Virus record (IMG/VR): IMGVR_UViG_3300037484_000776
Coordinates: 22,951-86,950 of that record
From: a virus
Taxonomy: Duplodnaviria; Caudoviricetes
Reading direction: 5' to 3' (one strand)
DNA: 64,000 nucleotides
In this document: one piece after another, positions 1-64,000 of the stretch
Layout of the letters: every line of letters starts with the position of its first letter
How positions within the stretch are numbered: the stretch's first letter is position 1
Made by a program: the position numbers and the translations under genes
Notes under the pieces: model-generated
What the model was told of the DNA's origin: nothing
The model's database searches: none
What the model saw: only the letters and a program-made list of their open reading frames with translations

Positions 1-1
1 T

Positions 2-325
2 CTTGAGAACCGTGCCGGTAAGCCTAACGTTACCACCGATAATCCGACCTCTCCTCGAATTGATACGCTGTTTACCATCGAGAACCTTGGTCTTCCTACT
101 CCTAAGGTCCTGCTGATGGATACTGCGTTCATTGGTGCCAACACCGTTGTTGGTATTGACAGCCAGTACGCTATTCGCCGGGTGACCAACGTTTCGGCGG
201 CCTACTCTGCTATTGAGCAGTGGGTGCTTCGCCGGGCGACCGCCTTCCGCATCGACTATGGCATGTTGAGCAAGAAGCTCTATTCGTCGGCTTGGAAAGG
301 GCTAACGTTAACTGTGGAGTCGTGA
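2..325 (+). CDS. Major capsid protein, C-terminal fragment (5' end outside window)
   Basis: Frame is open from base 2 (LENRAGKP...AIEQWVLRRATAFRIDYG...). It sits upstream of the head-tail/tail genes and shows the C/T-ending codon bias also seen in the tail tube gene. Identity is inferred from position. Confidence 0.6.
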   Translation, partial: LENRAGKPNVTTDNPTSPRIDTLFTIENLGLPTPKVLLMDTAFIGANTVVGIDSQYAIRRVTNVSAAYSAIEQWVLRRATAFRIDYGMLSKKLYSSAWKGLTLTVES

Positions 326-334
326 TAAACTTGG

Positions 335-364
335 TAACCTGTCCGGCTAGCGCCGGACAGGTTA
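335..364 (+). terminator. Stable hairpin downstream of capsid gene
   Basis: taacctgtccggc-tagc-gccggacaggtta is a 13-bp perfect stem, but the U-tract is weak. Confidence 0.4.
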
Positions 365-394
365 TCAAATTAACCTATGTAATTGAGATAGTAA

Positions 395-957
395 ATGTCA
401 AGCAAAGAGAGTTTGTTAGGCTTTGAAGACGCCAAGGCGTTGTTCTTGTATGAGGAGGAAACCGGGTTTCTGTACTATAAGTCTCGCCCTTTGAGTTGTT
501 TTAAAACTGTCAGGGGCTATAAGATATGGCATGTTAAATGTTCTGGGAAAAGGCCGGCTCTTTAACGACACTTGGTTATTGTGAGATAGGTCTAGGTGGA
601 GAACGATATTACGCCCACAGAATAATTTGGTTATTAAAAACTGGGTCCTGGCCTAAGGGACAAGTTGACCATTTGAATCATGATAAGTTCGATAACAGGT
701 TTGAGAATTTGCGGGAAGTGCCCCATCAAAGTAACTGTAAAAACTTAGGTTTAAGGGTGGACAATATTTCAGGTATTACCGGGGTTACTTGGCATAAACA
801 AGGTAAGAAGTGGATGGCTAATGTAGGCGTTGATGGCAAGACGGTTTATTTAGGTCTTTATACAGACATCACTGATGCAGCCGCCGCAGTCCAAAAGTTT
901 TACGACGATAACAATTTTCACGAGAATCACGGCAAACAATTGAGAGCCGTTAGCTAA
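395..957 (+). pseudogene. HNH-AP2 homing endonuclease, frameshifted
   Basis: 395..565 encodes the typical N-terminus (MSSKESLLGFEDAKALFLYEEETGFLYYK...CSGK). The HNH core (AHRIIW...VDHLNHDKFDNRFENLR) and AP2-like C-terminus (GITGVTWHKQGKKWMA) are in the -1 frame, 538..957. The break is at gggaaaagg (545-553). Confidence 0.75.
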
Positions 958-973
958 ATTAGGAGAATATACA

Positions 974-1228
974 GTGGCACTTCCAGGCGTTCAAAAGAGA
1001 GCTTATGTCCGCAGACAGCCCCTCATTACTGAGGAGATTGTTCTGTCTCCTGTTGTGATTGAAGAGGTTGTTAAGCCTGTAAGAAAGGAAGTAAACGTTC
1101 GTTCTAAGACCATCCAACGCTGGCACCCATTTCTTAAGGTCACTATCCCGTTGGATGGCTTTGTCTCTATCCCACGCGATAATTGGCTGGACGTTCAGCT
1201 TAAGGCCGGCATCGTAGAGTTGCTGTAA
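974..1228 (+). CDS. Virion-module hypothetical protein
   Basis: GTG start with SD aggag; stop overlaps the next ATG. Confidence 0.6.
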   Translation: MALPGVQKRAYVRRQPLITEEIVLSPVVIEEVVKPVRKEVNVRSKTIQRWHPFLKVTIPLDGFVSIPRDNWLDVQLKAGIVELL

Positions 1229-1716
1229 TGGTTACTATTCTCTACACAAATTCTGATGCAGTCCGTGCCGCACTCGGCATAGAGACTGATGATCTTCAGA
1301 AGGAACTGCCTGACCACATGTTCGTTAATCAGAACATGGAGCGTCAACTTAGGGCGGCCCTTTACGCTTGGTTGCCTACTTATGCCAGTATCGTAGCCGC
1401 TGCCGATGCAGTCGATCCTGATGAGTCAGGCGACACCGATTTCGCTACCCTTTATCAAGGAGATTTGGTCAGGAATTATTGTCTTTTCTGGGCCGCTTGG
1501 CGTGCTGCCGAGATGGCTTATTTTGCGCGTCGTAAGGTAAGCGACGGTCGGTCAGAAGTTGAGAGGTTCTCTATTGATTGGGAAGCCCTTGCTGACCGCA
1601 TGAAGTCTAGGGCAGAGGAGCAACAATCTCTTTTGCAAGCTACCTTTACTCCCTCTCTTCTAACTGTTTTTGCTAAGCGTTCGATCCCAGATTACGACCC
1701 GGTTGCGAATATTTAA
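1228..1716 (+). CDS. Putative head-tail adaptor/connector
   Basis: 162 aa, helical character, position between capsid and tail genes. Function is positional inference. Confidence 0.5.
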   Translation: MVTILYTNSDAVRAALGIETDDLQKELPDHMFVNQNMERQLRAALYAWLPTYASIVAAADAVDPDESGDTDFATLYQGDLVRNYCLFWAAWRAAEMAYFARRKVSDGRSEVERFSIDWEALADRMKSRAEEQQSLLQATFTPSLLTVFAKRSIPDYDPVANI

Positions 1717-1717
1717 C

Positions 1718-2284
1718 ATGGACGTTTCAGAAGCTACTAAGTGGTTTGTCAGTACTCCTCTCAGCGGGTACAACGGCATAGCCTGGGTATCGAACATCTC
1801 TAAGGGAGATTTCAACGCCTCAGAATTGCCTACTGTAGAGAGGGAGTTCCTTGCACCAAAGTCTAAGGCTTTCAATGCTGTTACTTATCCTTTAGTTAAA
1901 ACCCCAGACGGAACTATTTGGGTTGTAGATAACATCAAAAAGGACTATCTTGATACTGATATTAATGCTACTTATTTTCTGGTAGAGTCTACTGGTGTAG
2001 CGCAGATTTATTCTAAGGCCACTGTTACCCGCGCTTCTGGAGCTGCTGGCACTGTTACAGAGACTCTTCAGAAGACCACTTGGTGTAGAGCAGAGAGGTA
2101 TGGGTCGAAGGACTCAAGTGAGTTTACTGATGTTAAGAGAGGGTTGTTTGAGATTACTCTCCCTCACGGGACCACTGTAAATTCTGACTGGCTGATTAAG
2201 ACCGGTGGTAGGTCTTATGAGATAGATGAAGTATATGAAGAGATGTTTTCAGTACATTTAAGGACGAGACGTTACGATGGCTAG
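1718..2284 (+). CDS. Putative head closure / head-tail joining protein
   Basis: ATG at 1718 follows the previous stop. The C-terminal half (FEITLPHGTTVNSDWLIKTGGRSYEIDEV) resembles head-closure beta-barrels. Confidence 0.5.
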   Translation: MDVSEATKWFVSTPLSGYNGIAWVSNISKGDFNASELPTVEREFLAPKSKAFNAVTYPLVKTPDGTIWVVDNIKKDYLDTDINATYFLVESTGVAQIYSKATVTRASGAAGTVTETLQKTTWCRAERYGSKDSSEFTDVKRGLFEITLPHGTTVNSDWLIKTGGRSYEIDEVYEEMFSVHLRTRRYDG

Positions 2285-2768
2285 CTCCCTTTCTTTTGTT
2301 ATGGCGGTCAAATCTACTATAGACAAGATCGCATCTGATGCTGCAACTGAACTTGGTTGTGCAGTTATAGACTTAGACAACGCTGTTAATATTCAAGAGC
2401 TTGTTAATAGCCCTGATCCTGCTATAATAACTAGGTTCATGTCTCTTGATGAAGATCCGATCGACCCTTTGTGGACTGTCCAGTTTTATATTGGAGCCAA
2501 GACAGCGCAAGATCCAGGTAACTATGCCCTTATCCAGATGATAGAGAGTTTTAGATCTCTCATCAGGAAGGGATCTTATATAGATTGTTACGATTACAGC
2601 GGAGTTACAGCATCTTCAAATAAGGTCGGGTTGGCAACTGTAGCGGACTGTACTGTAGAGCCTCACATGTTTGAGGGGATGGCTGGAGTTAGGCTTTATC
2701 AGGTTAGAGCTAGAATTATAAATACGACTATGGAAAGGGTTGGCACAAGTGTCTCTCAAGGTTCGTAG
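2277..2768 (+). CDS. Putative tail terminator / neck protein
   Basis: 163 aa, overlaps both neighbours, lies upstream of the tail tube gene. Confidence 0.4.
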   Translation: MASSLSFVMAVKSTIDKIASDAATELGCAVIDLDNAVNIQELVNSPDPAIITRFMSLDEDPIDPLWTVQFYIGAKTAQDPGNYALIQMIESFRSLIRKGSYIDCYDYSGVTASSNKVGLATVADCTVEPHMFEGMAGVRLYQVRARIINTTMERVGTSVSQGS

Positions 2769-3561
2769 TGTAAGGGGTAGGACTGGTAAGGGATTCGAGG
2801 TCTTGCAGTGGTTAAAGGCACCTGATAAAACTAAGCTGGATTTAGCCGCTGCTGAAAAAACAAATAAAGCAGTATCTGATCTTTTAAGGAAGTCTTATAG
2901 ACATACAATATCTGAAGTTGCTAAGGCAATGTCTGATAGTATGCCAGCAGCAGTGATAGAGACAAAGGACGAATATGTGGAAAGGGTCGGTAGTGGAATA
3001 ACTGAGTTTGCAGCGTCTTCAGGATCTAAAAGGATACAGTATAGCCATTTACCGGACGAACAGGGGAATATGTCTGCTGGTAGATTGGCCACAGATAATT
3101 GGAGGAAGCTGTCTTATCTTTATGGGAAAGGGGGACCTAAACATTGGACAAAAAAGAATACGGGAACCCCGTTTTGGAAAAACCAAGGAGGAATGTCAGC
3201 AGGGTTTAGAGCCTTAGTGTCTGCTAATCCAGGAGTAAGGAAAGGTAAAACTGAAATAGTTAAGACACGAGAAAGTGGAAAGTTTATACTTACTACACAT
3301 TGGACTTTTGAGCCAGTCGGTGATAAGGTAGCGGATAATCTAATCCGGCTTCCTTTCGTAGCTGGTAGTGAGGATGCGGCGCCACGGTCGGCAACCGGCC
3401 TCGGAGTTTCGGTAGGACAGGGACTGTGGAAACTAGGGATTAACGAGGTTGGTAGAGTCAGTGGCCAGTATCCTTATGAAGGTAGGCCATGGGTAGCTAG
3501 GATGGCAGCCACTCTTGGTAGGGACTTACGTTCGCGGGTATGGAAACTCGGCAAGAAGTAA
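2740..3561 (+). CDS. Putative neck / tail completion protein
   Basis: 273 aa basic protein in the head-tail block; positional inference. Confidence 0.4.
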   Translation: MAQVSLKVRSVRGRTGKGFEVLQWLKAPDKTKLDLAAAEKTNKAVSDLLRKSYRHTISEVAKAMSDSMPAAVIETKDEYVERVGSGITEFAASSGSKRIQYSHLPDEQGNMSAGRLATDNWRKLSYLYGKGGPKHWTKKNTGTPFWKNQGGMSAGFRALVSANPGVRKGKTEIVKTRESGKFILTTHWTFEPVGDKVADNLIRLPFVAGSEDAAPRSATGLGVSVGQGLWKLGINEVGRVSGQYPYEGRPWVARMAATLGRDLRSRVWKLGKK

Positions 3562-3623
3562 CTTATCACACCCACGCTAAACAAAGTGTGGATTATTTAA
3601 TAGACTCTAAGGAGTAAATTCCC

Positions 3624-4472
3624 ATGGCACAACTTGGTTCTCCAGTAACTAACCTGTTTGAAATCGGCACCGCCGAAGTTCGCGTTGGTCCGTTGTCGAT
3701 GGCGAATAAGCTGACCCAGGCTTATTCGGTCGGCCTTATTGACAGTGTTTCGGTCGAGGTCTCCCAGGACACCGTTACACTTGAAGGTGGCTTCCCCCGC
3801 CGGACGGTTGACTCTGCTATCGTCCGTCAGAACGCTTCGATCACTTGTCAGGCCCACGAGTATTCTCGTCGCAACCTGAAGGTTCAGCTTGGAGAGGGTA
3901 TTGATGCATCTCCCCCGGTTGACTTTGAGACTCTCTTGGTCAGCAACGAGGCCCTTGGTGCTACCGTTATTACCGTCACTACCGGTGATGGCGATGAATT
4001 TGCTGAAGACGACATTATTGTTATCTACCCGGATGGACAGCCTGAGAAGGTTTCTGTCTGCCGAGTTGCTAGTGTCGATGGTGACAACGTTACGCTCGAT
4101 AGCGGTACTCCGACCCTGTTCGCTTATGACGGCACTGTCGATACCATCAAGATCTTCCTAGGCCATTCGGTTGCCATCGGCGGTTCTCCTGCTACCCAGT
4201 ACTTTGCTGTTTCCGTTATCAGCCAAGAGCGTGGTCGTGACGGTCGTCCTCGTGTGTGGAACTTCTGGAAGGCTTCCGTTGCCTCTGGTCTTTCGTTCTC
4301 CACCAACGCCGAGAACTTTGCTGGTACTGAGCTTAAGTTCAACGCTCTTCAGCCCGCGGTGTCTGAATACTCCAGTGGCGGTGACCTGTTCCATCTTGCC
4401 AACATCATTCCGACCCACCCGGTTGGTATGCTTATTGCCGGTGGTGACTTGAACTCTGAACTGACCTCATAA
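3624..4472 (+). CDS. Major tail tube protein
   Basis: SD aaggag, strong codon bias, N-terminus like tail tubes (FEIGTAEVRVGP...GLIDSVSVEV...EGGFP), followed by a terminator. Confidence 0.7.
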   Translation: MAQLGSPVTNLFEIGTAEVRVGPLSMANKLTQAYSVGLIDSVSVEVSQDTVTLEGGFPRRTVDSAIVRQNASITCQAHEYSRRNLKVQLGEGIDASPPVDFETLLVSNEALGATVITVTTGDGDEFAEDDIIVIYPDGQPEKVSVCRVASVDGDNVTLDSGTPTLFAYDGTVDTIKIFLGHSVAIGGSPATQYFAVSVISQERGRDGRPRVWNFWKASVASGLSFSTNAENFAGTELKFNALQPAVSEYSSGGDLFHLANIIPTHPVGMLIAGGDLNSELTS

Positions 4473-4493
4473 GGGTTTGGTTTAGTGGCAATA

Positions 4494-4526
4494 GAGAAGG
4501 GGCCTTACAATGGCCCCTTTTCTTTT
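4494..4526. terminator. Bidirectional intrinsic terminator
   Basis: aaggggcc-ttacaat-ggcccctt followed by ttctttt, between the convergent tail tube and Rha genes. Confidence 0.75.
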
Positions 4527-4533
4527 GTGCTGG

Positions 4534-5322
4534 TTAAAAGTTCATCTCTTCAGACACCAAATCCAGCACTATCATAGAGTAGCTAAAAGGAGCGTGAGTC
4601 CTATCTACAGAAAGACCAAGCTCTTCACTAAACCTTACAGCGTATTTACTGGCTTTCACCTTTTGTCCGTTCGATAACTCTATACCATGAACAGCCCTGT
4701 AATAAACGGCTATCGTCATATACCGCTCTCTCCTCTTTATTTTTACGGCGGCTTCTATCTTCTCCTCTAGTTCTGCCTTATGTTGCTGTTGCTTCTCTTC
4801 AAGCTCACATATATCGAGCTTTAGCTCTTTTTGCTCATCGCTTAATTCTTTTTGTCCCTCCCTCAATTCTTTTTGGCCTTCGTCAAGATTTACTATTGCT
4901 CCAGTAATTCCGTGAAGTAGTTGTGGAAGGGCGGGGATTTTTGTAGCCTCTAAGGAGTAGGAGTTAGGCTTGTGGTCTCGGTAGTGAAGAAATCCATCAA
5001 CCAACTTGGTTTGCCCATCAAGAGAATTTTCCCCTCCTACATAGGGCATAGCTATCAGAGCGTTCCTTTCGTTAAGCCCGAGCATAGGCTGCTCTTTTCC
5101 TTGGGAGTCTAAATAGGTCTGCGCAGTAGCGCGCACAGCCTCTTTTTCAACGAGTTGGCGGAGGCTGCGCATTACCTCTTTATGTGGCCGGCTAAAAACC
5201 TTAGCCATTGTAAGGCTAGAGACCATGGGCTCGCCGTTGACAATCTGAACGATGTCAAGCGGGCTGGTGGAAGAGGCGGTAGCAGCCGCGGAGACTGGGA
5301 ACGGAATAATATCTGTAGACAT
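4534..5322 (-). CDS. Rha-family phage regulatory / antirepressor-like protein
   Basis: N-terminal Rha motif (IVNGEPMVSSLTMAKVFSRPHKEVMRSLRQL), a coiled coil with QKEL repeats and an ORF6C-like C-terminus. Confidence 0.75.
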   Translation of the reverse strand: MSTDIIPFPVSAAATASSTSPLDIVQIVNGEPMVSSLTMAKVFSRPHKEVMRSLRQLVEKEAVRATAQTYLDSQGKEQPMLGLNERNALIAMPYVGGENSLDGQTKLVDGFLHYRDHKPNSYSLEATKIPALPQLLHGITGAIVNLDEGQKELREGQKELSDEQKELKLDICELEEKQQQHKAELEEKIEAAVKIKRRERYMTIAVYYRAVHGIELSNGQKVKASKYAVRFSEELGLSVDRTHAPFSYSMIVLDLVSEEMNF

Positions 5323-5327
5323 AGAAA

Positions 5328-5421
5328 AACCCTTAAATTTTCAGGGGCGGTTGATAGCCGCCCTACGTGTTAGGCCACGCACAAACCTAACCCGTAGGAA
5401 TACCCTGAAAATTTAAGGGTT
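5328..5421 (-). promoter_or_regulatory. Structured 5' leader of Rha gene (19-bp perfect inverted repeat)
   Basis: aacccttaaattttcaggg (5328-5346) pairs with ccctgaaaatttaagggtt (5403-5421); internal hairpins are present. Confidence 0.65.
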
Positions 5422-5461
5422 CTGAGTGTACGTGACTGTCCCGCATCACCAGGACCCGATC

Positions 5462-5490
5462 AGTTTATCCCCTCGAAAATCCCCAGTCAA
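5462..5490 (-). promoter_or_regulatory. Sigma70-type promoter for Rha gene
   Basis: TTGACT (5490-5485), 17-nt spacer, TAAACT (5467-5462) on the minus strand. Confidence 0.6.
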
Positions 5491-5495
5491 GTAGC

Positions 5496-5524
5496 CTAGC
5501 AAAAAATTTTGGTCCCGGTATAAT
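5496..5524 (+). promoter_or_regulatory. Possible divergent promoter for chaperone/tape measure genes
   Basis: Perfect TATAAT at 5519-5524; poor -35. Confidence 0.35.
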
Positions 5525-5558
5525 ACTACTATCAACAACTACATCAGAGGGGAGCCTG

Positions 5559-6149
5559 ATGTCCGAACAATCCGTTTTCTACAAGTCGGCCAGCCGTCCG
5601 GTGGCTCTAACTTTTCTTGCCTTGGAGCATCTAAGTCTCCGCAGGCAGCAGTTAGAAGAAACACAGAACACCTCCATTACTCTTGCTCAAGTTCTCAAAG
5701 AAGCTATAGCTTTGTGTGGCTTTCCTGAGCCCTCAGACCCTGACCTCGTGTATCTCATTAGCAGGATAAACAGCACTGCTGAAGAGAGAAAGGAGCATGG
5801 AGATAAAGTTAAGCTCCAGGCTAACAAGCACTTTGCTGGTGCATTGTCAGAGTGGCTTGTCTCCCTTACCCCAGATAAAGCTGTTATCTGGCTTAGCAAT
5901 TATGATATAGACTTGGCTAGACAACTATATTACACTACTGATGTTGAGGAGGTCTCTGCCTTGATTAGCATTAAGATGGAAGAGACCTTCCAGTTGGCTA
6001 AGGTAAGATATGAGGCAAGTTTATTTGGGTTTGGTGGCGGATATGGTAAATCTCACGGACCCAACACTACTGTTCATAATCTTCGTGCTAACGCTTCTCC
6101 TGAAGAAGAAGCCGATGCGTTGCAATCTCTTAAAGCTCTTGGATTTTAA
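5559..6149 (+). CDS. Putative tail assembly chaperone
   Basis: 196 aa, directly upstream of the tape measure gene, SD ggggag. Confidence 0.5.
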   Translation: MSEQSVFYKSASRPVALTFLALEHLSLRRQQLEETQNTSITLAQVLKEAIALCGFPEPSDPDLVYLISRINSTAEERKEHGDKVKLQANKHFAGALSEWLVSLTPDKAVIWLSNYDIDLARQLYYTTDVEEVSALISIKMEETFQLAKVRYEASLFGFGGGYGKSHGPNTTVHNLRANASPEEEADALQSLKALGF

Positions 6150-6151
6150 TA

Positions 6152-9100
6152 ATGGCTACTCCAAATCTTACGCTTGAAGCCTCGGTTGATGTTCTCTTAA
6201 AGGGGGGCCGTATTGACGAGGGTGCCTTGATTAAGGCTATTTCCCATCGTCTCGAATCTGCCAAGATACCTGACTTCTTAATAAACACTAAGTTTGCTGT
6301 AGGTGGTAAGGCAGTCTCTAGGGAGCAGGTTTTAAAGGAGATCGAGGATTTTCAGCTTAGGGCGGCTAAAGTAATAGATAAGGCAAACTCTAGATTAAGT
6401 GTTACTGGGATAAGCGACCTAAGAAAAAACGAACTGTTAGAGAGGAATAGAAATCTTACTGCAATAAGAGAGTATCTTAACCAGGTTAAAAATCTTTACA
6501 ACTCAGCTACGGTTGGTCCAAAGACGGCTGTTGCTGGTGCTGAAGAAGCTATAAAAGGACTGCTTGCCGGTACGCATGACCTGTCTAAGGTAACTAAGGC
6601 GCAGGCTGCCGCTGCCAAAGAAGCTGCACGCGCTTGGCTGGATGAGGCCAATGCTATACAGCAAGTAATAAACAAGGTAAATAAGTTAGGAAGCCGGGCG
6701 GCAGTGTTTGGTAAAGGAGTGCAAGGCAATATAGAGGATGTATCTCGCTTATCTTTTCCTGCCCTTCAGCAACAGCGTGCCACTCTTCAAGAGAATGCCC
6801 GTTTGTTGCTGGCCCGTACTAATGAGGAGACTGCCAGAAAGGCGGCAGAAAGGCAGCGTAAAGAAGACATCGCAGTCTTAGCCAGGCAGTCTGAAGTCAT
6901 AAGAAAGGCGGCAGAAAGGCAGCGTAAAGAAGACATCGCAGTCTTAGCCAGGCAGTCTGAAGTCATAAGAAAGTCGGAAGAGGCTAGGGAAATAAAGGCC
7001 AGTAGGGAAGCTGAGAAGTTACGGGCAGATCAGGAGAAGAGAGCCACAAAGTCTTACGGAGTTAGTGCGGCTGCCAGCCCTGGCCTTGATGTGTTGGAAA
7101 AGCAGGCTGCCTATGGTAAGGAGGCTTTAGAGCGCGGAGGTGGTTTAGGGGATACCAGAGGAGCAGTACTAGCTGCTGCTAAGCATGATCTTCCCTATAT
7201 TATTCGCTATCTTGAAGTTGTAAAGGCCAGGGCTGACGAAGCTGCTAATGCCTTACTTACTACCTCTGGAGGTTCGACAAAACAGTTTAAAGATGCTGCT
7301 AAAGAGGTTCACTCTTACGGACAGGCTTTAGACACTGCTAAAGAGCGTCTTAGCGGTCACAACACTCTACTAAGTCAAGCCGGAAAGCTGCTGCAACAGT
7401 TCGGTAGATATGGACTTGGGTATGCCGCGTTGTACCAAGCACTTGCTGGATTTAAACAGCTAGTCACTGGTATTGTTAATCTTGATGATGAGCTTAAAAG
7501 CATTCAAGCCATCTCTCAGGCTACCGCTGAGCAGATGCAGACGATTGAGACGGTTATCAAGCGCGCCTCTCTCGCCACTAAGTTTAGTACCCAAGAGATT
7601 GCTGCTGGCGCTAAGACCTTAGCACAGGCGGGCGTAAAGCCCGAAAACTTTTCAGAGGCCCTGGGGGCTTCGGCAGAATTTGCTACTGCCGCTGGCACTA
7701 CTATGGACATTGCGGCTGATCTTCTCACTACGATGAGAACAGTCTACAAGGAAGTTAATGACACTACTCTTGCCAACCAGCTTACTCGTGCTCTTAACAT
7801 TTCCAAGCTGACGGCAGAAGACCTTAAGGTTGTGCTGTCCTTGTCAGCTCAGATGGCTGAGAGTTTTAACCTTTCATCCGAGCAGTACCTCTCTGCTGCC
7901 GCTGTCTTAAGGAATGCCGGTCTTAAAGCCAGTACTGTTGCTACTGGTTTCCGTCAAGCCCTTATTGAGGTTTTTAGCCCTGACGACAAGTCTATAAAGA
8001 TTATTGCCAAGCGTTATGCTCAACTTGGTGAGTCCATAGATATAAAGGGCATCAGAGCCAAGTTCTTTTCTTTTACTCAAGAAGAGAATCCACTGCTTGC
8101 CGGTCTTAATGAACTTCGTCGGCTGGGAGTCGGTGGGACTGGCGCTAGTATTTTCGGTCGAGCTTTCGATGTAAGAACGGAGAATGCCCTTAAAGCCCTT
8201 ATTGCTAATTTCGAGGAGTTACAGAAAGCCGAGTCCAAGATAACGTTTGGCAATGCCGCGGCAGAAGCCGCTGCAACCCAGATGGAATCTCTTGCTAATA
8301 GCCTGAAGAACTTAGGCTCGGCTATTCAGATTACCTCTTACGAGATGGTGTCAGGAGCTTTACCTGGCATTGAGGATCTTACTGACTCTCTTACAGATGC
8401 AATAATTAAGCTAGGAGACCTTAATACTGAGCTTAAGACTTTAGGGGGTCCTGGGATAGAAGGCACTGCTCTTAATGCATTATTGGCAGGGGGTGCTGCT
8501 GCTGTTAGGGCTCCTGGAGGGGCTCTTGGAAAGGCAGGTGCCTTTGTTGGAGGGACCCTTATCGGAGGTACTGCTTCTGTTGGAACTTCTTATACTGGTA
8601 CTCAGGCCGGCCTGCCTCCTGCTGTCACAGAAGCGATAGCCACCATAGTATCCATTCTGGGAGGGGCTTGGATCGTAAAGGGGGCCAAATCTTTAAAGAG
8701 GTTGGTCTCTCCTATTTTAACGGCGGCAACTACAGGAGCTACCGCTACTGCGGCAGCAGAGACAGCCACTGTTTTAGGTTCCCTTTCTTTGGGGCTTAAA
8801 GGTATCTTGCCCGGCATTAAGCTGATAGGTAAAAGGCTTGCTTCTATTTTTGGGCCGGTTGGGGCTTTTCTTGCGGCCATATTTACTGTCGTAGATTTGT
8901 TTAAAGCGTTTACTACAGATAAAACAGACGAGATAAAAAGGAGAGCCGAGGCTGCTCAGAAAGGATCGAAAGATGCTCAAGCTGCTTATGAAGAGCAACT
9001 TAAGGGTATTAAGACCTATACCCGTAGCAAGCCTGGTAAGCCTGCTGAGAAAGGATCTACCGCTGCCAAGTTTGAGGAAGCCGAACGTGATTATCAAGAT

Positions 9101-12100
9101 GTACAGAACGAGATAATCACTACTTTTGGAGTAAAGACTACTGAGGAAGGCAAGGCTATTTATGAGTTGCTTCTCAGGATTGATGGAGAAGCGGCAGACA
9201 AGGCTTCAGGGGTTAGAAAAACCCTGATACAAACCCTTGAGAAGATGACCGGGGGTGATTGGAAGTACAAGGAAGCCAACGACGCTGAACTAGGACGCCT
9301 AGCGGCTGCTGCTGCCGGAGTTCAGAGCAGGCTTGCTGGGTTTGTAGAGGGACTTAACGAAGAGGTATTGGCCCTTGAAGCCCGCGGTAATAATCTTAGC
9401 GATACTGAAAAAGCCCTTCTTAATGCAGCTAAGGAAATTATTCATGCTCAAGATGCGTATGACATGTTGGCTGGTCGTGCTGAAGCTATACCTGAAAAGG
9501 TTATATCTCTGTTTGACTCGCTTCTGTCAGCTTTTGAGAGTGCGGGAAGCTCAGTAGACGCTATACAAAAAGCAGGAGAGCTAGCTAAAAAGACTGCGGA
9601 TATTGCTCAAAAGGCGATAGTAGAGAGGCTTGCCCAAACCGAGGACACGTTTGCTGCTAAGGCTGAAGCTCAGAGATATGTTTCTACTATAGGTGGGACA
9701 GATGAGGAAAGGATAGCCAGGTTAAAGCAGTTCCAAGACGATATTGATGCGTTAAGGAAAAAGAACGAGAGTGGATCTATCTCTAAGACCGTCTCTTTTA
9801 GAGGGGAGATTTTTCCCGAGAGACCTGGAATTGAGAAGTCTCCCGCTATAGATGAGAGGTTACAAGCTGGTGGCGATGTAGTTCAAGGTGAGATACTTTC
9901 AATACAGAGGAAGCAAGCTGAGAATAACCTTAAAACTCAGGAGCAGGTAGAGCAGCTTGTAAAGGATCTGAGAGAGGTCTCTAGCGGTGCCGACGAGAGA
10001 AGGAAAGCTGCTTTTGATGCTCTTGTAGCGAGCGGTAAAGAATCAGGAGTATTGCTAGGTCAGTTAAAGGCAGGCAATCCTGAAGCTATAGCCAGTCTTA
10101 CCGAAACTGCTGGAGGGTCTACAAAGTTAAGTGAGAAAGGTGTTGCGGCCCGTAAGACCATTACCAATATTGTAGAGACTTACCCGACTCCAGAGCTACC
10201 TGATGAGGCTTTCCTTGCCGACCTAGAAACTAGGAAGCAGCTCGCCATAGCAGAGGTAGAACTCGACAGGCAGAAAAGTAGAAAGCTCTTTACTGAGGCA
10301 CAGACCACTGCGTCAGAAATAACTGAACTTAGTCTAAAATTAGTTAAAGATGAATTAATAGATATTGAAGAGAAGTTAAAGGCTGGCCCTAACGAGTCTG
10401 AAACTCAGACGCTTTACAAAAGAAGAAACGATCTTCAAGTTGAGGAGATTAAATTAAGGGAGAAATTTAACGCGGATACTCAACAGTTCCAGGCTGATGA
10501 GCTTGAGAAGATGCGTAGAAGTCTGGACGCTTCCCTTGAGAGGTTGAAGCGTCGGGCTGAACTCCTTATGAAGAGAGACCCTCTTGGGCGTGGGGGTGCT
10601 GGAGGTATTGAGGATGTTCTCGGTGAGAAGGGGACCCCTTACGGGGACACTATACGTGCTGCCGCTGCTTCTAGAGGTATAGACGCAAGGCTGCTCGCTG
10701 CTCTGCTCAAGCAAGAGAGTGGCTTTAACCCTAGTGCTCGTAGTGGTGCCGGAGCTGGTGGCATTGCGCAGTTCATGCCTGGGACGGCTGCTCAGTACGG
10801 CCTCACCCCAGAGGAGAGGTTTGATCCAGAGAAAGCTATTCACGCAGCGGCAGCTCACCTTGCTGACCTTCTGAGAATGTTTTCAGGAGATGTTGAGAAG
10901 GCTCTTGCCGGATATAACGCCGGACCTGGGGCTGTTAAGAAGTACGGTGGTGTTCCACCTTATGCTGAGACCCAGGATTACGTAAAGAAGATCACAGGAA
11001 TTTACGGTCAGGGGGGTGGCAGTAAAGCTCAGATAACTGAAGGAATGGAGCTTGAGTACCAGGCTCTCCAAGCTCAGCAGATTGAGATAGCCAAGCGTCA
11101 AGCTGCTTTGGATAATCTATCTGTTGATGAGACATCGGACCTGATTCAAGGTATTAAAGACCGTGGTGATTCTGTCCGTGAAGCTATTAAGGCTGACAAG
11201 AAGGAGATTGAAGCCAAGCAAAGGTATATACAAGCGGTTTCTGAGATTGCTAGGATCGGAACGTTTACCGGTCCTGATCAAGTTCAGGCTGAGATTTATC
11301 GCAGCTCTCTTGGTTTTGGAAGAACTGCCGAGCAGAGGTTGACTAGTGTAGGGGACGAAGTTAAAGCTAAGCAAGAGCTTGTTAATCTTCTTCTCAGGGA
11401 GCAAGACGACCTTCTCAAGAAAATTGCGGCTGACCAAAACGATGCCAAACTGGTAGATAGTCTAGCTGCTAACCAGAGAATGCTTGAGGATAACATAGTT
11501 GCGCTTGGAGATCTTAGGCAGCAGGCGATAGGTATTACGCAGGATATAGGTACTGCATTACACGACGCCTTTGATCTTACGCTTTTAGTTGAGGACTTTA
11601 ACCGGGTATCTGAGGAAGGTATTGCCACTCTTGCTAGGGATATTAGAGAGACTATTACTGGCGGCTTCCACGATGCCGGTCTTGAAATAGCCGATGCCCT
11701 ATTCAACCCTGAAGCAGAGAAGAACATAGGAGAAAGGCTAGATAAAGTATTCCAGAAGCTGTTCCAAAGCCTGGCGGAGAGAATCTTTACAGCCTACTTT
11801 GATAAAGCTACTGCTGGTATCTTTGGTCTTCTGCCAGGTCTTGGTGGTAAGCCTGGCGCACCTGCTGCTGGTGCTGCGGTCTCTGGCGCTCCAGTTGCAG
11901 ATGCCGTTACCGCCACTGCGACTGCCATAAAGGATGCTGGAGTTACTGCTGCCAAGGGATCTAAGGGTATTTTCAGTGACTTGTTCTCTGGGATAGGGAG
12001 TATCATTGGCTCCTTCTTCAGTGGTTTGAAAGGGGCAGGCAGTAGTATTATAGGTGGCATAGCCAGTGTGTTTGGGTTTGCACAAGGCGGGATTATCAGC

Positions 12101-12505
12101 GGCAAGAAGGGGGTTGATAAAATTCCCGGTTATGCTGTAGGGTCTGCCGGTGTCTCACCCATTATGGTTAGCGACGGTGAGGCTATCCTTACCAGTGCTG
12201 CTACTTCTATGTTGGGGGCACCTATGATTAACTCCCTTAACAGTGACCCAGCTAGGTTCCTTAAAACCAGCAAGCAAACGACCAGGGTAAGTAATTCTAT
12301 ATCTAGCATGTCTCAAAATACTGTTGGGGCTAGCTATAGGGATAGTGCTTATGGTACACTTGAGGCTCTTGGGGGGCTAGAGACTGCTGTAAGGCAGAGT
12401 TCTGCAAAGGGTGTTACTCGCATAGAGGTGCATAAGGACGCTATAAACATGACACTCAGGGACTTCCTTGCTGAACATTTTGACGACTTAATCGCTACAA
12501 GATAA
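6152..12505 (+). CDS. Tail tape measure protein with lytic transglycosylase domain
   Basis: 2117 aa, Ala/Leu/Lys-rich helical sequence. TP901-type core (~7450-8300: TKFSTQEIAAGAKTLAQAG...) plus an SLT domain. Confidence 0.92.
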   Translation: MATPNLTLEASVDVLLKGGRIDEGALIKAISHRLESAKIPDFLINTKFAVGGKAVSREQVLKEIEDFQLRAAKVIDKANSRLSVTGISDLRKNELLERNRNLTAIREYLNQVKNLYNSATVGPKTAVAGAEEAIKGLLAGTHDLSKVTKAQAAAAKEAARAWLDEANAIQQVINKVNKLGSRAAVFGKGVQGNIEDVSRLSFPALQQQRATLQENARLLLARTNEETARKAAERQRKEDIAVLARQSEVIRKAAERQRKEDIAVLARQSEVIRKSEEAREIKASREAEKLRADQEKRATKSYGVSAAASPGLDVLEKQAAYGKEALERGGGLGDTRGAVLAAAKHDLPYIIRYLEVVKARADEAANALLTTSGGSTKQFKDAAKEVHSYGQALDTAKERLSGHNTLLSQAGKLLQQFGRYGLGYAALYQALAGFKQLVTGIVNLDDELKSIQAISQATAEQMQTIETVIKRASLATKFSTQEIAAGAKTLAQAGVKPENFSEALGASAEFATAAGTTMDIAADLLTTMRTVYKEVNDTTLANQLTRALNISKLTAEDLKVVLSLSAQMAESFNLSSEQYLSAAAVLRNAGLKASTVATGFRQALIEVFSPDDKSIKIIAKRYAQLGESIDIKGIRAKFFSFTQEENPLLAGLNELRRLGVGGTGASIFGRAFDVRTENALKALIANFEELQKAESKITFGNAAAEAAATQMESLANSLKNLGSAIQITSYEMVSGALPGIEDLTDSLTDAIIKLGDLNTELKTLGGPGIEGTALNALLAGGAAAVRAPGGALGKAGAFVGGTLIGGTASVGTSYTGTQAGLPPAVTEAIATIVSILGGAWIVKGAKSLKRLVSPILTAATTGATATAAAETATVLGSLSLGLKGILPGIKLIGKRLASIFGPVGAFLAAIFTVVDLFKAFTTDKTDEIKRRAEAAQKGSKDAQAAYEEQLKGIKTYTRSKPGKPAEKGSTAAKFEEAERDYQDVQNEIITTFGVKTTEEGKAIYELLLRIDGEAADKASGVRKTLIQTLEKMTGGDWKYKEANDAELGRLAAAAAGVQSRLAGFVEGLNEEVLALEARGNNLSDTEKALLNAAKEIIHAQDAYDMLAGRAEAIPEKVISLFDSLLSAFESAGSSVDAIQKAGELAKKTADIAQKAIVERLAQTEDTFAAKAEAQRYVSTIGGTDEERIARLKQFQDDIDALRKKNESGSISKTVSFRGEIFPERPGIEKSPAIDERLQAGGDVVQGEILSIQRKQAENNLKTQEQVEQLVKDLREVSSGADERRKAAFDALVASGKESGVLLGQLKAGNPEAIASLTETAGGSTKLSEKGVAARKTITNIVETYPTPELPDEAFLADLETRKQLAIAEVELDRQKSRKLFTEAQTTASEITELSLKLVKDELIDIEEKLKAGPNESETQTLYKRRNDLQVEEIKLREKFNADTQQFQADELEKMRRSLDASLERLKRRAELLMKRDPLGRGGAGGIEDVLGEKGTPYGDTIRAAAASRGIDARLLAALLKQESGFNPSARSGAGAGGIAQFMPGTAAQYGLTPEERFDPEKAIHAAAAHLADLLRMFSGDVEKALAGYNAGPGAVKKYGGVPPYAETQDYVKKITGIYGQGGGSKAQITEGMELEYQALQAQQIEIAKRQAALDNLSVDETSDLIQGIKDRGDSVREAIKADKKEIEAKQRYIQAVSEIARIGTFTGPDQVQAEIYRSSLGFGRTAEQRLTSVGDEVKAKQELVNLLLREQDDLLKKIAADQNDAKLVDSLAANQRMLEDNIVALGDLRQQAIGITQDIGTALHDAFDLTLLVEDFNRVSEEGIATLARDIRETITGGFHDAGLEIADALFNPEAEKNIGERLDKVFQKLFQSLAERIFTAYFDKATAGIFGLLPGLGGKPGAPAAGAAVSGAPVADAVTATATAIKDAGVTAAKGSKGIFSDLFSGIGSIIGSFFSGLKGAGSSIIGGIASVFGFAQGGIISGKKGVDKIPGYAVGSAGVSPIMVSDGEAILTSAATSMLGAPMINSLNSDPARFLKTSKQTTRVSNSISSMSQNTVGASYRDSAYGTLEALGGLETAVRQSSAKGVTRIEVHKDAINMTLRDFLAEHFDDLIATR
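6836..6973 (+). repeat. Perfect 66-bp tandem duplication inside tape measure (22 aa RKAAERQRKEDIAVLARQSEVI x2)
   Basis: Identical units at 6836-6901 and 6902-6967 plus a 6-bp partial copy. Confidence 0.95.
10640..11005 (+). other. Soluble lytic transglycosylase domain within tape measure
   Basis: KQESGFNP catalytic Glu motif, GIAQFMPGTA and ALAGYNAGPGAV motifs. Confidence 0.92.
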
Positions 12506-12732
12506 TGTTACTTTCCAGATCGCAATATGTAAGGGAAGGTGCGGATTGCTGGGTTACTTTTACCGGCACTCCGCATCTTCAAGTAACCTGGGGTTTGACC
12601 GGAGGTCCAGGAGTATTGTTCTTTTCTTCCGAGTACACTGATGCCAATGGTATTGCTTATGCTATGTATAGGCCAGGAGCGTCTACAGCAGGCCAAGTGG
12701 CGACCATAACAGTTTCTTACAGAGAAATTTAA
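12505..12732 (+). CDS. Small tail protein, Ig-like (Big_1-like)
   Basis: VTWGLTGGPG...TDANGIAYAMY...ATITVSY pattern of invasin-type Ig domains. Confidence 0.45.
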   Translation: MLLSRSQYVREGADCWVTFTGTPHLQVTWGLTGGPGVLFFSSEYTDANGIAYAMYRPGASTAGQVATITVSYREI

Positions 12733-13275
12733 ATGCCTACTGTCTCTAATAGCACTACCTTTGATGTGACCTCTGCTGCCGATGTGATAGTGGAAGAGGT
12801 AACCATACCCATTATTTCTGCTCCTTTAGCGGCCCCTGATGGCACTGGTAAATTAGTGCACCCTACTCTCGGTACTTATATTTATGAGTATGCTCCTACT
12901 AGTTGGACCAATATAGATACTGATATTATAGTTAAACCCGAGTGGATGACTGAGAAGGTACTGACGGGCCAGAAGTTCACGCTTTGGCGTGGATATGATA
13001 GAGATGTGGTGGTAAAGGAGAAATGGGCAGCGAAAAAGGGTGACGCTGCTATGCTTAACGGGCAGATACGGCAGTTGCTTGACTTTTATCAGAACCCTCC
13101 TACGCCCCCCAGTTATGTAGCATGGTATCCAGATTATACGACTAACCTGGGCTTCTATGTAATTATGCTTTCTCTTACCGCTGGAGGCGACGGCATCACT
13201 TTCGATTATTTCACAAGGACGGGTATGTTTATCGGTGAAGTTGAACTTACAATGCAGATAGCGGCTAGAATCTAA
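12733..13275 (+). CDS. Putative distal tail protein
   Basis: 180 aa directly after the tape measure block; positional inference. Confidence 0.45.
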   Translation: MPTVSNSTTFDVTSAADVIVEEVTIPIISAPLAAPDGTGKLVHPTLGTYIYEYAPTSWTNIDTDIIVKPEWMTEKVLTGQKFTLWRGYDRDVVVKEKWAAKKGDAAMLNGQIRQLLDFYQNPPTPPSYVAWYPDYTTNLGFYVIMLSLTAGGDGITFDYFTRTGMFIGEVELTMQIAARI

Positions 13276-14258
13276 TGGCTCTTTATAAAGTTTTAGATAA
13301 TCCCGTAGTGAGGTTCGACAACGGACTTCCTATGGCGCCGTTTGGCGGTGATGATGCTGTAGTATGGATAGAGGGAGTGGGTCTTGTAGGTTATGTTTAT
13401 AACTCAGCTTACGGTAGCGACTGGTTTTACGGGACCATATCTTTAGACGGCAAGTGCTTTATGGTGCAGCAAACTTTGTCTGCTTTGGAGCCTAAGTCTA
13501 TACGAAACGATGAGATGAGGAACGACGCATTATTGGAGATATATGGGTCTGGAGCCTTTACGGAGTTTGACGCAGCTAACGGATTTTACGGAGACTATGC
13601 CTCTGCTGTTCCTGTCAGCATTTATTTTAGTATGCGTGGTAAGTCTAAGATATATGGGACTAATAGCACCCGAGTTATTAGCTGGCCTTTAAACTCTACA
13701 AGCCTCGCCACCCCTACTAACGAAGGAGCCTATGTTCACAGTATAATGCAGACGGGGTACGCCCACTTTATGTACCCTAGAAGCGACGGCTCTTACTACG
13801 TTTGTAACAAGAGTAACGGCTCTATACAGGCTTACAACCCCAAGACCCAAACCTTCTTCGGACCTCTGTTGCGTCTGGAGTCTAAGGCTTACCAGTCCAT
13901 AGGGTACAGTAAAAAGTACAATATATTTATAGCCGTCTATAATTACATCACCTCTCCGGCTCAAGCGGCTGTTGCAGTTTATACCGTTGATACAGTTCCA
14001 AGTGTAGTTAGCGAAGTAGAGAGGGTTGTAGTAGGTGACATGGCAGGAGGAGTACTTAACCAAGTTAAGGTCAGGGTAACAGGGGACTTGGATGAGGGGG
14101 TTTATAATTTCCCGGTAAACTGGGAGATAAGTGCTGGGGATGGTACATTACTTAATGAACAAAGTATGACTGATGAGGATGGCTACGCTTTTAATTATTT
14201 AATCCCTGGCCTAGCCCTGCCTAACTCTACGACTATACAAGCTACGATAGATTATTAA
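13275..14258 (+). CDS. Tail-tip protein, beta-rich N-terminus with C-terminal Ig-like domain
   Basis: C-terminal QVKVRVTGDLDEG...PVNWEISAGDGTL...TDEDGYA...TIQATI. Confidence 0.55.
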   Translation: MALYKVLDNPVVRFDNGLPMAPFGGDDAVVWIEGVGLVGYVYNSAYGSDWFYGTISLDGKCFMVQQTLSALEPKSIRNDEMRNDALLEIYGSGAFTEFDAANGFYGDYASAVPVSIYFSMRGKSKIYGTNSTRVISWPLNSTSLATPTNEGAYVHSIMQTGYAHFMYPRSDGSYYVCNKSNGSIQAYNPKTQTFFGPLLRLESKAYQSIGYSKKYNIFIAVYNYITSPAQAAVAVYTVDTVPSVVSEVERVVVGDMAGGVLNQVKVRVTGDLDEGVYNFPVNWEISAGDGTLLNEQSMTDEDGYAFNYLIPGLALPNSTTIQATIDY

Positions 14259-14271
14259 CTAAGGAACTTAA

Positions 14272-15411
14272 ATGAGTCTCAAGCGAGTCTTTTCTTCTGA
14301 TACTCTTCCTCTTCTACCGAATGAGTCTTGGTCATCTATATACGGGTTTAATATTGTAGCGGTTAAAGAGGATGTCGTTGGAGCCCACTCTGTAATTTAT
14401 GTGATGGCCTTTGTACCTGGCACGGCATCGAGAGGCAAGGTTTGGAGGGTACACCCTGTAACGGGAGAAATTCTTTCTACTTTTTACACTGGCTGGTATA
14501 CAGCTGGATTTACTACGGTCCTCTATGATCCGAGTGGTTCTGGTATGTATTGGGTGTATAATACTCCAGCCATGAAGTTTCATCAGTTCGATATCTCTAC
14601 GTTTGCTACAGTTCCAGGAGGGGAGACTGTCCCACTTTATCATGTTGATCAAGATTGGGTTGATGAAGATGATAACCCTATTATAATGTCAGTCGGTTAC
14701 TCTATTATTAGGGATAGGGATATTATAGTTGCTCGGGATAACGGATTGAACCAACACACTCTAGGTGTTTACTCTATTTCTCAGCACAAGAGACTTTATA
14801 AAATTGCCGTTCCTGTTTCTGCTAATAACTACAGGCAAGTGAGTAACATGACGAAGGACTCTGCCTTTGTTATGTCAGTCGATGGTGTTATTGTTCCCAT
14901 AGATTTAACGTTCGGCTCCAAGGCTGGAAGGTCTCTATCTGTTGGTGGTTTTTATGTTCCGCCTTTATCTGAACGCGGCAACGTCGCTACTGCAAGGTTT
15001 GTAGTTTGTTTTGACGAAACCTACAAGCGTATGCACTTGTTCTTCCCTAATCCAGTGTCTGGTGGGAGCACTTACCAAGGGCCTAAAGGAGTATCAACTG
15101 CCAAAGTGCATTCTTTTACGCTGACATCTTCTCCTCGTCATGTTACTAAACCTATACCTTTGTCAATGCCAAGAAAGAATCAAAGGACAAAGATAGCTAG
15201 CTTTTTACACTGTGACGGAGGTAGGCCATGCTATGACTGGCCCTACACAGCAGAAGAAGTTGGTGATGGCACTTTAACCTCCACCTCCTTTACAGGAAGA
15301 TCTAACAAGGATGGGGCTGTTATTTTGAATTTTAACGCAGGTGCTACTGGTGAGTATGAGCAGTCGGTTACAGTATCAGTAGATCACGAGGAGAATTATT
15401 ATGAGGTCTGA
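14272..15411 (+). CDS. Tail-tip protein, beta-propeller-like with C-terminal Ig-like domain
   Basis: Similar architecture to the preceding gene (VGDGTLTS...SNKDGAVILNF...VTVSV). Confidence 0.5.
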   Translation: MSLKRVFSSDTLPLLPNESWSSIYGFNIVAVKEDVVGAHSVIYVMAFVPGTASRGKVWRVHPVTGEILSTFYTGWYTAGFTTVLYDPSGSGMYWVYNTPAMKFHQFDISTFATVPGGETVPLYHVDQDWVDEDDNPIIMSVGYSIIRDRDIIVARDNGLNQHTLGVYSISQHKRLYKIAVPVSANNYRQVSNMTKDSAFVMSVDGVIVPIDLTFGSKAGRSLSVGGFYVPPLSERGNVATARFVVCFDETYKRMHLFFPNPVSGGSTYQGPKGVSTAKVHSFTLTSSPRHVTKPIPLSMPRKNQRTKIASFLHCDGGRPCYDWPYTAEEVGDGTLTSTSFTGRSNKDGAVILNFNAGATGEYEQSVTVSVDHEENYYEV

Positions 15412-16885
15412 CGTTGGGTATTACGATCCAACAGATATTGACAGAGATGTAGTGGTCTATCTGTGGAAGGGGGCTAGGGTAAAAGATATTATCCTTAAGA
15501 CTGGTTCTCCCACTACCAATTTATCAGGTATGGTTAGTTCTTTGTCTGTGTCCAGCAGTAAGGTATCTCTGATTTTAGTTTGGAGCGATGAATTTTTAAC
15601 GTGTTCTGCTCAACCTGTTTATGGTGATTTTATTTCTGTAGAAGTTGATGGGTTGGTTAGGATGATCGCCATGGTAGCTACTATGGACTCTATCGAGGAG
15701 TCCCGGGGGGTAAGACGCATCTCTTTGACTGCTCGTACATCGGACGGCTTGGCAGGATGGAAGGACTATAAGGCAAGCAGCAGCGTATACCCGATTGGCA
15801 TAGCTTTATCTACCATTGCCGAGGATGTATTGAAGAGGTTGTTTGGGTTGGACCAGTACGGTTATGAGTACTCTATTCCTGCCAGCCCTTATGTTGTGGC
15901 CCATTCTAACGCCCAATTGTCAGAGCTATCTCCCTGGGAAATGCTGGAGACTCTATACTTACCCCTGGGCTACAAGCCCATGATGAACGCCCTTAATCAG
16001 GTAAGCTACGTCAGTAAGGACTTGATAGGCAGAGATACCGATGTTGTTGTGGAATCTGAGAACCTAGTTAAAATATCTGGATCTCGTTCTGAACAGAGGA
16101 CTGACAGGATACAGATTTCTTGGTTAGATCCTAATTTAACCAAGTCTTTACAAGCTGATCAAGTTCTTAATTCTGCTACTATAACTGCTGGGTTTTTCGA
16201 TTGGCACCAAACTCAAGAAGTGTTTTTTAGTTCTGATAGGACGCAAAGAGCGCAAGACACTTATATGGTTATCAAGGAGTCTTGTAATTCAGGTTTGGTG
16301 CCTGTAGCGGACGAGGATTATGAAGAGAGGGATGAGTATCACGGCCATATAGAACTGACTTCTACCGGCTGGGTGCCAGCCCTAGCTACAGCATCTCTTG
16401 CTACTAGGCTTGCCGCGGCTTCTCAAGAAGATGGAGTACAGACGGTTCCTGCTACTGGGACTGGTGTAACTATACCTATAGGTAGGATTGTTGAGGCAGC
16501 AGCTGATGTTGGTATTATGTTGGCGATGATGAGCATTGGGACTGGGATGTATGAAATTTGGGGTCGTCCCTACACTATGGTCCACGCCAGGAATAAAACT
16601 CTTATCGTAGCGGCAGGGGCCTCGCCTTGGATGCGCAATGTTACTGAGTTAGAGAATGATTTTATTAGTTCTGAAAGTCATGCTCAGGAAGTTGGCATAA
16701 GGGAGCTTACTTATCAGGCTTTGGAGGCAAGTAGTTGGGGAGCAGATGTTGTCGATGATCCGAGGATTGAGGTAGGGGATATTGTTCAGATTGGGGATTA
16801 TGGGCGGCTCTATGTGAGCGGATGGAGTTTAGAACTTGCAAGAGGGTCTAAGGCGACCCTCTCACTCCAGGGCTTTAAGTGTTAA
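15401..16885 (+). CDS. Putative baseplate hub / central tail tip protein
   Basis: 494 aa. The C-terminal VVDDPRIEVGDIVQI...VSGWSLEL pattern is typical of gp27/Tal-like hubs. Confidence 0.6.
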   Translation: MRSDVGYYDPTDIDRDVVVYLWKGARVKDIILKTGSPTTNLSGMVSSLSVSSSKVSLILVWSDEFLTCSAQPVYGDFISVEVDGLVRMIAMVATMDSIEESRGVRRISLTARTSDGLAGWKDYKASSSVYPIGIALSTIAEDVLKRLFGLDQYGYEYSIPASPYVVAHSNAQLSELSPWEMLETLYLPLGYKPMMNALNQVSYVSKDLIGRDTDVVVESENLVKISGSRSEQRTDRIQISWLDPNLTKSLQADQVLNSATITAGFFDWHQTQEVFFSSDRTQRAQDTYMVIKESCNSGLVPVADEDYEERDEYHGHIELTSTGWVPALATASLATRLAAASQEDGVQTVPATGTGVTIPIGRIVEAAADVGIMLAMMSIGTGMYEIWGRPYTMVHARNKTLIVAAGASPWMRNVTELENDFISSESHAQEVGIRELTYQALEASSWGADVVDDPRIEVGDIVQIGDYGRLYVSGWSLELARGSKATLSLQGFKC

Positions 16886-16895
16886 GGGGAATGCT

Positions 16896-17408
16896 ATGGG
16901 ATTACAAACTTATCTTAAGGCAGCAGATACCTCTAAAAAGAAGGGGGTTGTAGAAGGCAAGATCTTGTCTGCCCCTGCGCTGGTCTATTCCGACGGGACT
17001 AATGTAACGTATGCGTGCGATGTAGACATCGGCCAGGTAGGAGTTATAGACGAGAACGGTACAGAAGGTACTCTTCCAATGTACGGGGTTCCTCTTGCTG
17101 CTGGCAACAACAAGTTGCTTTACGCACAAGTAGGAAACGCTGTCCTGCTCAGGCTGACGGGTTCAGGTACATGGGAGATCTATGCTTTCTCTACCATGCA
17201 GCCAGGAACTCTTACTATCGTTACCATATCTCTTCCAAACCTGTGCGATGATTTCCCTGCTATCGAAGTGCAAAGCACAGTTCAGATGGGCTTCACAGTC
17301 GTTGCCCTAACTCTGGAAGAATTAGGAACTTTCCGACCATTCGGAACCTTGCCTCTTGGCTCCTCAGCCCGCTACCTGAACAACAGGCTTTACGATATAG
17401 GTGTTTAA
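16896..17408 (+). CDS. Tail-associated hypothetical protein
   Basis: ATG at 16896 with SD aagggg, just after the hub gene stop. Confidence 0.55.
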   Translation: MGLQTYLKAADTSKKKGVVEGKILSAPALVYSDGTNVTYACDVDIGQVGVIDENGTEGTLPMYGVPLAAGNNKLLYAQVGNAVLLRLTGSGTWEIYAFSTMQPGTLTIVTISLPNLCDDFPAIEVQSTVQMGFTVVALTLEELGTFRPFGTLPLGSSARYLNNRLYDIGV

Positions 17409-17681
17409 GTGCGTTACTGGTCTGAAAAAGAGACTTTGAAACTCCTAGCCTTGCTTGAGTCAGGGATGACTGATGCTGAGATTAGTGATAGAATGGAGAG
17501 GACAAAGGATTCTGTTACATACAAAAGAAAGCAATTTAGGGTTCCAGCAGTCAGGGCATCTGGATGTCCTGTAGTAGGGATGTCAGCAAGTGCCGCATCT
17601 ATACCTTGGGGGCCTTGCTCTAAACCAGGTGCCGCGCATGCTTGGCATTTAGGAAGAGATAGACTAGTGGTTTATATTTAG
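17409..17681 (+). CDS. Small HTH (GcrA/Myb-like) DNA-binding protein
   Basis: WSEKETLKLLALLESGMTDAEISDRMERTKDSVTYK matches the W-x-x-E...L...G-x-T-x-x-E-I-A...RT-x-x-S/A-V pattern. Confidence 0.55.
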   Translation: MRYWSEKETLKLLALLESGMTDAEISDRMERTKDSVTYKRKQFRVPAVRASGCPVVGMSASAASIPWGPCSKPGAAHAWHLGRDRLVVYI

Positions 17682-17694
17682 AGAGCTTATATAA

Positions 17695-19272
17695 ATGAGT
17701 ACAATTTTAACAGACTTCTCCAATGGCGAGACTTCTTACGTTGCGCATTTAAATTTGGTGGTAGATGCGATAGAGGAGTTGCAAGTTCTAACTGAGGAGC
17801 AAGAGAGCTTTGCTACCGTTTTGGAGTCTCTATACGGAGGTCTCTTCGGAACTGGAAATCCTACCAGGATAGGGCTGGACTCTTATACTTTCACTTATCT
17901 TGATGCAGTTTTTACTGTATCTTCGGGATATATTTATCTTCCTGACGAACAGACTGTAGCAACTAGTGAGTCAGACACTGATATAGACCTTACTGGTCTA
18001 GGGTCACACACCTTCTATATACATGTTAACTCAACTACAGGGGTGCCTTACGCAGACTTAGTAAGCGGCACCCCTTATATCGCTACTGTTGTTTTTAACG
18101 GTACTGCGATTACTAGTTATGTTGACCAGGCTATGTCTACACCTGGTATCAATGACTGGATTGGTATCAACACCGGATCTATATGGGCACCTGTCTACAA
18201 CTCTCTTGGTGAGCGTCTTGATGCTGTAGAAGCAGCGGCTGCTAATCTAAAGACCCTTACCTTCTCCTCCGCAACTTATACCGCTACAGAGGCAGAAGCT
18301 CTTCAGCAAAATGGCCTGGTCCTAGCCGGCACTCCTGGCGGGGCCGCTACTCTTGTCGTTCCAGATTTGGTTAGATCCTATACCATCTTTAACAACACTG
18401 GAGAAGTCGTAACGGTAGAGGCTGGGGCATCTGCTGTTGATACTGTAGATATTCCAGTAGGCCATTACGCCCTGGTCTATACCAACGGTGCTGACGACGT
18501 TCTGCCTGTATTCGTGGCAGAGATGACGGCTACCCCCAACGGAAGTGGCACAGGTGGCGGTGGAGGTTCTGGAGGGGCTTCCTCAGACTACTCCATCATG
18601 CTGTTCCAACCCAGCCAGCAGAGCGAAGATGCCTTGATGTATCGGATGGTTTTCCCTCATACTGTGACCTTTCCGGCTAACCTTCCAGGCTCCTATGCTA
18701 CCTCTGTTGTTGGCGCTCTCGCAGATTCCACCTTCACAATTAAGAAGGATGGCTCTTCCATCGGCACCCTTACCTATGCAGCCGGACAATCCGACGGCAC
18801 CTTCACCTTTGCGTCTGAGCAAACGTTCACTGAAGGTACTAATGTATTTTCTTTACACGGTCCGGCAACCGTAGATGACAACCTGTCGGACATAAGTATT
18901 TCTTTTAGAGGTATAAAGCAGACAGCCCTATCCTACGTCTTGCAGGTCTTTATGCCGACCGTGCTGACAAACGAGCAGTTGCTCTTTAGGGCTAAGCCTA
19001 CCAACACTTTCTCTATTGTTCAAGATGCAGTTGGCTCGTATGCTATCGCTGTTACAGCGGCAACTGCTGAAGCTGTGTTTTCTTTGCAGAAAAACGCAGT
19101 CGAGTTTGGTACAATTACCTTTGCTGCTGCCGGCAGCACCGGGACTTTTGCTGTTGCTGCTGAGACTGAGTTTAACCAGGGGTCAGATATTATTTCTATC
19201 GTAGGTCCAGCTACCGCCGACGCTACGTTGGCTGGGGTAAGCATTGCTGTTCTTGGAGCCAGAGAGGCATAA
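17695..19272 (+). CDS. Tail fibre / receptor-binding protein
   Basis: 525 aa, Thr/Ala/Gly-rich, GSGTGGGGGSGG hinge and two tandem ~105-aa C-terminal domains; last large gene of the tail module. Confidence 0.7.
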   Translation: MSTILTDFSNGETSYVAHLNLVVDAIEELQVLTEEQESFATVLESLYGGLFGTGNPTRIGLDSYTFTYLDAVFTVSSGYIYLPDEQTVATSESDTDIDLTGLGSHTFYIHVNSTTGVPYADLVSGTPYIATVVFNGTAITSYVDQAMSTPGINDWIGINTGSIWAPVYNSLGERLDAVEAAAANLKTLTFSSATYTATEAEALQQNGLVLAGTPGGAATLVVPDLVRSYTIFNNTGEVVTVEAGASAVDTVDIPVGHYALVYTNGADDVLPVFVAEMTATPNGSGTGGGGGSGGASSDYSIMLFQPSQQSEDALMYRMVFPHTVTFPANLPGSYATSVVGALADSTFTIKKDGSSIGTLTYAAGQSDGTFTFASEQTFTEGTNVFSLHGPATVDDNLSDISISFRGIKQTALSYVLQVFMPTVLTNEQLLFRAKPTNTFSIVQDAVGSYAIAVTAATAEAVFSLQKNAVEFGTITFAAAGSTGTFAVAAETEFNQGSDIISIVGPATADATLAGVSIAVLGAREA

Positions 19273-19383
19273 TCTGACCCGCCTTCCTACGTTATCGCCT
19301 CCCCCTTTGACGTAGGAAATATCGCGCCTGGCCCTGGCGCGTTAAAATAGTAAGGGCCGCTATTTTTTATCGAGGGTATTTAA

Positions 19384-19494
19384 ATGCCATATAACCGTAA
19401 ACAATGTAGATTGTTTTATGCTAAGGCAAAGAAAGGTCAGAAGGTGCCGGCTGATTTCAGGCGGCATTGCGGAGAGGGGAAGAAAAAGAAGTAG
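19384..19494 (+). CDS. 36-aa basic peptide (MPYNRKQCRLFYAKAKKGQKVPADFRRHCGEGKKKK)
   Basis: Hand-translated; SD gaggg upstream. Confidence 0.5.
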   Translation: MPYNRKQCRLFYAKAKKGQKVPADFRRHCGEGKKKK

Positions 19495-19522
19495 TTTTAT
19501 CTAACTTTAGAGGTGAAGTATC

Positions 19523-19753
19523 ATGAATATTAGACTAATGCCTTGGAGTTTGGCGGTTATCCTTGGATGCGGCGTTACTTACGCTGCGTACAAGTACACT
19601 CCGCTTGGCCCTTCTTATCCTGATGCAGACCGGATCGCTCAGGAGCACAGGATTGACCAGATTCGAGAGAACCAATGGTGCACTAAGCATCCCAATCACG
19701 AACACTGCGAGAGATGGCGTGAGATGAACCTCGGTCAGGATTCGCGCAAGTAA
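19523..19753 (+). CDS. Small membrane-anchored protein
   Basis: SD gaggtg and a hydrophobic N-terminus (PWSLAVILGCGVTYAAY). Confidence 0.55.
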   Translation: MNIRLMPWSLAVILGCGVTYAAYKYTPLGPSYPDADRIAQEHRIDQIRENQWCTKHPNHEHCERWREMNLGQDSRK

Positions 19754-19781
19754 ACCTGCCAGTCGCCTAACCCAAGGTAAA

Positions 19782-19810
19782 GAAAAGGGCCTCACTAGGA
19801 GGCCCTTTTC
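19782..19810. terminator. Bidirectional terminator at convergence of the two genome arms
   Basis: gaaaagggcct-cactagg-aggcccttttc. Confidence 0.8.
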
Positions 19811-19825
19811 GTTCGGACTTACTGT

Positions 19826-20341
19826 TTACTCTTGATCGACAGAAGTCATGTTAAGGTGGTTTAGCCTAAAGGTAACCTTATCGGCTCCATTGTTTGGGTC
19901 CAACCCAAGAGACACCATCTTCTCCTTGTACCAAGTCGGGAATGGTCCACGAGTATAGGTGTTCTCGGGGTTGTCCTTATCAGACCAGACAGTAATCCTA
20001 GAACTGCGAGGGGACTCAGGAGTCGAGGATTCAGCAGACCCCTCCCCAGCCTCAAGCATTTCCTTCTTAGTCCTACGGGTACGCTTCTTAGGGGCACCCT
20101 GTTCCACAGCCTTTCCCTTGGGCTGTGCCGGTAGCAAGGGAAGAAGGATCTCTTCCAACGTGTATCCACGGTTCAGGATAGAGTCCTTAATACTCTGAGT
20201 AAAAGCACCCTTCTCTACAGAACGGCGCTCAGACAACAACTTCTCAACGTTTGCCAGTTGTTCCGCTGCGATTGCACGAATTTGCGCAAGAGCCTCGGTG
20301 GACTGATCTTCAAGATTATCAACCATATCGGTATCGTTCAC
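19826..20341 (-). CDS. H-NS-like nucleoid-associated protein
   Basis: Coiled-coil N-terminus ending in GYTLEEIL, basic linker (PKKRTRRTKK) and C-terminal DKDNPENTYTRGPFPTWY, resembling the H-NS DNA-binding motif (DP.NP.NTW.GRG..P.W). Confidence 0.65.
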   Translation of the reverse strand: MNDTDMVDNLEDQSTEALAQIRAIAAEQLANVEKLLSERRSVEKGAFTQSIKDSILNRGYTLEEILLPLLPAQPKGKAVEQGAPKKRTRRTKKEMLEAGEGSAESSTPESPRSSRITVWSDKDNPENTYTRGPFPTWYKEKMVSLGLDPNNGADKVTFRLNHLNMTSVDQE

Positions 20342-20394
20342 TAATTTTTCCTCTGTAAGGTTTGTTCGATCGAGTATTATAGCATCTAAGATTT

Positions 20395-20757
20395 TTAGGC
20401 TGCTGCCTTTTTAAGTAGTTTGTTAGCCTCTACTCGTAGCCTTCCAAGCGCAAACTGTAAGCCTGGAAGCTCGTGTCCATATTCAAAGAGTAGATCATTC
20501 ATCCTATCTATAAAGTCTCCATGTGCCGAGCAGAAGCACGGAACCCTAGCCTCTATCATATCCCTCTGGGCTAGGCAGCAAGGGCAGGTCCTATGTAGGC
20601 TCCAGTACCCGTCCATATGACCCCTTGCCCATTCATACCTATCTCCTGGATTTATCGGTCCCCCACACTCTTGACATTCATATTTTTTACGTGAAATTGG
20701 CCTTATTGCCTTATATCTGCTGTACATTTCATAGCCGCAGTAACACTCAATAGTCAT
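20395..20757 (-). CDS. Zn-finger phage hypothetical protein
   Basis: CYC, CQECG...I.PG.RYE, CPCC and CFC motifs. Confidence 0.6.
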   Translation of the reverse strand: MTIECYCGYEMYSRYKAIRPISRKKYECQECGGPINPGDRYEWARGHMDGYWSLHRTCPCCLAQRDMIEARVPCFCSAHGDFIDRMNDLLFEYGHELPGLQFALGRLRVEANKLLKKAAA

Positions 20758-20975
20758 GATTTGTCTATCCCACTAAGTTTATATCTATTGACTACCCACG
20801 CCCTACCAAAGGTCTGCGCAGATCTATAAGAGCCGTAGATTCCTTCAGCAGCCTTTTGTTCTTTCCCCTTAAAGCCCCATACTATTACCTTATAGTTTCC
20901 TTCCTTGGTTATCTTTATTTCATACCTTAAGTTTGATGTTTCTTTAGCTTTGAGGTCATGTCTTAAGGTGGTCAT
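20754..20975 (-). CDS. Hypothetical protein
   Basis: Overlapping start/stop with neighbours in the operon. Confidence 0.5.
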   Translation of the reverse strand: MTTLRHDLKAKETSNLRYEIKITKEGNYKVIVWGFKGKEQKAAEGIYGSYRSAQTFGRAWVVNRYKLSGIDKS

Positions 20976-21150
20976 ATTCTAGTTTCTCCATCTGCTTTGG
21001 GCTAAAGATGTGTAACATTCCAGGATAAATATCAAACTCAAATACGCACCTTTCGTCCCCTGCCAAGGTATAGAAACAGGAAACTATCGTTCCTGTTGCT
21101 TGATACCCGCCGCCAACTTTCTTTACTTTTTGTCCGCGTTCAAAGGTCAT
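20956..21150 (-). CDS. Hypothetical protein (SH3-like)
   Basis: SD ggagga; FERGQKVKKVGGGYQATGTIV pattern. Confidence 0.55.
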   Translation of the reverse strand: MTFERGQKVKKVGGGYQATGTIVSCFYTLAGDERCVFEFDIYPGMLHIFSPKQMEKLEYDHLKT

Positions 21151-21165
21151 TTTTATATCCTCCGG

Positions 21166-21186
21166 TAAAGGGGGCCAAGGCCCCCC
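21166..21186 (-). terminator. Possible terminator after RNR
   Basis: GC-rich hairpin ggggc-cttg-gcccc followed by ttt on the minus strand. Confidence 0.35.
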
Positions 21187-21195
21187 AGTTCTAAG

Positions 21196-23946
21196 TTAAA
21201 TCCCACAAACCCCGCTCACGCATGCACGGTCTGAATTTTCCTCGTAGACCACTCCTATACCTCCCTCAATGGCTTCAGCATAAGGCACACTTACTAAGGG
21301 CTGCCCTCCGCGAGATCCGTCAGGATACGACGTAAGACCTCTAAGTCTAGGAGCGTACTTTGCAACGATCTTTGCAAACTTATCTACATGCCCATTATGG
21401 TTGCCTTCAGTGTCCCACCCAGGAAGATTCAGTGTGGAAGATATTCCCATATCAACATAGTCTTGCACATCGGCTTGAAATTTAATCCTGCGTTCAGGGT
21501 CCTTGGCAAGATCTATCGCCGTCTCTATCTTGTCTGGATCAATCCCGTAACGTGTCATCAGATCCTTTGCTGCCTGGTCCACATAGTACTGGAACTTCCT
21601 TACCTCTCTACCAGTTTCACGATCACCTTCCAGATAACGCCGCTTATAGGCTACAGCAAAGATAGGCTCGATACCGGTAGTAGTTCCGGCGATTGTCCCG
21701 ATAGTGCCTGTCGGTGCAACCGCCCTGTAAGCAACAGGTTGTGATATATAAAACCGATCACAATGCTCCCTAGCTGCTGCTTCTCCGTTAGTGGCATAGA
21801 CCTTCAGCCATTCGTGCAGTTCTGGGGTAATTTCATAACGGTAGTTGCGCTGAAGAAGCCACTCATGAACTCCCATAATTCCAAGCCCAATGCGGCGATT
21901 CTTCTCCCTGACTAGGCGCGTTTTTTCATCAGGGAGTATTCCCCTGATAGTTCCACAGACTAGGAACTTAGATGCCAACTCGACAGCCGTTTTAAACTGT
22001 TCCAGGTTTTCACATGCTGCCATGTTTACACTTCCAATGTTGCACATGTCTGAGTCATCTGCGCTAACCACCTCCGTACATTGCCCTAGTACGTGCCCTT
22101 CAAAGGTTCCCCTATGCGTCTTGGGTTCGGTAAAGCAGAAGGTCTCTTCCATTATAGGAAGTTCGGTCACTGACCTTACAGTTACAAACCTCCTGGCGTC
22201 TCTCTGAGGTAGGCTATCTTTTGATACACCCAGCCTGGAAAATCTAGTTCCAAGAGACAGTAGTTTTACAGTGTCAGTGTTACCTATCAAAAGCCTCTTA
22301 GTCTCTTTGCAGTTATACCCAGACAGGCTCCCTTTACCGTTGGGCATATCTCTTGTACCTTTATCATTAGCATGAACTACCTTGGCTTTTACACCTAATG
22401 TAGTCAACATTAGCTTCACTTCTTTTAGGAACCCGTGGTCTATACTGGCTATCTGTATCCCATTGCCGTTCTTATCCTTAGTTACACATCCGTCCCCATC
22501 AAGAAGGCCTGCCAACCAGTTAAGTCTGTATTCTAGGGAGGAGTCTAACGGCACCCAATTTTTAGGTAGCATTGTCCCATGCTTCCAGGTTTTCTTGAGT
22601 TCTGCAAACGGGCCTGTCGTGTCCTTAATGGTCCCACACAGCCTGGGTGTACAAGGATACTTAGGCTTATATACCCAAGAATGCTTTAAACCTTTATTAC
22701 CTTCAGCAGAGTAAAATCCTTGGCTGTAAGCGTCAGGGGCTCCATCTACGTCTTCCCCTCCCTCTACTACAGGCATGTCAAACTTAGCCAACCTTTCCCC
22801 TATCTGAAGCTCGTCCGCTGGGACAAACTCTGGAGGGTTGTTCCATCCTTTCAAACCTACCGTTACAAACTTATGGTAGGGTGTGCAGCGCAAGGAAGAC
22901 CCGTCTGATAATTCAACATTTACCAGGCTATTCCACCCAGTAGAAAATGGGGTTACCGGAGCCCATTCTTCTCCGTTCCATATTTCAACCTCCTTTCCAA
23001 CCAGGTCACCAATAGCCTTGTAACCAGTCTTTGTAAGAATCCTTGTGTCTTTTGTACAGCAAGCATTACGTAATGTAGAGCCCTCTTGATCAAAGAAGTT
23101 GAAACTAAATCCTGGCTCACCATTACTCATCGCCATTTCAACATTCTTTATGAAGGTGGAAGGCAGTGGGTTAGTGTCTACTACTGTGTGCCATGCTGCC
23201 TCATCTTTTACCAGCTTCTCCAACTCTACTATAGATCTAACTCCAGACACCTCAGACAAGAAGGCGTTGTCATAGTTAAGGGAGATATTGGTGAAGTCTA
23301 GCGGAGCCTGGGCATCGAAGTTATTACTCTTAGCTTGAGCAAAACTAACGTTAGTACCAGGTATCTTAAGATTTCCCCAATCCTTTACTGTTAGCCAAGA
23401 GGTGGCATCCCCATGTTGCCAGTTAAGAGAGCCATAAATAGCAGAGCGCCTAGACCCTCCTTGCATTACATTGCGTCCAATCTCGTTTATTGAGTTAGCC
23501 AAAGGTATGGGTCCAGATGCCACCCCTCCTGTGCGGCGCAGGAGAGTTCCCCTGGCCCTGAATATCGAGTAATCAACCCCTATGCCTCCGCCTGACATCA
23601 AGGCATTTGATGCTGAGTGCACCAACCTACCCCACTCCTCACGAGTATCTTGCTCTCCAGCAAACAAATAACAGTTGTTATAGTAGCTAGCCGGCCTTCC
23701 ACCGTAATACAGATACCTCCCTCCCGGCAAGAACCTGAAGCCGTGCATAATCTGAACGAGTTCGGCCCGCTCAGGCTTTGACATGAGGGGGTGGGTGATA
23801 CCGCCGCGAGTTCCACAGACGTCATCAACCACGGCCTGGCATCTTTGCAGCCAAGTCTCGTCAGGATACAAGGCATACTTAGCCTTAAATATCGCAGCTC
23901 CTAGATCTGTACGGAAATTATTAGGTCTATCTGAAACGTAAGTCAT
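21196..23946 (-). CDS. nrdJ: Class II (B12-dependent) ribonucleotide reductase with intein
   Basis: FLPGGR, NNC, N-A-C-T-E active-site finger after intein removal, CNIGSVN, APTGTIG and C-terminal CVSGVCGI. No beta subunit or activase gene in the window. Confidence 0.88.
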   Translation of the reverse strand: MTYVSDRPNNFRTDLGAAIFKAKYALYPDETWLQRCQAVVDDVCGTRGGITHPLMSKPERAELVQIMHGFRFLPGGRYLYYGGRPASYYNNCYLFAGEQDTREEWGRLVHSASNALMSGGGIGVDYSIFRARGTLLRRTGGVASGPIPLANSINEIGRNVMQGGSRRSAIYGSLNWQHGDATSWLTVKDWGNLKIPGTNVSFAQAKSNNFDAQAPLDFTNISLNYDNAFLSEVSGVRSIVELEKLVKDEAAWHTVVDTNPLPSTFIKNVEMAMSNGEPGFSFNFFDQEGSTLRNACCTKDTRILTKTGYKAIGDLVGKEVEIWNGEEWAPVTPFSTGWNSLVNVELSDGSSLRCTPYHKFVTVGLKGWNNPPEFVPADELQIGERLAKFDMPVVEGGEDVDGAPDAYSQGFYSAEGNKGLKHSWVYKPKYPCTPRLCGTIKDTTGPFAELKKTWKHGTMLPKNWVPLDSSLEYRLNWLAGLLDGDGCVTKDKNGNGIQIASIDHGFLKEVKLMLTTLGVKAKVVHANDKGTRDMPNGKGSLSGYNCKETKRLLIGNTDTVKLLSLGTRFSRLGVSKDSLPQRDARRFVTVRSVTELPIMEETFCFTEPKTHRGTFEGHVLGQCTEVVSADDSDMCNIGSVNMAACENLEQFKTAVELASKFLVCGTIRGILPDEKTRLVREKNRRIGLGIMGVHEWLLQRNYRYEITPELHEWLKVYATNGEAAAREHCDRFYISQPVAYRAVAPTGTIGTIAGTTTGIEPIFAVAYKRRYLEGDRETGREVRKFQYYVDQAAKDLMTRYGIDPDKIETAIDLAKDPERRIKFQADVQDYVDMGISSTLNLPGWDTEGNHNGHVDKFAKIVAKYAPRLRGLTSYPDGSRGGQPLVSVPYAEAIEGGIGVVYEENSDRACVSGVCGI
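22081..23061 (-). mobile_element. LAGLIDADG intein in RNR (327 aa, C-terminal Gln)
   Basis: Starts CCTKDTRILT, block B LRCTPYHKF, homing motifs GFYSAEG and WLAGLLDGDG, ends TFEGHVLGQ; +1 residue is Cys. Confidence 0.9.
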
Positions 23947-23966
23947 TTCTACTATCTCTATTAGGT

Positions 23967-24167
23967 TTAAAGTATCTTAACTTTGGCCTGACGATCCATT
24001 CTTTTCTGTTCTTTAAGGGCTTGCTTGTAAGTCATACCAAACCCAATACCGCCCTTCCCCTTATCTACCCACCACCATCCTTCCCCATCTGTAGACCAGC
24101 CAGGGTTTCTGCTCTTTAAAGTCCGAGCCTCTTCTACAGTTTCTATATATCTTACATACCTACTCAT
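23967..24167 (-). CDS. Hypothetical protein
   Basis: Packed in the operon with ATG start. Confidence 0.5.
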   Translation of the reverse strand: MSRYVRYIETVEEARTLKSRNPGWSTDGEGWWWVDKGKGGIGFGMTYKQALKEQKRMDRQAKVKIL

Positions 24168-24354
24168 AAAGTTCCCCTATGGAAGCAAGCTGCGCTTGAG
24201 AATACCTCCTTGGCGGATTACAGTTGCAACTGGCAAGCACCCAGTTGCCGTCCTTATCTACCTCAATAATCTCCATCCTCCAGGTTCGGTTACCCATACT
24301 CCATCTCCTTATGGTAAACAGCTTTTGCCCTTCATACATCTCCTCTATTTTCAT
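24160..24354 (-). CDS. Hypothetical protein
   Basis: SD ggag; overlaps the next gene. Confidence 0.5.
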   Translation of the reverse strand: MKIEEMYEGQKLFTIRRWSMGNRTWRMEIIEVDKDGNWVLASCNCNPPRRYSQAQLASIGELYE

Positions 24355-24405
24355 GTCTACTCCGTCTTTAGCCCTGTCTCTAAAGGGCAGGGATTTAAAT
24401 TAAAG

Positions 24406-24609
24406 TCAAACGAATGACCAAGTTCCGTTCTTAATCTGACTTGCGGTTTTCCATATCCAGTGCTCTTTGTCGTTAAGCCATTTCTCCTCCCCTAAGAAGT
24501 TAATACACTTTTCTGTAACCAGTTCCTCAGTCATTTCAGGAGTATGGCTAAGCGCCTTTTCTATAAAAAAGAACGCCTGCATTTTTAAATAGTGCTCTAA
24601 ATTATTCAT
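24406..24609 (-). CDS. Small protein of the WLxDxxHWxW paralog family
   Basis: GEEKWLNDKEHWIWKTA motif shared with 51124..51318 and 51331..51513. Confidence 0.6.
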   Translation of the reverse strand: MNNLEHYLKMQAFFFIEKALSHTPEMTEELVTEKCINFLGEEKWLNDKEHWIWKTASQIKNGTWSFV

Positions 24610-24618
24610 GTCTTGCCT

Positions 24619-26790
24619 CTAATCTAAGTTAATATGAACACCGGCCAAAGAACTCTCCATCGACCGATGGGAGATCATCACCAACTGCGTGCCTGCTTCT
24701 GCCAAAGCCTGGGTAACAACTGCGGCATGGTTGTCGTCCATTTCTGCGCTGGGTTCATCGAGAATCAACGTTGGAAAGGAGCCTGGAACCAACCTATTCA
24801 ATGCCATCAACAACCCCAACGCCATAATTGACCGTTGAGCGCCACTTGCCTCCACTACGCTGTCCTCGACCCCTGCCTCGGTATAGAGGAAGTCACCTCC
24901 CTCAGAACGCCTCACAGCCGTTATGGTGCCTCCCGTGCAGACTGAGGCGAACTCAGATGCCATGCTCATGATCCCAGTCCAAATATCCTCCATGAACCTA
25001 TCCCTGTTCTTGCGCAAGAACTTTTGGAGATTGGAGGCCACTTCCCTGTCCTTTATCTTTTCTTGCAGAGCAGAGACCAACTCTTCTTGTTTAGTTATGA
25101 CAGCACACCAGCTCTCCCACTTATTAAACTCTACGCTGTAGTATCCCTGCCATTCCGATAAACGGCCTTTAATTTCGTTCAAACTAGCTGACAAGGTTTT
25201 AAACTCATCCCAAGACTCAACCTCTTCCTTTTCCCTTAAAACCCCAGGCTTCTTAGATAAGACCTTCTCCTTGGCAGATAGGGAACGGGTTAGAATGGCT
25301 GCTTCTTTCACTATCCTGTCTAAGATAGCCTTTGCCGTGGCAGCCTTAGACCATTCTAAATTAAGAACCCTCTCATCCTCTCTGTAATTAAAGCCTAGAG
25401 ACTTTTCTATATTGGCAAGTTCTAGTGCTGTATCTGATAGCTCGTTAGATTCGTTAGCTTCCCATTCAGACAAGACTTTTAAATCTAGGGTCAGCTTTCT
25501 CTTAATAGTTTCTAGCTCCCCGGTCTTCTTAGCCAACTTCCTAACAGCTTCCAAATCTGAAGCCATTATCCTGCACGCTTCCTTTTCCCTCTCCAACAAA
25601 GACACTGCTTCCTCCCTTTCCGTATTCAACTTAACGGCATCATGTCCATTGAATGGCCTGTGACAGGTAGGGCACTCTGCATCTCTACAGGCTTTTATCA
25701 GGTCGTCTGCCCTAGCCTTTGCTTCCCCACACTTCCTCGTGTAGTTAGAATACTCAACTTCCAGAGCAGATAAGTTCTCAGGTCTGTAGGAATACTTTAC
25801 CAGCTCTTCAGCTATCTTATCCAACTCCTTTTGTAGGCTAGAGGACGTTTCTTTTGTCTTTTTAGATGACAGCTCTTGTTGTTCCTTTCTTACCTGTAAC
25901 TTTTTAAGGGAGCTTATAGAATTTCTAAGTGCAGCCAAGGCGGCTCCTAGCTCTAATTCTGGTTCAGCCTCCTTAACTTTGTCAGGAACCTGATCCTCAA
26001 GGTCTTTTAGTCTATACTGTATATCTTCTATCTCCTTGACGGCACGATCATACGCAGCGTACTGGAGCCTTGCCTCCTTGTTGTACTCCCTTAGGTTAAT
26101 ATACTCCTCCTCCTTAAGTGAGTAAGTTGAACTTGCTATTTCTACTTCTTGCATCAAAGAGGTTATGGACGCATACCACTCTACAAGGTTAGCAGACAAC
26201 TCGTCCCTATCTGCCTTTAACTTTTCAAGGTCCTCCGTAGGCTTACCCATGCTCTCTATGACGCTGGTAAAGTTGCTTATCCTTTCAGACAGTTTTTCTA
26301 TGACCTTGTTAACTAGGGCGGCCCCGCTCAACTCCTCTAGCAAGGAGTGTAGTTTGCTAGCTCCTAGAGTTAGTAGGGCTTGGGTAGTGCCTTGCTGGAC
26401 ATGTTTTAACAAGTTAAAAGTAGCCTTATTTACTCCCAGCAGTTTTTCTATCTCAGAATTAACCGCAGTGTTTCCGGTAGCAACAAGCTCGTTTTCTTTA
26501 AATAACTTAGCTCCAGATAAGGTGCGCTCTATTGTATAAGCAGCGCCCTGAAACTCCAGGTTGAGCGTGACTTTCGTGGAAGTCTTCTTCTCTCCACGAG
26601 TAGGTATAGAGTCTGCCCGACCAGACATGAACTGGACGCCACCTAGAGCAAAAGCCACCCCCTTTATTAAACTGGTTTTGCCTCTCGCGTTGGCACCTGT
26701 AACCAGCGTAAGTCCTTCTGAAAACGAAATCTCAAGGTTTCTGTGTTGTTTGAAATTAACTAGGCTTAATTTACGCAACATTTTCGCCAT
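24619..26790 (-). CDS. sbcC: SbcC/Rad50-like SMC ATPase
   Basis: Walker A GANARGKTS, Q-loop HVQQG, coiled coils, Zn-hook CPTC, signature ASGAQ, Walker B LILDEP and H-loop ISH. Confidence 0.9.
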   Translation of the reverse strand: MAKMLRKLSLVNFKQHRNLEISFSEGLTLVTGANARGKTSLIKGVAFALGGVQFMSGRADSIPTRGEKKTSTKVTLNLEFQGAAYTIERTLSGAKLFKENELVATGNTAVNSEIEKLLGVNKATFNLLKHVQQGTTQALLTLGASKLHSLLEELSGAALVNKVIEKLSERISNFTSVIESMGKPTEDLEKLKADRDELSANLVEWYASITSLMQEVEIASSTYSLKEEEYINLREYNKEARLQYAAYDRAVKEIEDIQYRLKDLEDQVPDKVKEAEPELELGAALAALRNSISSLKKLQVRKEQQELSSKKTKETSSSLQKELDKIAEELVKYSYRPENLSALEVEYSNYTRKCGEAKARADDLIKACRDAECPTCHRPFNGHDAVKLNTEREEAVSLLEREKEACRIMASDLEAVRKLAKKTGELETIKRKLTLDLKVLSEWEANESNELSDTALELANIEKSLGFNYREDERVLNLEWSKAATAKAILDRIVKEAAILTRSLSAKEKVLSKKPGVLREKEEVESWDEFKTLSASLNEIKGRLSEWQGYYSVEFNKWESWCAVITKQEELVSALQEKIKDREVASNLQKFLRKNRDRFMEDIWTGIMSMASEFASVCTGGTITAVRRSEGGDFLYTEAGVEDSVVEASGAQRSIMALGLLMALNRLVPGSFPTLILDEPSAEMDDNHAAVVTQALAEAGTQLVMISHRSMESSLAGVHINLD

Positions 26791-27424
26791 TCCTCTTCAT
26801 CCCGACCGGGGTTAGTAAAGCGTCTTCAACTGTCCACCCATACCTTAACCTATTGTGGATGTTGTACGGCTTTAAACACAGATGCCTGCTCCATTCTGCA
26901 ACCGTTTTAGTTTCACCGTGCAACGTTAAAAACCGGTTGCTTCCAGTGTTATTTTGTTGTTCTTCCGATGTAGCCCACCTGCAATTTGCTGGTTCATAGT
27001 TCCCGTTATTATCAATGCGGTCAAGAGTTTTTCCAATCGGTTTTTCTCCCATGTCTTTTATAAAGTTAGCAAAGTCTAACCATTCCTCACAACACTTAAT
27101 TCCTCTTCCACCATATCTACCGTAACGCTCTGTATTTTTGTTTAAACATCTATTTTTCATGTTGATCCATGACATGTATGTTGGAGAATGCCCTCCAGAC
27201 GCATGACCATGAACTATACACTGAAAGGCTATCTTTTCTTTTCTTAAGCACCCACATGATAGCGTGTTCCCGCTTCTTAGACTGCCTACGAATACAACGG
27301 TTCTATCTCCGCAGTCACACAAGCACTCCCAAATACTTCCGCCGAATTTATTTACTGAGTTAAACTTAGTAACCATTAGTCTACCAAACCGTTGTCCGAC
27401 TAAATCAAGTCTTTTCCCGTTCAT
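26771..27424 (-). CDS. HNH-family homing endonuclease
   Basis: DLVGQRFGRL, CLCDCG, SCGC, W..MK.RC, YGGRGI and TLDRIDNNGNYEPANCRWAT motifs. Confidence 0.85.
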   Translation of the reverse strand: MNGKRLDLVGQRFGRLMVTKFNSVNKFGGSIWECLCDCGDRTVVFVGSLRSGNTLSCGCLRKEKIAFQCIVHGHASGGHSPTYMSWINMKNRCLNKNTERYGRYGGRGIKCCEEWLDFANFIKDMGEKPIGKTLDRIDNNGNYEPANCRWATSEEQQNNTGSNRFLTLHGETKTVAEWSRHLCLKPYNIHNRLRYGWTVEDALLTPVGMKRNGENVA

Positions 27425-27434
27425 TTTTAATGTC

Positions 27435-27698
27435 CTAAATAAGGTTAGAGGCTTTCGCCAACACCCCTATAACAAGAGTGGTCTGAAAGAAACCCATCCC
27501 GACAACCCAGCGAATAATCTCGGCCTTGGTTTCGGCTAATCTCAGTTCTAGTCTAAGAATGTCCTGCTCTGTTGCCAGTTCGGAACCGGACAAAGCCTCG
27601 GCAAGGGCCTGCGCCCCTGCCTTGGCTTGAACGGTAGGAACGCCAGACGCTTCCAACTGCTCGGCGTATTTCAGGGTATCGAAGGTAACGGCTGTCAT
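27435..27698 (-). CDS. DUF1640/CCDC90-like coiled-coil membrane-anchored protein
   Basis: FDTLKYAEQLEASG...QA...AL...LAT..D...KAEIIRWVVG followed by a transmembrane helix. Confidence 0.75.
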   Translation of the reverse strand: MTAVTFDTLKYAEQLEASGVPTVQAKAGAQALAEALSGSELATEQDILRLELRLAETKAEIIRWVVGMGFFQTTLVIGVLAKASNLI

Positions 27699-27707
27699 TG
27701 AATATCT

Positions 27708-27881
27708 CTAAACTTCCTTATCTTTGGTGAACGCCATCTTTATCTTTTCTAGTAAAGCCTCATGTTGCTCTGCTCTATTCCGCCAAAAACACACATCGCA
27801 TAAGTCTAGGGACTCAGTGTCGTTACGGCCGTGCGACCTTACATTGATAGCATACGATCCGCATCTCTTACATTTATTCAT
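27708..27881 (-). CDS. 57-aa Zn-finger protein (CKRC...CDVC)
   Basis: Hand-translated MNKCKRCGSYAINVRSHGRNDTESLDLCDVCFWRNRAE...; start overlaps the sbcD stop. Confidence 0.6.
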   Translation of the reverse strand: MNKCKRCGSYAINVRSHGRNDTESLDLCDVCFWRNRAEQHEALLEKIKMAFTKDKEV

Positions 27882-28947
27882 TACCTAAATCCTTTATCAG
27901 AGACTTCCACAAAGATAGCATACCGCTGTTGCTTGCTAAGTCTTGAGAGATCCTCTCCCTTAGCCCCAGGATAGTAGGCGTAGATTCACTAATATCCCTA
28001 GAGAACATCTTGCCATCAGACTTAACGCTCATCTTAACAGCCAGCAAGTTGGGAGACTTCTCCCAACAAGAAGATACAGCCTTCATGAAGTTCAGCATAC
28101 CAACAGCTGGCACCTCTCCTTCCAACTCAAGAAACTGGATGTCAGAGCTAAAGCCTGTAGGCAACTCAGAAGCATCCAACTTCCTGTAACTTGTTGTCTT
28201 ATCCCAGACCTTTACCAAAGATTCTTCTCCATCCCCACTAAATTGCCATATAAACTTATCCTCCATGTTATCGAACGCAGTTGGGAATGTACTACCCGGC
28301 AGAATTACTTGGCTACCCAGAGCAACTCTGGGACTGTGTTCATGCCCTATAATTATCCTATTAATTCCTTGTGCCAATATCCACTCAGCGGTTTCCTCGT
28401 CTAGGTTCAAGGTAGTTTCGCTGGCAAGCCAGGTCTCCGGCGCTCCATAATTACAGTGTAAGAAAACAACCCTCGGCTTATTTGGATAGCTGTAGACGTG
28501 CCTTGGAACCTCTTCCTTTATTGCTCTAATAAACAGCTCTTGCGTCCAGCAATGGGGTATAACTAAGACAGCTGCTGGAAGACTAGTAGAGGAGAAAGAC
28601 TCAGGCGAGAATATAACTGGATTAACCCTGTCCTTAATCCTGTCAAGCCAGGAACTACAAAGGCTAAGAGAGCTTACTGAGTTGGCGATATTTTTAACGT
28701 CATGGTTACCGGCAATACAGAGGTTAACTTTCTCCAATACATTAAGTCCCTGCTCTATGGTCTCTTCAGTGTTGCTATGGCGATCAAACAGGTCTCCTCC
28801 ATGGACTATGAAGTCTTCTCTAGCACTTTTCACAATGCGCATGGTCTGCTCATACACGGCCTTCCGGTAAAGCCGGGCTGAAGATGCTGTAGTATGGGTT
28901 GAGCGGTTAATCCCAAGGTGGGAGTCGGTCAGGTACGTAATATTCAT
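27874..28947 (-). CDS. sbcD: SbcD/Mre11-like metallophosphoesterase nuclease
   Basis: TDSHLG, GGDLFD, AGNHD and GHEH motifs. Confidence 0.88.
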   Translation of the reverse strand: MNITYLTDSHLGINRSTHTTASSARLYRKAVYEQTMRIVKSAREDFIVHGGDLFDRHSNTEETIEQGLNVLEKVNLCIAGNHDVKNIANSVSSLSLCSSWLDRIKDRVNPVIFSPESFSSTSLPAAVLVIPHCWTQELFIRAIKEEVPRHVYSYPNKPRVVFLHCNYGAPETWLASETTLNLDEETAEWILAQGINRIIIGHEHSPRVALGSQVILPGSTFPTAFDNMEDKFIWQFSGDGEESLVKVWDKTTSYRKLDASELPTGFSSDIQFLELEGEVPAVGMLNFMKAVSSCWEKSPNLLAVKMSVKSDGKMFSRDISESTPTILGLRERISQDLASNSGMLSLWKSLIKDLGNE

Positions 28948-29399
28948 GCTAACTCCAAACAGTTTCTAAATTTAACCCTTAATTCTTTTATCGGAAACAC
29001 GTAAGCATCCTTTATATCAAGCTGCTTACCTTCTTGCCTTGCCTCTATTACTGCCTTAGCAGGCCATGCTTCACAGAGACCGGTAAGCTCTGAATAGAAT
29101 AGGACCAACCCATATCCTCCACTAAGTAACCAAGTATGAAGGCTAGCTACCTGGTGATTTTTTACCATATCAGAAAAGCAAGATTTCAATGAGGTCTGAG
29201 ATCCGCTTGCCTTACACTCCACCAGGTAGGCGTTCCCCCTCCAGGAGAACAGGAAGTCAGAGGGAGCTTGGTTTGTCTTGTCCGTTCCAGCTGCTCCAGA
29301 GTCCTTGAAGTGGTGTCTGTATAAAAAATCTGATCCCATACAACCATACGTCTCATCCCACACAATCTTTTCAAATCTTTTTCCTATGTTAAGTGTCAT
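28944..29399 (-). CDS. RecU-like Holliday junction resolvase (PD-(D/E)xK)
   Basis: GKRFE, PSDF, LVECK and HQ..L motifs. Confidence 0.7.
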   Translation of the reverse strand: MTLNIGKRFEKIVWDETYGCMGSDFLYRHHFKDSGAAGTDKTNQAPSDFLFSWRGNAYLVECKASGSQTSLKSCFSDMVKNHQVASLHTWLLSGGYGLVLFYSELTGLCEAWPAKAVIEARQEGKQLDIKDAYVFPIKELRVKFRNCLELA

Positions 29400-29400
29400 C

Positions 29401-30132
29401 TTATACTCCCAAACTCTCTAAAGTCGCCTTCATATCCTCACTTATATCGGCCCAGGTGTTACGAATCCAAGTAATGTACGTCTTAGGCACCTCCTTCCAC
29501 TCCTTTCCTCTGTGCTTTCCAAAATGGCAAACAGAGAGTACTTGAGGAGTAGCACACCAAGTCTGCAAATCGGCAAGAGACACTCCATATTGCTCTTTAA
29601 TATAAGATATAATTTGCGCCACTAAATAACAATCGGCAATCGCATCGTGTGCTAGTCTCCTGAACTGCTCACTAGCTTCATCAGGGAATAGATGCTTATT
29701 CACGGTCCCTAGCTTGTGATTCTCCAACAAAGGGTATACTCTTTGTGCAAAGCATACGACATCTAGCTGACCCATTTCCGTGAACCCTGCCTCTGGCATA
29801 ATCCTGTCAGCGATTGGCACGTCATATCTGGAACTATTAAACCCTCCAAGAAATACCCTATTCCCTTGCCTCTGGTAATCATCTATCAACAATTTAAATT
29901 GCCTAAGCACCTGTCCTTGTGATGGGCTAAGCCAATATTTATCCTTCCCAATACCATGAACCTTAAGTGCTTCCTCTGAACACTCTCTATCTGGCATCAC
30001 ATAAGTTTGCATAACAGGTAGCGCAGTGCCGTCCTCCTCCATGAGGACGGCTCCGAACTGCACTATATCTGCTATGTTTTTATCGTTGGAGGTTGTCTCC
30101 AAGTCGAAAATCATAACAACATCTTTATTCAT
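29401..30132 (-). CDS. DEDDh 3'-5' exonuclease, ExoX-like
   Basis: FDLETT, GFNSSRYD, AHDAIADC and a C-terminal FGKHRGKEWKEVPKTY module. Confidence 0.85.
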   Translation of the reverse strand: MNKDVVMIFDLETTSNDKNIADIVQFGAVLMEEDGTALPVMQTYVMPDRECSEEALKVHGIGKDKYWLSPSQGQVLRQFKLLIDDYQRQGNRVFLGGFNSSRYDVPIADRIMPEAGFTEMGQLDVVCFAQRVYPLLENHKLGTVNKHLFPDEASEQFRRLAHDAIADCYLVAQIISYIKEQYGVSLADLQTWCATPQVLSVCHFGKHRGKEWKEVPKTYITWIRNTWADISEDMKATLESLGV

Positions 30133-30150
30133 CTAATTATTTGTCCGTTA

Positions 30151-30369
30151 TCAGTCAACATTCAAATGTCCGCTGAAGGCGGCAGTCTTCATTCTCTTGC
30201 CACCCTTCCCACCTATCTCAATAAAGCCCCAAGTCCCGTCGGTAAAGACCTTTACCCTCACCCCTTGCCACTTTACAAGGATAAAGTCCTCAGTTGTTTC
30301 CAGGACTTCAACCTTCTCTTGAGTTACGTTAAAAAGCCAACTCACCCTTTGCTGTTGCGCTTGGTTCAT
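30151..30369 (-). CDS. Hypothetical protein
   Basis: ATG overlaps the polymerase stop codon. Confidence 0.55.
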   Translation of the reverse strand: MNQAQQQRVSWLFNVTQEKVEVLETTEDFILVKWQGVRVKVFTDGTWGFIEIGGKGGKRMKTAAFSGHLNVD

Positions 30370-33300
30370 TCTGTTACCTCTTCATCAATGTCATCTATAA
30401 TAGTTTCCTCTGGTTCAGAAACCTGAACCAACTCTTTGGATTTCTCCAAGGCTTCCTCTACCTGCTCCTTAGTAAAGCTACCTCCTATTTCTATTTGCCT
30501 ACCCCAAGAATCAGAACTAACAGAAAAGTCAGCAGACATTGGCACCGTATGACCAGGAGGGGTGACGGACATGATCTCTTTCAACATACAACAATAATCG
30601 TAAGCAGCCGCTCTTGGCACACTGGAAGCTAGCTCATCATAGACCGGGGCTATCATATATGAATCTGTCATAGTAAACAGCTTACGCCTATATGCCTCAC
30701 TCATAGTCACCTTCAAAATATCAGCAGCACAACCTTGAATCGTGTAATTGATTGCCTGCCTCTCGTTACGCATCCTCACACCGTCATCCTTGGAGAAGAT
30801 GCCGTTACCGATATGCCTTCTGTTACCGTAGGCCGTCTGCGTGTAGCCATTCCTCTTTGCAAACTCTATAGTCTCCTGTTGCCAAGGCTGTAGACGGGAG
30901 TACTTAGCAAAGGTAGCGTTCATGAACATCTTCGCTTGTTCTGCCGGGATCATAAGCCGACGGGCTAGAGTAGTATGCCCTCCCCCATATATCATAAGGA
31001 AATTCAAAGCCTTAGCCATCTTCCTTGCCAACTTGGCTAGCTTCGCCACTTCAACATCCTCTCCATTCAACAAGCCAAGGTAACTGTAGTAGTCAACACT
31101 ACTGACCCCTAGCTTACCAAGCATCTCAGGATAACGGGTCCTTACTACATCCATAAAAATAGCCGAAGCTGTAACTGAGTGGATGTCCTTTCTATCTTCA
31201 CTAAGATAAGCATCAAGCATTGCCGGGTCCTTAGACTCGCTTGCCGTCAACCTAATCTCTTGACCATTGAAGTCAGCCGAGATAATCACATGGTCATCAA
31301 GCCGAGGTCTAACACAGCTACGGAAAGCCCCTCCATCGTTCTTTGTCAACTGCAATAGATTGGGAGAACTACTAGTCGGCCTCCTGGTCACCGTCCCGTC
31401 GTTTATAATACTTCCATGTATACATCCATCAGCAGGGTGAACCCACAAAGGGTAGGGTCTGTAGAACAGGGACTGAGCCGTGGTACAGCGCTTAATCGTT
31501 CTATAATTTGATAAGGCTGCGTGCCTCCAATCATCTTCACTTGTGATGTCTTCAGCGAACGCCATGGCGATTGCATCTGCATCTGTACTAGGGGAACCAG
31601 ACAGCCCAAACTTCTCCCTGGTGGAACCGTGAGCTACCTTTGAGCGAACCCTGATCGGCAAGCCCAACATAGAGTACAGGAAGGCTTGCATCTGCTGAGG
31701 AGATCCTATATTAAGGTCTGACCCCACAACTTCTTCCTTGTCCTGAATCCCTAAGAACCCTTTGCACCAAGCTACGAACTGATCGTAAGCAGCCCCTTCT
31801 CTCTTTAAGATGGCGTTCGAATGTGTCCCGACCATCTCGAAGAACCTTGCCATTTCTGTAAGGTTAGGGACTTGCTTAAGATCCGCGTCAACTATGGTGT
31901 CGTTATTTATCGCACACCACTCCATAAGATCCTTCTTCGTCACCTTCTCTATCTTGGTAAATCCCAACCTGTCCGTTATCTTGGCAAGCATAGTTGCGGT
32001 TGGCTTAAAGTCTGCCGGGGTTACCTTTACCTGTTTCGTAGTATAAGCACTATTAGCAAAGGTCTTTTCCCAGAAGACCTTCATCTTGTCAGCCAAGCCT
32101 TTCTTCTCTTCTTCGTCAAGCTCGTTAAGATTACGGTCCTTGAGCAGCTTCTTTTCTTCCATGAGCCACTGGTCCTGAAACAATTCTGTGGCCCTTTCAG
32201 CAGATGGAGTTTGGCAATTCTTTTCAAGCAACTCCCTTAGCTCAGCATCAGCCATTTCCTTGCTCTCAGCATCTCTCTTGGCAAGAACCTGCATCCGCTC
32301 TACATCGAAGTTGATGCCAGACAAGAACTGCCTTGCCTGCTCATGCACAAACTCGAAGTCCCTATCCCTGGTAAATTCCCAAGTGCCCTCCAAGGCTTGA
32401 ACGAACCACATAAGATCAAAGAGATGGGCAGTAGCTAGAGAGTCCTCTGTACCGTAAGACAGCACTTGGCTTGCCTTACAACCTGCCATATCCTCAGCGC
32501 CAGCTGACTTCAACGTATCCTCATAAGAGGACTGGTAAAACCCCAGATGACCCTTGCTTTGGCTCTTCAGCCCCAACTGCTCATCTTCCCAGCAAGCTGA
32601 TGCCATCAGTTTGGTATCGTAGATGGTAGGAATCTCTTCCAGAACTCCGTTAATCAGGGTAACTAGGTATTCAAACGCAGCGTTATGGGCAACTAGGGGC
32701 TTTCCTGCTGCAATAGCGGTCTGTAGTATCCATCGGATGTAGGATAAAGGAGCATTGTCACTATCCTTGTGGTCAACGGTTACGTAAGCCACCTTCTCGT
32801 GGTTAGCTCCCCAAGTAAAACTCATCCCTGTAATTTCTTGAGACAGTACATCAACGAACTCTCCACCGGAACGCTTGGCCTCCAGGAAAGCCTTGTGCTT
32901 TAGCTTGTCGGTAGATTCATAGTCAAAGGCTATGAACGGAGTTTCTTCCAAAGTACTCTTAAAATCTGCCAAGACTTCCTTTGCGTCAGCCATGCCCACC
33001 AACTTGGGTAGCGCTATGAACTTGCTGACCTTCTCCCTAAGTTGCTTAGAATTGCTCAGGTTACGTAGAGCCTCACTCAGCGTACCGAAACTAGGAACCT
33101 GCTTGGTCCACTCAAGTTCAACTGTTTTGCTGCCCTTTACTCCCTCAGCAAGTTCCGGGTGCAGCTTAGCCAACAGATACTGCAACTCCCACTCAGCCTT
33201 CTGAGTTAGCAAGGTTGATAGCCACTCATCCTCTGTAGCCTTCGCCGCTTGCTTTAGAGTATCCCAGTCCCTCGTTCTTACGATGGCGTCCAGCTGCTCC

Positions 33301-33959
33301 ATTCCATCCAACCCATAGGTGGATGCCAGCTTCTCCCAAGCCTTTGGCCCAAAGCCTTGGACACCTGGGTAACCGTCACTAGTATCGCCAACCAAAGATT
33401 TATAAACCGTAACTAAATTATCTGGCAGGCCCTTGAAAGCCTTTTCTGAATCTCCGTTTATAGACACGCTGATGGTGTCTCCCAACGTGCGGCAGGCGAT
33501 CAAGTCGTTGTCAATAGAGTGGACAACTATTGGACACTGCTTAGATAGTTTGATAGCAAGGTAAGCCACCAAATCGTCAGCTTCTTGCCCCTCAAGTCTA
33601 ACCTGAGTAACACCTATAGAGGTGAGAAACTTCTCAACCCTTGCCAAATACTTCTCCTTGTCTTCCTTAATACCCTCTTCTTCCTTATCGTGAGCATCGG
33701 TACGACGCTTCTTGTAATCAGTGTAAAGATTCTTGCGGTACTCGTTACCGGCATCCCATACTGCTATCATGTCCCTTGGGGCGGACTGATAAGCCTCTAG
33801 GATAGGGGATATAAACTTATCGAAAATTGCACTTAGCCCATTTTCGTGATTGATAGTCTTGTCTTTTTCTCCGTTAGCAAGAATACCAGTATTAGGTGTA
33901 GAGTACGCCGAGTTAAGGGCTAGGCCCTTAATGTCCAACAGATGAATTATTTTGTGCAT
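30366..33959 (-). CDS. polA: Family A DNA polymerase with 5'-3' and 3'-5' exonuclease domains
   Basis: 5'-exo (EADD, DND, LVGDTSDGYPGVQGFGPK), 3'-exo (FDYES, HNAAFE, YGTED), motif A ADFNGQEIR, motif B R...KALNF...YG and motif C VYDEL. Confidence 0.92.
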   Translation of the reverse strand: MHKIIHLLDIKGLALNSAYSTPNTGILANGEKDKTINHENGLSAIFDKFISPILEAYQSAPRDMIAVWDAGNEYRKNLYTDYKKRRTDAHDKEEEGIKEDKEKYLARVEKFLTSIGVTQVRLEGQEADDLVAYLAIKLSKQCPIVVHSIDNDLIACRTLGDTISVSINGDSEKAFKGLPDNLVTVYKSLVGDTSDGYPGVQGFGPKAWEKLASTYGLDGMEQLDAIVRTRDWDTLKQAAKATEDEWLSTLLTQKAEWELQYLLAKLHPELAEGVKGSKTVELEWTKQVPSFGTLSEALRNLSNSKQLREKVSKFIALPKLVGMADAKEVLADFKSTLEETPFIAFDYESTDKLKHKAFLEAKRSGGEFVDVLSQEITGMSFTWGANHEKVAYVTVDHKDSDNAPLSYIRWILQTAIAAGKPLVAHNAAFEYLVTLINGVLEEIPTIYDTKLMASACWEDEQLGLKSQSKGHLGFYQSSYEDTLKSAGAEDMAGCKASQVLSYGTEDSLATAHLFDLMWFVQALEGTWEFTRDRDFEFVHEQARQFLSGINFDVERMQVLAKRDAESKEMADAELRELLEKNCQTPSAERATELFQDQWLMEEKKLLKDRNLNELDEEEKKGLADKMKVFWEKTFANSAYTTKQVKVTPADFKPTATMLAKITDRLGFTKIEKVTKKDLMEWCAINNDTIVDADLKQVPNLTEMARFFEMVGTHSNAILKREGAAYDQFVAWCKGFLGIQDKEEVVGSDLNIGSPQQMQAFLYSMLGLPIRVRSKVAHGSTREKFGLSGSPSTDADAIAMAFAEDITSEDDWRHAALSNYRTIKRCTTAQSLFYRPYPLWVHPADGCIHGSIINDGTVTRRPTSSSPNLLQLTKNDGGAFRSCVRPRLDDHVIISADFNGQEIRLTASESKDPAMLDAYLSEDRKDIHSVTASAIFMDVVRTRYPEMLGKLGVSSVDYYSYLGLLNGEDVEVAKLAKLARKMAKALNFLMIYGGGHTTLARRLMIPAEQAKMFMNATFAKYSRLQPWQQETIEFAKRNGYTQTAYGNRRHIGNGIFSKDDGVRMRNERQAINYTIQGCAADILKVTMSEAYRRKLFTMTDSYMIAPVYDELASSVPRAAAYDYCCMLKEIMSVTPPGHTVPMSADFSVSSDSWGRQIEIGGSFTKEQVEEALEKSKELVQVSEPEETIIDDIDEEVTE

Positions 33960-33964
33960 TCTTT

Positions 33965-34357
33965 TTACACCGTCTGTAAATTATCTATGAAGTCGGACAA
34001 TTCCTTAACTTTACTATAGGGGAGCTCCCAGATAGTTTTGTAATTGTCCCCCTCTTTTTTATTCTCTGAAAGCTTTCTCAGCTTTTTAGATACTAAGTTT
34101 CTAGTTCTTTCTTCTCTCATAGAATCTAGCTTCTCTTTAGTAGCTTCTTCCAAGTAATCACTGTAGTACCTGCTGCCACCTATCATTCTTCCTGTTTGCC
34201 TATTGAACTTACACTCTTGTTTTTCAAGAACTATTTGAGTCTTAGTTACACGCTCAACTTTACACACCCTTTGACTTTTTCCTGTTATAACTAGATCGCC
34301 TATCTCTAGGCTCTCTAACCACGTGCCCATATTATTCTCCCCTTCTATAGACAGCAA
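33965..34357 (-). CDS. Hypothetical protein (SH3-like N-terminus)
   Basis: LEIGDLVI...KVERVTKTQIV...KFNRQTG. Likely start is the second Met (MGTWLE), with SD ggggag. Confidence 0.55.
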   Translation of the reverse strand: MLSIEGENNMGTWLESLEIGDLVITGKSQRVCKVERVTKTQIVLEKQECKFNRQTGRMIGGSRYYSDYLEEATKEKLDSMREERTRNLVSKKLRKLSENKKEGDNYKTIWELPYSKVKELSDFIDNLQTV

Positions 34358-34385
34358 AAGGCCAGGCAGCTTTCGCTGCCTGACC
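34355..34385 (-). terminator. Intrinsic terminator (GAAA tetraloop)
   Basis: Minus strand ggtcaggcagc-gaaa-gctgcctggcc-tttt. Confidence 0.65.
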
Positions 34386-34401
34386 TATCTAACTTCCCTT
34401 G

Positions 34402-35412
34402 TTACAGACCGAAATCGCTCAACTTAGCGACAAAGCTAAAGTTCCAAGGCTCAAACGGCCACTTGCCCGAAGTGATCTTGGCACCAACAGAGATGCGGGT
34501 AACCACTTCGCTACTGGAAGACCGACGGGACAGCTTAACCCCGGCAAGATAGCCCGAGTAACGGCTGATCGAGGTCTGAGGGATGGACAACAGAACCATC
34601 TGCTCAAGCTCTGGGGTCCAGTTACCTTGGCCGTCCTGCACCCACTTAACCATCTGGGCCGGAACATCTATGTACTTGCGATCAACCGGCTTAGACCAGC
34701 CCTTGGAAGTCCACTCTGCAAGGATTGCGTCAACCGGCTTTCCAGTGGTCGTCGTAACCTTGTCATAGGTGTAGAAGAACTCAGGGGCGTTTTGCTCATC
34801 GTTGCACTTCACGATGTACTTCACCTTGCTGGGGTAGCAAACGGCGTCAAAGGAAGTCCCGTACTCATTTCCATCGGAAGACTGGAACCGACCGCGGTCC
34901 AGCTTCAGGTAGGGAAAGCTACCATATCCCATCTCCAGCCCTTCGTGACCATCTTCCTCAAGGGCCGACATAACGTCGCCGGACTGCAAGGACATCTGGG
35001 TACTAGGGGCGTTGTAGCGAGCCATTGCGGCCGCCGGAGGGGGAGGAGGGGTAGACGCCTGCTGCTCTTCAACAACAACCTCTACAGGCTTCTCAGGAGC
35101 CGGAGCAACAGGAGCCTGCTGCATGGGGGCCGGAGCAACAGGCTGCTGCTGGGGAAGCCCCTTCGGAGCACTGGGGGCGGGGCCAGCAGCAGGCCGGGAA
35201 GGAGGAGGGGAAACGGCACCAGGGCCTCCGACGGGGGCAGGGCCTCCAAGTCCGCGGGGAGCAGCATTAGGTAGCTTAGGCGGAGTGGAAGGAGCTGGGC
35301 CGATCGGGGGCTTAGGGGCACCGTTTCCCATCGGAAGGGACTCGATAGCGTCACCGGTAAGAGGATCAATGTCTTGGATTTCGGACTTACGAAGACCAGG
35401 AATAAGGCTCAC
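34402..35412 (-). CDS. Pro/Ala-rich N-terminus + globular C-domain; possible ssDNA-binding/recombination protein
   Basis: About 130 aa of PAP-rich linker, then a globular domain; lies between polymerase and helicase and is followed by a terminator. Function is inferred only. Confidence 0.5.
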   Translation of the reverse strand: MSLIPGLRKSEIQDIDPLTGDAIESLPMGNGAPKPPIGPAPSTPPKLPNAAPRGLGGPAPVGGPGAVSPPPSRPAAGPAPSAPKGLPQQQPVAPAPMQQAPVAPAPEKPVEVVVEEQQASTPPPPPAAAMARYNAPSTQMSLQSGDVMSALEEDGHEGLEMGYGSFPYLKLDRGRFQSSDGNEYGTSFDAVCYPSKVKYIVKCNDEQNAPEFFYTYDKVTTTTGKPVDAILAEWTSKGWSKPVDRKYIDVPAQMVKWVQDGQGNWTPELEQMVLLSIPQTSISRYSGYLAGVKLSRRSSSSEVVTRISVGAKITSGKWPFEPWNFSFVAKLSDFGL

Positions 35413-35487
35413 AATATTTACCTATATAGTTGACAATTTGGTTGATGGTTAATTGGGATGGTTGGTTGGTTAAAACGATCATTTACT

Positions 35488-35586
35488 TTACTTTCTGGCT
35501 AATCTCCTGGCGATTACTATTCTCTTAACTGTGCGGCTCTGCTTCTTAGCAGCCTTGCGTGTATTGCTTCGTGTATATGTCTTCAT
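35488..35586 (-). CDS. 32-aa highly basic peptide (MKTYTRSNTRKAAKKQSRTVKRIVIARRLARK)
   Basis: Hand-translated; fills the gap after the HNH gene. Confidence 0.4.
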   Translation of the reverse strand: MKTYTRSNTRKAAKKQSRTVKRIVIARRLARK

Positions 35587-35597
35587 AGTGTTACTCT

Positions 35598-36125
35598 TTA
35601 AATCGTTTTGGATTTTCCGTGGCGTTCCGTAAAGATGCCAGTTTCTTCTTGAGCTTGTTGGCGGGCTTTGATGGCTTCTTCAAGAGAGTCAAAACAGCCG
35701 ATATATCTCAGCTTTCCATTTTGTCTTATACTGGCCTGCCATCTATTGTCGCCTTTATGCCAAGAAACTCCCGTGCACCCAGATTCATTGTTACTATACA
35801 TTCTCTTATTGCAAACATTTTCTCGGTGAGTTATATCCCTCAGATTGTCCCACCTGTTATCGTCCTTAACTCCGTTAAGGTGGTCTATCTCGTGATCAGG
35901 CCATTTCCCAGTAACTAGGAACCAAATCAAACGGTGGGTTGAATTTTTGCGACGCCCTATCGTTACTTGCCTATAGCCGTTAGGATTCAGAGTGCCTACT
36001 TCCTCCCCTACCTTATGATAGGCCCTTCCAGTGCCCATAGTATGCCGGGCTACCAGCTTCCCAGTCTCAGGAAAATAAACAAAGAGTTCGTTCAACAACT
36101 CAGCAGTCAATTTCTCTATATTCAT
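35598..36125 (-). CDS. HNH-AP2 homing endonuclease
   Basis: THRLIWFL...IDHLNGVKDDNRWDNLR, SGCTGVSWHKGDNRWQA; paralog of 395..957. Confidence 0.88.
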   Translation of the reverse strand: MNIEKLTAELLNELFVYFPETGKLVARHTMGTGRAYHKVGEEVGTLNPNGYRQVTIGRRKNSTHRLIWFLVTGKWPDHEIDHLNGVKDDNRWDNLRDITHRENVCNKRMYSNNESGCTGVSWHKGDNRWQASIRQNGKLRYIGCFDSLEEAIKARQQAQEETGIFTERHGKSKTI

Positions 36126-36129
36126 TATC

Positions 36130-38919
36130 TCATTCTCCTAGAAGCTCTTTGAGCATGGTGCTCTTATCTCCCTGGACTTCTTCGTTAACTTTGAACCTTC
36201 CTAACATAGTGTCAATGCGTTTCGGCAAAACTGTTTCAACTACCTCCGGTAAATAAATACTTACCACTTTCTTTTGCCCCTTTCTATGGACCCTGCCGCA
36301 AGCCTGGATGAAGGAGCCAGGTATTGATGTAGGCTCCAAGAAAGCGATATACCTACAAACTCCCTGGAGATTCAGCCCAGTTCCCCCTGACCTTGGATGA
36401 GCAATCATCACACTGCAATTACTATCGCTCAAGAACTTTGCTACTTCTTCTGTGGTGTTTGCCGTAGAGTTCACAACCGCGACATCGTATTCCTTTAACC
36501 AATTCTTTCGGACGTGATCTATGGTCGCTATAAAATGAGCAAAGATGACTATCTTTTCGCCGTGGCCTATACCTAAACTTTCTAGCAATGTCATTAACCA
36601 TTCACGAACTGTGTTTTCAGCCTTGAAATCTGGGTCTACCACTTCCGGGACAACAGCCATCTGAGCAGCCATCATACGTAATCTTTGTTGACTCGAAAAG
36701 TCCAGCACCATTTCTTCTGTGGCTATTACCATTTCCTTAATTATCTTCTTATATGCCTTTAAATGCTCTTGCCCTAAGATTATCCTTGACCTTATTATGT
36801 GTGGCTTATCTAATGGGAAAAGCTGCTCAACTCTTAATCGTCTTGAATTAACGTATAAATTATGATTTAGTAAACCAAGTTCCTTATACCCGATGATTGT
36901 CTCGAACTGGTATGATCTTCCGTCTGCGCTTTCCTTCCTAAACTCGACCGTATCCAAATGAATTTTCCTAAACGCTTGGTTATCCGTATATGCTCTTGGG
37001 TTGGTCAGTGAAATTATTCCGTAAAGGTCTGCTATGTTATTACTGGCTGGCGTTCCAGACATGCACAATAGCCCTGCTCCACCGTTTTCCGCGTCGTTAT
37101 ACTTAACAAAAGTCTTTACTTTCTTATACAACTTACTTGTTGAGTTCGAGATTCCTAATAGATGACACTCATCAATAACCATTGCCCGATAGTGTTTAAC
37201 TAGCCTATCCGCAACACCAAGATACCGAGCCGCGGATAATAACAGGATGTCTGGAAATCCGCTAGCGTTCCACCCATCAAACAGGTCTTCCAAGCTATTG
37301 CATTTTCTAATCGCAGAGACCGCTCCGATAGAGCAACCGTAAAGCTCTGCTATCCTAGACATTGACATTTCGCCCGGAGCAAGCGCCCTTATAGCCTGCA
37401 CTTCCTTTGGCAAAAAAGGAACGTCCTCTAGCCTCTTCATCTTTATGCAGGTCTGGTACAAAGACTCCGGTATCTTTTGCTCCCTCAAAGTAACCTCTTT
37501 GCTAATCTTTGTGTGGTAATCCCTTAACACAAGTTGTGCTTTCTTCTTACCGATCTTTATAGGCAAAGGAGAAGCCGTTAGGGTGTGAATATTAAACCGA
37601 TCGGCTACCCCCGGAAAGAATACCTCAAACGCATCCCTTAGTTGTGCCAACAACACCGGAGGCATGATGGCTATGCACTTATTTCCGAAGGCTGCGTTTG
37701 CCAACATAAATCCCATAGCCGGGAGGGTTTTGCCACAGTTCCCAGTTACAAAAATATACCCGTTCCTTCTAAGTACTAAATAGCCTTTAGGCACTGTAAA
37801 ACAATAAACGTCAGCCTCTCCTTCTATCTTAGTTATATTTTCTTTCCTTGGCATTACATAAGGAGATTGGGTCCCTCTTGATTTAACATCATAAGTTGCA
37901 TTACCCTTATCTGGTCTGTCACTCTTTGACAAACTCGACGCTATTCCTTGAGTAGCAATAACAAACTGTATGAAGTCGGAGCTTTCCTTTGAGGTTGAGC
38001 AAAAACTACTACCTCTTCCATTTACTGCCTTAGATCCATCCCAATGAGGAAACTCCTCAAATACCACAGTCCTTTGTTTACTGCTTATACCCCAGTAGTC
38101 AGACCCAAATTTCTTTTCTCTTCTAGGAGCAGAAAAAGACACTCTGAAAAATCCCTCCGGTAAGCAGGGTCTACAAGTGTAAGGTATTTCTGCCTTATCT
38201 AAAAGTTCCTTTATTCTCGTCAGTTTCCGTTCCTTTTTAAGTCGCAATATCACAGTGTTGCAGTTGTTAGGGAAATATCCATCAGCTATTACGGCTACCA
38301 TAATCCTTAGTTGGTCGTCTGTTAGAAACTCTTTTCCTTCCATTGGTAAATTAAATACAGTTGGTATTCTACGATCTATCTTATATCCATCGTCCAACAA
38401 TGATTCAGCTAACATTGTTTTCCAATATGTCCTATCTCCTAATCCTCTTCTATCGTCTCTAGCTTTATTAGCTAAGTTTACTTTTACTAATACCTTATGA
38501 TCCGGACTAAGAAGTTGATCTGTACCCCTCGACCCTTTTATAGATACCAAATAAGGTGCCCTTTCCTTTACATATCTAAAAGGTCTACAAAAAGAGGCGG
38601 TGTCCGTTTCTATATCATACTGGCAAACCAAAACTCCCTCTTCATATTGGTCTATTCTCTTCCAACCAGTTGGAGATAAATATTCGGTATCTCCAGATAC
38701 ACAGCCGCACTCGTCTAACAGCCCGAACTTCCCCTTCAGCAAAGCCCCGTTTAATGCTGTGATCTGATGAGGCATAATATGAAAGGGCTCGCCGAACATC
38801 ATGTCCGGCATCTTGATGCCCTTGAGAATGGCGGGCACATCCGGTATGCCCGCCGCCTGTAGATAGCCCTCCAGCGTCCATGCTGGAGAAATATCTTCCG
38901 CAAGGTTACTATTGACCAT
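36130..38919 (-). CDS. SNF2-like (SF2) helicase with intein
   Basis: Walker A DECG|CGKT split by the intein, DECH, SGTP, GGTGLNLQ and QACGRVHRKGQ motifs. Confidence 0.88.
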   Translation of the reverse strand: MVNSNLAEDISPAWTLEGYLQAAGIPDVPAILKGIKMPDMMFGEPFHIMPHQITALNGALLKGKFGLLDECGCVSGDTEYLSPTGWKRIDQYEEGVLVCQYDIETDTASFCRPFRYVKERAPYLVSIKGSRGTDQLLSPDHKVLVKVNLANKARDDRRGLGDRTYWKTMLAESLLDDGYKIDRRIPTVFNLPMEGKEFLTDDQLRIMVAVIADGYFPNNCNTVILRLKKERKLTRIKELLDKAEIPYTCRPCLPEGFFRVSFSAPRREKKFGSDYWGISSKQRTVVFEEFPHWDGSKAVNGRGSSFCSTSKESSDFIQFVIATQGIASSLSKSDRPDKGNATYDVKSRGTQSPYVMPRKENITKIEGEADVYCFTVPKGYLVLRRNGYIFVTGNCGKTLPAMGFMLANAAFGNKCIAIMPPVLLAQLRDAFEVFFPGVADRFNIHTLTASPLPIKIGKKKAQLVLRDYHTKISKEVTLREQKIPESLYQTCIKMKRLEDVPFLPKEVQAIRALAPGEMSMSRIAELYGCSIGAVSAIRKCNSLEDLFDGWNASGFPDILLLSAARYLGVADRLVKHYRAMVIDECHLLGISNSTSKLYKKVKTFVKYNDAENGGAGLLCMSGTPASNNIADLYGIISLTNPRAYTDNQAFRKIHLDTVEFRKESADGRSYQFETIIGYKELGLLNHNLYVNSRRLRVEQLFPLDKPHIIRSRIILGQEHLKAYKKIIKEMVIATEEMVLDFSSQQRLRMMAAQMAVVPEVVDPDFKAENTVREWLMTLLESLGIGHGEKIVIFAHFIATIDHVRKNWLKEYDVAVVNSTANTTEEVAKFLSDSNCSVMIAHPRSGGTGLNLQGVCRYIAFLEPTSIPGSFIQACGRVHRKGQKKVVSIYLPEVVETVLPKRIDTMLGRFKVNEEVQGDKSTMLKELLGE
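37738..38703 (-). mobile_element. LAGLIDADG intein in helicase Walker A (322 aa)
   Basis: Starts CVSGDTEYLSPTGW, block B LLSPDH, motifs AVIADGYF and FPHWDGS, ends VYCFTVPKGYLVLRRNGYIFVTGN; +1 residue is Cys. Confidence 0.9.
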
Positions 38920-41728
38920 AGAAATAAGACGGCTCCACTCCCTTTGCCTTTAGCTTTTCCATGTCCAGCATACAAACTGAACGAGGAGTCCTACCGTCAG
39001 GATGCTGTCCCTGATAAGAGATAAAATAATCCTCGTTCTCCAGGTCCCTGTAGACTTGCTCTGCCTTGATATAGATCGGCGGTTCTGAGAGATCCCTCAT
39101 CCATCGCTTATACAAGAAGATGACCATATGTATGTCGATGTGTAATCTCCCATCTATGGTCGCATAGTGTACGTTTTGCTGTAAGCCGTTATCTCTCCAA
39201 TGACCTCCAGAATAGTAGGCTTGAGCCATCTCTCCAAGGGTAGTTATAAAGATGTCCATCTCTGTACGACTCTTGGTCATAATAATCTCCTCCTTGTGCT
39301 GATCAAGCTCTGAATCCAATGCCGCTTTAAGCTCCTCGAACTTCTCTCTTAACTCCTCCAACCCAAGGTGGTCTACCAGCTGGTTCTTTAAAAACTCCAG
39401 ACCGACATACAGGCAGGCATAAGCAAACTTGGGCCTGTCTGGCAAACCATACGGGATCTTCTCTAAGTACTCCTCGATCTTTTCCTTGGTCCAGCTTGTA
39501 GGCGTTCTCAAGGCCCTCAAGGTTAGAAACTTGGCGGCCTTTAAGATCAGGTCCTGCCCTTCGGTCGCCACCTTGTAATGCTTATCCCTGCCGGCCTTTC
39601 CTCTTACTGCCATACAGACCGAAACAGTTCTCTCTTGTAGAGCCGGAACTTCAGGTATCTGCTCCGAGCAATAAATCAAAGGAGAAGTGGTCTTCAAAGA
39701 AGCCACGTCCGCCCCTATCTGTCCTTGTTGCTTCCCGCTGCTTAGCATTCCTCTAGGAACTGACATCCCGTTCCATGCCGACTTTAAGATCTCCGTAACA
39801 AAAGAGAACATAGAGTGGACTGAGAACTTACTCTTGTTGAACTCTTCAAATATCCTAGGGATAGTCGTAGTTGTCGCAGCCACCTTTACAATGGGAAACT
39901 TTGTGGATAGCGTGACCACTACCGGGTCCATATTCTCTCCCCCATACCTTACTCCGTTCAGCAAGCAGAACAATAAGCTCGTTGCTGTCTTCCCAGACCC
40001 CCTGACTCCCCACATATTTAGCAGGGGGAACTGAATATAATCTGCCATGATGTGTGCCTTAAGATGGCAAGCTCCGTGCCAGGCCAGAAGATGTGCTACT
40101 GTCTTAGGGTTGTTGACTTCCATGAGACTAAATAATACGTCGCTTATCTCTGGTTTTTCGTTCTCAACAATGTCTTCTACATGCTTTAGACAGGGCGATC
40201 CCTCTACTTTACCAAGCGTTTGGTGGGTATCTTGCATCTGGTATTGGCTGATAGACCACCCCGGTTCCACGTAAGTCATAACCCTGTGCTTCTGTCTCAC
40301 CGTATTTATCACGATCCCGACAACATTTGAGTACATTATCTGGTCGAGATTATCGGACGATGCAAACACAAACTGCTTCATCCTCTGCACATCAGTATCT
40401 GTTCCTACAAACGTTGCGTTGCTGATCCCCTCGAAGGTTTTGATCAGCTCACTCCTTGATCTAAATGCAGTTTCAGGAACTATCCTGTCACCTATATCAA
40501 GTCCTTCAACTCTCACGCTCATCTTCGTCCCCATTCTACTAGTTGTACTTGTGTTAGCATCCTCTTCAAAGTAGCACTCTACCGGGGTAAAGGTAAAATT
40601 ACTTATAGCTCTCGTCGGCAACCCTTCCTCGTCAGTTGCCATGTATCCTGTGTCTTGAAGCAGGATAGCAGTCCTTAGTGTTGCATCGGGTTCGACTCCA
40701 TTTACCTTGCTAACTGCCTGCAAGGGGCATCCCTGGCAAGGCGCGCCCCCGACTATCTTCCTCATCGCTGCACAGGAGAACTCATACTTCTGAGTAGACC
40801 TCATATATGAGGTTTGCATCAGTAGGTGTTCTCTCTTCTTCTGTACAGTAGGGTAGCTGCCGCTATCTATCGACTTCGCTGCCCGATCTATCAAAGTATT
40901 GGCAACCGCTGGTTGGCATCCTGCCCGGCTTATGAAAATCCCCAGATTCATAGCTATCTGGTTAAAGTTAGATTGCTGCTCCTTTACCTTTCCATCGCAA
41001 ACCATCTCTATGCAAGCTGGTGGCGTCTCAGTAAACGGCTGTAGATCCTTTTGCTCTACTGTATTAGTCTGTACCTCTGTTTTAGCTTTGATAGCTTTCT
41101 GCGCTTCTTTAAAGCGCAAAGACAAGGATACAGCCTGACTCCCTTTATAGGTCCACTTAGGAATCTCCCTTGGACTTGATACCAACTGCTTGTAGTCAGC
41201 AGGAGCCATGGAGTACAACTCTTCAAGAGTTATACGCACCCTGTAATTTCCGTCTGGACGTAGAGCATTCTCAGGTCTAAATAACCTTCCTTTGCCTCCT
41301 GAGTAGACCTGGAAATCCATGCCTATGACAAACAAGCCTTTGGCCAGCTCTCTATAAATATAGGGTAACCCTTTTAAACCTCGGTTAGGTCTATCTCTGA
41401 TAGCTTTTTCATTTACTATAACGTGGAATCCTTTTCCTCCAGAGGCAAAGACTTCTATAGCTTCCTTTGGTACATCAAAATCTCTTAGCTTCCTTACCAA
41501 TTCTCTTGTGCTATCTATAGACGTGGACAAGTCCGCATTATCTATGTCAGCATACCACGGCCCAAAGTACTCTATTGTTTCGTCGTTCTCGTCTCCAGCA
41601 ACCTCCTTGTTTAGTCCAAGAATCGAATATCTTGTCCCTCCGGCTTTTTCTAATCTACTGAAAAAGTCAGGACCGTCCTCTATTGGCTTCCATTGCCCTT
41701 TTTCTCCTACCTGGTAGTAGCGTAACAT
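38909..41728 (-). CDS. AEP-type primase fused to P-loop helicase-like domain
   Basis: YADID and SGGKGFH primase motifs, Cys cluster (C...CQGCP) and GVRGSGKT P-loop. Confidence 0.75.
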   Translation of the reverse strand: MLRYYQVGEKGQWKPIEDGPDFFSRLEKAGGTRYSILGLNKEVAGDENDETIEYFGPWYADIDNADLSTSIDSTRELVRKLRDFDVPKEAIEVFASGGKGFHVIVNEKAIRDRPNRGLKGLPYIYRELAKGLFVIGMDFQVYSGGKGRLFRPENALRPDGNYRVRITLEELYSMAPADYKQLVSSPREIPKWTYKGSQAVSLSLRFKEAQKAIKAKTEVQTNTVEQKDLQPFTETPPACIEMVCDGKVKEQQSNFNQIAMNLGIFISRAGCQPAVANTLIDRAAKSIDSGSYPTVQKKREHLLMQTSYMRSTQKYEFSCAAMRKIVGGAPCQGCPLQAVSKVNGVEPDATLRTAILLQDTGYMATDEEGLPTRAISNFTFTPVECYFEEDANTSTTSRMGTKMSVRVEGLDIGDRIVPETAFRSRSELIKTFEGISNATFVGTDTDVQRMKQFVFASSDNLDQIMYSNVVGIVINTVRQKHRVMTYVEPGWSISQYQMQDTHQTLGKVEGSPCLKHVEDIVENEKPEISDVLFSLMEVNNPKTVAHLLAWHGACHLKAHIMADYIQFPLLNMWGVRGSGKTATSLLFCLLNGVRYGGENMDPVVVTLSTKFPIVKVAATTTTIPRIFEEFNKSKFSVHSMFSFVTEILKSAWNGMSVPRGMLSSGKQQGQIGADVASLKTTSPLIYCSEQIPEVPALQERTVSVCMAVRGKAGRDKHYKVATEGQDLILKAAKFLTLRALRTPTSWTKEKIEEYLEKIPYGLPDRPKFAYACLYVGLEFLKNQLVDHLGLEELREKFEELKAALDSELDQHKEEIIMTKSRTEMDIFITTLGEMAQAYYSGGHWRDNGLQQNVHYATIDGRLHIDIHMVIFLYKRWMRDLSEPPIYIKAEQVYRDLENEDYFISYQGQHPDGRTPRSVCMLDMEKLKAKGVEPSYFYGQ

Positions 41729-41771
41729 TTAACTCTCCATTTATAATTTGAGGTAAGGAAGCGCTAATTTG

Positions 41772-42101
41772 TTAAGCTATTTTCTTTTCAGTTAACTTCA
41801 CAATAAACACCCGGGTATCGTTTTCCTTCCCATCCAAGGTCACCCTTGAGACCTTAAAGTCCTGATTCTTTACCAATCCCTTGTGCTCAAGCACTGTAAT
41901 TACGTTGGACAGCCTCTTAACCTTAGAGGATGCCATAGTAATAATCCCTTTCACATCTAGTCGGTTATACTCCCTTGAAATACTAGCCCAATCCAGTCTT
42001 TGTTTTTCAGCGGTAGCTCGTACCGCTTGGAACAAGGCAGGATGTCTAGGGTCGCATGTATTTACAGACACGACCGCCGGCTGCTCGCTTGTATCGAACA
42101 T
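41772..42101 (-). CDS. Hypothetical protein
   Basis: SD gagga; lies between thyA and primase. Confidence 0.55.
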   Translation of the reverse strand: MFDTSEQPAVVSVNTCDPRHPALFQAVRATAEKQRLDWASISREYNRLDVKGIITMASSKVKRLSNVITVLEHKGLVKNQDFKVSRVTLDGKENDTRVFIVKLTEKKIA

Positions 42102-42118
42102 TTTTATAATCCTCTGTA

Positions 42119-42988
42119 TTAAACGGAAAATGGGTAGGCAACCTTGCCGTGATGGTGGTAATTCATCAGGCAGAAGTTGTCTGGTGTCGCCTTCTCGAAA
42201 TGTTCAAGCGTTCTAAGGTACTGCCCGATGTGTAGGCGGGGCGGCACCTTTGGCTCCCTGCTCAGTTGCTCATCTACGAAAGGAAGTTGATTCTTGTAGA
42301 TATGCACATTACCTAATGTCATCAGCAAACGACGAGGCTTGCGGTTACTTATCTGTCCTAGGATGGACAAGAGTGTGGCATAACTGCCGATATTGTATGG
42401 TATTCCCAACGGGAGATCCGCCGAACGCTGGTACATAGCCATGTCCAGGAACTCTCCCTTGCCCCCTCCTACGTGGACCTGGACAAAAGCATGGCACGGT
42501 GCCAAGGCCATGGCTTCAAACTCACCAGGATTCCAAGCCGACATAATAGCACGTCTTTCGTCCTTTCCAGAAACTACCTTATTAACAAGGTCTTGCAGTT
42601 GATCTACCTCCTTCACTTGGGTCCCTTTTTTGTTAAAGAGTAGGCTGTTCCATCTCCTCCACTGTACCCCATAGATCCGGCCTAGGTCATCATCTCCCCT
42701 GCGATAGTGAGAGGCCAGCCAGTTAGGCTCCTTGTTAGCATTGTCGTTCCATATGTTTGTGCCGAGGTCTCTGAAGGTCTTGGCACTATCGGCCCCACGA
42801 ATAAATCCCAACAGCTCAGCCACAACGGATGTAAAGTTAACTTCCTTCGTAGTTAAAATAGGGAAGCTCTCTGCAACGTTATTAAACTCTAAGGTCCTGC
42901 CAAACAAGCAGAGGGTCTCACCATTGCGCTCCATCCTTGGCTCCCCCTTCTCCTTTACCTCTCTTAACAAGTCTAAATAGTTTCTCAT
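42119..42988 (-). CDS. thyA: Thymidylate synthase
   Basis: FPILTTK, DLGRIYGVQWR, LAPCH, YQRSADLPLGIPYN and HIY motifs. Confidence 0.93.
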   Translation of the reverse strand: MRNYLDLLREVKEKGEPRMERNGETLCLFGRTLEFNNVAESFPILTTKEVNFTSVVAELLGFIRGADSAKTFRDLGTNIWNDNANKEPNWLASHYRRGDDDLGRIYGVQWRRWNSLLFNKKGTQVKEVDQLQDLVNKVVSGKDERRAIMSAWNPGEFEAMALAPCHAFVQVHVGGGKGEFLDMAMYQRSADLPLGIPYNIGSYATLLSILGQISNRKPRRLLMTLGNVHIYKNQLPFVDEQLSREPKVPPRLHIGQYLRTLEHFEKATPDNFCLMNYHHHGKVAYPFSV

Positions 42989-42991
42989 GAT

Positions 42992-43144
42992 TTAGTTCAC
43001 TAACATAAGGAAAAAGACTACCCAGGATAACAGCAATAATGAGATGTTAAAGGCTCTGCTACTCTCATAATTTTCAGTTAATACAGCCCAGGTCCAACCA
43101 AAGAGGACCGCTATATCGTATAGCAGCTTAAACAACATTTCCAT
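42992..43144 (-). CDS. 50-aa two-TM membrane peptide
   Basis: Hand-translated MEMLFKLLYDIAVLFGWTWAVL...ISLLLLSWVVFFLMLVN. Confidence 0.45.
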   Translation of the reverse strand: MEMLFKLLYDIAVLFGWTWAVLTENYESSRAFNISLLLLSWVVFFLMLVN

Positions 43145-43190
43145 CTTACTATCAGCCCTTACTACATAAACAATTTAAGGGCCTCGCTTT

Positions 43191-43469
43191 CTAATTAGTT
43201 TTTGTTCTAGTCTCTTTAAACCGGCCCACTGCCATAACAAGCCACTCCGGCACCTCAATCTCAACCCCTTCATTCAAAGTCTCGATACTCTGCAAAGCCT
43301 CTGCGTATTTTGTTACTGAAGCCACTTTAATCGCCGATAAAAACCTTATCAACTCAGTAGGCGATACCCCAGTTCCAGACTTCTTTAACGGTCTTCTCTG
43401 TACCTCTCCTAATGTGGGTATGTATTTCTTTCTTGTAAAGATGTCTATGATTTGGCACTCCTTACGCAT
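43191..43469 (-). CDS. Hypothetical protein
   Basis: Likely start ATG 43469 (MRKECQII), overlapping the upstream stop. Confidence 0.5.
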   Translation of the reverse strand: MRKECQIIDIFTRKKYIPTLGEVQRRPLKKSGTGVSPTELIRFLSAIKVASVTKYAEALQSIETLNEGVEIEVPEWLVMAVGRFKETRTKTN

Positions 43470-43920
43470 TATTAAATGCCTCCTCAATAACGTAATCCAT
43501 AGAAATGGCTTGTCCTGTTGTAGTACGACCCCATACTGGGCCAAGCCCGCAGACGCTCCACACCACTCTCTCACCCAAGCTCTCCAATTTCTGAGCCAGG
43601 TAGTCACTAACTACCCACGCCTCAAAAACCTCCCTCTCATAAGGATCTATCCCTTCTTCTTCACAAAGACCTTGCCAATCAACGGCTTCGCTAGTCATAG
43701 CGCCAGACACGTTAATGAAACCGATCCCTTCGTCCGTCTCCAACTCCCACCCATCGTCTGTGGCTGCCTCTTCGTAATCCATAACTGGGATAAAGCACTC
43801 GACCGCTTCATCCAAGTCCTCGCAATCCAGACTAGCCACCTTGGACAATATATAGGTCACGTTTAGAATTACTTCCCGCCGTACAAAATCAGAGATAGCC
43901 TTTTGATCTATAATATTCAT
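43462..43920 (-). CDS. Acidic phage hypothetical protein
   Basis: EVFEAWVVSDYLAQKL...GE...WGRTTTGQAISMDYVI, a motif recognisable from small phage/ICE proteins. Confidence 0.65.
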   Translation of the reverse strand: MNIIDQKAISDFVRREVILNVTYILSKVASLDCEDLDEAVECFIPVMDYEEAATDDGWELETDEGIGFINVSGAMTSEAVDWQGLCEEEGIDPYEREVFEAWVVSDYLAQKLESLGERVVWSVCGLGPVWGRTTTGQAISMDYVIEEAFNNA

Positions 43921-43923
43921 CTT

Positions 43924-44457
43924 CTATTTCTCCATCAAAAAACGGTCAAAGCTCTTTGTTACTGTCTCTCTAAGGTCTTCCAAGGAACCTATATTGAGAA
44001 GGCTGACAGATCTCTCATATCCACAATCACACCACGACCTTGAATCATTCTTAAAGGAGCATCCATACCTAATAACTTTCCATAGCTGTACCTTAGCCAC
44101 TTTAGGTAGTGCACTTATGAATACCTCGATTTCGTGCTGAAATCCGCAATCAGACACGACTACAACCCCTTTACCAGACTCCTTCACCTTGGCGGCCACC
44201 TCATAAGCAAAGAAGTTGATCCCCAGAACCTTCTTTACTACTTCTTCACTTACCCCTATCATCAGTTCCCTGATAAAGGGCGTTTCTCTTTTTATTTGGT
44301 CTAGGTTCTCTTCATCAATGTCCAACAACCCACATACAGCCCTTCTCAAGGGGGCCGCAAACTTAACATGCAAGAAATCGTGTCCTTCCTCTTTCAAAAT
44401 CTCGACCACGGTGTCTTTGCCGCACCCAGGCGGCCCATTCAACAGTAATATTTTCAT
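43924..44457 (-). CDS. Deoxynucleoside monophosphate kinase
   Basis: LNGPPGCGKDT P-loop, KFAAPLR and VVSDCGFQHE motifs. Confidence 0.8.
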   Translation of the reverse strand: MKILLLNGPPGCGKDTVVEILKEEGHDFLHVKFAAPLRRAVCGLLDIDEENLDQIKRETPFIRELMIGVSEEVVKKVLGINFFAYEVAAKVKESGKGVVVVSDCGFQHEIEVFISALPKVAKVQLWKVIRYGCSFKNDSRSWCDCGYERSVSLLNIGSLEDLRETVTKSFDRFLMEK

Positions 44458-44460
44458 TGT

Positions 44461-44961
44461 TTACTTACCAAGGAGCGCACTTGCCAGTTCCTTTACATAG
44501 AGGACTATGCCTTCCTTGTAATCAGACTCTATCTGACCGATCCAGTCAGACTCGTCAAACTTCAATCCCCCTGTTTCAATATCTCTGGCCCTCACTCCAA
44601 CTAATACATACCCCCAATTACCAGCATAAAGCCCCCTTACCCTCTCGCAGTTAGCTTCTACCGCCCTTGCGGCCTTCTCCCCAACTGTTCCATTACCGCT
44701 GGCCTGGTAATCCCATCCCTCCTTCTTTGCCTTCTCCATAGTCCTCTGAACGTCGTAGAAAACCTTCATTCCCCTGTCCTCTGCAACTATCCTTTCACCT
44801 GGACCCTTCTCCCTGCGCTCCCATCCGCTAACGATCCCCCAACCGTCCTCCTTATTCCAAGGTAAGTACTCTTCATCATCTTCTTCTATCATTACAGTAA
44901 AGAGGAGTCCGTCCTCCTCCCATTGGTAGCCGTCATAAACATGTTCGATTTCAGTATTCAT
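44461..44961 (-). CDS. Phage hypothetical protein
   Basis: ATG 44961 with SD gaggagga. Confidence 0.6.
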   Translation of the reverse strand: MNTEIEHVYDGYQWEEDGLLFTVMIEEDDEEYLPWNKEDGWGIVSGWERREKGPGERIVAEDRGMKVFYDVQRTMEKAKKEGWDYQASGNGTVGEKAARAVEANCERVRGLYAGNWGYVLVGVRARDIETGGLKFDESDWIGQIESDYKEGIVLYVKELASALLGK

Positions 44962-44962
44962 T

Positions 44963-45220
44963 TTATTCCTCCTCACAAATGAATTCGTCTTTTTTAAATT
45001 TATGCCAACCAAACCCTAGTAATAGGTTTGCGTTCTCTGGATGCCTCAACTCGATGTCATCAAACTGTACAAACACCGCCCCCTTTTCCTCTGTATACGA
45101 GAGAAGTGCTTTCTTGCCTAGCAATCCTGCCACTTCACCGCAGTACTTTCCATGTCCATGCTTTATAATTCCCATAGGACTTGGCGTTCCGATAACGTCG
45201 TTATAATTAAGGATATACAT
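44963..45220 (-). CDS. Hypothetical protein
   Basis: Operon-packed ORF. Confidence 0.55.
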   Translation of the reverse strand: MYILNYNDVIGTPSPMGIIKHGHGKYCGEVAGLLGKKALLSYTEEKGAVFVQFDDIELRHPENANLLLGFGWHKFKKDEFICEEE

Positions 45221-45229
45221 TACTGGTCC

Positions 45230-45598
45230 TCACCTATCTTCCCACCTATCGGCGGCGGCTCCTTCTTTCCTTGCCTCGATAACCTTAAGGTAATCCTGCT
45301 CTACCTTATTTAGCCAGAGACTAAACTGGCTAAGAGATACATCCTTACCGTCCTCTCTTGTTATCTCCTCTACTTGCCACCACGCGCTCTGCCCACTCCC
45401 ATAGTCAGCGGGCTCTCCGTAAATACGGACACGCAAAAGAACTTCTTCCTCAGTCTTCGTATCGAAAACTGAGGTCTCAAAATAATCAGACAGCATAATT
45501 TGATCCCCAACATATAGAATATATCCGTTGACCTTCCCTGTCAACGAATACAGTGATGAAAAATTCCTATCGTCGTGGTTGAAGCGATAGGAAAACAA
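45230..45598 (-). CDS. Hypothetical protein (start uncertain)
   Basis: Acidic globular ORF; TTG start uncertain. Confidence 0.5.
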   Translation of the reverse strand: MFSYRFNHDDRNFSSLYSLTGKVNGYILYVGDQIMLSDYFETSVFDTKTEEEVLLRVRIYGEPADYGSGQSAWWQVEEITREDGKDVSLSQFSLWLNKVEQDYLKVIEARKEGAAADRWEDR

Positions 45599-45603
45599 AG
45601 GTG

Positions 45604-45632
45604 TTGACAGCGGGGTGGGTCTGGTTTAAACT
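45604..45632 (+). promoter_or_regulatory. Near-consensus sigma70 promoter, antisense to the gene arm
   Basis: TTGACA (45604-45609), 17 nt, TAAACT (45627-45632). Confidence 0.65.
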
Positions 45633-45637
45633 CCACC

Positions 45638-45722
45638 TTAATCTCTGTTGTTCTCGTGTCTTCTCCTTCCTCGCCGTCCGTCTTTAGCCGTCCCCCTTAA
45701 AAGGGACGGCTTTTCTTTTTCC
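45638..45722 (+). ncRNA. Candidate ~85-nt small RNA
   Basis: Bounded by the promoter above and a plus-oriented terminator; no ORF. Confidence 0.45.
45686..45722 (+). terminator. Intrinsic terminator, plus-oriented
   Basis: agccgtccc-ccttaaaa-gggacggct-tttcttttt; no U-tract on the minus side. Confidence 0.75.
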
Positions 45723-45724
45723 CT

Positions 45725-45949
45725 TTATTTTCCGTCATCCAGATCCTGGTAAGTTAACCGTGTGTCTCCGTTTAGGAGGTCAACGACCTCCTTTATATAT
45801 GCCAGACCCCTGTTGGCAAAGGTAGCGCTGTTGAACTTTGCGATTTCCACCTTACCCTTGAACAAAGGATAAACGTAAGAGTACTCTCCAATATAAGCAA
45901 AGTAAGGTCCGTTGCCTATAATAGTGTCGCCTGGATTTACCTTCTTCAT
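45725..45949 (-). CDS. Hypothetical protein
   Basis: Likely start ATG 45949 (MKKVNPGD). Confidence 0.45.
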   Translation of the reverse strand: MKKVNPGDTIIGNGPYFAYIGEYSYVYPLFKGKVEIAKFNSATFANRGLAYIKEVVDLLNGDTRLTYQDLDDGK

Positions 45950-45953
45950 CTCT

Positions 45954-46418
45954 TTACGCTCCGTAAACATGGTCGTCGTCCCCAACATAAAGATCGTACG
46001 TTCCGTACTTCTTTGACCTAGCTGACAGGTCTGCACTGTAGTCCTTACCGTTTATATCCCACTCACTATCCCAAAAGCCAGCCCCATGTCCGTTGCGGTT
46101 AAGCCAGAATTTATGGGCGACCTTCCCTAGCTCTGCCCTTGGCAGTTGTCCCAATGCTTGGGTAACCTCATCTTCAGGGTGAGAAAATAGAAAGCTATAG
46201 CAATCAAGCAGCATTTCTATTTGTGTTGCAGAAGCTATATCATCTGGATAGTAGTGCCTATCCAATGGGGTATACCCATCGTCTTCATCTTCGGCTGTAG
46301 AAGACCACAAAGCGGTCTTCACATAAGAATTATAAAAGACAATAAGATCTCTCTTATGCTCAATACTGATAGTCATCTTCTCAATCTCCGCGTTGATGGT
46401 CATTTTCTTATGCTTCAA
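45954..46418 (-). CDS. Phage hypothetical protein (FWLNRNGHGAGFWD motif)
   Basis: Distinctive motif FWLxRNGHGAGFWD. Confidence 0.65.
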   Translation of the reverse strand: MKHKKMTINAEIEKMTISIEHKRDLIVFYNSYVKTALWSSTAEDEDDGYTPLDRHYYPDDIASATQIEMLLDCYSFLFSHPEDEVTQALGQLPRAELGKVAHKFWLNRNGHGAGFWDSEWDINGKDYSADLSARSKKYGTYDLYVGDDDHVYGA

Positions 46419-47106
46419 ACTTACTCGGCTTAGGAAATTTATTTTGTATCCAGGTTTGGAAAGCCTTATCTAAAACTACCGTAGAGTCTGTAGATAAGAA
46501 CTTCTTGCCTTGTGGGTTTCCACTCCAATTCCCCCTCATTTTTACATCATAAGCATTGGTCCTTGGAGTGCAGAACCAGTTGCCATATAGAGTCCTTATA
46601 AGATACTGCCCTTCTTCTAAGGCAACCCTCTCCAAAACTTCCTTTAGGTTTTTAGTTTCCATCTCGAATGGAATATGGAGCCCGTAGTCAAGCGGATCTA
46701 GATACCCATCTTTCTCAAGCAAAGCAAGCGTAGCCACCTTTGCCCTGTAGTAAAGACCTCTCTTTTCATTAGTCCTTTTTATGCTACTCTTCAACGTATC
46801 ATAGTATAGAACTGGTATCTCATTCATTGACTCAAGGAGGAAGAAGTCATCGTTCATAAGGGTGAATTTATCTGGCAAGAGACCGGATTCTACCGCCACC
46901 TTTAGCTTGTGAGTAGTGTTCTTTATCTTTGTCTTTGGATTAAAGTCCTTAACAGAAATATGGGTCACATTTTTAACCCAGGCTGGCTTCTCTCCAACAA
47001 TAAACACCTTCTCCAAAGGTAGGTTGGCTTGGGCACTTCTGAGAGAAAATCTGAGCTCATTGTTCTGCCAAGTACTGCCTATCCCTAGTACATATAGAAG
47101 ATCCAA
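46408..47106 (-). CDS. Stealth-like hexose-1-phosphate transferase
   Basis: DLLY (CR1-like), ELRFSLRS...VFIVG..PAW and LMNDDFF (CR2-like), HIP (CR3-like). Confidence 0.7.
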   Translation of the reverse strand: MDLLYVLGIGSTWQNNELRFSLRSAQANLPLEKVFIVGEKPAWVKNVTHISVKDFNPKTKIKNTTHKLKVAVESGLLPDKFTLMNDDFFLLESMNEIPVLYYDTLKSSIKRTNEKRGLYYRAKVATLALLEKDGYLDPLDYGLHIPFEMETKNLKEVLERVALEEGQYLIRTLYGNWFCTPRTNAYDVKMRGNWSGNPQGKKFLSTDSTVVLDKAFQTWIQNKFPKPSKFEA

Positions 47107-47117
47107 AATTATCGCTC

Positions 47118-47330
47118 CTATTTTTCTATCTGATAATCTTTTATAATGCAGGCCACTATCCTAGCCACCCCTCCGGCCGTAGTTTCCCCAAGCTCAGTCA
47201 TCCAAGTACTGGGACGCCTGGTAGAAGGCGTCAAGCAGAGTGCTTCTATCAATGACTTGCCCATCCTTTCTGCTATGTCCGTATCCATGAATGACCTTTG
47301 AAGATTGCTCATCTCTTGTTTCTTAATCAT
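47118..47330 (-). CDS. Hypothetical protein
   Basis: Operon-packed ORF. Confidence 0.45.
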   Translation of the reverse strand: MIKKQEMSNLQRSFMDTDIAERMGKSLIEALCLTPSTRRPSTWMTELGETTAGGVARIVACIIKDYQIEK

Positions 47331-47596
47331 GTCTTAACCTTTAAAATATATTTGCCAATCCTGCACGGATCTTCTTCTTTTCCTATCTGGTCGTGGGCAA
47401 AGCACGGTGTATCCTTGTACCAATCTCGATCATGCACAGCACAGGAGTACTCACCAGGCTTATCTCCAACAAGGTGAGGACACCTGGTTCCGCATTCCTT
47501 GGCTACTACGTTGCCCTCAACAACACCTAAATCAGGATTTACCACTATTGCTACAAGGTAGTTTATGCAGCAGTGACCACAATGTAAGCACCGCAT
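47327..47596 (-). CDS. YkgJ-like Cys-cluster protein
   Basis: CLHCGHCC, RCPHL, CAVH and PC motifs. Confidence 0.65.
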   Translation of the reverse strand: MRCLHCGHCCINYLVAIVVNPDLGVVEGNVVAKECGTRCPHLVGDKPGEYSCAVHDRDWYKDTPCFAHDQIGKEEDPCRIGKYILKVKT

Positions 47597-47601
47597 AGGA
47601 G

Positions 47602-48972
47602 TTACCTCGTTAGGTCTACAAACACAACTCCGCCGTGCACGTTAAAGTCTGCCCCGTTAGCCAGATAGTTTAAGGCATTCCTGTTGGCTGCCCTACCAAT
47701 GACTAAGGAGGGAGAAGACCTGTGTTCGACAAGAGATGGGTAGGGATACCACGTGTCTATCTTCTTGCTCTCGTAGAACCTGCTTAATCGCAAGTCATAG
47801 TTTGGCAAGCTCAGCTTATCTCCAAAGGCAACAAGCTCTGGTATACCCTTTGTCGGTATAACTACAGCGGGACCCCAATTAAGGCCCGGCATCTGAATCC
47901 ATGAGGTATCTCCCTTAACAGCATTAAGGACCATCTTCTTGAATGCCCCAACGCGACCCGTATAGAGCGCCATAGGGCTTGTAGCGGGCACTACGTCGAG
48001 GGCCTTATCTAGGATAGCTATAAGGTTCTCACAAGGTAGGGTGTCGTCCTGTATGACCAGATGATGGCTACACCTGGGGTTATAGGCAAGCAGGGATCTG
48101 CGACCCGTCTCCCACCGATCGTTAAAACGGTCCAGCACTACCTCTGCCGGACTGTTGAGCATCTTCAGCAGGTCCGGGATCATACCAGCCCTTGCCGGGT
48201 GAGCCATGATAGCGGCGGAAATTCTACCTTCGAAAAGTTTGGGAGCTGTAGCGGTCCTTACTGTACCGGTCATTGCTGTAGCAGCTTTTACTGGGGCCAC
48301 TCTCTTTGGCCTGTTAACTGGCTCATACCCAATCACAGGAGTCTTAGCAAATATACCAAAAGGCTTGTAGTCCAAAGCCTTCATGTAGTCGTCCAACTCC
48401 TGCTTTGCTTCAGGAGTCTGCGCTTCAGCATAGATATAAGGAGAGCATCTCTTTATAAGTTGCTCAGCCCCCCTCAATACCCCAATCTCTCCCCCTTCCA
48501 CATCAATCTTTATAAGAGTAACATCCTCAGAAGGAAGAACAATATCGTCCAGCCTTACCATCTTGACCGGCCCGTGATCATCCTTAATACACCTGACCAT
48601 CCCTGAGTTGTTAGTAGGGCCGGACGTTACCATCACCTTTGTTGTTTCATCCCCAACTGCCGCCCTATGCACCATTACCTTTTGCTCTAACTTATTAAGA
48701 GCAATATTTTCCTCTAGCACGTCAGCGATTGGTCGGTTAGGCTCAAAGGATATGGTCTTTAGTCGGCAGATCTTAGCAAAGAACAGAGTGTGGGTGCCTA
48801 TGTTAGCACCCACATCTATAGCAGTGCCAGTCCTTACCCTTTTAAAAATATCCTGCAATAGGTCCAACTCGTACCATTGCTTAGACCTGTATATAACACG
48901 TTGTATGTGGTCTTCCACGTTGGGCAGATTTATAAGGGCCTGCCTCCCATAAGCCATCAAGCGAACTTGCAC
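47602..48972 (-). CDS. FkbM-family methyltransferase fused to GT-A-like glycosyltransferase
   Basis: IDVGANIGTH, FEPN, LIKIDVEGGE; C-domain AIMAHPAR...HLVIQDD (acidic motif)...PSLVEHR. Confidence 0.78.
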   Translation of the reverse strand: MQVRLMAYGRQALINLPNVEDHIQRVIYRSKQWYELDLLQDIFKRVRTGTAIDVGANIGTHTLFFAKICRLKTISFEPNRPIADVLEENIALNKLEQKVMVHRAAVGDETTKVMVTSGPTNNSGMVRCIKDDHGPVKMVRLDDIVLPSEDVTLIKIDVEGGEIGVLRGAEQLIKRCSPYIYAEAQTPEAKQELDDYMKALDYKPFGIFAKTPVIGYEPVNRPKRVAPVKAATAMTGTVRTATAPKLFEGRISAAIMAHPARAGMIPDLLKMLNSPAEVVLDRFNDRWETGRRSLLAYNPRCSHHLVIQDDTLPCENLIAILDKALDVVPATSPMALYTGRVGAFKKMVLNAVKGDTSWIQMPGLNWGPAVVIPTKGIPELVAFGDKLSLPNYDLRLSRFYESKKIDTWYPYPSLVEHRSSPSLVIGRAANRNALNYLANGADFNVHGGVVFVDLTR

Positions 48973-48983
48973 TGTTATTGCCT

Positions 48984-49286
48984 CTAATAAGTTAACAGCC
49001 TATCTTTAAATCTACTATACGGGTTAAATACGCAACCTCCCTCATCAAGGGTAAAAAATCCCCCGACATATTTACCCTTGTACTTGGTAGCTGCTGGTAC
49101 ACTAAAATAAGTGTCGGCATGTCCCGTGGCGTAGCACGTCAATCTTACCTCTGTTCCAGCTACTGGGCAATTTACAACCTTGGCAAAAGGCCCTATGCAG
49201 TCCGCCCACCCACCTGGACCGTACCCAACAGCCCCGTTATTAAAATTCGTTGGCTTAGAACTAGCTCTGAATCTCTGAATGCCCAT
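48984..49286 (-). CDS. Phage hypothetical protein
   Basis: SD gaggggag; ATGHADTYFSVPA motif. Confidence 0.6.
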   Translation of the reverse strand: MGIQRFRASSKPTNFNNGAVGYGPGGWADCIGPFAKVVNCPVAGTEVRLTCYATGHADTYFSVPAATKYKGKYVGGFFTLDEGGCVFNPYSRFKDRLLTY

Positions 49287-49363
49287 TTTTATCTCCCCTC
49301 TTTTATGTTACACCGGATCACGCTGGGAAGCCCTCTCCTCCATAAGAGGGCAGCCCAATACAA

Positions 49364-49456
49364 TCAGCTGTCAAAGTAAATTCTTACCATCGCTGTCAAA
49401 ATTGAGGCCAGTATGAAGGCCTCAATAATTAGGTATATGTTAATTATTTCGCTCAT
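49364..49456 (-). CDS. 30-aa single-TM peptide
   Basis: Hand-translated MSEIINIYLIIEAFILASILTAMVRIYFDS; SD ggagga. Confidence 0.5.
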   Translation of the reverse strand: MSEIINIYLIIEAFILASILTAMVRIYFDS

Positions 49457-49518
49457 TTTATTTCCTCCGTTGTAAGTACAGGAGGCCCCTCTTCTCTAAG
49501 AGAGCCCCCTCTTATCTA

Positions 49519-49713
49519 CTAACACTCAACCCAAGAGAGTCCTTTTGGGCCCATCTCCAACGCAAAATCAGGATAGAAATCTGTAGGCTTGTCTAGCTTT
49601 CCCTTCCACATGAGAGCGTCAGGACCTCCTCCTATTGCTTCTATAGTGTCCAGAGCTTGCTTCTTACCTTTTAGGTAATAGATAAAGCCTCCGACCTGTA
49701 ATGTGAATATCAT
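49519..49713 (-). CDS. Hypothetical protein (paralog of 49742..49999)
   Basis: Shared A.MWKG...PDF.L...G.SW motif. Confidence 0.55.
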   Translation of the reverse strand: MIFTLQVGGFIYYLKGKKQALDTIEAIGGGPDALMWKGKLDKPTDFYPDFALEMGPKGLSWVEC

Positions 49714-49741
49714 GTTTTCTCTCCTATATTAGATTATGTTG

Positions 49742-49999
49742 TTAATTCTTGGACCAGGAATAGCCGCCCCGCTTACTAATCTTCAATGTGAAATCAGGGG
49801 TTAGTTCGTTGTCCAAATTACGCTTAATCCCCTTCCACATCTCAGCAGTCGGTGGCTCACCTCCCGCTCCATAATGCTGAGCTATGTATTGCTTATCCTT
49901 GACTATCTTGATAGCTTCATCCTTGCTATCAACTCGGCACACGTCAGTAGCCCCCACTATTGTGTACCCCTTTATCTTCATTCTTAGTGTGTAAGACAT
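49742..49999 (-). CDS. Hypothetical protein (paralog of 49519..49713)
   Basis: AEMWKG...PDFTL...GGYSW. Confidence 0.55.
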   Translation of the reverse strand: MSYTLRMKIKGYTIVGATDVCRVDSKDEAIKIVKDKQYIAQHYGAGGEPPTAEMWKGIKRNLDNELTPDFTLKISKRGGYSWSKN

Positions 50000-50000
50000 C

Positions 50001-50252
50001 TCAAACCTCAGTTAGGTTTAACTCCATGTTTATAATCGCAGCTCTTATCCGGTCCCGAGTATATTCAGCACCGTCAAGAGTCCTCTCTAATCCTGCATCC
50101 TTAAGAGCTTTAAACATACTCTCTACAGCCGTTTCCAAACTCTCGCTGTATTTCAAGCAGCTCAGAGCAAGCCTGTACAGAGGCTCGTCGTTGTTAATCC
50201 AAAGAGACACATTCCAGTGATCCCAGCTTCTATGGCCGTTATAACTTGTCAT
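50001..50252 (-). CDS. Phage hypothetical protein (YNG..WDHWNVSLWINND)
   Basis: Likely start ATG 50252; the YNGxxxW.xWNVxLWIxND motif is common in small phage proteins. Confidence 0.55.
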   Translation of the reverse strand: MTSYNGHRSWDHWNVSLWINNDEPLYRLALSCLKYSESLETAVESMFKALKDAGLERTLDGAEYTRDRIRAAIINMELNLTEV

Positions 50253-50352
50253 TTTATATTGACTCTTTTCAGCACCTGTAAATTTCCACCCTAAATTTTG
50301 TTTCCAAAATTTAGGGGGGCTCGATTTTCTAAACTCATATGTCGTATGTTTA

Positions 50353-50919
50353 TCAACTCTCCTCCTCATAATCATACCGCCATTCCTTTGGCACATCGTA
50401 GCAAAGGATTCCATTCTCGTTTGGGGAAACCAGGTTACCAGCTCCCGGAATACAGGGGGAGCACTGAGAGTAAAGCCCAGTGTGTGGTGACTTAAGCACC
50501 CAGATATTAAGAGCGCCACCAAGCTCTGCAAGCATCATGCTAACCCCATCAATCTCACCATATCGGGCGTTAACTCCAAACTCAGGGCCTTCATCTTCAA
50601 AGGAATCGTACTTGCCTGTGGAATATAGAAGATTACATGCTTCATCAATATCTTCTTCAATGTCAGATATAATCTCCCCCTTCCAATCATCAAGGGAATA
50701 GCCGTCTTCCGGTGTATAGTCCCAAGAGGCCAACTGCTCTTCATCGGCCTCTTCCACCATCTCTATTGCCTTCGCCTTTCTTTCCTCTTCCAACTCTTGG
50801 TAGTACTCATCATCACCAGGGCATTCCCATTCATAAATCTCGTCATTAAACCAATCCTGAAGGCTATTCAGGCTTATAACCCCATAAGGGGTTCCGGTCT
50901 CTACATTATAATTAGGCAT
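50353..50919 (-). CDS. Highly acidic hypothetical protein
   Basis: TGTPYGVIS, long E/D-rich helix and CSPCIPGAGNL. Confidence 0.6.
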   Translation of the reverse strand: MPNYNVETGTPYGVISLNSLQDWFNDEIYEWECPGDDEYYQELEEERKAKAIEMVEEADEEQLASWDYTPEDGYSLDDWKGEIISDIEEDIDEACNLLYSTGKYDSFEDEGPEFGVNARYGEIDGVSMMLAELGGALNIWVLKSPHTGLYSQCSPCIPGAGNLVSPNENGILCYDVPKEWRYDYEEES

Positions 50920-51121
50920 GTTGTTCTCTTTTGTTGCAAGCATTAATGAATTTAACTTTATCGAATCTGTAATTATCTGTCACTAGTGCATCCATCAGAT
51001 AATTTACATCGGCATCCCATTGCTGGAATGCCTTTAGGTTTTCGTCAGGGGCAAGAGACAGGGCCCTACTCAGCCTTTTGTTCATTGCCGCCGCTAAAAG
51101 AATATAGTCTTTTCTAGTCAT
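50912..51121 (-). CDS. Phage hypothetical protein (MTRKDY...DNYRFD..KFI.AC)
   Basis: Recognisable small phage family pattern; SD aagga. Confidence 0.6.
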   Translation of the reverse strand: MTRKDYILLAAAMNKRLSRALSLAPDENLKAFQQWDADVNYLMDALVTDNYRFDKVKFINACNKREQHA

Positions 51122-51123
51122 AG

Positions 51124-51318
51124 TTAATCCTTCGTTGTTGCCAAGATCGCCAAATCCCATAGCCAATGGTTCTCATCATTAAGCCACTCATCTCTCCCTA
51201 ATTCCCAAGCAAGAATCTCTGCTAACTCCGTAGCACTTATCTCTGGATTCTCTATAAGGATCAGGGTTGTCAATTTAAGCGCCCTTCGATGGTAGTGCAG
51301 ACAAGTCAAGGTATCCAT
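51124..51318 (-). CDS. WLxDxxHWxW paralog
   Basis: GRDEWLNDENHWLWDLA. Confidence 0.6.
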   Translation of the reverse strand: MDTLTCLHYHRRALKLTTLILIENPEISATELAEILAWELGRDEWLNDENHWLWDLAILATTKD

Positions 51319-51330
51319 TTTTAAATCCCC

Positions 51331-51513
51331 TTAGTTAACTGTCTTTGCTAGCTTCCAAACCCAATGCCGTCTGTTAGTCAACCACTCTTCGCGGTTAAAT
51401 TCTTGGATTACACACCATACAAGCTCTTCCTCACTAGCATCAGGATTGTCTTCAAGGCGATCCTGCATAACCTCCAGGACATCTTCTCTCGTCACCGGAT
51501 CAAAGGTTCTCAT
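51331..51513 (-). CDS. WLxDxxHWxW paralog
   Basis: NREEWLTNRRHWVWKLA. Confidence 0.6.
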   Translation of the reverse strand: MRTFDPVTREDVLEVMQDRLEDNPDASEEELVWCVIQEFNREEWLTNRRHWVWKLAKTVN

Positions 51514-51770
51514 TTCTTTATCTCTACTTGCGTCAGAATTTCTAGATCAGAGTCGTAGGCCCCGACGCCATAAGCCCCAACACCATAAGCGTCGCCCTCC
51601 CACTCCGTATAAGCAACGGGTCTTATCCACCACTTAATTTCACTCCCTTCAGGGAGATTATCCGCCGACACAGCGAACACATGCTCCCCCTTTGTAGCAA
51701 TCCTTTTTGCGCTCCAATGTGGGGATGTCAATATATCCTCTTTGATTCTCGCAATTGCCAATGTAGCCAT
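51510..51770 (-). CDS. Hypothetical protein with short GAYGV repeat
   Basis: SD gagga; DAYGVGAYGVGAYD. Confidence 0.55.
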   Translation of the reverse strand: MATLAIARIKEDILTSPHWSAKRIATKGEHVFAVSADNLPEGSEIKWWIRPVAYTEWEGDAYGVGAYGVGAYDSDLEILTQVEIKK

Positions 51771-51771
51771 C

Positions 51772-51975
51772 TTATTCCTCTCTTATGATTGCGAACCTGG
51801 AAACACCGACCTTTTTCAAAACAAACCGATGGCCGGGGTAGTTACAATCAACCCGCTCTATCCCTCTAACCTCACCTATTTCCATACCGTCTACGAGATC
51901 TCTCCTAAGCTCGTTTCCAGTATGGCGAGCTATCAAATAGTTCTTAACGGTGTCTACAAGCTTATACGTTTTCAT
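51772..51975 (-). CDS. Hypothetical protein
   Basis: SD gagg; operon-packed. Confidence 0.5.
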   Translation of the reverse strand: MKTYKLVDTVKNYLIARHTGNELRRDLVDGMEIGEVRGIERVDCNYPGHRFVLKKVGVSRFAIIREE

Positions 51976-51980
51976 CTTAT

Positions 51981-52553
51981 TTACCTCTTGAAGATCCCCA
52001 GATTTCTACTCTGGACAAACTGTGTAAAATCCCGGTGCCGGATTATCTCATCAACAACCACACGAACACCGGGATTCCTCTTTGTATCAAGATCATCAAA
52101 CACCACTACTGCCTTGCTGGCAAGGCGTGGCTTCCAGGCTTCATAGTCAGCCCGTACAGACTCTTCGGAGTGGTCCCCATCTACGAACAGCAGCCCTACT
52201 TCAGGACCCTCCCAAGAGGCTGCTACGTTGACTGCGAATTCCTTTATCACGTTGATCCTGTCCTTATAGCCCAGCACCAGCCAGTTGTTGAAGAAAGCGT
52301 TAAAGGTGTCCAACTCGGTATACCCATGCTTTCCATTGATGTTCCCTATCATATCCCACGGGTCGATAGCCCACACCTTAGCGCCCTTCTCCCCTGCCCC
52401 ATGAGCCAGGTAGAAAGTGCTCTTGCCCTTGAAAACTCCAATGTTTACAATGGCCTGCAAAGGATTAACGTCTGACGCTAAATTTGTCAGGGTCAGCCCG
52501 GTCTCTTCAGAGATCAGACCTGGTAAATTCTTTATTATCTCTATCTTATCCAT
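51981..52553 (-). CDS. Class I SAM methyltransferase (Methyltransf_24-like)
   Basis: VNIGVFKGKST, AIDPW, LLFVDGDH, YEAW and VVFDD motifs. Confidence 0.82.
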   Translation of the reverse strand: MDKIEIIKNLPGLISEETGLTLTNLASDVNPLQAIVNIGVFKGKSTFYLAHGAGEKGAKVWAIDPWDMIGNINGKHGYTELDTFNAFFNNWLVLGYKDRINVIKEFAVNVAASWEGPEVGLLFVDGDHSEESVRADYEAWKPRLASKAVVVFDDLDTKRNPGVRVVVDEIIRHRDFTQFVQSRNLGIFKR

Positions 52554-53187
52554 TGCTTTTTCCTCTTGTCATTTCTCGTCTATGAGCCCAATGATGGATG
52601 GCGTAGCTATCAGGGAACTCCTCACCTTCTCTATGTAGCTCGTTCCACAGATAGGGCAAGAAATATTCCTTTGGATAGCAGTGGATGCCATGCTTAATGG
52701 CAAGGGGAGTAAAAAACTGGGGACCTGTCTTTAAGGTGTTGCCATCCTTTGGCAAGCGCCTTTTTATATTCTCTGGGATTCCTTTGATTAGGTCCATCAT
52801 CAGAGGGTGCCCAGCGGCACAACCCAAGGGGGAGTTATTCAGCCAAACTCCAGGCACTTCCCAGACTCCCCACAACTCTTGCCCCTCACACAGACTATCT
52901 ATCGGTTTCTGAGGCTCATAGTCATAGTCCATCCACACCCCTCCATACCTTAGCAGCAACTCGTAACGTAACAAATCACTACGCAGTTGCCAAGGGGCTT
53001 GTGGGGTAATTTCCTCAGCCTTTTCAAAGAGTTCCCAGTTATAGAGATGCTTGGGAAGATCCCTGTCAGTCCAGATAGCAATCTCCCAACTGGGGAGCAA
53101 CGCTCTCCACCCCTCTCTATAACCCTCAAATTCCTGGGGCAGTTCAGAACCGCCCCAGTAAAAGTGCATGATCTTTGGAATGCCCAT
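52546..53187 (-). CDS. DXD-motif glycosyltransferase (GT32/OCH1-like)
   Basis: IPKIMHFYW, SDLLRYELLLRYGGVWMDYD and TGP motifs. Confidence 0.88.
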   Translation of the reverse strand: MGIPKIMHFYWGGSELPQEFEGYREGWRALLPSWEIAIWTDRDLPKHLYNWELFEKAEEITPQAPWQLRSDLLRYELLLRYGGVWMDYDYEPQKPIDSLCEGQELWGVWEVPGVWLNNSPLGCAAGHPLMMDLIKGIPENIKRRLPKDGNTLKTGPQFFTPLAIKHGIHCYPKEYFLPYLWNELHREGEEFPDSYAIHHWAHRREMTRGKSNG

Positions 53188-53197
53188 ACCCCCTCCT

Positions 53198-53566
53198 TTA
53201 AATCAAGGATTTTAGAAAAAGTAGCTCATTCTCCACTGCCTTAACCAGGGCTTCCTTACTCCCACCTCCCCTCTCACACAATTCCTTTGCCTCCTTAACC
53301 GCCCCCCAGGGCGTTCCGTGACAGTTGGCCTTGTGTACCTTGTCCTTAACAGGACATCCGCTACACGGTCGCCCTATAGGCGCGCTAGCCGCATAAACCT
53401 GGCATAGAGAGCAATGAACACCAGTAATATGGAAATCCTTTCCCTGAATAGCTGCCACATAATTGGCAACCCAGTGCTCGATACATTCCATAATCAACTT
53501 ATCATCCAAAGCCCTCTTCTCATTCAAGGAGAGCTTGTGCACATTAAGTTCGTCTGGTTTATTCAT
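53198..53566 (-). CDS. Cys-rich hypothetical protein
   Basis: CSLC...CSGCP...C motif. Confidence 0.6.
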   Translation of the reverse strand: MNKPDELNVHKLSLNEKRALDDKLIMECIEHWVANYVAAIQGKDFHITGVHCSLCQVYAASAPIGRPCSGCPVKDKVHKANCHGTPWGAVKEAKELCERGGGSKEALVKAVENELLFLKSLI

Positions 53567-53719
53567 TTAACTCACCCTAAGTTCACAAAAAGATCTGTTA
53601 ACCCTCTGGCCAGCAAAGAGCCTGTCCTTTATTCTCTTTATATTAGAGGACTCTTTACGGGAATTGTTAGCCCTCTGACGGGCTACTCTCAATTGCCTCT
53701 CCAATTCAAACTGCCGCAT
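53567..53719 (-). CDS. 50-aa basic peptide
   Basis: Hand-translated MRQFELERQLRVARQRANN...; exactly fills the intergenic gap. Confidence 0.4.
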   Translation of the reverse strand: MRQFELERQLRVARQRANNSRKESSNIKRIKDRLFAGQRVNRSFCELRVS

Positions 53720-53720
53720 C

Positions 53721-54020
53721 TTATTCATCTGGATCTACCTCTACTGTTTCAGCCTCTATGTCGATTAGAATCTCCAGCTCTTCTTCGTATACCCCAATCC
53801 CAGACTCAGCCTCAGAATCACGCTCCCACTCAACTTTACCTGAGCAAAAATGTGGATATACAAACCACTTAATGCTGGAAATGCTTAGGTCTTTATATTT
53901 CGGATTTAAAGTGGCGATAACAACCTCACCTTCTTTAATTGATCGGCCACCCGCCCAGGGCGGTGATGTCATCACCTCCGTCTTCATCTTACCAATGCAA
54001 ACAAACGTTTCAATCTTCAT
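53721..54020 (-). CDS. Hypothetical protein
   Basis: Operon-packed ORF. Confidence 0.5.
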   Translation of the reverse strand: MKIETFVCIGKMKTEVMTSPPWAGGRSIKEGEVVIATLNPKYKDLSISSIKWFVYPHFCSGKVEWERDSEAESGIGVYEEELEILIDIEAETVEVDPDE

Positions 54021-54031
54021 CTAAGTACTCT

Positions 54032-54430
54032 TTAGTTATCCCAACTTTCCCAATCAGTCCAACTTTCGTAGTCAGAGTAGCAGCCTATCTCAGCTACTTC
54101 TACTGCTGTCTCGTATGAGTTATAAAGCCCTGAGCTGATGCCTCCAATGGCGTTCTCAACAAAGACCGCAAACACTGGCATTAGGTCGTTCCAGCGACTC
54201 TCTCTAGGATCATACCATTCCAGCGCCCCTAGCATGTATGCCTCTCTCCTACCCACCGTCAGGACGGCAACAAACTCATCTGTCCCGTCCTCCATGCTCG
54301 ATATAATCTCTCCACACCCTTCGCTGACCAAATCGCTCAAATACAGGGCGAATGGGTCTCCTTCTCCCTTACCCGGCCTAGCCGCCTGCTCTATATATTC
54401 TCTTGCCTGCCGACTCGTTAGCCTACTCAT
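54032..54430 (-). CDS. Acidic hypothetical protein
   Basis: Start overlaps the upstream stop. Confidence 0.55.
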   Translation of the reverse strand: MSRLTSRQAREYIEQAARPGKGEGDPFALYLSDLVSEGCGEIISSMEDGTDEFVAVLTVGRREAYMLGALEWYDPRESRWNDLMPVFAVFVENAIGGISSGLYNSYETAVEVAEIGCYSDYESWTDWESWDN

Positions 54431-54812
54431 TACTTTCGCCTCTACTATTCTCGCCTGTTAATTTAGCTTTTAATTCCTTTATTTTCCTTGTCAGACCTTC
54501 TCCGTCGTCTGACTGAATATATCCGCAAGTCTCCTCACCTAAAACCTCGCCGTTCTTCCCTAGTAGTTGTACACAAAGAGTTATGTACCACCATTGCCCT
54601 ACAAAGTAAGGGCCGCGGTCGAACCCCTTCTTAACTTCTGGGGTTATTATTATTCTGAAAGTCAACTCATTGGTTAAGTCTCTGATTATCCTAAATCCCA
54701 GGTCACTACACCTGGTATAAGGATAGCCTGCAACAGTAAAAGTATTTTGTGCAAATCTCTTACTGTAATTCCAAGCCCCACCCGAATGCTTACGGTAAGT
54801 TTTTTGCTGCAT
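54423..54812 (-). CDS. Protein starting with an FGE/CLec terminal cassette (GGAW-x23-LGFR) fused to an unrelated domain
   Basis: ATG 54812: MQQKTYRKHSGGAWNYSKRFAQNTFTVAGYPYTRCSDLGFRII... Confidence 0.6.
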   Translation of the reverse strand: MQQKTYRKHSGGAWNYSKRFAQNTFTVAGYPYTRCSDLGFRIIRDLTNELTFRIIITPEVKKGFDRGPYFVGQWWYITLCVQLLGKNGEVLGEETCGYIQSDDGEGLTRKIKELKAKLTGENSRGESNE

Positions 54813-54819
54813 ACTGGTG

Positions 54820-55380
54820 TCAATCCGCACCTTCCAGCCACTCCCAGACCAGCCCCAAACAATCGTACAACCCATACTTATTGGGCTGCTTGGTCTTAAC
54901 TGGCTGAATACTATCTTGATCGTATACAGCAATCTCAGGGTTGCCCTGCACGTGGTCCCCACAATAAAACTGGAACTCTTCCTTTGTTGGCAAACGATAC
55001 TTCTCTCCTGTCTTGCCATTCAACCACTTAATGTATTCCTTAGCGTCCAACCAAGAAACATTAACAACTGGATAATCCCGCCAGTTGTCAGGACGGAGGG
55101 CCATAGGAAACTTAGGAAGCTCTCTCCCAACCTCTAAAGCAAAGATCTCCCATTGACCATAAGTAACAGGGGTCTCTGAGACTGCATAAGCTCTTCCAGG
55201 AATGTCAACCATCTTTAGCCCTGTAAGATCGGGCTCTTTAACGCTGCTTGCCACGAGCCTCACCCCTATTACGTCACTACAACAATCGACAAGAACACTT
55301 ATTACCATGGAGCTCTTAACTGCCGATTCTGGTCCAAAACTCCACGAGCCTCCTGCTATTGGCTTAATTTCACGCTTCAT
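54820..55380 (-). CDS. FGE-sulfatase (C-type lectin fold) core, circularly permuted or split
   Basis: SETPVT..QW, PVVNVSWLDA..Y..WL, YRLPT.EE, PN.YGLYD..GLVWEW, then stop; a GGSW...GVRLV cassette sits at the N-terminus. Confidence 0.82.
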   Translation of the reverse strand: MKREIKPIAGGSWSFGPESAVKSSMVISVLVDCCSDVIGVRLVASSVKEPDLTGLKMVDIPGRAYAVSETPVTYGQWEIFALEVGRELPKFPMALRPDNWRDYPVVNVSWLDAKEYIKWLNGKTGEKYRLPTKEEFQFYCGDHVQGNPEIAVYDQDSIQPVKTKQPNKYGLYDCLGLVWEWLEGAD

Positions 55381-55387
55381 TTCGCTA

Positions 55388-55651
55388 TTACCATTTATTT
55401 ATGTTTACCTTGGGCATGTGCCACAACACAGCCCCTCCCTGGGCGTTTCTCTCCATCGCATCTCCACGACTCCCCTCAGCAAGAAAGATCGGCGTAGATT
55501 CTACTCCTACCTCTGACAAGAGTTCTACCCTCATCAGCCCCACAGCCTCCTTCATCAGTCTCTCGGTCGAGGCCCGAATATCCTCCTTGCTGGTGTAGGG
55601 TCCCATCGTCCTTACACCGAACAAATCGTACCCTCTTATGTAGGCTTTCAT
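55388..55651 (-). CDS. Hypothetical protein
   Basis: SD aaggaag. Confidence 0.5.
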   Translation of the reverse strand: MKAYIRGYDLFGVRTMGPYTSKEDIRASTERLMKEAVGLMRVELLSEVGVESTPIFLAEGSRGDAMERNAQGGAVLWHMPKVNINKW

Positions 55652-55660
55652 TTATCTTCC

Positions 55661-55855
55661 TTACTGTGAAAAAGCCAACCTATACTCGGTCTTTCCAAGA
55701 GCATCCAAAGAACAGTGCCCTATCTCAACAGTCTTTGGCCCTTTTTCAGACTTCAACCTCTTGACCTCCCTCCCTACTTCCTTTCCAGAAAACAAAGGCC
55801 AGATATAACTCTGGCCTTCAGCATCAGCGACCCGAATGGCATATTCTTGCTTCAT
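55661..55855 (-). CDS. Hypothetical protein
   Basis: SD gaggg. Confidence 0.5.
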   Translation of the reverse strand: MKQEYAIRVADAEGQSYIWPLFSGKEVGREVKRLKSEKGPKTVEIGHCSLDALGKTEYRLAFSQ

Positions 55856-55892
55856 TGCTATACCCTCTACTATGTATTTGCTGTTGCAATCC

Positions 55893-56861
55893 TTATTGCA
55901 TGGTAAGGGAGGTGTTGTATGCCTTGTTCATAGCCTTGGAAGACCCAGTAAGGTCAATAACAAAAGCATGAACAGTGCTACTCTCCTTAAATCCTAATCC
56001 TATCTTAAAGCTCATCTTCATTGAGGACATAAATTCCTTGCTTATGTCCGTGGCATAACAAGTCATATTGTTAATCGCCTTTACCTTGTCAAGATTTCCT
56101 TGCCCAGAACTAACGGTCTGCCCATCTTCTGCAACAAGAAGAGCTGAGAACTCCATAACATTAGGGCCCACAGCAATACCTGAGTTGCAAAAGATCAGCA
56201 TGGGCTCTTCTGGCTTGGGGAAACCAATGGCAACAAAAGTGTTATCACTCTTTATGAAGGCAACGTGTTGCTCTGCCTCCCATTTGCCGGTTATCTCTTC
56301 GCTTACCTGCTTCTGCTCAACATTGGTAACTACAGCAGGCTTAGCAACCTGTGGCACAATAGTCGGAGTGCTAGGCACACTAACAGCAGCTGCGCTAGGC
56401 TGCACCGAATTCCCATTAAAGGTAAGAGTGTTACTTGTGGTAGAAATACTCCAAGGCTCTATCTTTGACAAAGCCGACATACCAAGGAGAAATGGCCCGT
56501 CTACTCCAGGGATAGTAGCCGCAACAACGTTTGTGAGAGTAGTATTCCCAATCTTTAACGTCCTAATCTTAAACTCTACTGTTTTTACGGTATCTCCATT
56601 CCCTACGCCGGCCTCATCCTCTCCAATAATATCTCCCGTCTGCACCTTTCCAGTCAAAACAAGGGTCTTAAACACAGAATGCGGAACTAGCACTGCATAA
56701 GCTCCACTATCCACCTGGAAATCTACAGTTATAGTCCCGTTAACAGTCACCGGAACGGTTATCGCCCCACCCTCCACCGAGGTAAGAGGAATTATCTCAG
56801 CACTCACCATTGCTGGGATAATAGCCAAAGCAGTCTTCAAACCTAACTTAAACGTCTTCAT
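55893..56861 (-). CDS. Secreted clan AA (retropepsin-like) aspartyl protease with C-terminal domain
   Basis: Signal peptide (MKTFKLGLKTALAIIPAMVSA), VTVNG, FQVDSGA catalytic motif, LLGMSAL, P/S/T-rich linker and a second domain. Confidence 0.82.
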   Translation of the reverse strand: MKTFKLGLKTALAIIPAMVSAEIIPLTSVEGGAITVPVTVNGTITVDFQVDSGAYAVLVPHSVFKTLVLTGKVQTGDIIGEDEAGVGNGDTVKTVEFKIRTLKIGNTTLTNVVAATIPGVDGPFLLGMSALSKIEPWSISTTSNTLTFNGNSVQPSAAAVSVPSTPTIVPQVAKPAVVTNVEQKQVSEEITGKWEAEQHVAFIKSDNTFVAIGFPKPEEPMLIFCNSGIAVGPNVMEFSALLVAEDGQTVSSGQGNLDKVKAINNMTCYATDISKEFMSSMKMSFKIGLGFKESSTVHAFVIDLTGSSKAMNKAYNTSLTMQ

Positions 56862-56879
56862 TTGTTTTCATCCTAAAGC

Positions 56880-57050
56880 CTACCTAATACGTGCCATCTG
56901 TGCCGTTCTTAGCTCCTGCGCCAACTTCATGTCGGTCTCCCTGACTATCGCCCTGATCTCATCTAACTTGGCTTCATTTGAGCTAATTACTGCACCTTCT
57001 TCCTTTGCCTTATATGCCTCAACAACGGCTCGCCATCTTGGTTTATTCAT
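56880..57050 (-). CDS. 56-aa helical hypothetical protein
   Basis: Hand-translated MNKPRWRAVVEAYKAKEEG...; SD gagg. Confidence 0.45.
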   Translation of the reverse strand: MNKPRWRAVVEAYKAKEEGAVISSNEAKLDEIRAIVRETDMKLAQELRTAQMARIR

Positions 57051-57057
57051 AACAACC

Positions 57058-57645
57058 TCAACTTTCTATCTCATAATAACCAGATCCCTCTATCCCGAGG
57101 GCGTTAGCTTCATCTGTGTCCAAATGAATCTCTGGCACAGTATTCTCGTCTCCCTTACGCACGAGAACTCCTTCCAAAATGGCCGGCCTTTCCCCATGGA
57201 TCTTGGCCTGCACATAAGACCCGTCCTCTACCCCAAGCACCGTAAGCAAACGGGATGGCAAGTGTACGTGCCTCTCAGCTATAATCCCTGCCATCCTCTT
57301 GATTTCGTTACCATTATTTGCCAAAGTAACCTCGGCAGCCCCAGTCAAATCCCCTGAACTTCTTATGGGAACCTCCTTCCTCCCAACTTGCGACAACTGG
57401 GAGCGCAGCAACTCCACTTGCGTAACCGAACGGCAAGGCCCTAAAACCTTCAGCAGCAAAGGACGCCTCACCATTGGACCGCTAACAGTTACCCTAGTCT
57501 TGGACACAAAAAAGCCTGGCTGAACCAGGCTTGGGGCTTCAGGATCTGGAACGAGAACCGATCCAGACCCGAACAGATCCTCTAAATCCCCTTGACTAAT
57601 GTGGATATGTGCGCCAGATACGCTCGTTAAAATTCGAGAACTCAT
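57058..57645 (-). CDS. pduL: PduL-family phosphate propanoyl/acetyltransferase
   Basis: VSGAHIHISQ.DLE.LFG, QPG.F, GP, VLGP.R..TQVE, P.RSSGDL.G, RHVHL, GERP.I...VLVR and HLDTDEANA align along the whole PduL length. Confidence 0.88.
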   Translation of the reverse strand: MSSRILTSVSGAHIHISQGDLEDLFGSGSVLVPDPEAPSLVQPGFFVSKTRVTVSGPMVRRPLLLKVLGPCRSVTQVELLRSQLSQVGRKEVPIRSSGDLTGAAEVTLANNGNEIKRMAGIIAERHVHLPSRLLTVLGVEDGSYVQAKIHGERPAILEGVLVRKGDENTVPEIHLDTDEANALGIEGSGYYEIES

Positions 57646-57667
57646 CTTTATCTCCCCTCTGTTGATG

Positions 57668-57712
57668 CACCTAGACCTTAAAGCTAAAGCTAAAGCTAAA
57701 GGTCTAGGCGCG
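57668..57712. repeat. Inverted CTAGG motif pair around (aaagct)3
   Basis: gcacctagacctt...aaggtctaggcgc in the mazG-pduL intergenic gap. Confidence 0.7.
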
Positions 57713-57720
57713 ACTTTAAA

Positions 57721-58071
57721 TCAATCCTTTATAAAAATACCTTCCTTGGTAAATCCCTTGCGAACACTTATGATCAACCACGCTTCGTACAAACAACTAT
57801 TGAGAAACTCCTTGGCAAAGACCTTGCGGGCTTCTTCATCGTCGGGATACTTGCTCATTGCATAGCAAGACCCGAAGTTAACAAGAACCACCAGCAAATC
57901 CCCAACTGCATCCTCAATCCGACTACTGTTATTTCTTGCAATCCCTGCCGCCAGCTCCCCCAGCTCTTCCGTTAGCTTGACAAACTGCGGACGCAAGTCC
58001 GCAACGTGCAAACTACGCTCTGCACCCCACCCGATGACGTTTTCAACAAGCTCTTCGAACGTTGGCATCAT
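57721..58071 (-). CDS. MazG-like nucleotide pyrophosphohydrolase
   Basis: KLTEELGEL...EDAVGDLLVVL. Confidence 0.82.
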   Translation of the reverse strand: MMPTFEELVENVIGWGAERSLHVADLRPQFVKLTEELGELAAGIARNNSSRIEDAVGDLLVVLVNFGSCYAMSKYPDDEEARKVFAKEFLNSCLYEAWLIISVRKGFTKEGIFIKD

Positions 58072-58075
58072 CTCT

Positions 58076-58183
58076 TCATCCCCCCAAAACCCGCTTAACC
58101 AGCCGAACCCCTATCCTTACAATAAGGATAATAGCAACTATCATTGCTATGATAATGAGCATCTCACTAAATGACGGCCCCAT
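58076..58183 (-). CDS. 35-aa single-TM peptide (MGPSFSEMLIIIAMIVAIILIVRIGVRLVKRVLGG)
   Basis: Hand-translated; strong SD agaggag. Confidence 0.55.
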   Translation of the reverse strand: MGPSFSEMLIIIAMIVAIILIVRIGVRLVKRVLGG

Positions 58184-58365
58184 TTCTGTCTCCTCTTTTA
58201 CTATACATTTCAAATACAGACCTTATAATTACACGCCCAAGCATATAAGTTATGAGGAAGATTTCAACCGCGAGAATAACTACCATCCCAAGGATGATAG
58301 CTATTCCGCAAAAAGTATTTATCTCTATCTTTACCCCCTAAATTAAACAAGTCAATTTTTAACAT
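58167..58365 (-). pseudogene. Possible frameshifted small membrane protein
   Basis: ATG 58365 (MLKIDLFNLG) and a downstream TM-encoding frame (VKIEINTFCGIAIILGMVVILAVEIFLI...) join if one G is removed from G5 at 58334-58338. Confidence 0.35.
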
Positions 58366-58409
58366 AAACCTTGTTTTTCCACACGTTTTTATTTTTACAA
58401 CTGCTTGTG

Positions 58410-58562
58410 TTAACTATCTGCCACAAACTTGGCGGAGATCCGATCCTTCAAATACGCAATCCCTCCAAGGATTGCTCCCACTGAAAAAATCCCCGAGAGC
58501 ACGAGGATTGCCAAACAGGCAATAAATGCCACGAACCACAACACTGCCACAAGAATATCCAC
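58410..58562 (-). CDS. 50-aa hydrophobic membrane peptide
   Basis: GTG start with SD ggaggt; MDILVAVLWFVAFIACLAILVLSGIFSVGAILGGIAYLK... Confidence 0.55.
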   Translation of the reverse strand: MDILVAVLWFVAFIACLAILVLSGIFSVGAILGGIAYLKDRISAKFVADS

Positions 58563-58767
58563 AATAATTACCTCCAACAAGTTACCGAACTACCGACATT
58601 TCTCAACATTTACTAATATTTATCAAAGGCTTAGACAATAAATTCTCCAACAAAAGATGCAAAATCGCATCGGATTAAGTTTGGCAAAGTAACTTAATCC
58701 GATGGGATCTAACAGGCAAAGGCCGCTTTACACGGCTCCTTGATTTACCCTTGATGTTCGTTGCTTC

Positions 58768-58968
58768 TTATGGCCAGAGGTCAAACTCATCCATGCACTT
58801 TCGCGCTTGGTGATTGGCAGGGCATATACCCCACTCTGGGGGCATCTCGTCTCCGACATCTAATCCAGGACAAGAGGGCGCTTCAACGAAAATGTAGGTA
58901 CCATTAATCTCTCGCACAAGACCGCCGCCTTGTGTTCCCCATACCGGATAGTTGTGCTGTCTGTTCAT
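58768..58968 (-). CDS. Hypothetical protein
   Basis: ATG ORF, globular composition. Confidence 0.5.
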   Translation of the reverse strand: MNRQHNYPVWGTQGGGLVREINGTYIFVEAPSCPGLDVGDEMPPEWGICPANHQARKCMDEFDLWP

Positions 58969-58983
58969 TTATTTAATCTCATC

Positions 58984-59029
58984 TAGGGCTTGGTTGTTAG
59001 GGCTTGGTTGTTAGGGCTTGGTTGTTAGG
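58984..59029. repeat. 14-bp tandem repeat x3.3 (tagggcttggttgt)
   Basis: Units at 58984, 58998 and 59012, partial at 59026. Confidence 0.9.
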
Positions 59030-59145
59030 TCTTCCTTAAAGTCAAGGTATAGGCGCGAATCCCCAAAACCAGCGGATTTTTATCAATAGGGTCTTAGCTT
59101 CTCGATAAGACCCCTTTGATATTTTTCCTCCCCTCCTCCCCCTCC

Positions 59146-59406
59146 TCAATGGCGATAGCTGGGAGGAAACGCCCTTACCGTTCTCTTATACCGCCCCACA
59201 AGTATCTTTGTGGAAGCAAGAGAAGCTCTTGCTTCAACCAAAGTCTGCAAAACTTCCTTCGGCACCGTCTTTTCTCCATACTTTTCAACCGCTTCCAAGT
59301 ACTTCTTAGCAGCCCCATCACGGACCACTTGACACTCCTCTTGCTGCTCCTCAGCAGCGCAAAGGATCTCAAAAGCCCGAACGCGTTCTTTCTCAGACAT
59401 GATCAT
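59146..59406 (-). CDS. Helical hypothetical protein
   Basis: SD gagga; directly downstream of the tRNA. Confidence 0.5.
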   Translation of the reverse strand: MIMSEKERVRAFEILCAAEEQQEECQVVRDGAAKKYLEAVEKYGEKTVPKEVLQTLVEARASLASTKILVGRYKRTVRAFPPSYRH

Positions 59407-59449
59407 GACAATTTCCTCAAAATCAATGGGTTACAGGTTACAGGTTAAA

Positions 59450-59533
59450 TGGTACTCGGGGCGGGATTCGAACCCGCATGGCCGGAGCCGAGGGATTTTA
59501 AGTCCCCTGTGTATGCCGTTCCACCACCCGAGC
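59450..59533 (-). tRNA. trnL: tRNA-Leu (anticodon TAA) with encoded CCA
   Basis: GCTCGGG/CCCGAGT acceptor stem, D-arm GG, anticodon loop CT-TAA-AA, long variable arm, GGTTCGAATCC T-loop and ACCA end. Confidence 0.95.
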
Positions 59534-59927
59534 TTTCTCTTTAAAATCAATGCTAGGCGCGCCAGTCGGCAAAGGTTCCCATCCCCACCCCGACCTCTCT
59601 CAGCCCCTCGCGCAAATCAGCAGCAACCTCCGCACTATCCCATCCATTGCTGCAAAGATCGTTCTCTCCAGAACTTACGTGACGCATATACCGCGACAAA
59701 TTAAACTCGTTCTTCTTGTAGCAACGAGAATTGGGCTGGTTATGCCTGTTGTTATGCCCATTATTTTTCTCTTTACAGATCAATGGGCTAGGCGCACCGT
59801 CTCCCTCTCCCTCCCCTTCTAGGCGCGCCAACGACTTGTGCTCACCATAGGTCTTCATCTTGGTTCTCCAACCCTAAACCGACCTTACCTTCCCGACCGG
59901 TCTAGGATTTCTTTAGAATTCAAACGG

Positions 59928-60155
59928 TTAGAAGGAATACATGGGAGCCGCTTCATACCACTCCCACGCCTCCTTCTCCGCCTCCACCTGATGGTATTCC
60001 TCCGACGCCCTAAAGCTCTTGGAGCTCTCCTCAAACAAGCCAGGAGCAATCGAAACCATCTCCTCCAACGAACTATACCCCGCCTCATCACAGATTTGGC
60101 AAAGGAAATCTATCTGACGGTATTGCTGCATCATGTTCATCTCTCTTCTCTCCAA
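59928..60155 (-). CDS. Acidic hypothetical protein
   Basis: SD ggagagaag before the internal Met codons. Confidence 0.45.
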   Translation of the reverse strand: MERREMNMMQQYRQIDFLCQICDEAGYSSLEEMVSIAPGLFEESSKSFRASEEYHQVEAEKEAWEWYEAAPMYSF

Positions 60156-60214
60156 AATAAGGGATTTAATCCCGTTTTAAATACATTTAAGGTTGCCTAA
60201 AAGACAGCCTAAGA

Positions 60215-60252
60215 GAAACAAAAAAGGCAGAGAAGATTAATCCTCTGCCTTT
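60215..60252 (-). terminator. Intrinsic terminator
   Basis: Minus strand aaaggcagag-gattaatctt-ctctgccttt-tttgttt. Confidence 0.65.
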
Positions 60253-60271
60253 ATGCTTCTCTTGCGTTGTC

Positions 60272-60312
60272 CTTGCCCTTGCCCTTGCCCTTGCCCTTGC
60301 CCATGCCCTTGC
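60272..60312. repeat. (ccttgc)n hexamer run
   Basis: About 6-7 copies, one variant ccatgc. Confidence 0.85.
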
Positions 60313-60345
60313 GCCTATACCGGGAGGGGGCCCTCAAGAGCCCTC

Positions 60346-60579
60346 TCACCTCCTTGGTCTAGGCGCGATCCTAAACATCTCTCCTTGACTCCTCCTTGGT
60401 CTAGGCGCGATCCTAAACATCTCTCCTTGACTCCTCCTTTGACTCCTCCTTGGTCTAGGCGCGATCCTAAACATCTCTCCTTGACTCCTCCTTTGACTCC
60501 TCCTTTGACTCCTCCTTGGTCTAGGCGCGATCCTAAACATCTCTCCTTGACTCCTCCTTGGTCTAGGCGCGATCCTCAA
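60346..60579 (-). CDS. Candidate protamine-like Arg-rich repeat peptide
   Basis: (MFRIAPRPRRSQ[RRSQ]nGE)n with 26 Arg in 77 aa; every unit has aaggagag-ATG. Could instead be non-coding. Confidence 0.35.
   Translation of the reverse strand: MRIAPRPRRSQGEMFRIAPRPRRSQRRSQRRSQGEMFRIAPRPRRSQRRSQGEMFRIAPRPRRSQGEMFRIAPRPRR
60349..60576. repeat. 42-bp tandem repeat (4 full + 1 partial) with variable 12-bp inserts
   Basis: Unit cctccttggtctaggcgcgatcctaaacatctctccttgact at 60349, 60391, 60445, 60511 and 60553 (partial); insert cctcctttgact x0, 1, 2, 0. Confidence 0.92.
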
Positions 60580-61518
60580 TCATGAGTCCATGTTATCTGG
60601 AGAATACCGGACATCCCCTTCCACCTCCTTGGGCTTCCAACTCCTTATAACCTCAATTTTTACATGGTTCGAGCTAGGCCCAAAAACCCCGCCTCCCCAA
60701 GTATCTTGAACCTTTACCCACTCTTCCATCGCAGCTTCGCTTCGTGCCAAGACCTCAAGCAAAGTACTGTAATACTTGTCCTCCCTGTCTATCCAAAGCA
60801 GGTAACCTATCGCCAATTCCTTTATGGCAAAGGTTCCATACTTGCCCTTAGAAAAAACCGGCGCACCTTCTTCCAATTCCATACCCCTGCCCTTAAACAC
60901 CGCTACAACTCCCTTTGTTACTTCGTTCTTGAAGTAGTACCCTGGCCCTCGGTTTATGCTAAACCTTCCAATAGTATGCAGATCTGTAAGGTTATAATAA
61001 CCTAGATACTCCCTACAATATACTCCCATCAAGTTTACAAAAGGAAGATCCATATCGTAAATTAACTTATAAGCTATATCAGCTTTAGTTCCGACTTCAT
61101 AAGGAGATAAGTCCACGTTAAACCCCCGTACCTGTTTCAAATGTTCTACACTAAGCCCATGCCCATACCCTTTTCCAGCAAAATCCCCGCACCCGGTAGG
61201 ATCCATAGGTGTCTCGGGTAGGGCAAAAGAAGCCATCTCCCTCTCGTGCGTCTTACTTGGCCTGATTATTGTCTTCACTTCTTTTTGGTGGCCCATAAGC
61301 CTTTTCCAAGGAGGAACTCCCCAGTCCGTGCTAAAGCCCTTCTCCCCTGCCCCTGCCCCTGCCCCTGCCCCCACTCCTTGGGCAAGGGCGTCCTTCTTAG
61401 CTTCAAGCTCGATCCTCTCTAATGCGGCGTATCCTCTATATGCACCAGTCCTTTTATTCTTGGCAACGCATCTGCCAACAAGGTTCTTCCTTAGAAGTTT
61501 CTCTATATCTATAGTCAT
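60580..61518 (-). CDS. 312-aa hypothetical protein
   Basis: SD gaggt, long ORF with GAGAGAGAG linker; no family recognised. Confidence 0.7.
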   Translation of the reverse strand: MTIDIEKLLRKNLVGRCVAKNKRTGAYRGYAALERIELEAKKDALAQGVGAGAGAGAGEKGFSTDWGVPPWKRLMGHQKEVKTIIRPSKTHEREMASFALPETPMDPTGCGDFAGKGYGHGLSVEHLKQVRGFNVDLSPYEVGTKADIAYKLIYDMDLPFVNLMGVYCREYLGYYNLTDLHTIGRFSINRGPGYYFKNEVTKGVVAVFKGRGMELEEGAPVFSKGKYGTFAIKELAIGYLLWIDREDKYYSTLLEVLARSEAAMEEWVKVQDTWGGGVFGPSSNHVKIEVIRSWKPKEVEGDVRYSPDNMDS

Positions 61519-61539
61519 AAAATTTACCTCATTTTTTAT

Positions 61540-62118
61540 CTAGTCCCATCTAGTCCCATCTAGTCCCATCTCGCGCCTAGTCCTTCACCTTGCCCTTGCC
61601 ACCCTACACCCTACCTTGCCCCACGAACTAGGCCCGTCTACCCTACCTTGCCCCACGGACTAGTCCTAGTCCTAGTCCTAGTCCTAGTCCATGGGCAAGA
61701 CAGGGTACATTGCCATCCTCCTTCCTCCATAGCTACGCCGGGGAGGGCAAAGTACATTGCTGCTCTGCCCTGCCCAAGGCGCGCCTACCTGGTCTAGGCG
61801 CGTCGGGGAGGGCAAGGTACATTGCTATCCTAGATAGCCAAGGACTAGGCGCACCTACCTGGTCTAGGTGCACCTAGATAGCCAAGGACTAGGTGCGCCT
61901 AGTCCAGGTAGGCGCACCTACCTGGTCTAGGCGCACCTACCTGGACTAGGCGCGCCTACCTGGTCTAGGACTAGGCGCACCTACCTGGACTAGGCGCGAG
62001 GAAGGGACAAGGGCCTTACCAAGGACTAGGCGCGCCTACCTGGTCTAGGCGCGCCTAGATAGCCAAGGACTAGGCGCACCTAGATAGCCAAGGACTAGGC
62101 GCGTCGGGGAGGGCAAGG
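61540..62118. repeat. Left array of CTAGG(C/T)GC motifs and short tandem repeats
   Basis: (tagtcccatc)3, (ctagtc)n, many ctaggcgc(a/g)ccta units and a 16-bp palindrome TCTAGGCGCGCCTAGA at 62044-62059. Confidence 0.9.
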
Positions 62119-62129
62119 CATCTTATCAG

Positions 62130-62870
62130 GTCTGATTTATTTTGCAATTTTTTTATATTGCTAATCAAGAAAAAGTGTAAGTTTGATTTCCATACACAGC
62201 TTGTTTAAGTAGGGCAAAAAATAGCAGGTTCGAACCGTCCGCCCAACGTGTACGAAATACCCTACTTTTTGTAGAAAAACCACTTTTATATTGGCTGTGC
62301 ACATAAGGTGGTTTTTCTCTTTTTTAAAAGCGATTGTTACAATTGTTGCAGTAATATGAACGAATTCCTTCAGTTTGAAAACCACAAATTACCAGTGTAC
62401 ATTTCGTTACCAAAAAGTGCCCTGTGGATAAAAGAGTGCCTTTTTGGACTTTCGATTTTTGGCAACAAAACTGTAATAAACAAGCACCAAACGGTCACAA
62501 TCTGGCTTTTTTCCCGGAAATAATTATCTATTGTTACAGTTCTGTAACATCATATAATTATTTCCGGAAAAAAAGGGGTTTTCAACTTATTTGTGCTAGA
62601 TTTAAAAAAGTTATTTAATTTTTCTGAAATTTTGTTACGCAGGAGGTACCTCTGAAAACAATATCTTTTTGGTAACTCGTTAAAAAACGTGTACGAAACC
62701 TGAAAAAGGCGTTTTGTACACGGTTCGACAACCCTCTGCCAAATCGTGATTTTCCCATGGGTCGAGCAAAGGTCCGACGGTCGATTCCCGTTCCCCAAAC
62801 AAAGTTACAACAAATTAAATATATATATACTAATAGTGTATAGTAAGTAAGTAAGAGAGGGTAGCAAGGG
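62130..62870. other. AT-rich non-coding core between inverted repeat arrays (candidate origin or genome-end region)
   Basis: Many A/T tracts, no credible ORF, palindromes GGTTCGAACC and GAGGTACCTC. Confidence 0.45.
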
Positions 62871-62890
62871 TCCACCCCTTGTGGACAGCA

Positions 62891-63147
62891 GCCCTTGCCT
62901 CTCCCCTCGCGCCTAGCCCTTGGTAAGGCCCTTGCCTCTCCCCTCGCGCCTAGCCCTTGGTAAGGCCCTTGCCTCTCCCCTCGCGCCTAGCCCTTGGTAA
63001 GGCCCTTGCCTCTCCCCTCGCGCCTAGCCCTTGGTAAGGCCCTTGTCCCTTCCTCGCGCCTAGCCCTTGGTAAGGCCCTTGTCCCTTCCTCGCGCCTAGC
63101 CCTTGGTAAGGCCCTTGCCTCTCCCCTCGCGCCTAGCCCTTGCCAAG
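62891..63147. repeat. Seven tandem 36/37-bp repeats
   Basis: gcccttgcctctcccctcgcgcctagcccttggtaag at 62891, 62928, 62965, 63002 and 63111; 36-bp variant at 63039 and 63075. Confidence 0.95.
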
Positions 63148-63151
63148 GCCC

Positions 63152-63346
63152 TCAGATCTCGCCCCTTGCCCGATCCTCCCGAGCCACCTCTTCCCAAAAT
63201 CTTTTGTTGAGCCTTCCAACTCTGAGCTGAGCCCTTGCCCAGCGCCCGGGCTCGCTCGGGTAGAAGAGCTGTAGGTTTGCCAACCTCATGCGGGCAGCAT
63301 GAAGGGCACGGGCTAGGCGTAGTCTACGGCTTGTTTTATCGTTCAT
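63152..63346 (-). CDS. Arg-rich hypothetical protein
   Basis: SD ggaga before the ATG. Confidence 0.5.
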   Translation of the reverse strand: MNDKTSRRLRLARALHAARMRLANLQLFYPSEPGRWARAQLRVGRLNKRFWEEVAREDRARGEI

Positions 63347-63545
63347 GAGGGTTCTCCAAAAATCGACCTCACAGCAAGGCCATCACGGCCTTGCTGCGGT
63401 CTTGCCAATACAACCACCAAGGGGTACCCCCCAAAACCGCGCCTAGCCCTTGCTACGGGTTCACAGCCCATTTTGGGGGCATCCGTGCCCAAAAAAGACC
63501 TGAAAAAGGCCCAAAAAGGGCAGTATCTAGGCGCGATGGAGGTGG

Positions 63546-63728
63546 TTAGTTCAGGTCTGCCAGCCCCTGGGCACGGTCAGCCACACGGTCGAGGCGCGCC
63601 GCCTCGGCCCTAAAATCACCGCTAAGGGCCCGGTTTTGGCGCATCCGAGCATATTCCCTTGCCAGATTGGCACGGTCACGGGCATCGGAAGCACGAGCAA
63701 GGTGAAGGATCTTAGGGTTGTTGGTCAT
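63546..63728 (-). CDS. Arg/Ala-rich hypothetical protein (MTNNPKILHLARA...)
   Basis: SD ggagaag before ATG 63728. Confidence 0.5.
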   Translation of the reverse strand: MTNNPKILHLARASDARDRANLAREYARMRQNRALSGDFRAEAARLDRVADRAQGLADLN

Positions 63729-63770
63729 GGTCTTCTCCAAAAATATTTTAGTTGGGTTGCTGAAAAAGCC

Positions 63771-63799
63771 TTGACAAGGCAACTTTTCAGTTGTATCCT
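63771..63799 (+). promoter_or_regulatory. Sigma70-type promoter overlapped by a 13-bp inverted repeat
   Basis: TTGACA (63771-63776), 17 nt, TATCCT (63794-63799); inverted repeat arms at 63789-63801 and 63812-63824. Confidence 0.55.
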
Positions 63800-63835
63800 G
63801 CCCCAACAGGAGCAGGATACAACTAAATAGTAACG

Positions 63836-63862
63836 AAAAAGGCCCCTGCTCGGGGCCTTTTT
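63836..63862. terminator. Intrinsic terminator (A- and U-tracts)
   Basis: aaaaaggcccc-tgctc-ggggccttttt. Confidence 0.75.
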
Positions 63863-63873
63863 CATGTCTGGAA

Positions 63874-63930
63874 CGCGCCTATACCGCGCCTATACCGCGC
63901 CTATACCGCGCCTATACCGCGCCTATACCG
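63874..63930. repeat. 11-bp tandem repeat x5 (cgcgcctatac)
   Basis: Units at 63874, 63885, 63896, 63907 and 63918; the same motif occurs at ~60311. Confidence 0.92.
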
Positions 63931-64000
63931 GAGCCTAAAAAGCCCAGGTTTAGTTGGGACGGTCTTCGAGAACCGCGTATATCGCATAGATAAGGGTGAA

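Follow-up and report, generated by a model that had tools for sequence, protein, structure and literature searches.

A phage FGE-type lectin gene divided at a recurrent junction: a candidate two-piece binding domain

Two adjacent open reading frames of a tailed phage, here named ORF A and ORF B, may each encode half of a single FGE-type C-type-lectin domain that is assembled in trans. We put this forward tentatively, at a little under an even chance. ORF A would supply the body of the domain minus its last ~45 residues, and ORF B would supply the missing strand at its N-terminus together with an extra domain of ~85 residues. Ribosomes ending on ORF A would re-initiate on ORF B, 7 nt further on, and the two chains would then join by fold complementation, yielding a non-catalytic binding module. 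Separate translation, assembly and a binding function of the two products are what we infer from the sequence. The anatomy of the locus can be stated more firmly: a lectin core lacking its C-terminal strand is flanked by two copies of that strand, called cassettes A and B, all three pieces are homologous to parts of the FGE-type domain, and the same split recurs in other phages.

The window, that is, the whole stretch of 64,000 nucleotides that was analysed, is the final 64 kb of an IMG/VR record of 86,950 bp with a CheckV completeness of 100%. The record belongs to a tailed phage that encodes its own DNA polymerase, primase, helicase and ribonucleotide reductase, and it has a single FGE core locus over its entire length. 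ORFs of 2117, 1197, 939, 929 and 916 aa elsewhere in the record are intact, and thus a high rate of indel errors is unlikely. Neither IMG/VR nor the metagenome collection yielded close relatives of the phage or of the gene, the best match being 36% identical. The neighbours of the lectin gene are small accessory genes and glycan-modifying enzymes, and a tail-fibre-like gene (17695-19272) lies at a distance; this setting does not imply that the lectin gene encodes a receptor-binding protein of the virion. The features of the locus are listed in Table 1.

Table 1. Features of the lectin locus (positions in the window)
Feature	Position	Strand	Description
ORF A	54820..55380	-	186 aa: N-terminal cassette copy, short linker, FGE-type lectin core without the C-terminal strand
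Cassette A	55246..55359	-	ORF A residues ~8-45, IAGGSW..CCSDVIGVRLVAS (GGSW..CCSDVIGVRLV); degenerate copy of the C-terminal RGGSW..GFR strand
FGE-sulfatase / C-type-lectin core	54835..55215	-	ORF A residues 56-182, ends at WEW
Junction	54813..54822	-	TGA of ORF A (54820-54822), 7-nt spacer CACCAGT, then ATG of ORF B in the +1 frame
ORF B	54423..54812	-	129 aa: cassette B and an extension of ~85 residues
Cassette B	54684..54812	-	ORF B residues 1-43, MQQKTYRKHSGGAW..RCSDLGFRII; the strand missing from ORF A
ORF B C-terminal extension	54426..54683	-	~85 aa; charged, helix-like stretch at the end

Residues 63-182 of ORF A match positions 35-189 of the 255 positions of the Pfam profile PF03781 with 73.5 bits, the gathering cut-off being 23.3 bits. 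The coverage ends at position 189, and the C-terminus reads GLVWEWLEGAD followed by TGA, only 5 residues past WEW. The earlier note on this DNA had described an FGE-sulfatase core that runs up to GLVWEW and then stops without the C-terminal RGGSW..GFR strand, and this description holds. Neither product carries the whole PF03781 domain, since positions 35-189 are found in ORF A and positions 209-255 in ORF B. In two AlphaFold2 runs the core (ORF A residues 55-180) was modelled with pLDDT mostly above 90. The model of ORF A was matched by Foldseek to PvdO (5HHA, E 1e-4), CarF (5AOH), FGE (5NXL and 1Y1H) and TvpA (2Y3C), with TM-scores of 0.33-0.49, values kept low by the model being a partial domain with a disordered N-terminus. 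The predicted fold of ORF A thereby confirms its place in the FGE-type C-type-lectin family.

Catalytic FGEs of the SUMF1 type have a pair of cysteines soon after the GGS[WF] motif (Cys336 and Cys341 in the human protein). By inspection, this early pair is in neither cassette: cassette B has one cysteine, in the RCSD just before GFR, and cassette A carries CC at the corresponding late position. The lack of the early catalytic pair in both cassettes makes binding likelier than catalysis for the predicted module. In addition, the C-terminal segment was aligned by phmmer to the non-catalytic SUMF2 and not to SUMF1.

The second piece of the domain lies immediately downstream. ORF B, which was also predicted as a 129-aa protein (P0175) by the gene caller of the record, matches PF03781 positions 209-255 on its own (E 0.052), and its cassette scores 31.5 bits on a cassette HMM that we built from 31 cassettes (phage mini-ORFs and the C-terminal strands of fused homologs). 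The proposal that a second strand copy opens the ORF starting at ATG 54812 is thus verified, and the frame of ORF B is indeed open upstream through the WEW codons, as far as 55019. A one-base skip at the junction produces a single ORF of 318 aa (the read-through P0001), in which the PF03781 match grows to positions 35-255 of 255 and 82.7 bits, also above the gathering cut-off; phmmer alignments of the read-through to SUMF2 (1Y4J), CarF (5AOH) and TvpA (2Y3C) cross the junction. Therefore cassette B is the missing end of the ORF A domain. It is ~50% identical to the C-terminal strand of the fused homolog P0003, and the identity of the cores is at the same level. The methionine that starts ORF B is present at the equivalent position in fused P0003, and hence the start codon is no evidence of adaptation to a split. 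No Shine-Dalgarno sequence at normal spacing was found for ORF B, about half of the genes in the window having one, and no unusual RNA structure was found around the junction (z -0.87). The end of ORF B overlaps the ATG of the next gene (54430) by 8 nt. For its C-terminal extension no homologs were retrieved by word search and the Atlas gave only low-score leads, the Atlas model having a mean pLDDT of 0.49.

The strand copy at the other end of the locus is weaker. Pfam did not detect cassette A in residues 1-50 of ORF A. On the cassette HMM it scores 13.5 bits, a value reached by none of 2000 shuffles (maximum 6.2), and in the long frames of the 64 kb no 55-residue stretch outside the windows of cassettes A and B exceeds 4.3 bits. 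The strand copy that had been proposed for the N-terminus of ORF A is thus significant, if weaker than cassette B. Cassette A can be aligned with the N-terminal cassette of P0004 and with the mini-ORFs of other phages; it is degenerate, without the Arg before GG, the internal R..R and the Pro. At the DNA level cassettes A and B are identical in 44 of ~100 bases, including tgtagtgac, in agreement with the earlier observation that they share only the scaffold, and the mismatches are not confined to adenines. Nucleotide repeats between the cassettes are short matches at chance level, among them an 11-nt repeat flanking cassette A. Most likely, cassette A would be a relic: an upstream paralog would have been lost and its strand gene joined in frame to the core. 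An N-terminal cassette is fused to the core in P0004 and P0006 as well, P0006 having three of them ahead of the core, and it is a separate upstream mini-gene in the phage locus L103. In P0004 the start of the N-terminal cassette (MENKTQRKVIRGGSW) repeats the start of the protein's own C-terminal cassette (NENKTQRKVLRGGSW).

Separation at the same junction was observed in a number of other phage loci, which we retrieved with profile queries. L107, 47% identical to P0086, has a core ORF with the C-terminus AWQWLRSSA, 5 residues past WQW; its TGA overlaps an ATG (ATGA) that starts a run of four consecutive ORFs of 90-99 aa, each with two cassettes. In L118, behind a strand-less core ORF lie seven mini-ORFs of 44-47 aa, each consisting of M....I.GGSW, ~24 variable residues, GFRLIKKLK and a stop, with the positions of both start and stop conserved; their DNA has synonymous differences at the scaffold codons, matching the expectation for translated paralogs. 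L099 has two mini-ORFs of 44 aa, the first starting with a GTGA overlap, and in L095 the core precedes an ORF that combines a cassette with ~85 further residues and so resembles ORF B. The order at homologous loci, which the earlier note had suggested comparing, is that of the window in L103: mini-ORF, core ORF, mini-ORF. Seven of eight mini-ORFs match PF03781 at positions 206-255, five of the eight above the gathering score. No reverse transcriptase was found on four of the split-locus contigs, three of which are incomplete. Moreover, a search with the cassette profile (E <=0.001) retrieved 1998 proteins with lengths of 20-100 aa; many of them are ~88-92 or 40-50 aa long, some are on contigs longer than 100 kb, and at least one is flagged as complete by the source.

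These data suggest that phage FGE-lectin genes break naturally, and repeatedly, at the WEW/RGGSW junction. Broken junctions have similar raw counts in viral and cellular loci, a few per cent in both, and therefore their frequency alone proves nothing; our argument for a natural split rests on the loci with several independently started strand genes. The window conforms to the pattern in the position of its stop and in having a strand-opening ATG 7 nt further on. It has no array of strand genes, the cassette HMM scoring only cassettes A and B over the 64 kb, and it is a minimal and ambiguous member of this class of split lectins, the weakest instance among the loci compared. In the full-text literature searched, including a survey of diversity-generating retroelements (DGRs; PMC5758913), we came across neither split FGE-lectin genes nor strand mini-genes, and the class looks undescribed.

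The closest relatives of the core bear on how the break arose. Protein searches outlined a subfamily of small proteins, most of them with a coiled-coil-like N-terminus. In seven of the 12 closest small homologs (P0027, P0003, P0004, P0092, P0127, P0131 and P0139) the strand is in the same ORF, and the other five (P0040, P0056, P0086, P0094 and P0125) stop 5-13 residues past WEW. The contig of truncated P0086 measures 70 kb, and the three members of P0125, all equally long, come from contigs of 9-57 kb; given contigs of 57-70 kb, these two are not cuts at contig ends. In the core tree a 14-member subfamily has support 100/100, with fused and truncated or split forms, including L107, interspersed. 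Fused P0027 is the sister of the window (96/94), followed outward by a clade of fused P0003 and P0004. Since both the sister and the next clade are fused, the split in the window is derived; it could be recent and possibly an inactivating mutation. In the lineage of the window the break would have arisen from a fused ancestor by a one-base shift. The claim of a split pair is strengthened by the junction itself, which is separated in several unrelated phage contigs, the nearest relatives being fused. Close homologs with a single intact ORF and no N-terminal cassette had been named in the earlier note as a finding that would speak against it: P0027, P0003 and P0004 are fused, and P0004 has an N-terminal cassette.

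The fused relatives also speak for the most serious alternative, raised already in the earlier note: the locus would be a normal small phage FGE-lectin gene of the fused kind, broken by a one-base shift through mutation of an accessory gene or an error of assembly. The product would then be truncated or the break artificial, and the divided arrangement would serve no function. We consider this a real possibility, well short of an even chance. A single extra T, turning GAT-GAC into GAT-TGA-C, would be sufficient, and one base restores the 318-aa ORF with its full-length Pfam match. Isolated frameshifts within FGE domains occur as a background in the cellular loci L012, L162 and L202, and the lack of a Shine-Dalgarno sequence for ORF B, together with one downstream cassette gene in place of an array, argues against a functional split. 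However, the break falls at exactly the junction that is naturally split in other phages, cassette B has no extra decay and its frame continues open for ~85 more codons to a normal gene overlap, and every long gene in the record is intact. The same one-base shift could in principle be made by the ribosome, if a programmed +1 frameshift at GAU-UGA-C produced the single 318-aa protein, with UGA-C and the upstream AGGUG acting as in prfB. Indeed, as in prfB, the stop stands in the weak context UGA-C, the reading continues in the +1 frame, here through the rest of the domain, and purines resembling a Shine-Dalgarno sequence come shortly before the stop, here the AGGUG 2 nt ahead of the GAU codon. 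Unlike prfB, it lacks conservation and a stimulatory RNA structure, and there is no slippery codon, as tRNA-Asp cannot re-pair on AUU; at the other split loci the junctions differ, with ATGA or GTGA overlaps, and several cassettes are independently started. Completion of the core by a +1 frameshift, one of the options raised before, is thus highly unlikely.

Very unlikely, too, is completion in cis, in which cassette A would fold into its own core as a circularly permuted replacement of the missing strand and ORF B would be independent. The resemblance of cassette A to the missing strand is significant, and ~12 residues join the cassette to the first strand of the core; in C-type-lectin folds the N- and C-terminal strands are neighbours, so that folding back is topologically possible. 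Two AlphaFold2 runs of ORF A nevertheless left the N-terminal 50 residues unplaced. In one of them residues 1-50 were modelled as a helix with pLDDT 52-73 from an alignment contaminated by the coiled-coil N-termini of homologs, and with a cleaned alignment their pLDDT was 34-61; an alignment with added mini-ORFs was discarded, the mini-ORFs being misplaced onto the VNVSW..YRLP part of the core. As few sequences cover this region, AlphaFold2 is a weak test of where cassette A goes. In cassette A, moreover, the conserved Arg and Pro positions are missing and the score is below half that of cassette B, and since P0004 has an N-terminal cassette along with its own C-terminal one, an N-terminal cassette need not replace anything. 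The circular permutation that had been proposed is thus not supported by the models. Finally, the cassettes might be variable regions written by a remote DGR, for example in the host, which we regard as the least probable of all. They sit where TvpA-type proteins have their DGR variable region, and 23 of 33 codons examined in cassette B end in T or C (20 of 27 from AAT to AGG). Against this, an RVT_1 reverse transcriptase is absent from the complete 86,950-bp record, and an adenine-tolerant scan of the whole genome for a template gave a best non-self match with 29-31 non-A mismatches, the same as shuffled controls; the statement of the earlier note that the locus has no DGR thus extends to the whole genome. 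Cassettes A and B differ at more than half of their bases, at positions other than adenines as well. For the phage's own genome, we rejected a DGR origin on these three grounds.

Among known systems, TvpA of Treponema denticola (PDB 2Y3C), which represents the category 'b' of DGR targets (PMC5758913), belongs to the same fold family (Foldseek probability 0.99), and its phmmer alignment spans residues 158-231 of the read-through. Both the closing strand and the variable surface that binds the ligand lie in the last ~45 residues of TvpA-type proteins (PMC5758913), and the variable part is likewise the last ~45 residues here. In contrast to TvpA-type DGR proteins, the window has neither a reverse transcriptase nor a template repeat, the strand is in a separate ORF, and there is a degenerate second copy at the N-terminus. 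Phages of Microcystis (the Ma-LMM01 / MaMV family; 45L-47L of MaMV-DL02) carry, in tandem, small stand-alone genes for proteins of 186-246 aa, each hardly larger than a single FGE-lectin domain and with ~33% identity to ORF A, one of which, MaMV-DL02 47L, has a C-terminal extension past the strand, like ORF B; these genes differ from the pair described here in being single intact ORFs with the strand included. Compared with the split loci L107, L118, L099, L103 and L095, with which it shares a core that stops soon after WEW and a strand-opening ORF at or near the stop, the window has a single cassette downstream and another upstream that is joined in frame to the core, and its nearest relatives are fused.

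A mechanistic analogy is provided by chaperone-usher pili, where donor-strand complementation operates between subunits: the domain misses its last beta-strand, and a copy of the strand is on an N-terminal extension. The layout of strands is similar and the fold unrelated, and the comparison is an analogy only. It leads to a further idea, which we consider improbable, that the strand serves as a docking tag, carried by the N-terminus of ORF A and by ORF B, through which any carrier protein could plug into a strand-less core. In broader terms, phages would possess hard-wired libraries of binding tips for a single lectin body and so gain diversity with no retroelement. If the core were completed by the next copy of ORF A, head-to-tail chains would form, as in the donor-strand exchange of pili; if it were completed by ORF B, the chain would be capped and the 85-residue domain attached.

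FGE-type lectin folds are the main scaffold used by DGRs for variable binding proteins. If phages also build this scaffold from a constant body and separately encoded tips, they would have another, genetically hard-wired way to diversify binding, and the system would be a natural case of protein-fragment complementation that could be copied for the engineering of binders. If the break is a mere frameshift, the locus is an ordinary broken accessory gene. As a two-piece lectin, the window would represent the minimal case, with one tip gene fused to an extra domain and the relic of a tip fused to the body, and since the relatives of its lineage have kept the gene undivided, it may illustrate the origin of such splits.

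Cassettes of the RGGSW..GFR type, which form the C-terminal strand of the FGE-lectin domain, lie as separate ORFs behind core genes in other viral contigs compared with the window. The core in L107 is followed downstream by ORFs of 90-99 aa, each containing two RGGSW..GFRV cassettes, of which the second is the less divergent in every ORF; the core stop and the start of the first chained ORF overlap in ATGA. Downstream of the L099 core, the mini-ORFs (44 aa) occupy two frames other than that of the core, and the first starts at a GTGA start/stop overlap. The mini-ORFs of L118 (44-47 aa) share the conserved frame M....I.GGSW ... GFRLIKKLK. Loops in three of the seven are markedly GC-rich within an otherwise AT-rich phage, a possible sign that these loops have a foreign source.

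Features of the compared contigs and of the window
Feature	Location	Remarks
Core-only FGE-lectin ORF and four chained cassette ORFs	L107:1643-3263	IMG/VR contig UViG_3300028388_002695
Core ORF and two cassette mini-ORFs	L099:2448-3276	high-GC phage contig
Ma-LMM01-like FGE gene, same in both contigs	L087:1741-2130 and L089:1666-2055	viral contigs, different metagenomes
Strand-less core ORF and seven mini-ORFs	L118:2794-5091	
322-aa ORF	window:55893-56861	signal-peptide-like N-terminus, ..VDSGAY.. motif
Exact 11-nt direct repeat GAGGCTCGTGG (coding strand)	window:55251-55261 and 55342-55352	either side of cassette A

Compared with 47L of MaMV-DL02, a stand-alone FGE-domain gene of a Microcystis phage, the FGE gene of L087 and L089 has conserved flanks (TIRPTLLAEEMWEA...) and an entirely different loop between RGGSW and GFRV. 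The Trp of RGGSW is replaced by an in-frame TGA in both contigs.

In the window, GAGG or GGAG, often as TAGAGG, is found 5-10 nt upstream of about half of the genes with minus-strand starts. Neither motif occurs at this distance before ORF A (the strand-less core with cassette A at its N-terminus) or ORF B (which begins with cassette B); both start 5-7 nt downstream of the preceding ORF's stop. The 322-aa ORF had no PHROG match; with its ..VDSGAY.. motif it looks like a retropepsin-type aspartic protease.

The copies of GAGGCTCGTGG are spaced 91 nt apart, out of frame, and since about 0.5 exact 11-nt repeats are expected by chance per 2 kb, this repeat is probably meaningless. In alignment A8, where mini-ORFs were added to the cores and which was discarded as mis-aligned, MAFFT put the stand-alone cassettes onto the core segment PVVNVSW...YRLP, with RGGSW over VNVSW and GFRL over YRLP. 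This placement hints at an internal repeat in the FGE fold.

Follow-up and report, generated by a model that had tools for sequence, protein, structure and literature searches.

A divergent PduL-type phosphotransacylase gene in a complete phage genome

We find a gene for a divergent PduL-type phosphotransacylase in a phage genome rated complete, a context for which we found no verified precedent. PduL is known as the enzyme at the core of bacterial microcompartments that recycles CoA; less often, it stands in for Pta in the cytosol. Here we describe the gene, the phage genome that carries it, the predicted fold and active site of its product, and its standing among cellular and viral sequences. 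The protein keeps the metal and phosphate sites of the family and departs from it at positions that are predicted to lie on the CoA side. Comparisons with characterized and stand-alone PduLs point to an enzyme that would work in the host cytosol, on the acetyl-CoA/acetyl-phosphate node.

The PduL gene and its phage genome

The window analysed here is a 64,000-nucleotide stretch of DNA, bases 22951–86950 of the 86,950-bp tailed-phage record IMGVR_UViG_3300037484_000776, whose completeness CheckV estimates at 100% (rated complete). Positions 1–205 of the record equal positions 86768–86950 (window 63818–64000), except that the left end has the 11-bp tandem repeat CGCGCCTATAC two more times (205 nt versus 183 nt). 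It follows that the phage genome either has redundant termini or closes into a circle, despite its source label ‘linear’, which was probably assigned because the ends differ by these two repeat copies. The record encodes a large terminase (TerL), a portal, a head protease and a major head protein (MCP), as well as a tape measure protein (TMP) of 2,117 aa with a lytic domain. Its replication and nucleotide genes comprise a DNA polymerase, a primase, a helicase, SbcCD, a ribonucleotide reductase (RNR) and a thymidylate synthase (ThyA). No integrase was found in the record, and the phage is lytic-looking. By sequence comparison the phage itself is an orphan: its primase shares at most 39% identity with any of 5.8 billion proteins, and its DNA polymerase about 32% with those of Vibrio and Pseudomonas siphoviruses.

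PduL lies within a long minus-strand arm that carries replication and accessory genes. The same arm encodes a Stealth-like phosphotransferase, a Methyltransf_24 enzyme, a DXD glycosyltransferase and an FkbM methyltransferase fusion, the second domain of which matches a PHROGs glucosyltransferase family. The features of the locus, in the order in which they are read, are as follows (window coordinates).

57721–58071, minus strand: MazG-like nucleotide pyrophosphohydrolase, 116 aa (PF03819, 22.7 bits against a cut-off of 22, E = 1.2e-4)
57667–57711, minus strand: 13-bp stem-loop in the MazG–PduL spacer (MFE −28.5 kcal/mol, z = −3.5 versus shuffles)
57652–57657, minus strand: Shine–Dalgarno sequence GGGGAG, read from the sequence, 6 nt before the ATG at 57645
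57058–57645, minus strand: PduL-type phosphotransacylase CDS, 195 aa, ATG start, frame uninterrupted
57512–57532, minus strand: terminator-like hairpin with a T-run inside the PduL ORF (9-bp stem, 3-nt loop, TTTTGTGT tail)
56880–57050, minus strand: 56-aa ORF without assigned function, ATG 7 nt past the PduL stop codon

The MazG-like gene is the upstream, same-strand neighbour of PduL; its Pfam match is marginal and its NCBIfam MazG matches are weak. The stem-loop in the spacer carries the motif CGCGCCTAG (57704–57712) and a (TAGCTT)3 loop; after it come GGGGAG, a six-nucleotide gap and the ATG. Downstream, the 56-aa ORF, for which neither Pfam nor PADLOC gave a match, is probably co-translated with PduL. 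The intragenic hairpin spans codons S39–V47, and its T-run is formed by the codons of the unusual Phe45-Phe46 pair. Terminator-like sites around PduL number 14, against 6.8 ± 3.0 in shuffles, and the hairpin inside the gene may be due to chance or may be an attenuator. A defence-related protein was considered and rejected, neither PduL nor its eight neighbours having a PADLOC match.

The public gene call at this locus corresponds to window positions 57058–57396, that is, only the C-terminal 112 aa with a TTG start at Leu84, and omits the first HxH metal site. Judged by the reading frame and its Shine–Dalgarno sequence, the true gene is clearly the full 195-aa frame and not the 112-aa call.

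The motif in the MazG–PduL spacer belongs to a conspicuous array. The window contains 26 copies of the 9-mer CGCGCCTAG, where 0.23 would be expected; 25 of the 26 lie between 57704 and 63535, and the leftmost is the one in the spacer. The copies mostly read along the minus strand up to about 62.1 kb and along the plus strand beyond 62.9 kb; they flank an AT-rich core, and the array looks like an origin or an array of early promoters or operators. At window 60253–60585, long repetitive ORFs occur on both strands (PCPCPC... and SRRDPKHLSLTPP repeats); these are artefacts of the tandem motif array, which sits just downstream of a KilA-N-domain gene (60580–61518). Elsewhere in the locus, two genes downstream of PduL, a 322-aa protein (55893–56861, minus strand) combines a hydrophobic N terminus with a retropepsin-like aspartyl protease domain (PF13975/PF13650), an unusual gene for a phage.

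Fold and active site

The first-pass annotation, made from the sequence alone, had described a full-length PduL, and the profile search bears this out: residues 8–185 align with positions 3–175 of the 176 in PF06130 (PTAC, ‘phosphate propanoyltransferase’), covering the whole domain with 142 bits and E = 2.2e-41 (Pfam cut-off, 25 bits). The protein also matches two NCBIfam models end to end, PRK15070 with 148 bits (naming cut-off 209) and BMC_EutD_Gpos with 131 bits (naming cut-off 315). Because these scores fall below the naming cut-offs, phage PduL would be classed as a divergent member of the family rather than an equivalog.

The only relative with a solved structure is Rhodopseudomonas palustris PduL (R. 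palustris PduL, or rPduL; PDB 5cuo/5cup, E = 1.9e-24). An AlphaFold2 model built from a 36-sequence alignment reached a pLDDT of 93.8 and a pTM of 0.89. In Foldseek this model superposed on 5cuo_A with E = 4.9e-20, TM scores of 0.90/0.93 and an rmsd of 1.5 Å, and no other fold came near. The phage protein is thus predicted to adopt the two-barrel fold of PduL.

We refer to active-site positions by the residue names of Erbilgin et al. 2016 (PMC4784909), in which the number equals the 5cuo chain index plus 32. All six zinc ligands are kept: His48, His50, Glu109, His157, His159 and His204 correspond to H13, H15, E78, H126, H128 and H174. The motifs that had been read from the sequence are all in place (H13-I-H15, H126-V-H128 and H174-LDTDEANA-182). 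The phosphate-positioning residues Arg103 and Ser127, present in 236/236 and 235/236 PduL homologues, respectively, are kept as R72 and S97. Further retained residues, in rPduL numbering, are Ser45, Gln74, Leu99, Gln107, Ala154, Arg194 and Asn211. Like R. palustris PduL (5CUO/5CUP; PMC4784909), the phage protein therefore combines the two-barrel fold (TM 0.90, rmsd 1.5 Å) with the identical six zinc ligands, Arg103, Ser127, Ser45, Ala154, Arg194 and Asn211. In the alignment of 236 PduL domains, conservation reaches 90% or more in 28 columns, and phage PduL keeps 26 of them, within the range of natural members, at an overall identity to the homologues of 38–43%. Purifying selection acting on the active site would be expected to leave just such a pattern, with conserved columns kept intact on a very long branch, here seen in a single sequence.

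Unlike R. palustris PduL, to which it is 32% identical, the phage protein carries Arg47→Ala, Lys70→Pro with a three-residue insertion, Arg97→Lys and Gln77→Phe; it also has no encapsulation peptide, and the phage has no microcompartment genes. The residue before the first metal-binding histidine, Arg47 in the S-x-R/K-H motif of rPduL, is Ala12 in the phage. The replacement of the usual S(N/A)RH by SGAH had been pointed out earlier, and S10-G-A-H13 is indeed what is seen. Among 233 aligned PduL domains this column holds R in 168, K in 52, H in 12 and C in 1 (R/K/H in 232/233), making the alanine nearly unique. Arg47 is absent from the catalytic residues listed for rPduL (PMC4784909).

The position of the CoA contact Lys70 is Pro35 in the phage protein; the column is K/R in 205/236 homologues and not K/R in 31/236. 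The loop around it carries an insertion of three residues that is present in 0/236 homologues. Arg97 is replaced by Lys66. Gln77 is replaced by Phe45; an aromatic residue occurs there in 6/236 homologues (F in 4, Y in 2), including PduL of the Kuenenia (planctomycete) type, and Tyr77 is discussed in the structure paper as a difference near the active site (PMC4784909). Within the CoA-contact set, Ser45, Leu99, His204 and Asn211 are thus kept, Arg97 is a lysine, and the Lys70 position is a proline in an insertion-bearing loop. The changes at 47, 70, 77 and 97 all map, by homology, to the CoA/acyl side, and those at 47, 70 and 97 could weaken or alter CoA binding.

Relatives in cells and in viral databases

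Among 1.84 billion cluster representatives, searched exhaustively with HMMER, 1,302 clusters are PduL-like. The highest identity to phage PduL, its own gene product excepted, was 45%, and the protein’s own cluster has one member. The best matches in named genomes, at 36–42%, come from Actinomycetota, Clostridia, Planctomycetota, Spirochaetota and others (80 loci). Shell genes lie within 8 kb at 31 of these 80 loci and are absent at the other 49. Of the shell-free loci, 47 form a well-supported clade of short PduLs that lack an encapsulation peptide and come from Anaerovoracaceae and related Clostridia; in Anaerovorax, for example, the PduL gene sits among clpX, lon, engB and deoC. A cytosolic PduL independent of compartments is thus an established state of the family, and those of Anaerovoracaceae look like housekeeping enzymes. 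Position 47 differs between the two contexts, being Arg in 31/31 loci near shell genes and Lys in 48/49 loci without them (mostly Anaerovoracaceae); it may be a marker for compartment-bound versus cytosolic PduL, or reflect a lineage effect.

The stand-alone PduLs of Anaerovoracaceae and other Clostridia are the highest-identity relatives (42–43%), and phage PduL resembles them, as in Anaerovorax sp. IOR16, in its length of about 190 aa and in having neither a targeting peptide nor shell genes within 8 kb. Unlike the phage protein, they form a tight, supported cellular clade, with phage PduL outside it, and have Lys at 47 (48/49), Lys at 70 and a setting among housekeeping genes. The terminal branch of phage PduL measures 1.44 in FastTree and about 3.1 in IQ-TREE (range 1.4–3.2 changes per site), and the protein joins no supported clade in either tree that would name a donor lineage.

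The earlier remark that no microcompartment genes lie nearby extends to the whole 86,950-bp record, in which no BMC shell domain (PF00936) was found. Nor does the record encode an acetate kinase, a GNAT acetyltransferase or an aldehyde dehydrogenase anywhere, and the accessory arm holds no related enzyme. The PduL domain begins at residue 4–8, whereas homologues that bear an encapsulation peptide have 20–40 extra N-terminal residues. With neither encapsulation peptide nor shell genes, a microcompartment-targeted enzyme was rejected. The phage PduL bears no encapsulation peptide and the record encodes no shell protein, acetate kinase or aldehyde dehydrogenase, so the enzyme would have to act free in the cytosol alongside host enzymes. 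Cytosolic PduLs are common in Clostridia, so the lack of a microcompartment is not in itself odd for the family. The phage protein shares with acetate kinase–PduL fusions, noted by Erbilgin et al. 2016 as replacing Pta (PMC4784909), a setting outside microcompartments and the route from acyl-CoA through acyl-phosphate to ATP; unlike them, it is unfused, and the phage has no acetate kinase.

Leads to the host are few. The phage tRNA-Leu(TAA) (59450–59533, minus strand, CCA encoded) shares its acceptor stem, most of its D arm and its T arm exactly with the tRNA-Leu(GAG) of one Lentisphaeria MAG (contig positions 3329–3416), the sole exact 28-nt match among 185,579 species genomes. Neither a PduL nor a near-identical tRNA-Leu(TAA) was found in that MAG. 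The tRNA match and the aromatic residue at 77, which recalls planctomycete PduL, together give no more than a weak pointer to a host in the PVC group. The best match of the phage ThyA, 36% to a gammaproteobacterial MAG, is uninformative on the host.

The gene had been called an unusual auxiliary metabolic gene (AMG), and a survey of viral databases agrees. No PHROGs family matches phage PduL. A tblastn search of INPHARED with PduL returned 12 matches at 31–37% identity, all in unannotated ‘UNVERIFIED’ records, and all three that we inspected were host-like. OR846749.1 (‘Listeria phage LM 4-11-1’) holds eight BMC shell domains and is a host pdu/eut locus. MT835662.1 and MT836789.1 (faecal ‘Bacteriophage sp.’) encode SpoIIM, an ABC solute-binding protein and a CAAX protease; the ORFs scanned in them include no hallmark gene of a phage. 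These three records, filed as phage, hold bacterial chromosomal DNA and would give rise to false viral AMG calls. The Vibrio and Pseudomonas siphoviruses with a related DNA polymerase gave no PduL match in the INPHARED search.

In IMG/VR we scanned 2.9 million contigs with the single hallmark pattern HLDxxEAN, a survey that is hence not exhaustive, and obtained two loci. One is an Ack–PduL fusion beside a phosphoketolase, a P-type ATPase and a GGDEF protein, that is, a host flank. The other is a 5.3-kb, 11%-complete contig in which a 5′-truncated PduL (3–242) converges on a seemingly broken capsid gene, with portal, S49 protease and HNH genes alongside; it is ambiguous between a second phage-linked PduL and the edge of a decayed prophage. 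Scans of IMG/VR with phage PduL alone, with the phage primase or with the 45%-identity relative found no relatives.

Published mentions are at list level only, and we found no characterized phage PduL in the literature. A study of a Baijiu metagenome lists K15024, at KEGG level, under ‘viral AMGs’ (PMC12508846), and one of pig-gut viromes lists a ‘phosphate acetyltransferase’, not further specified, together with ackA (PMC10006684). The impression that PduL is not among the commonly listed phage AMGs is therefore right as to its being very rare and needs amending for the K15024 entry (PMC12508846). Like these Pta/AckA-type and K15024 AMGs from virome surveys (PMC10006684; PMC12508846), the gene described here is a proposed virus-carried phosphotransacylase at the acetyl-CoA/acetyl-phosphate node. 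Unlike them, which are automatic list annotations on metagenomic contigs with no check of residues or genome context, it has been placed in a closed phage genome and checked residue by residue. Most PduL matches in viral databases thus amount to host contamination, and in the present case the public gene call is truncated to the C-terminal half.

That history is what speaks for a host origin of our segment as well, through misassembly or over-extension of a prophage, given that most viral-database matches proved to be host-like DNA (OR846749, MT835662, MT836789 and the Ack–PduL contig). The record itself speaks against it: it closes on itself, its ends being equal barring the two 11-bp repeat copies, and no integrase was found in it. 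Phage genes flank PduL on both sides, and strand bias and GC skew continue unbroken through the gene. Its synonymous codon usage is phage-typical (z = +0.46, rank 44 of 67 among the phage’s larger ORFs), its GC content lies at z = +1.0 versus the same ORFs (n = 67), and the phage motif CGCGCCTAG stands in its upstream spacer. The closed genome, flanking phage genes, codon usage, skew and motif together make host DNA or a chimeric join very unlikely, to the point of being scarcely credible, and argue that the gene is phage DNA. The embedding among phage genes next to MazG that the first-pass annotation had described thus stands, with the proviso that the MazG match is marginal (22.7 versus 22 bits), and the check for misassembled host DNA that it had called for came out against host DNA.

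Possible roles during infection

We favour, with modest confidence, the reading that in the infected cell the phage produces a PduL-type phosphotransacylase that is catalytically competent, works in the cytosol and would drain acyl-CoA by way of the host acetate kinase. Because the fold and the dimetal site appear intact, the predicted reaction at that site is acyl-CoA + Pi ↔ acyl-phosphate + CoA. With no phage acetate kinase, aldehyde dehydrogenase or shell proteins, the enzyme would have to plug into host metabolism, and added phosphotransacylase capacity would be its most economical role. Host acetate kinase would then pull the acetyl-/propionyl-CoA pool towards ATP and free CoA during phage DNA synthesis. 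The location of the gene, at the promoter-distal edge of the motif region and beside the MazG-like gene, suggests an early, host-takeover timing. The strongest argument for retained function is the intact catalytic core on so long a branch. CoA recycling, ATP supply through acyl-phosphate and acetyl-phosphate signalling, as proposed in the first-pass annotation, are all plausible as roles. Pta is already present in most bacteria (PMC4784909), so it is not obvious what would be gained from another phosphotransacylase.

Among the alternatives, the one to which we give most weight, though it is clearly less probable than the favoured reading, is a retuned enzyme in which an active scaffold has been remodelled on its thioester side (Ala12, Pro35 with the insertion, and Phe45). 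Such an enzyme may use another acyl group or carrier, or bind CoA loosely, and its main effect would fall on the acetyl-phosphate pool, and with it on protein acetylation and response-regulator phosphorylation, and not on the energy yield; PduL and the adjacent MazG-like protein would together constitute a small module for resetting global small-molecule signals early in infection. In its favour speak the unique disappearance of both the basic residue at 47 and the Lys70 contact, and the unique insertion, as do the rarity of an aromatic residue at 77 (F 4 and Y 2 of 236, the planctomycete type) and the adjacency of PduL to MazG inside the motif-marked region. Lys70, however, is not universal, 31/236 homologues having neither K nor R there, and the metal and phosphate sites are unaltered.

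Less probable again, and improbable overall, is a passenger: a horizontally acquired PduL that is useless to the phage, or crippled by the Arg47-to-Ala change, and kept by chance. It would account for the single occurrence (a one-member cluster with no relative above 45% identity), the absence of PduL from the phage’s distant relatives in INPHARED, the very long branch and a public gene call of only the C-terminal 112 aa. It fits poorly with an uninterrupted 195-codon frame that has a Shine–Dalgarno sequence and codon usage matching phage genes, with the retention of 26/28 conserved columns and every catalytic ligand despite about 60% divergence, and with a confidently predicted fold. The Stealth-like, FkbM-fusion, Methyltransf_24 and DXD glycosyltransferase genes of the same minus-strand arm raise yet another reading, in which PduL would provide or regenerate the acyl donor used by phage transferases that modify glycans or DNA. 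We regard it as the most doubtful of these three: those genes lie 4–10 kb off and are not adjacent to PduL, the genome has no GNAT acetyltransferase, and nothing here ties acyl-phosphate to pathways of glycan or DNA modification.

MazG is a classic phage gene for altering host physiology, among the auxiliary genes of the cyanophage type. Like it, the present MazG-like gene is small, and it lies directly upstream of PduL on the same strand; unlike it, its match to the family is marginal (22.7 bits). One more far-reaching proposal, which we consider unlikely, is that the remodelled PduL, with no basic residue at 47, a rebuilt Lys70 loop and Phe77, acts together with the MazG-like protein to reset host signals early, or else uses another thioester. 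Acetyl-phosphate would then be affected as a phosphoryl and acetyl donor, alongside nucleotide alarmones. If true, this would make the remodelled PduL the first viral gene product to target the acetyl-phosphate node.

On the favoured reading of a competent cytosolic enzyme, a PduL in a complete phage genome would extend the catalogue of viral AMGs to the acetyl-CoA/acetyl-phosphate node, which governs ATP yield and the pool of free CoA as well as protein acetylation and two-component signalling. For the family, the phage protein provides a naturally occurring test case for two basic residues that are otherwise almost invariant. For the phage, it may represent a rare, plausible viral route to the host acetyl-CoA pool.
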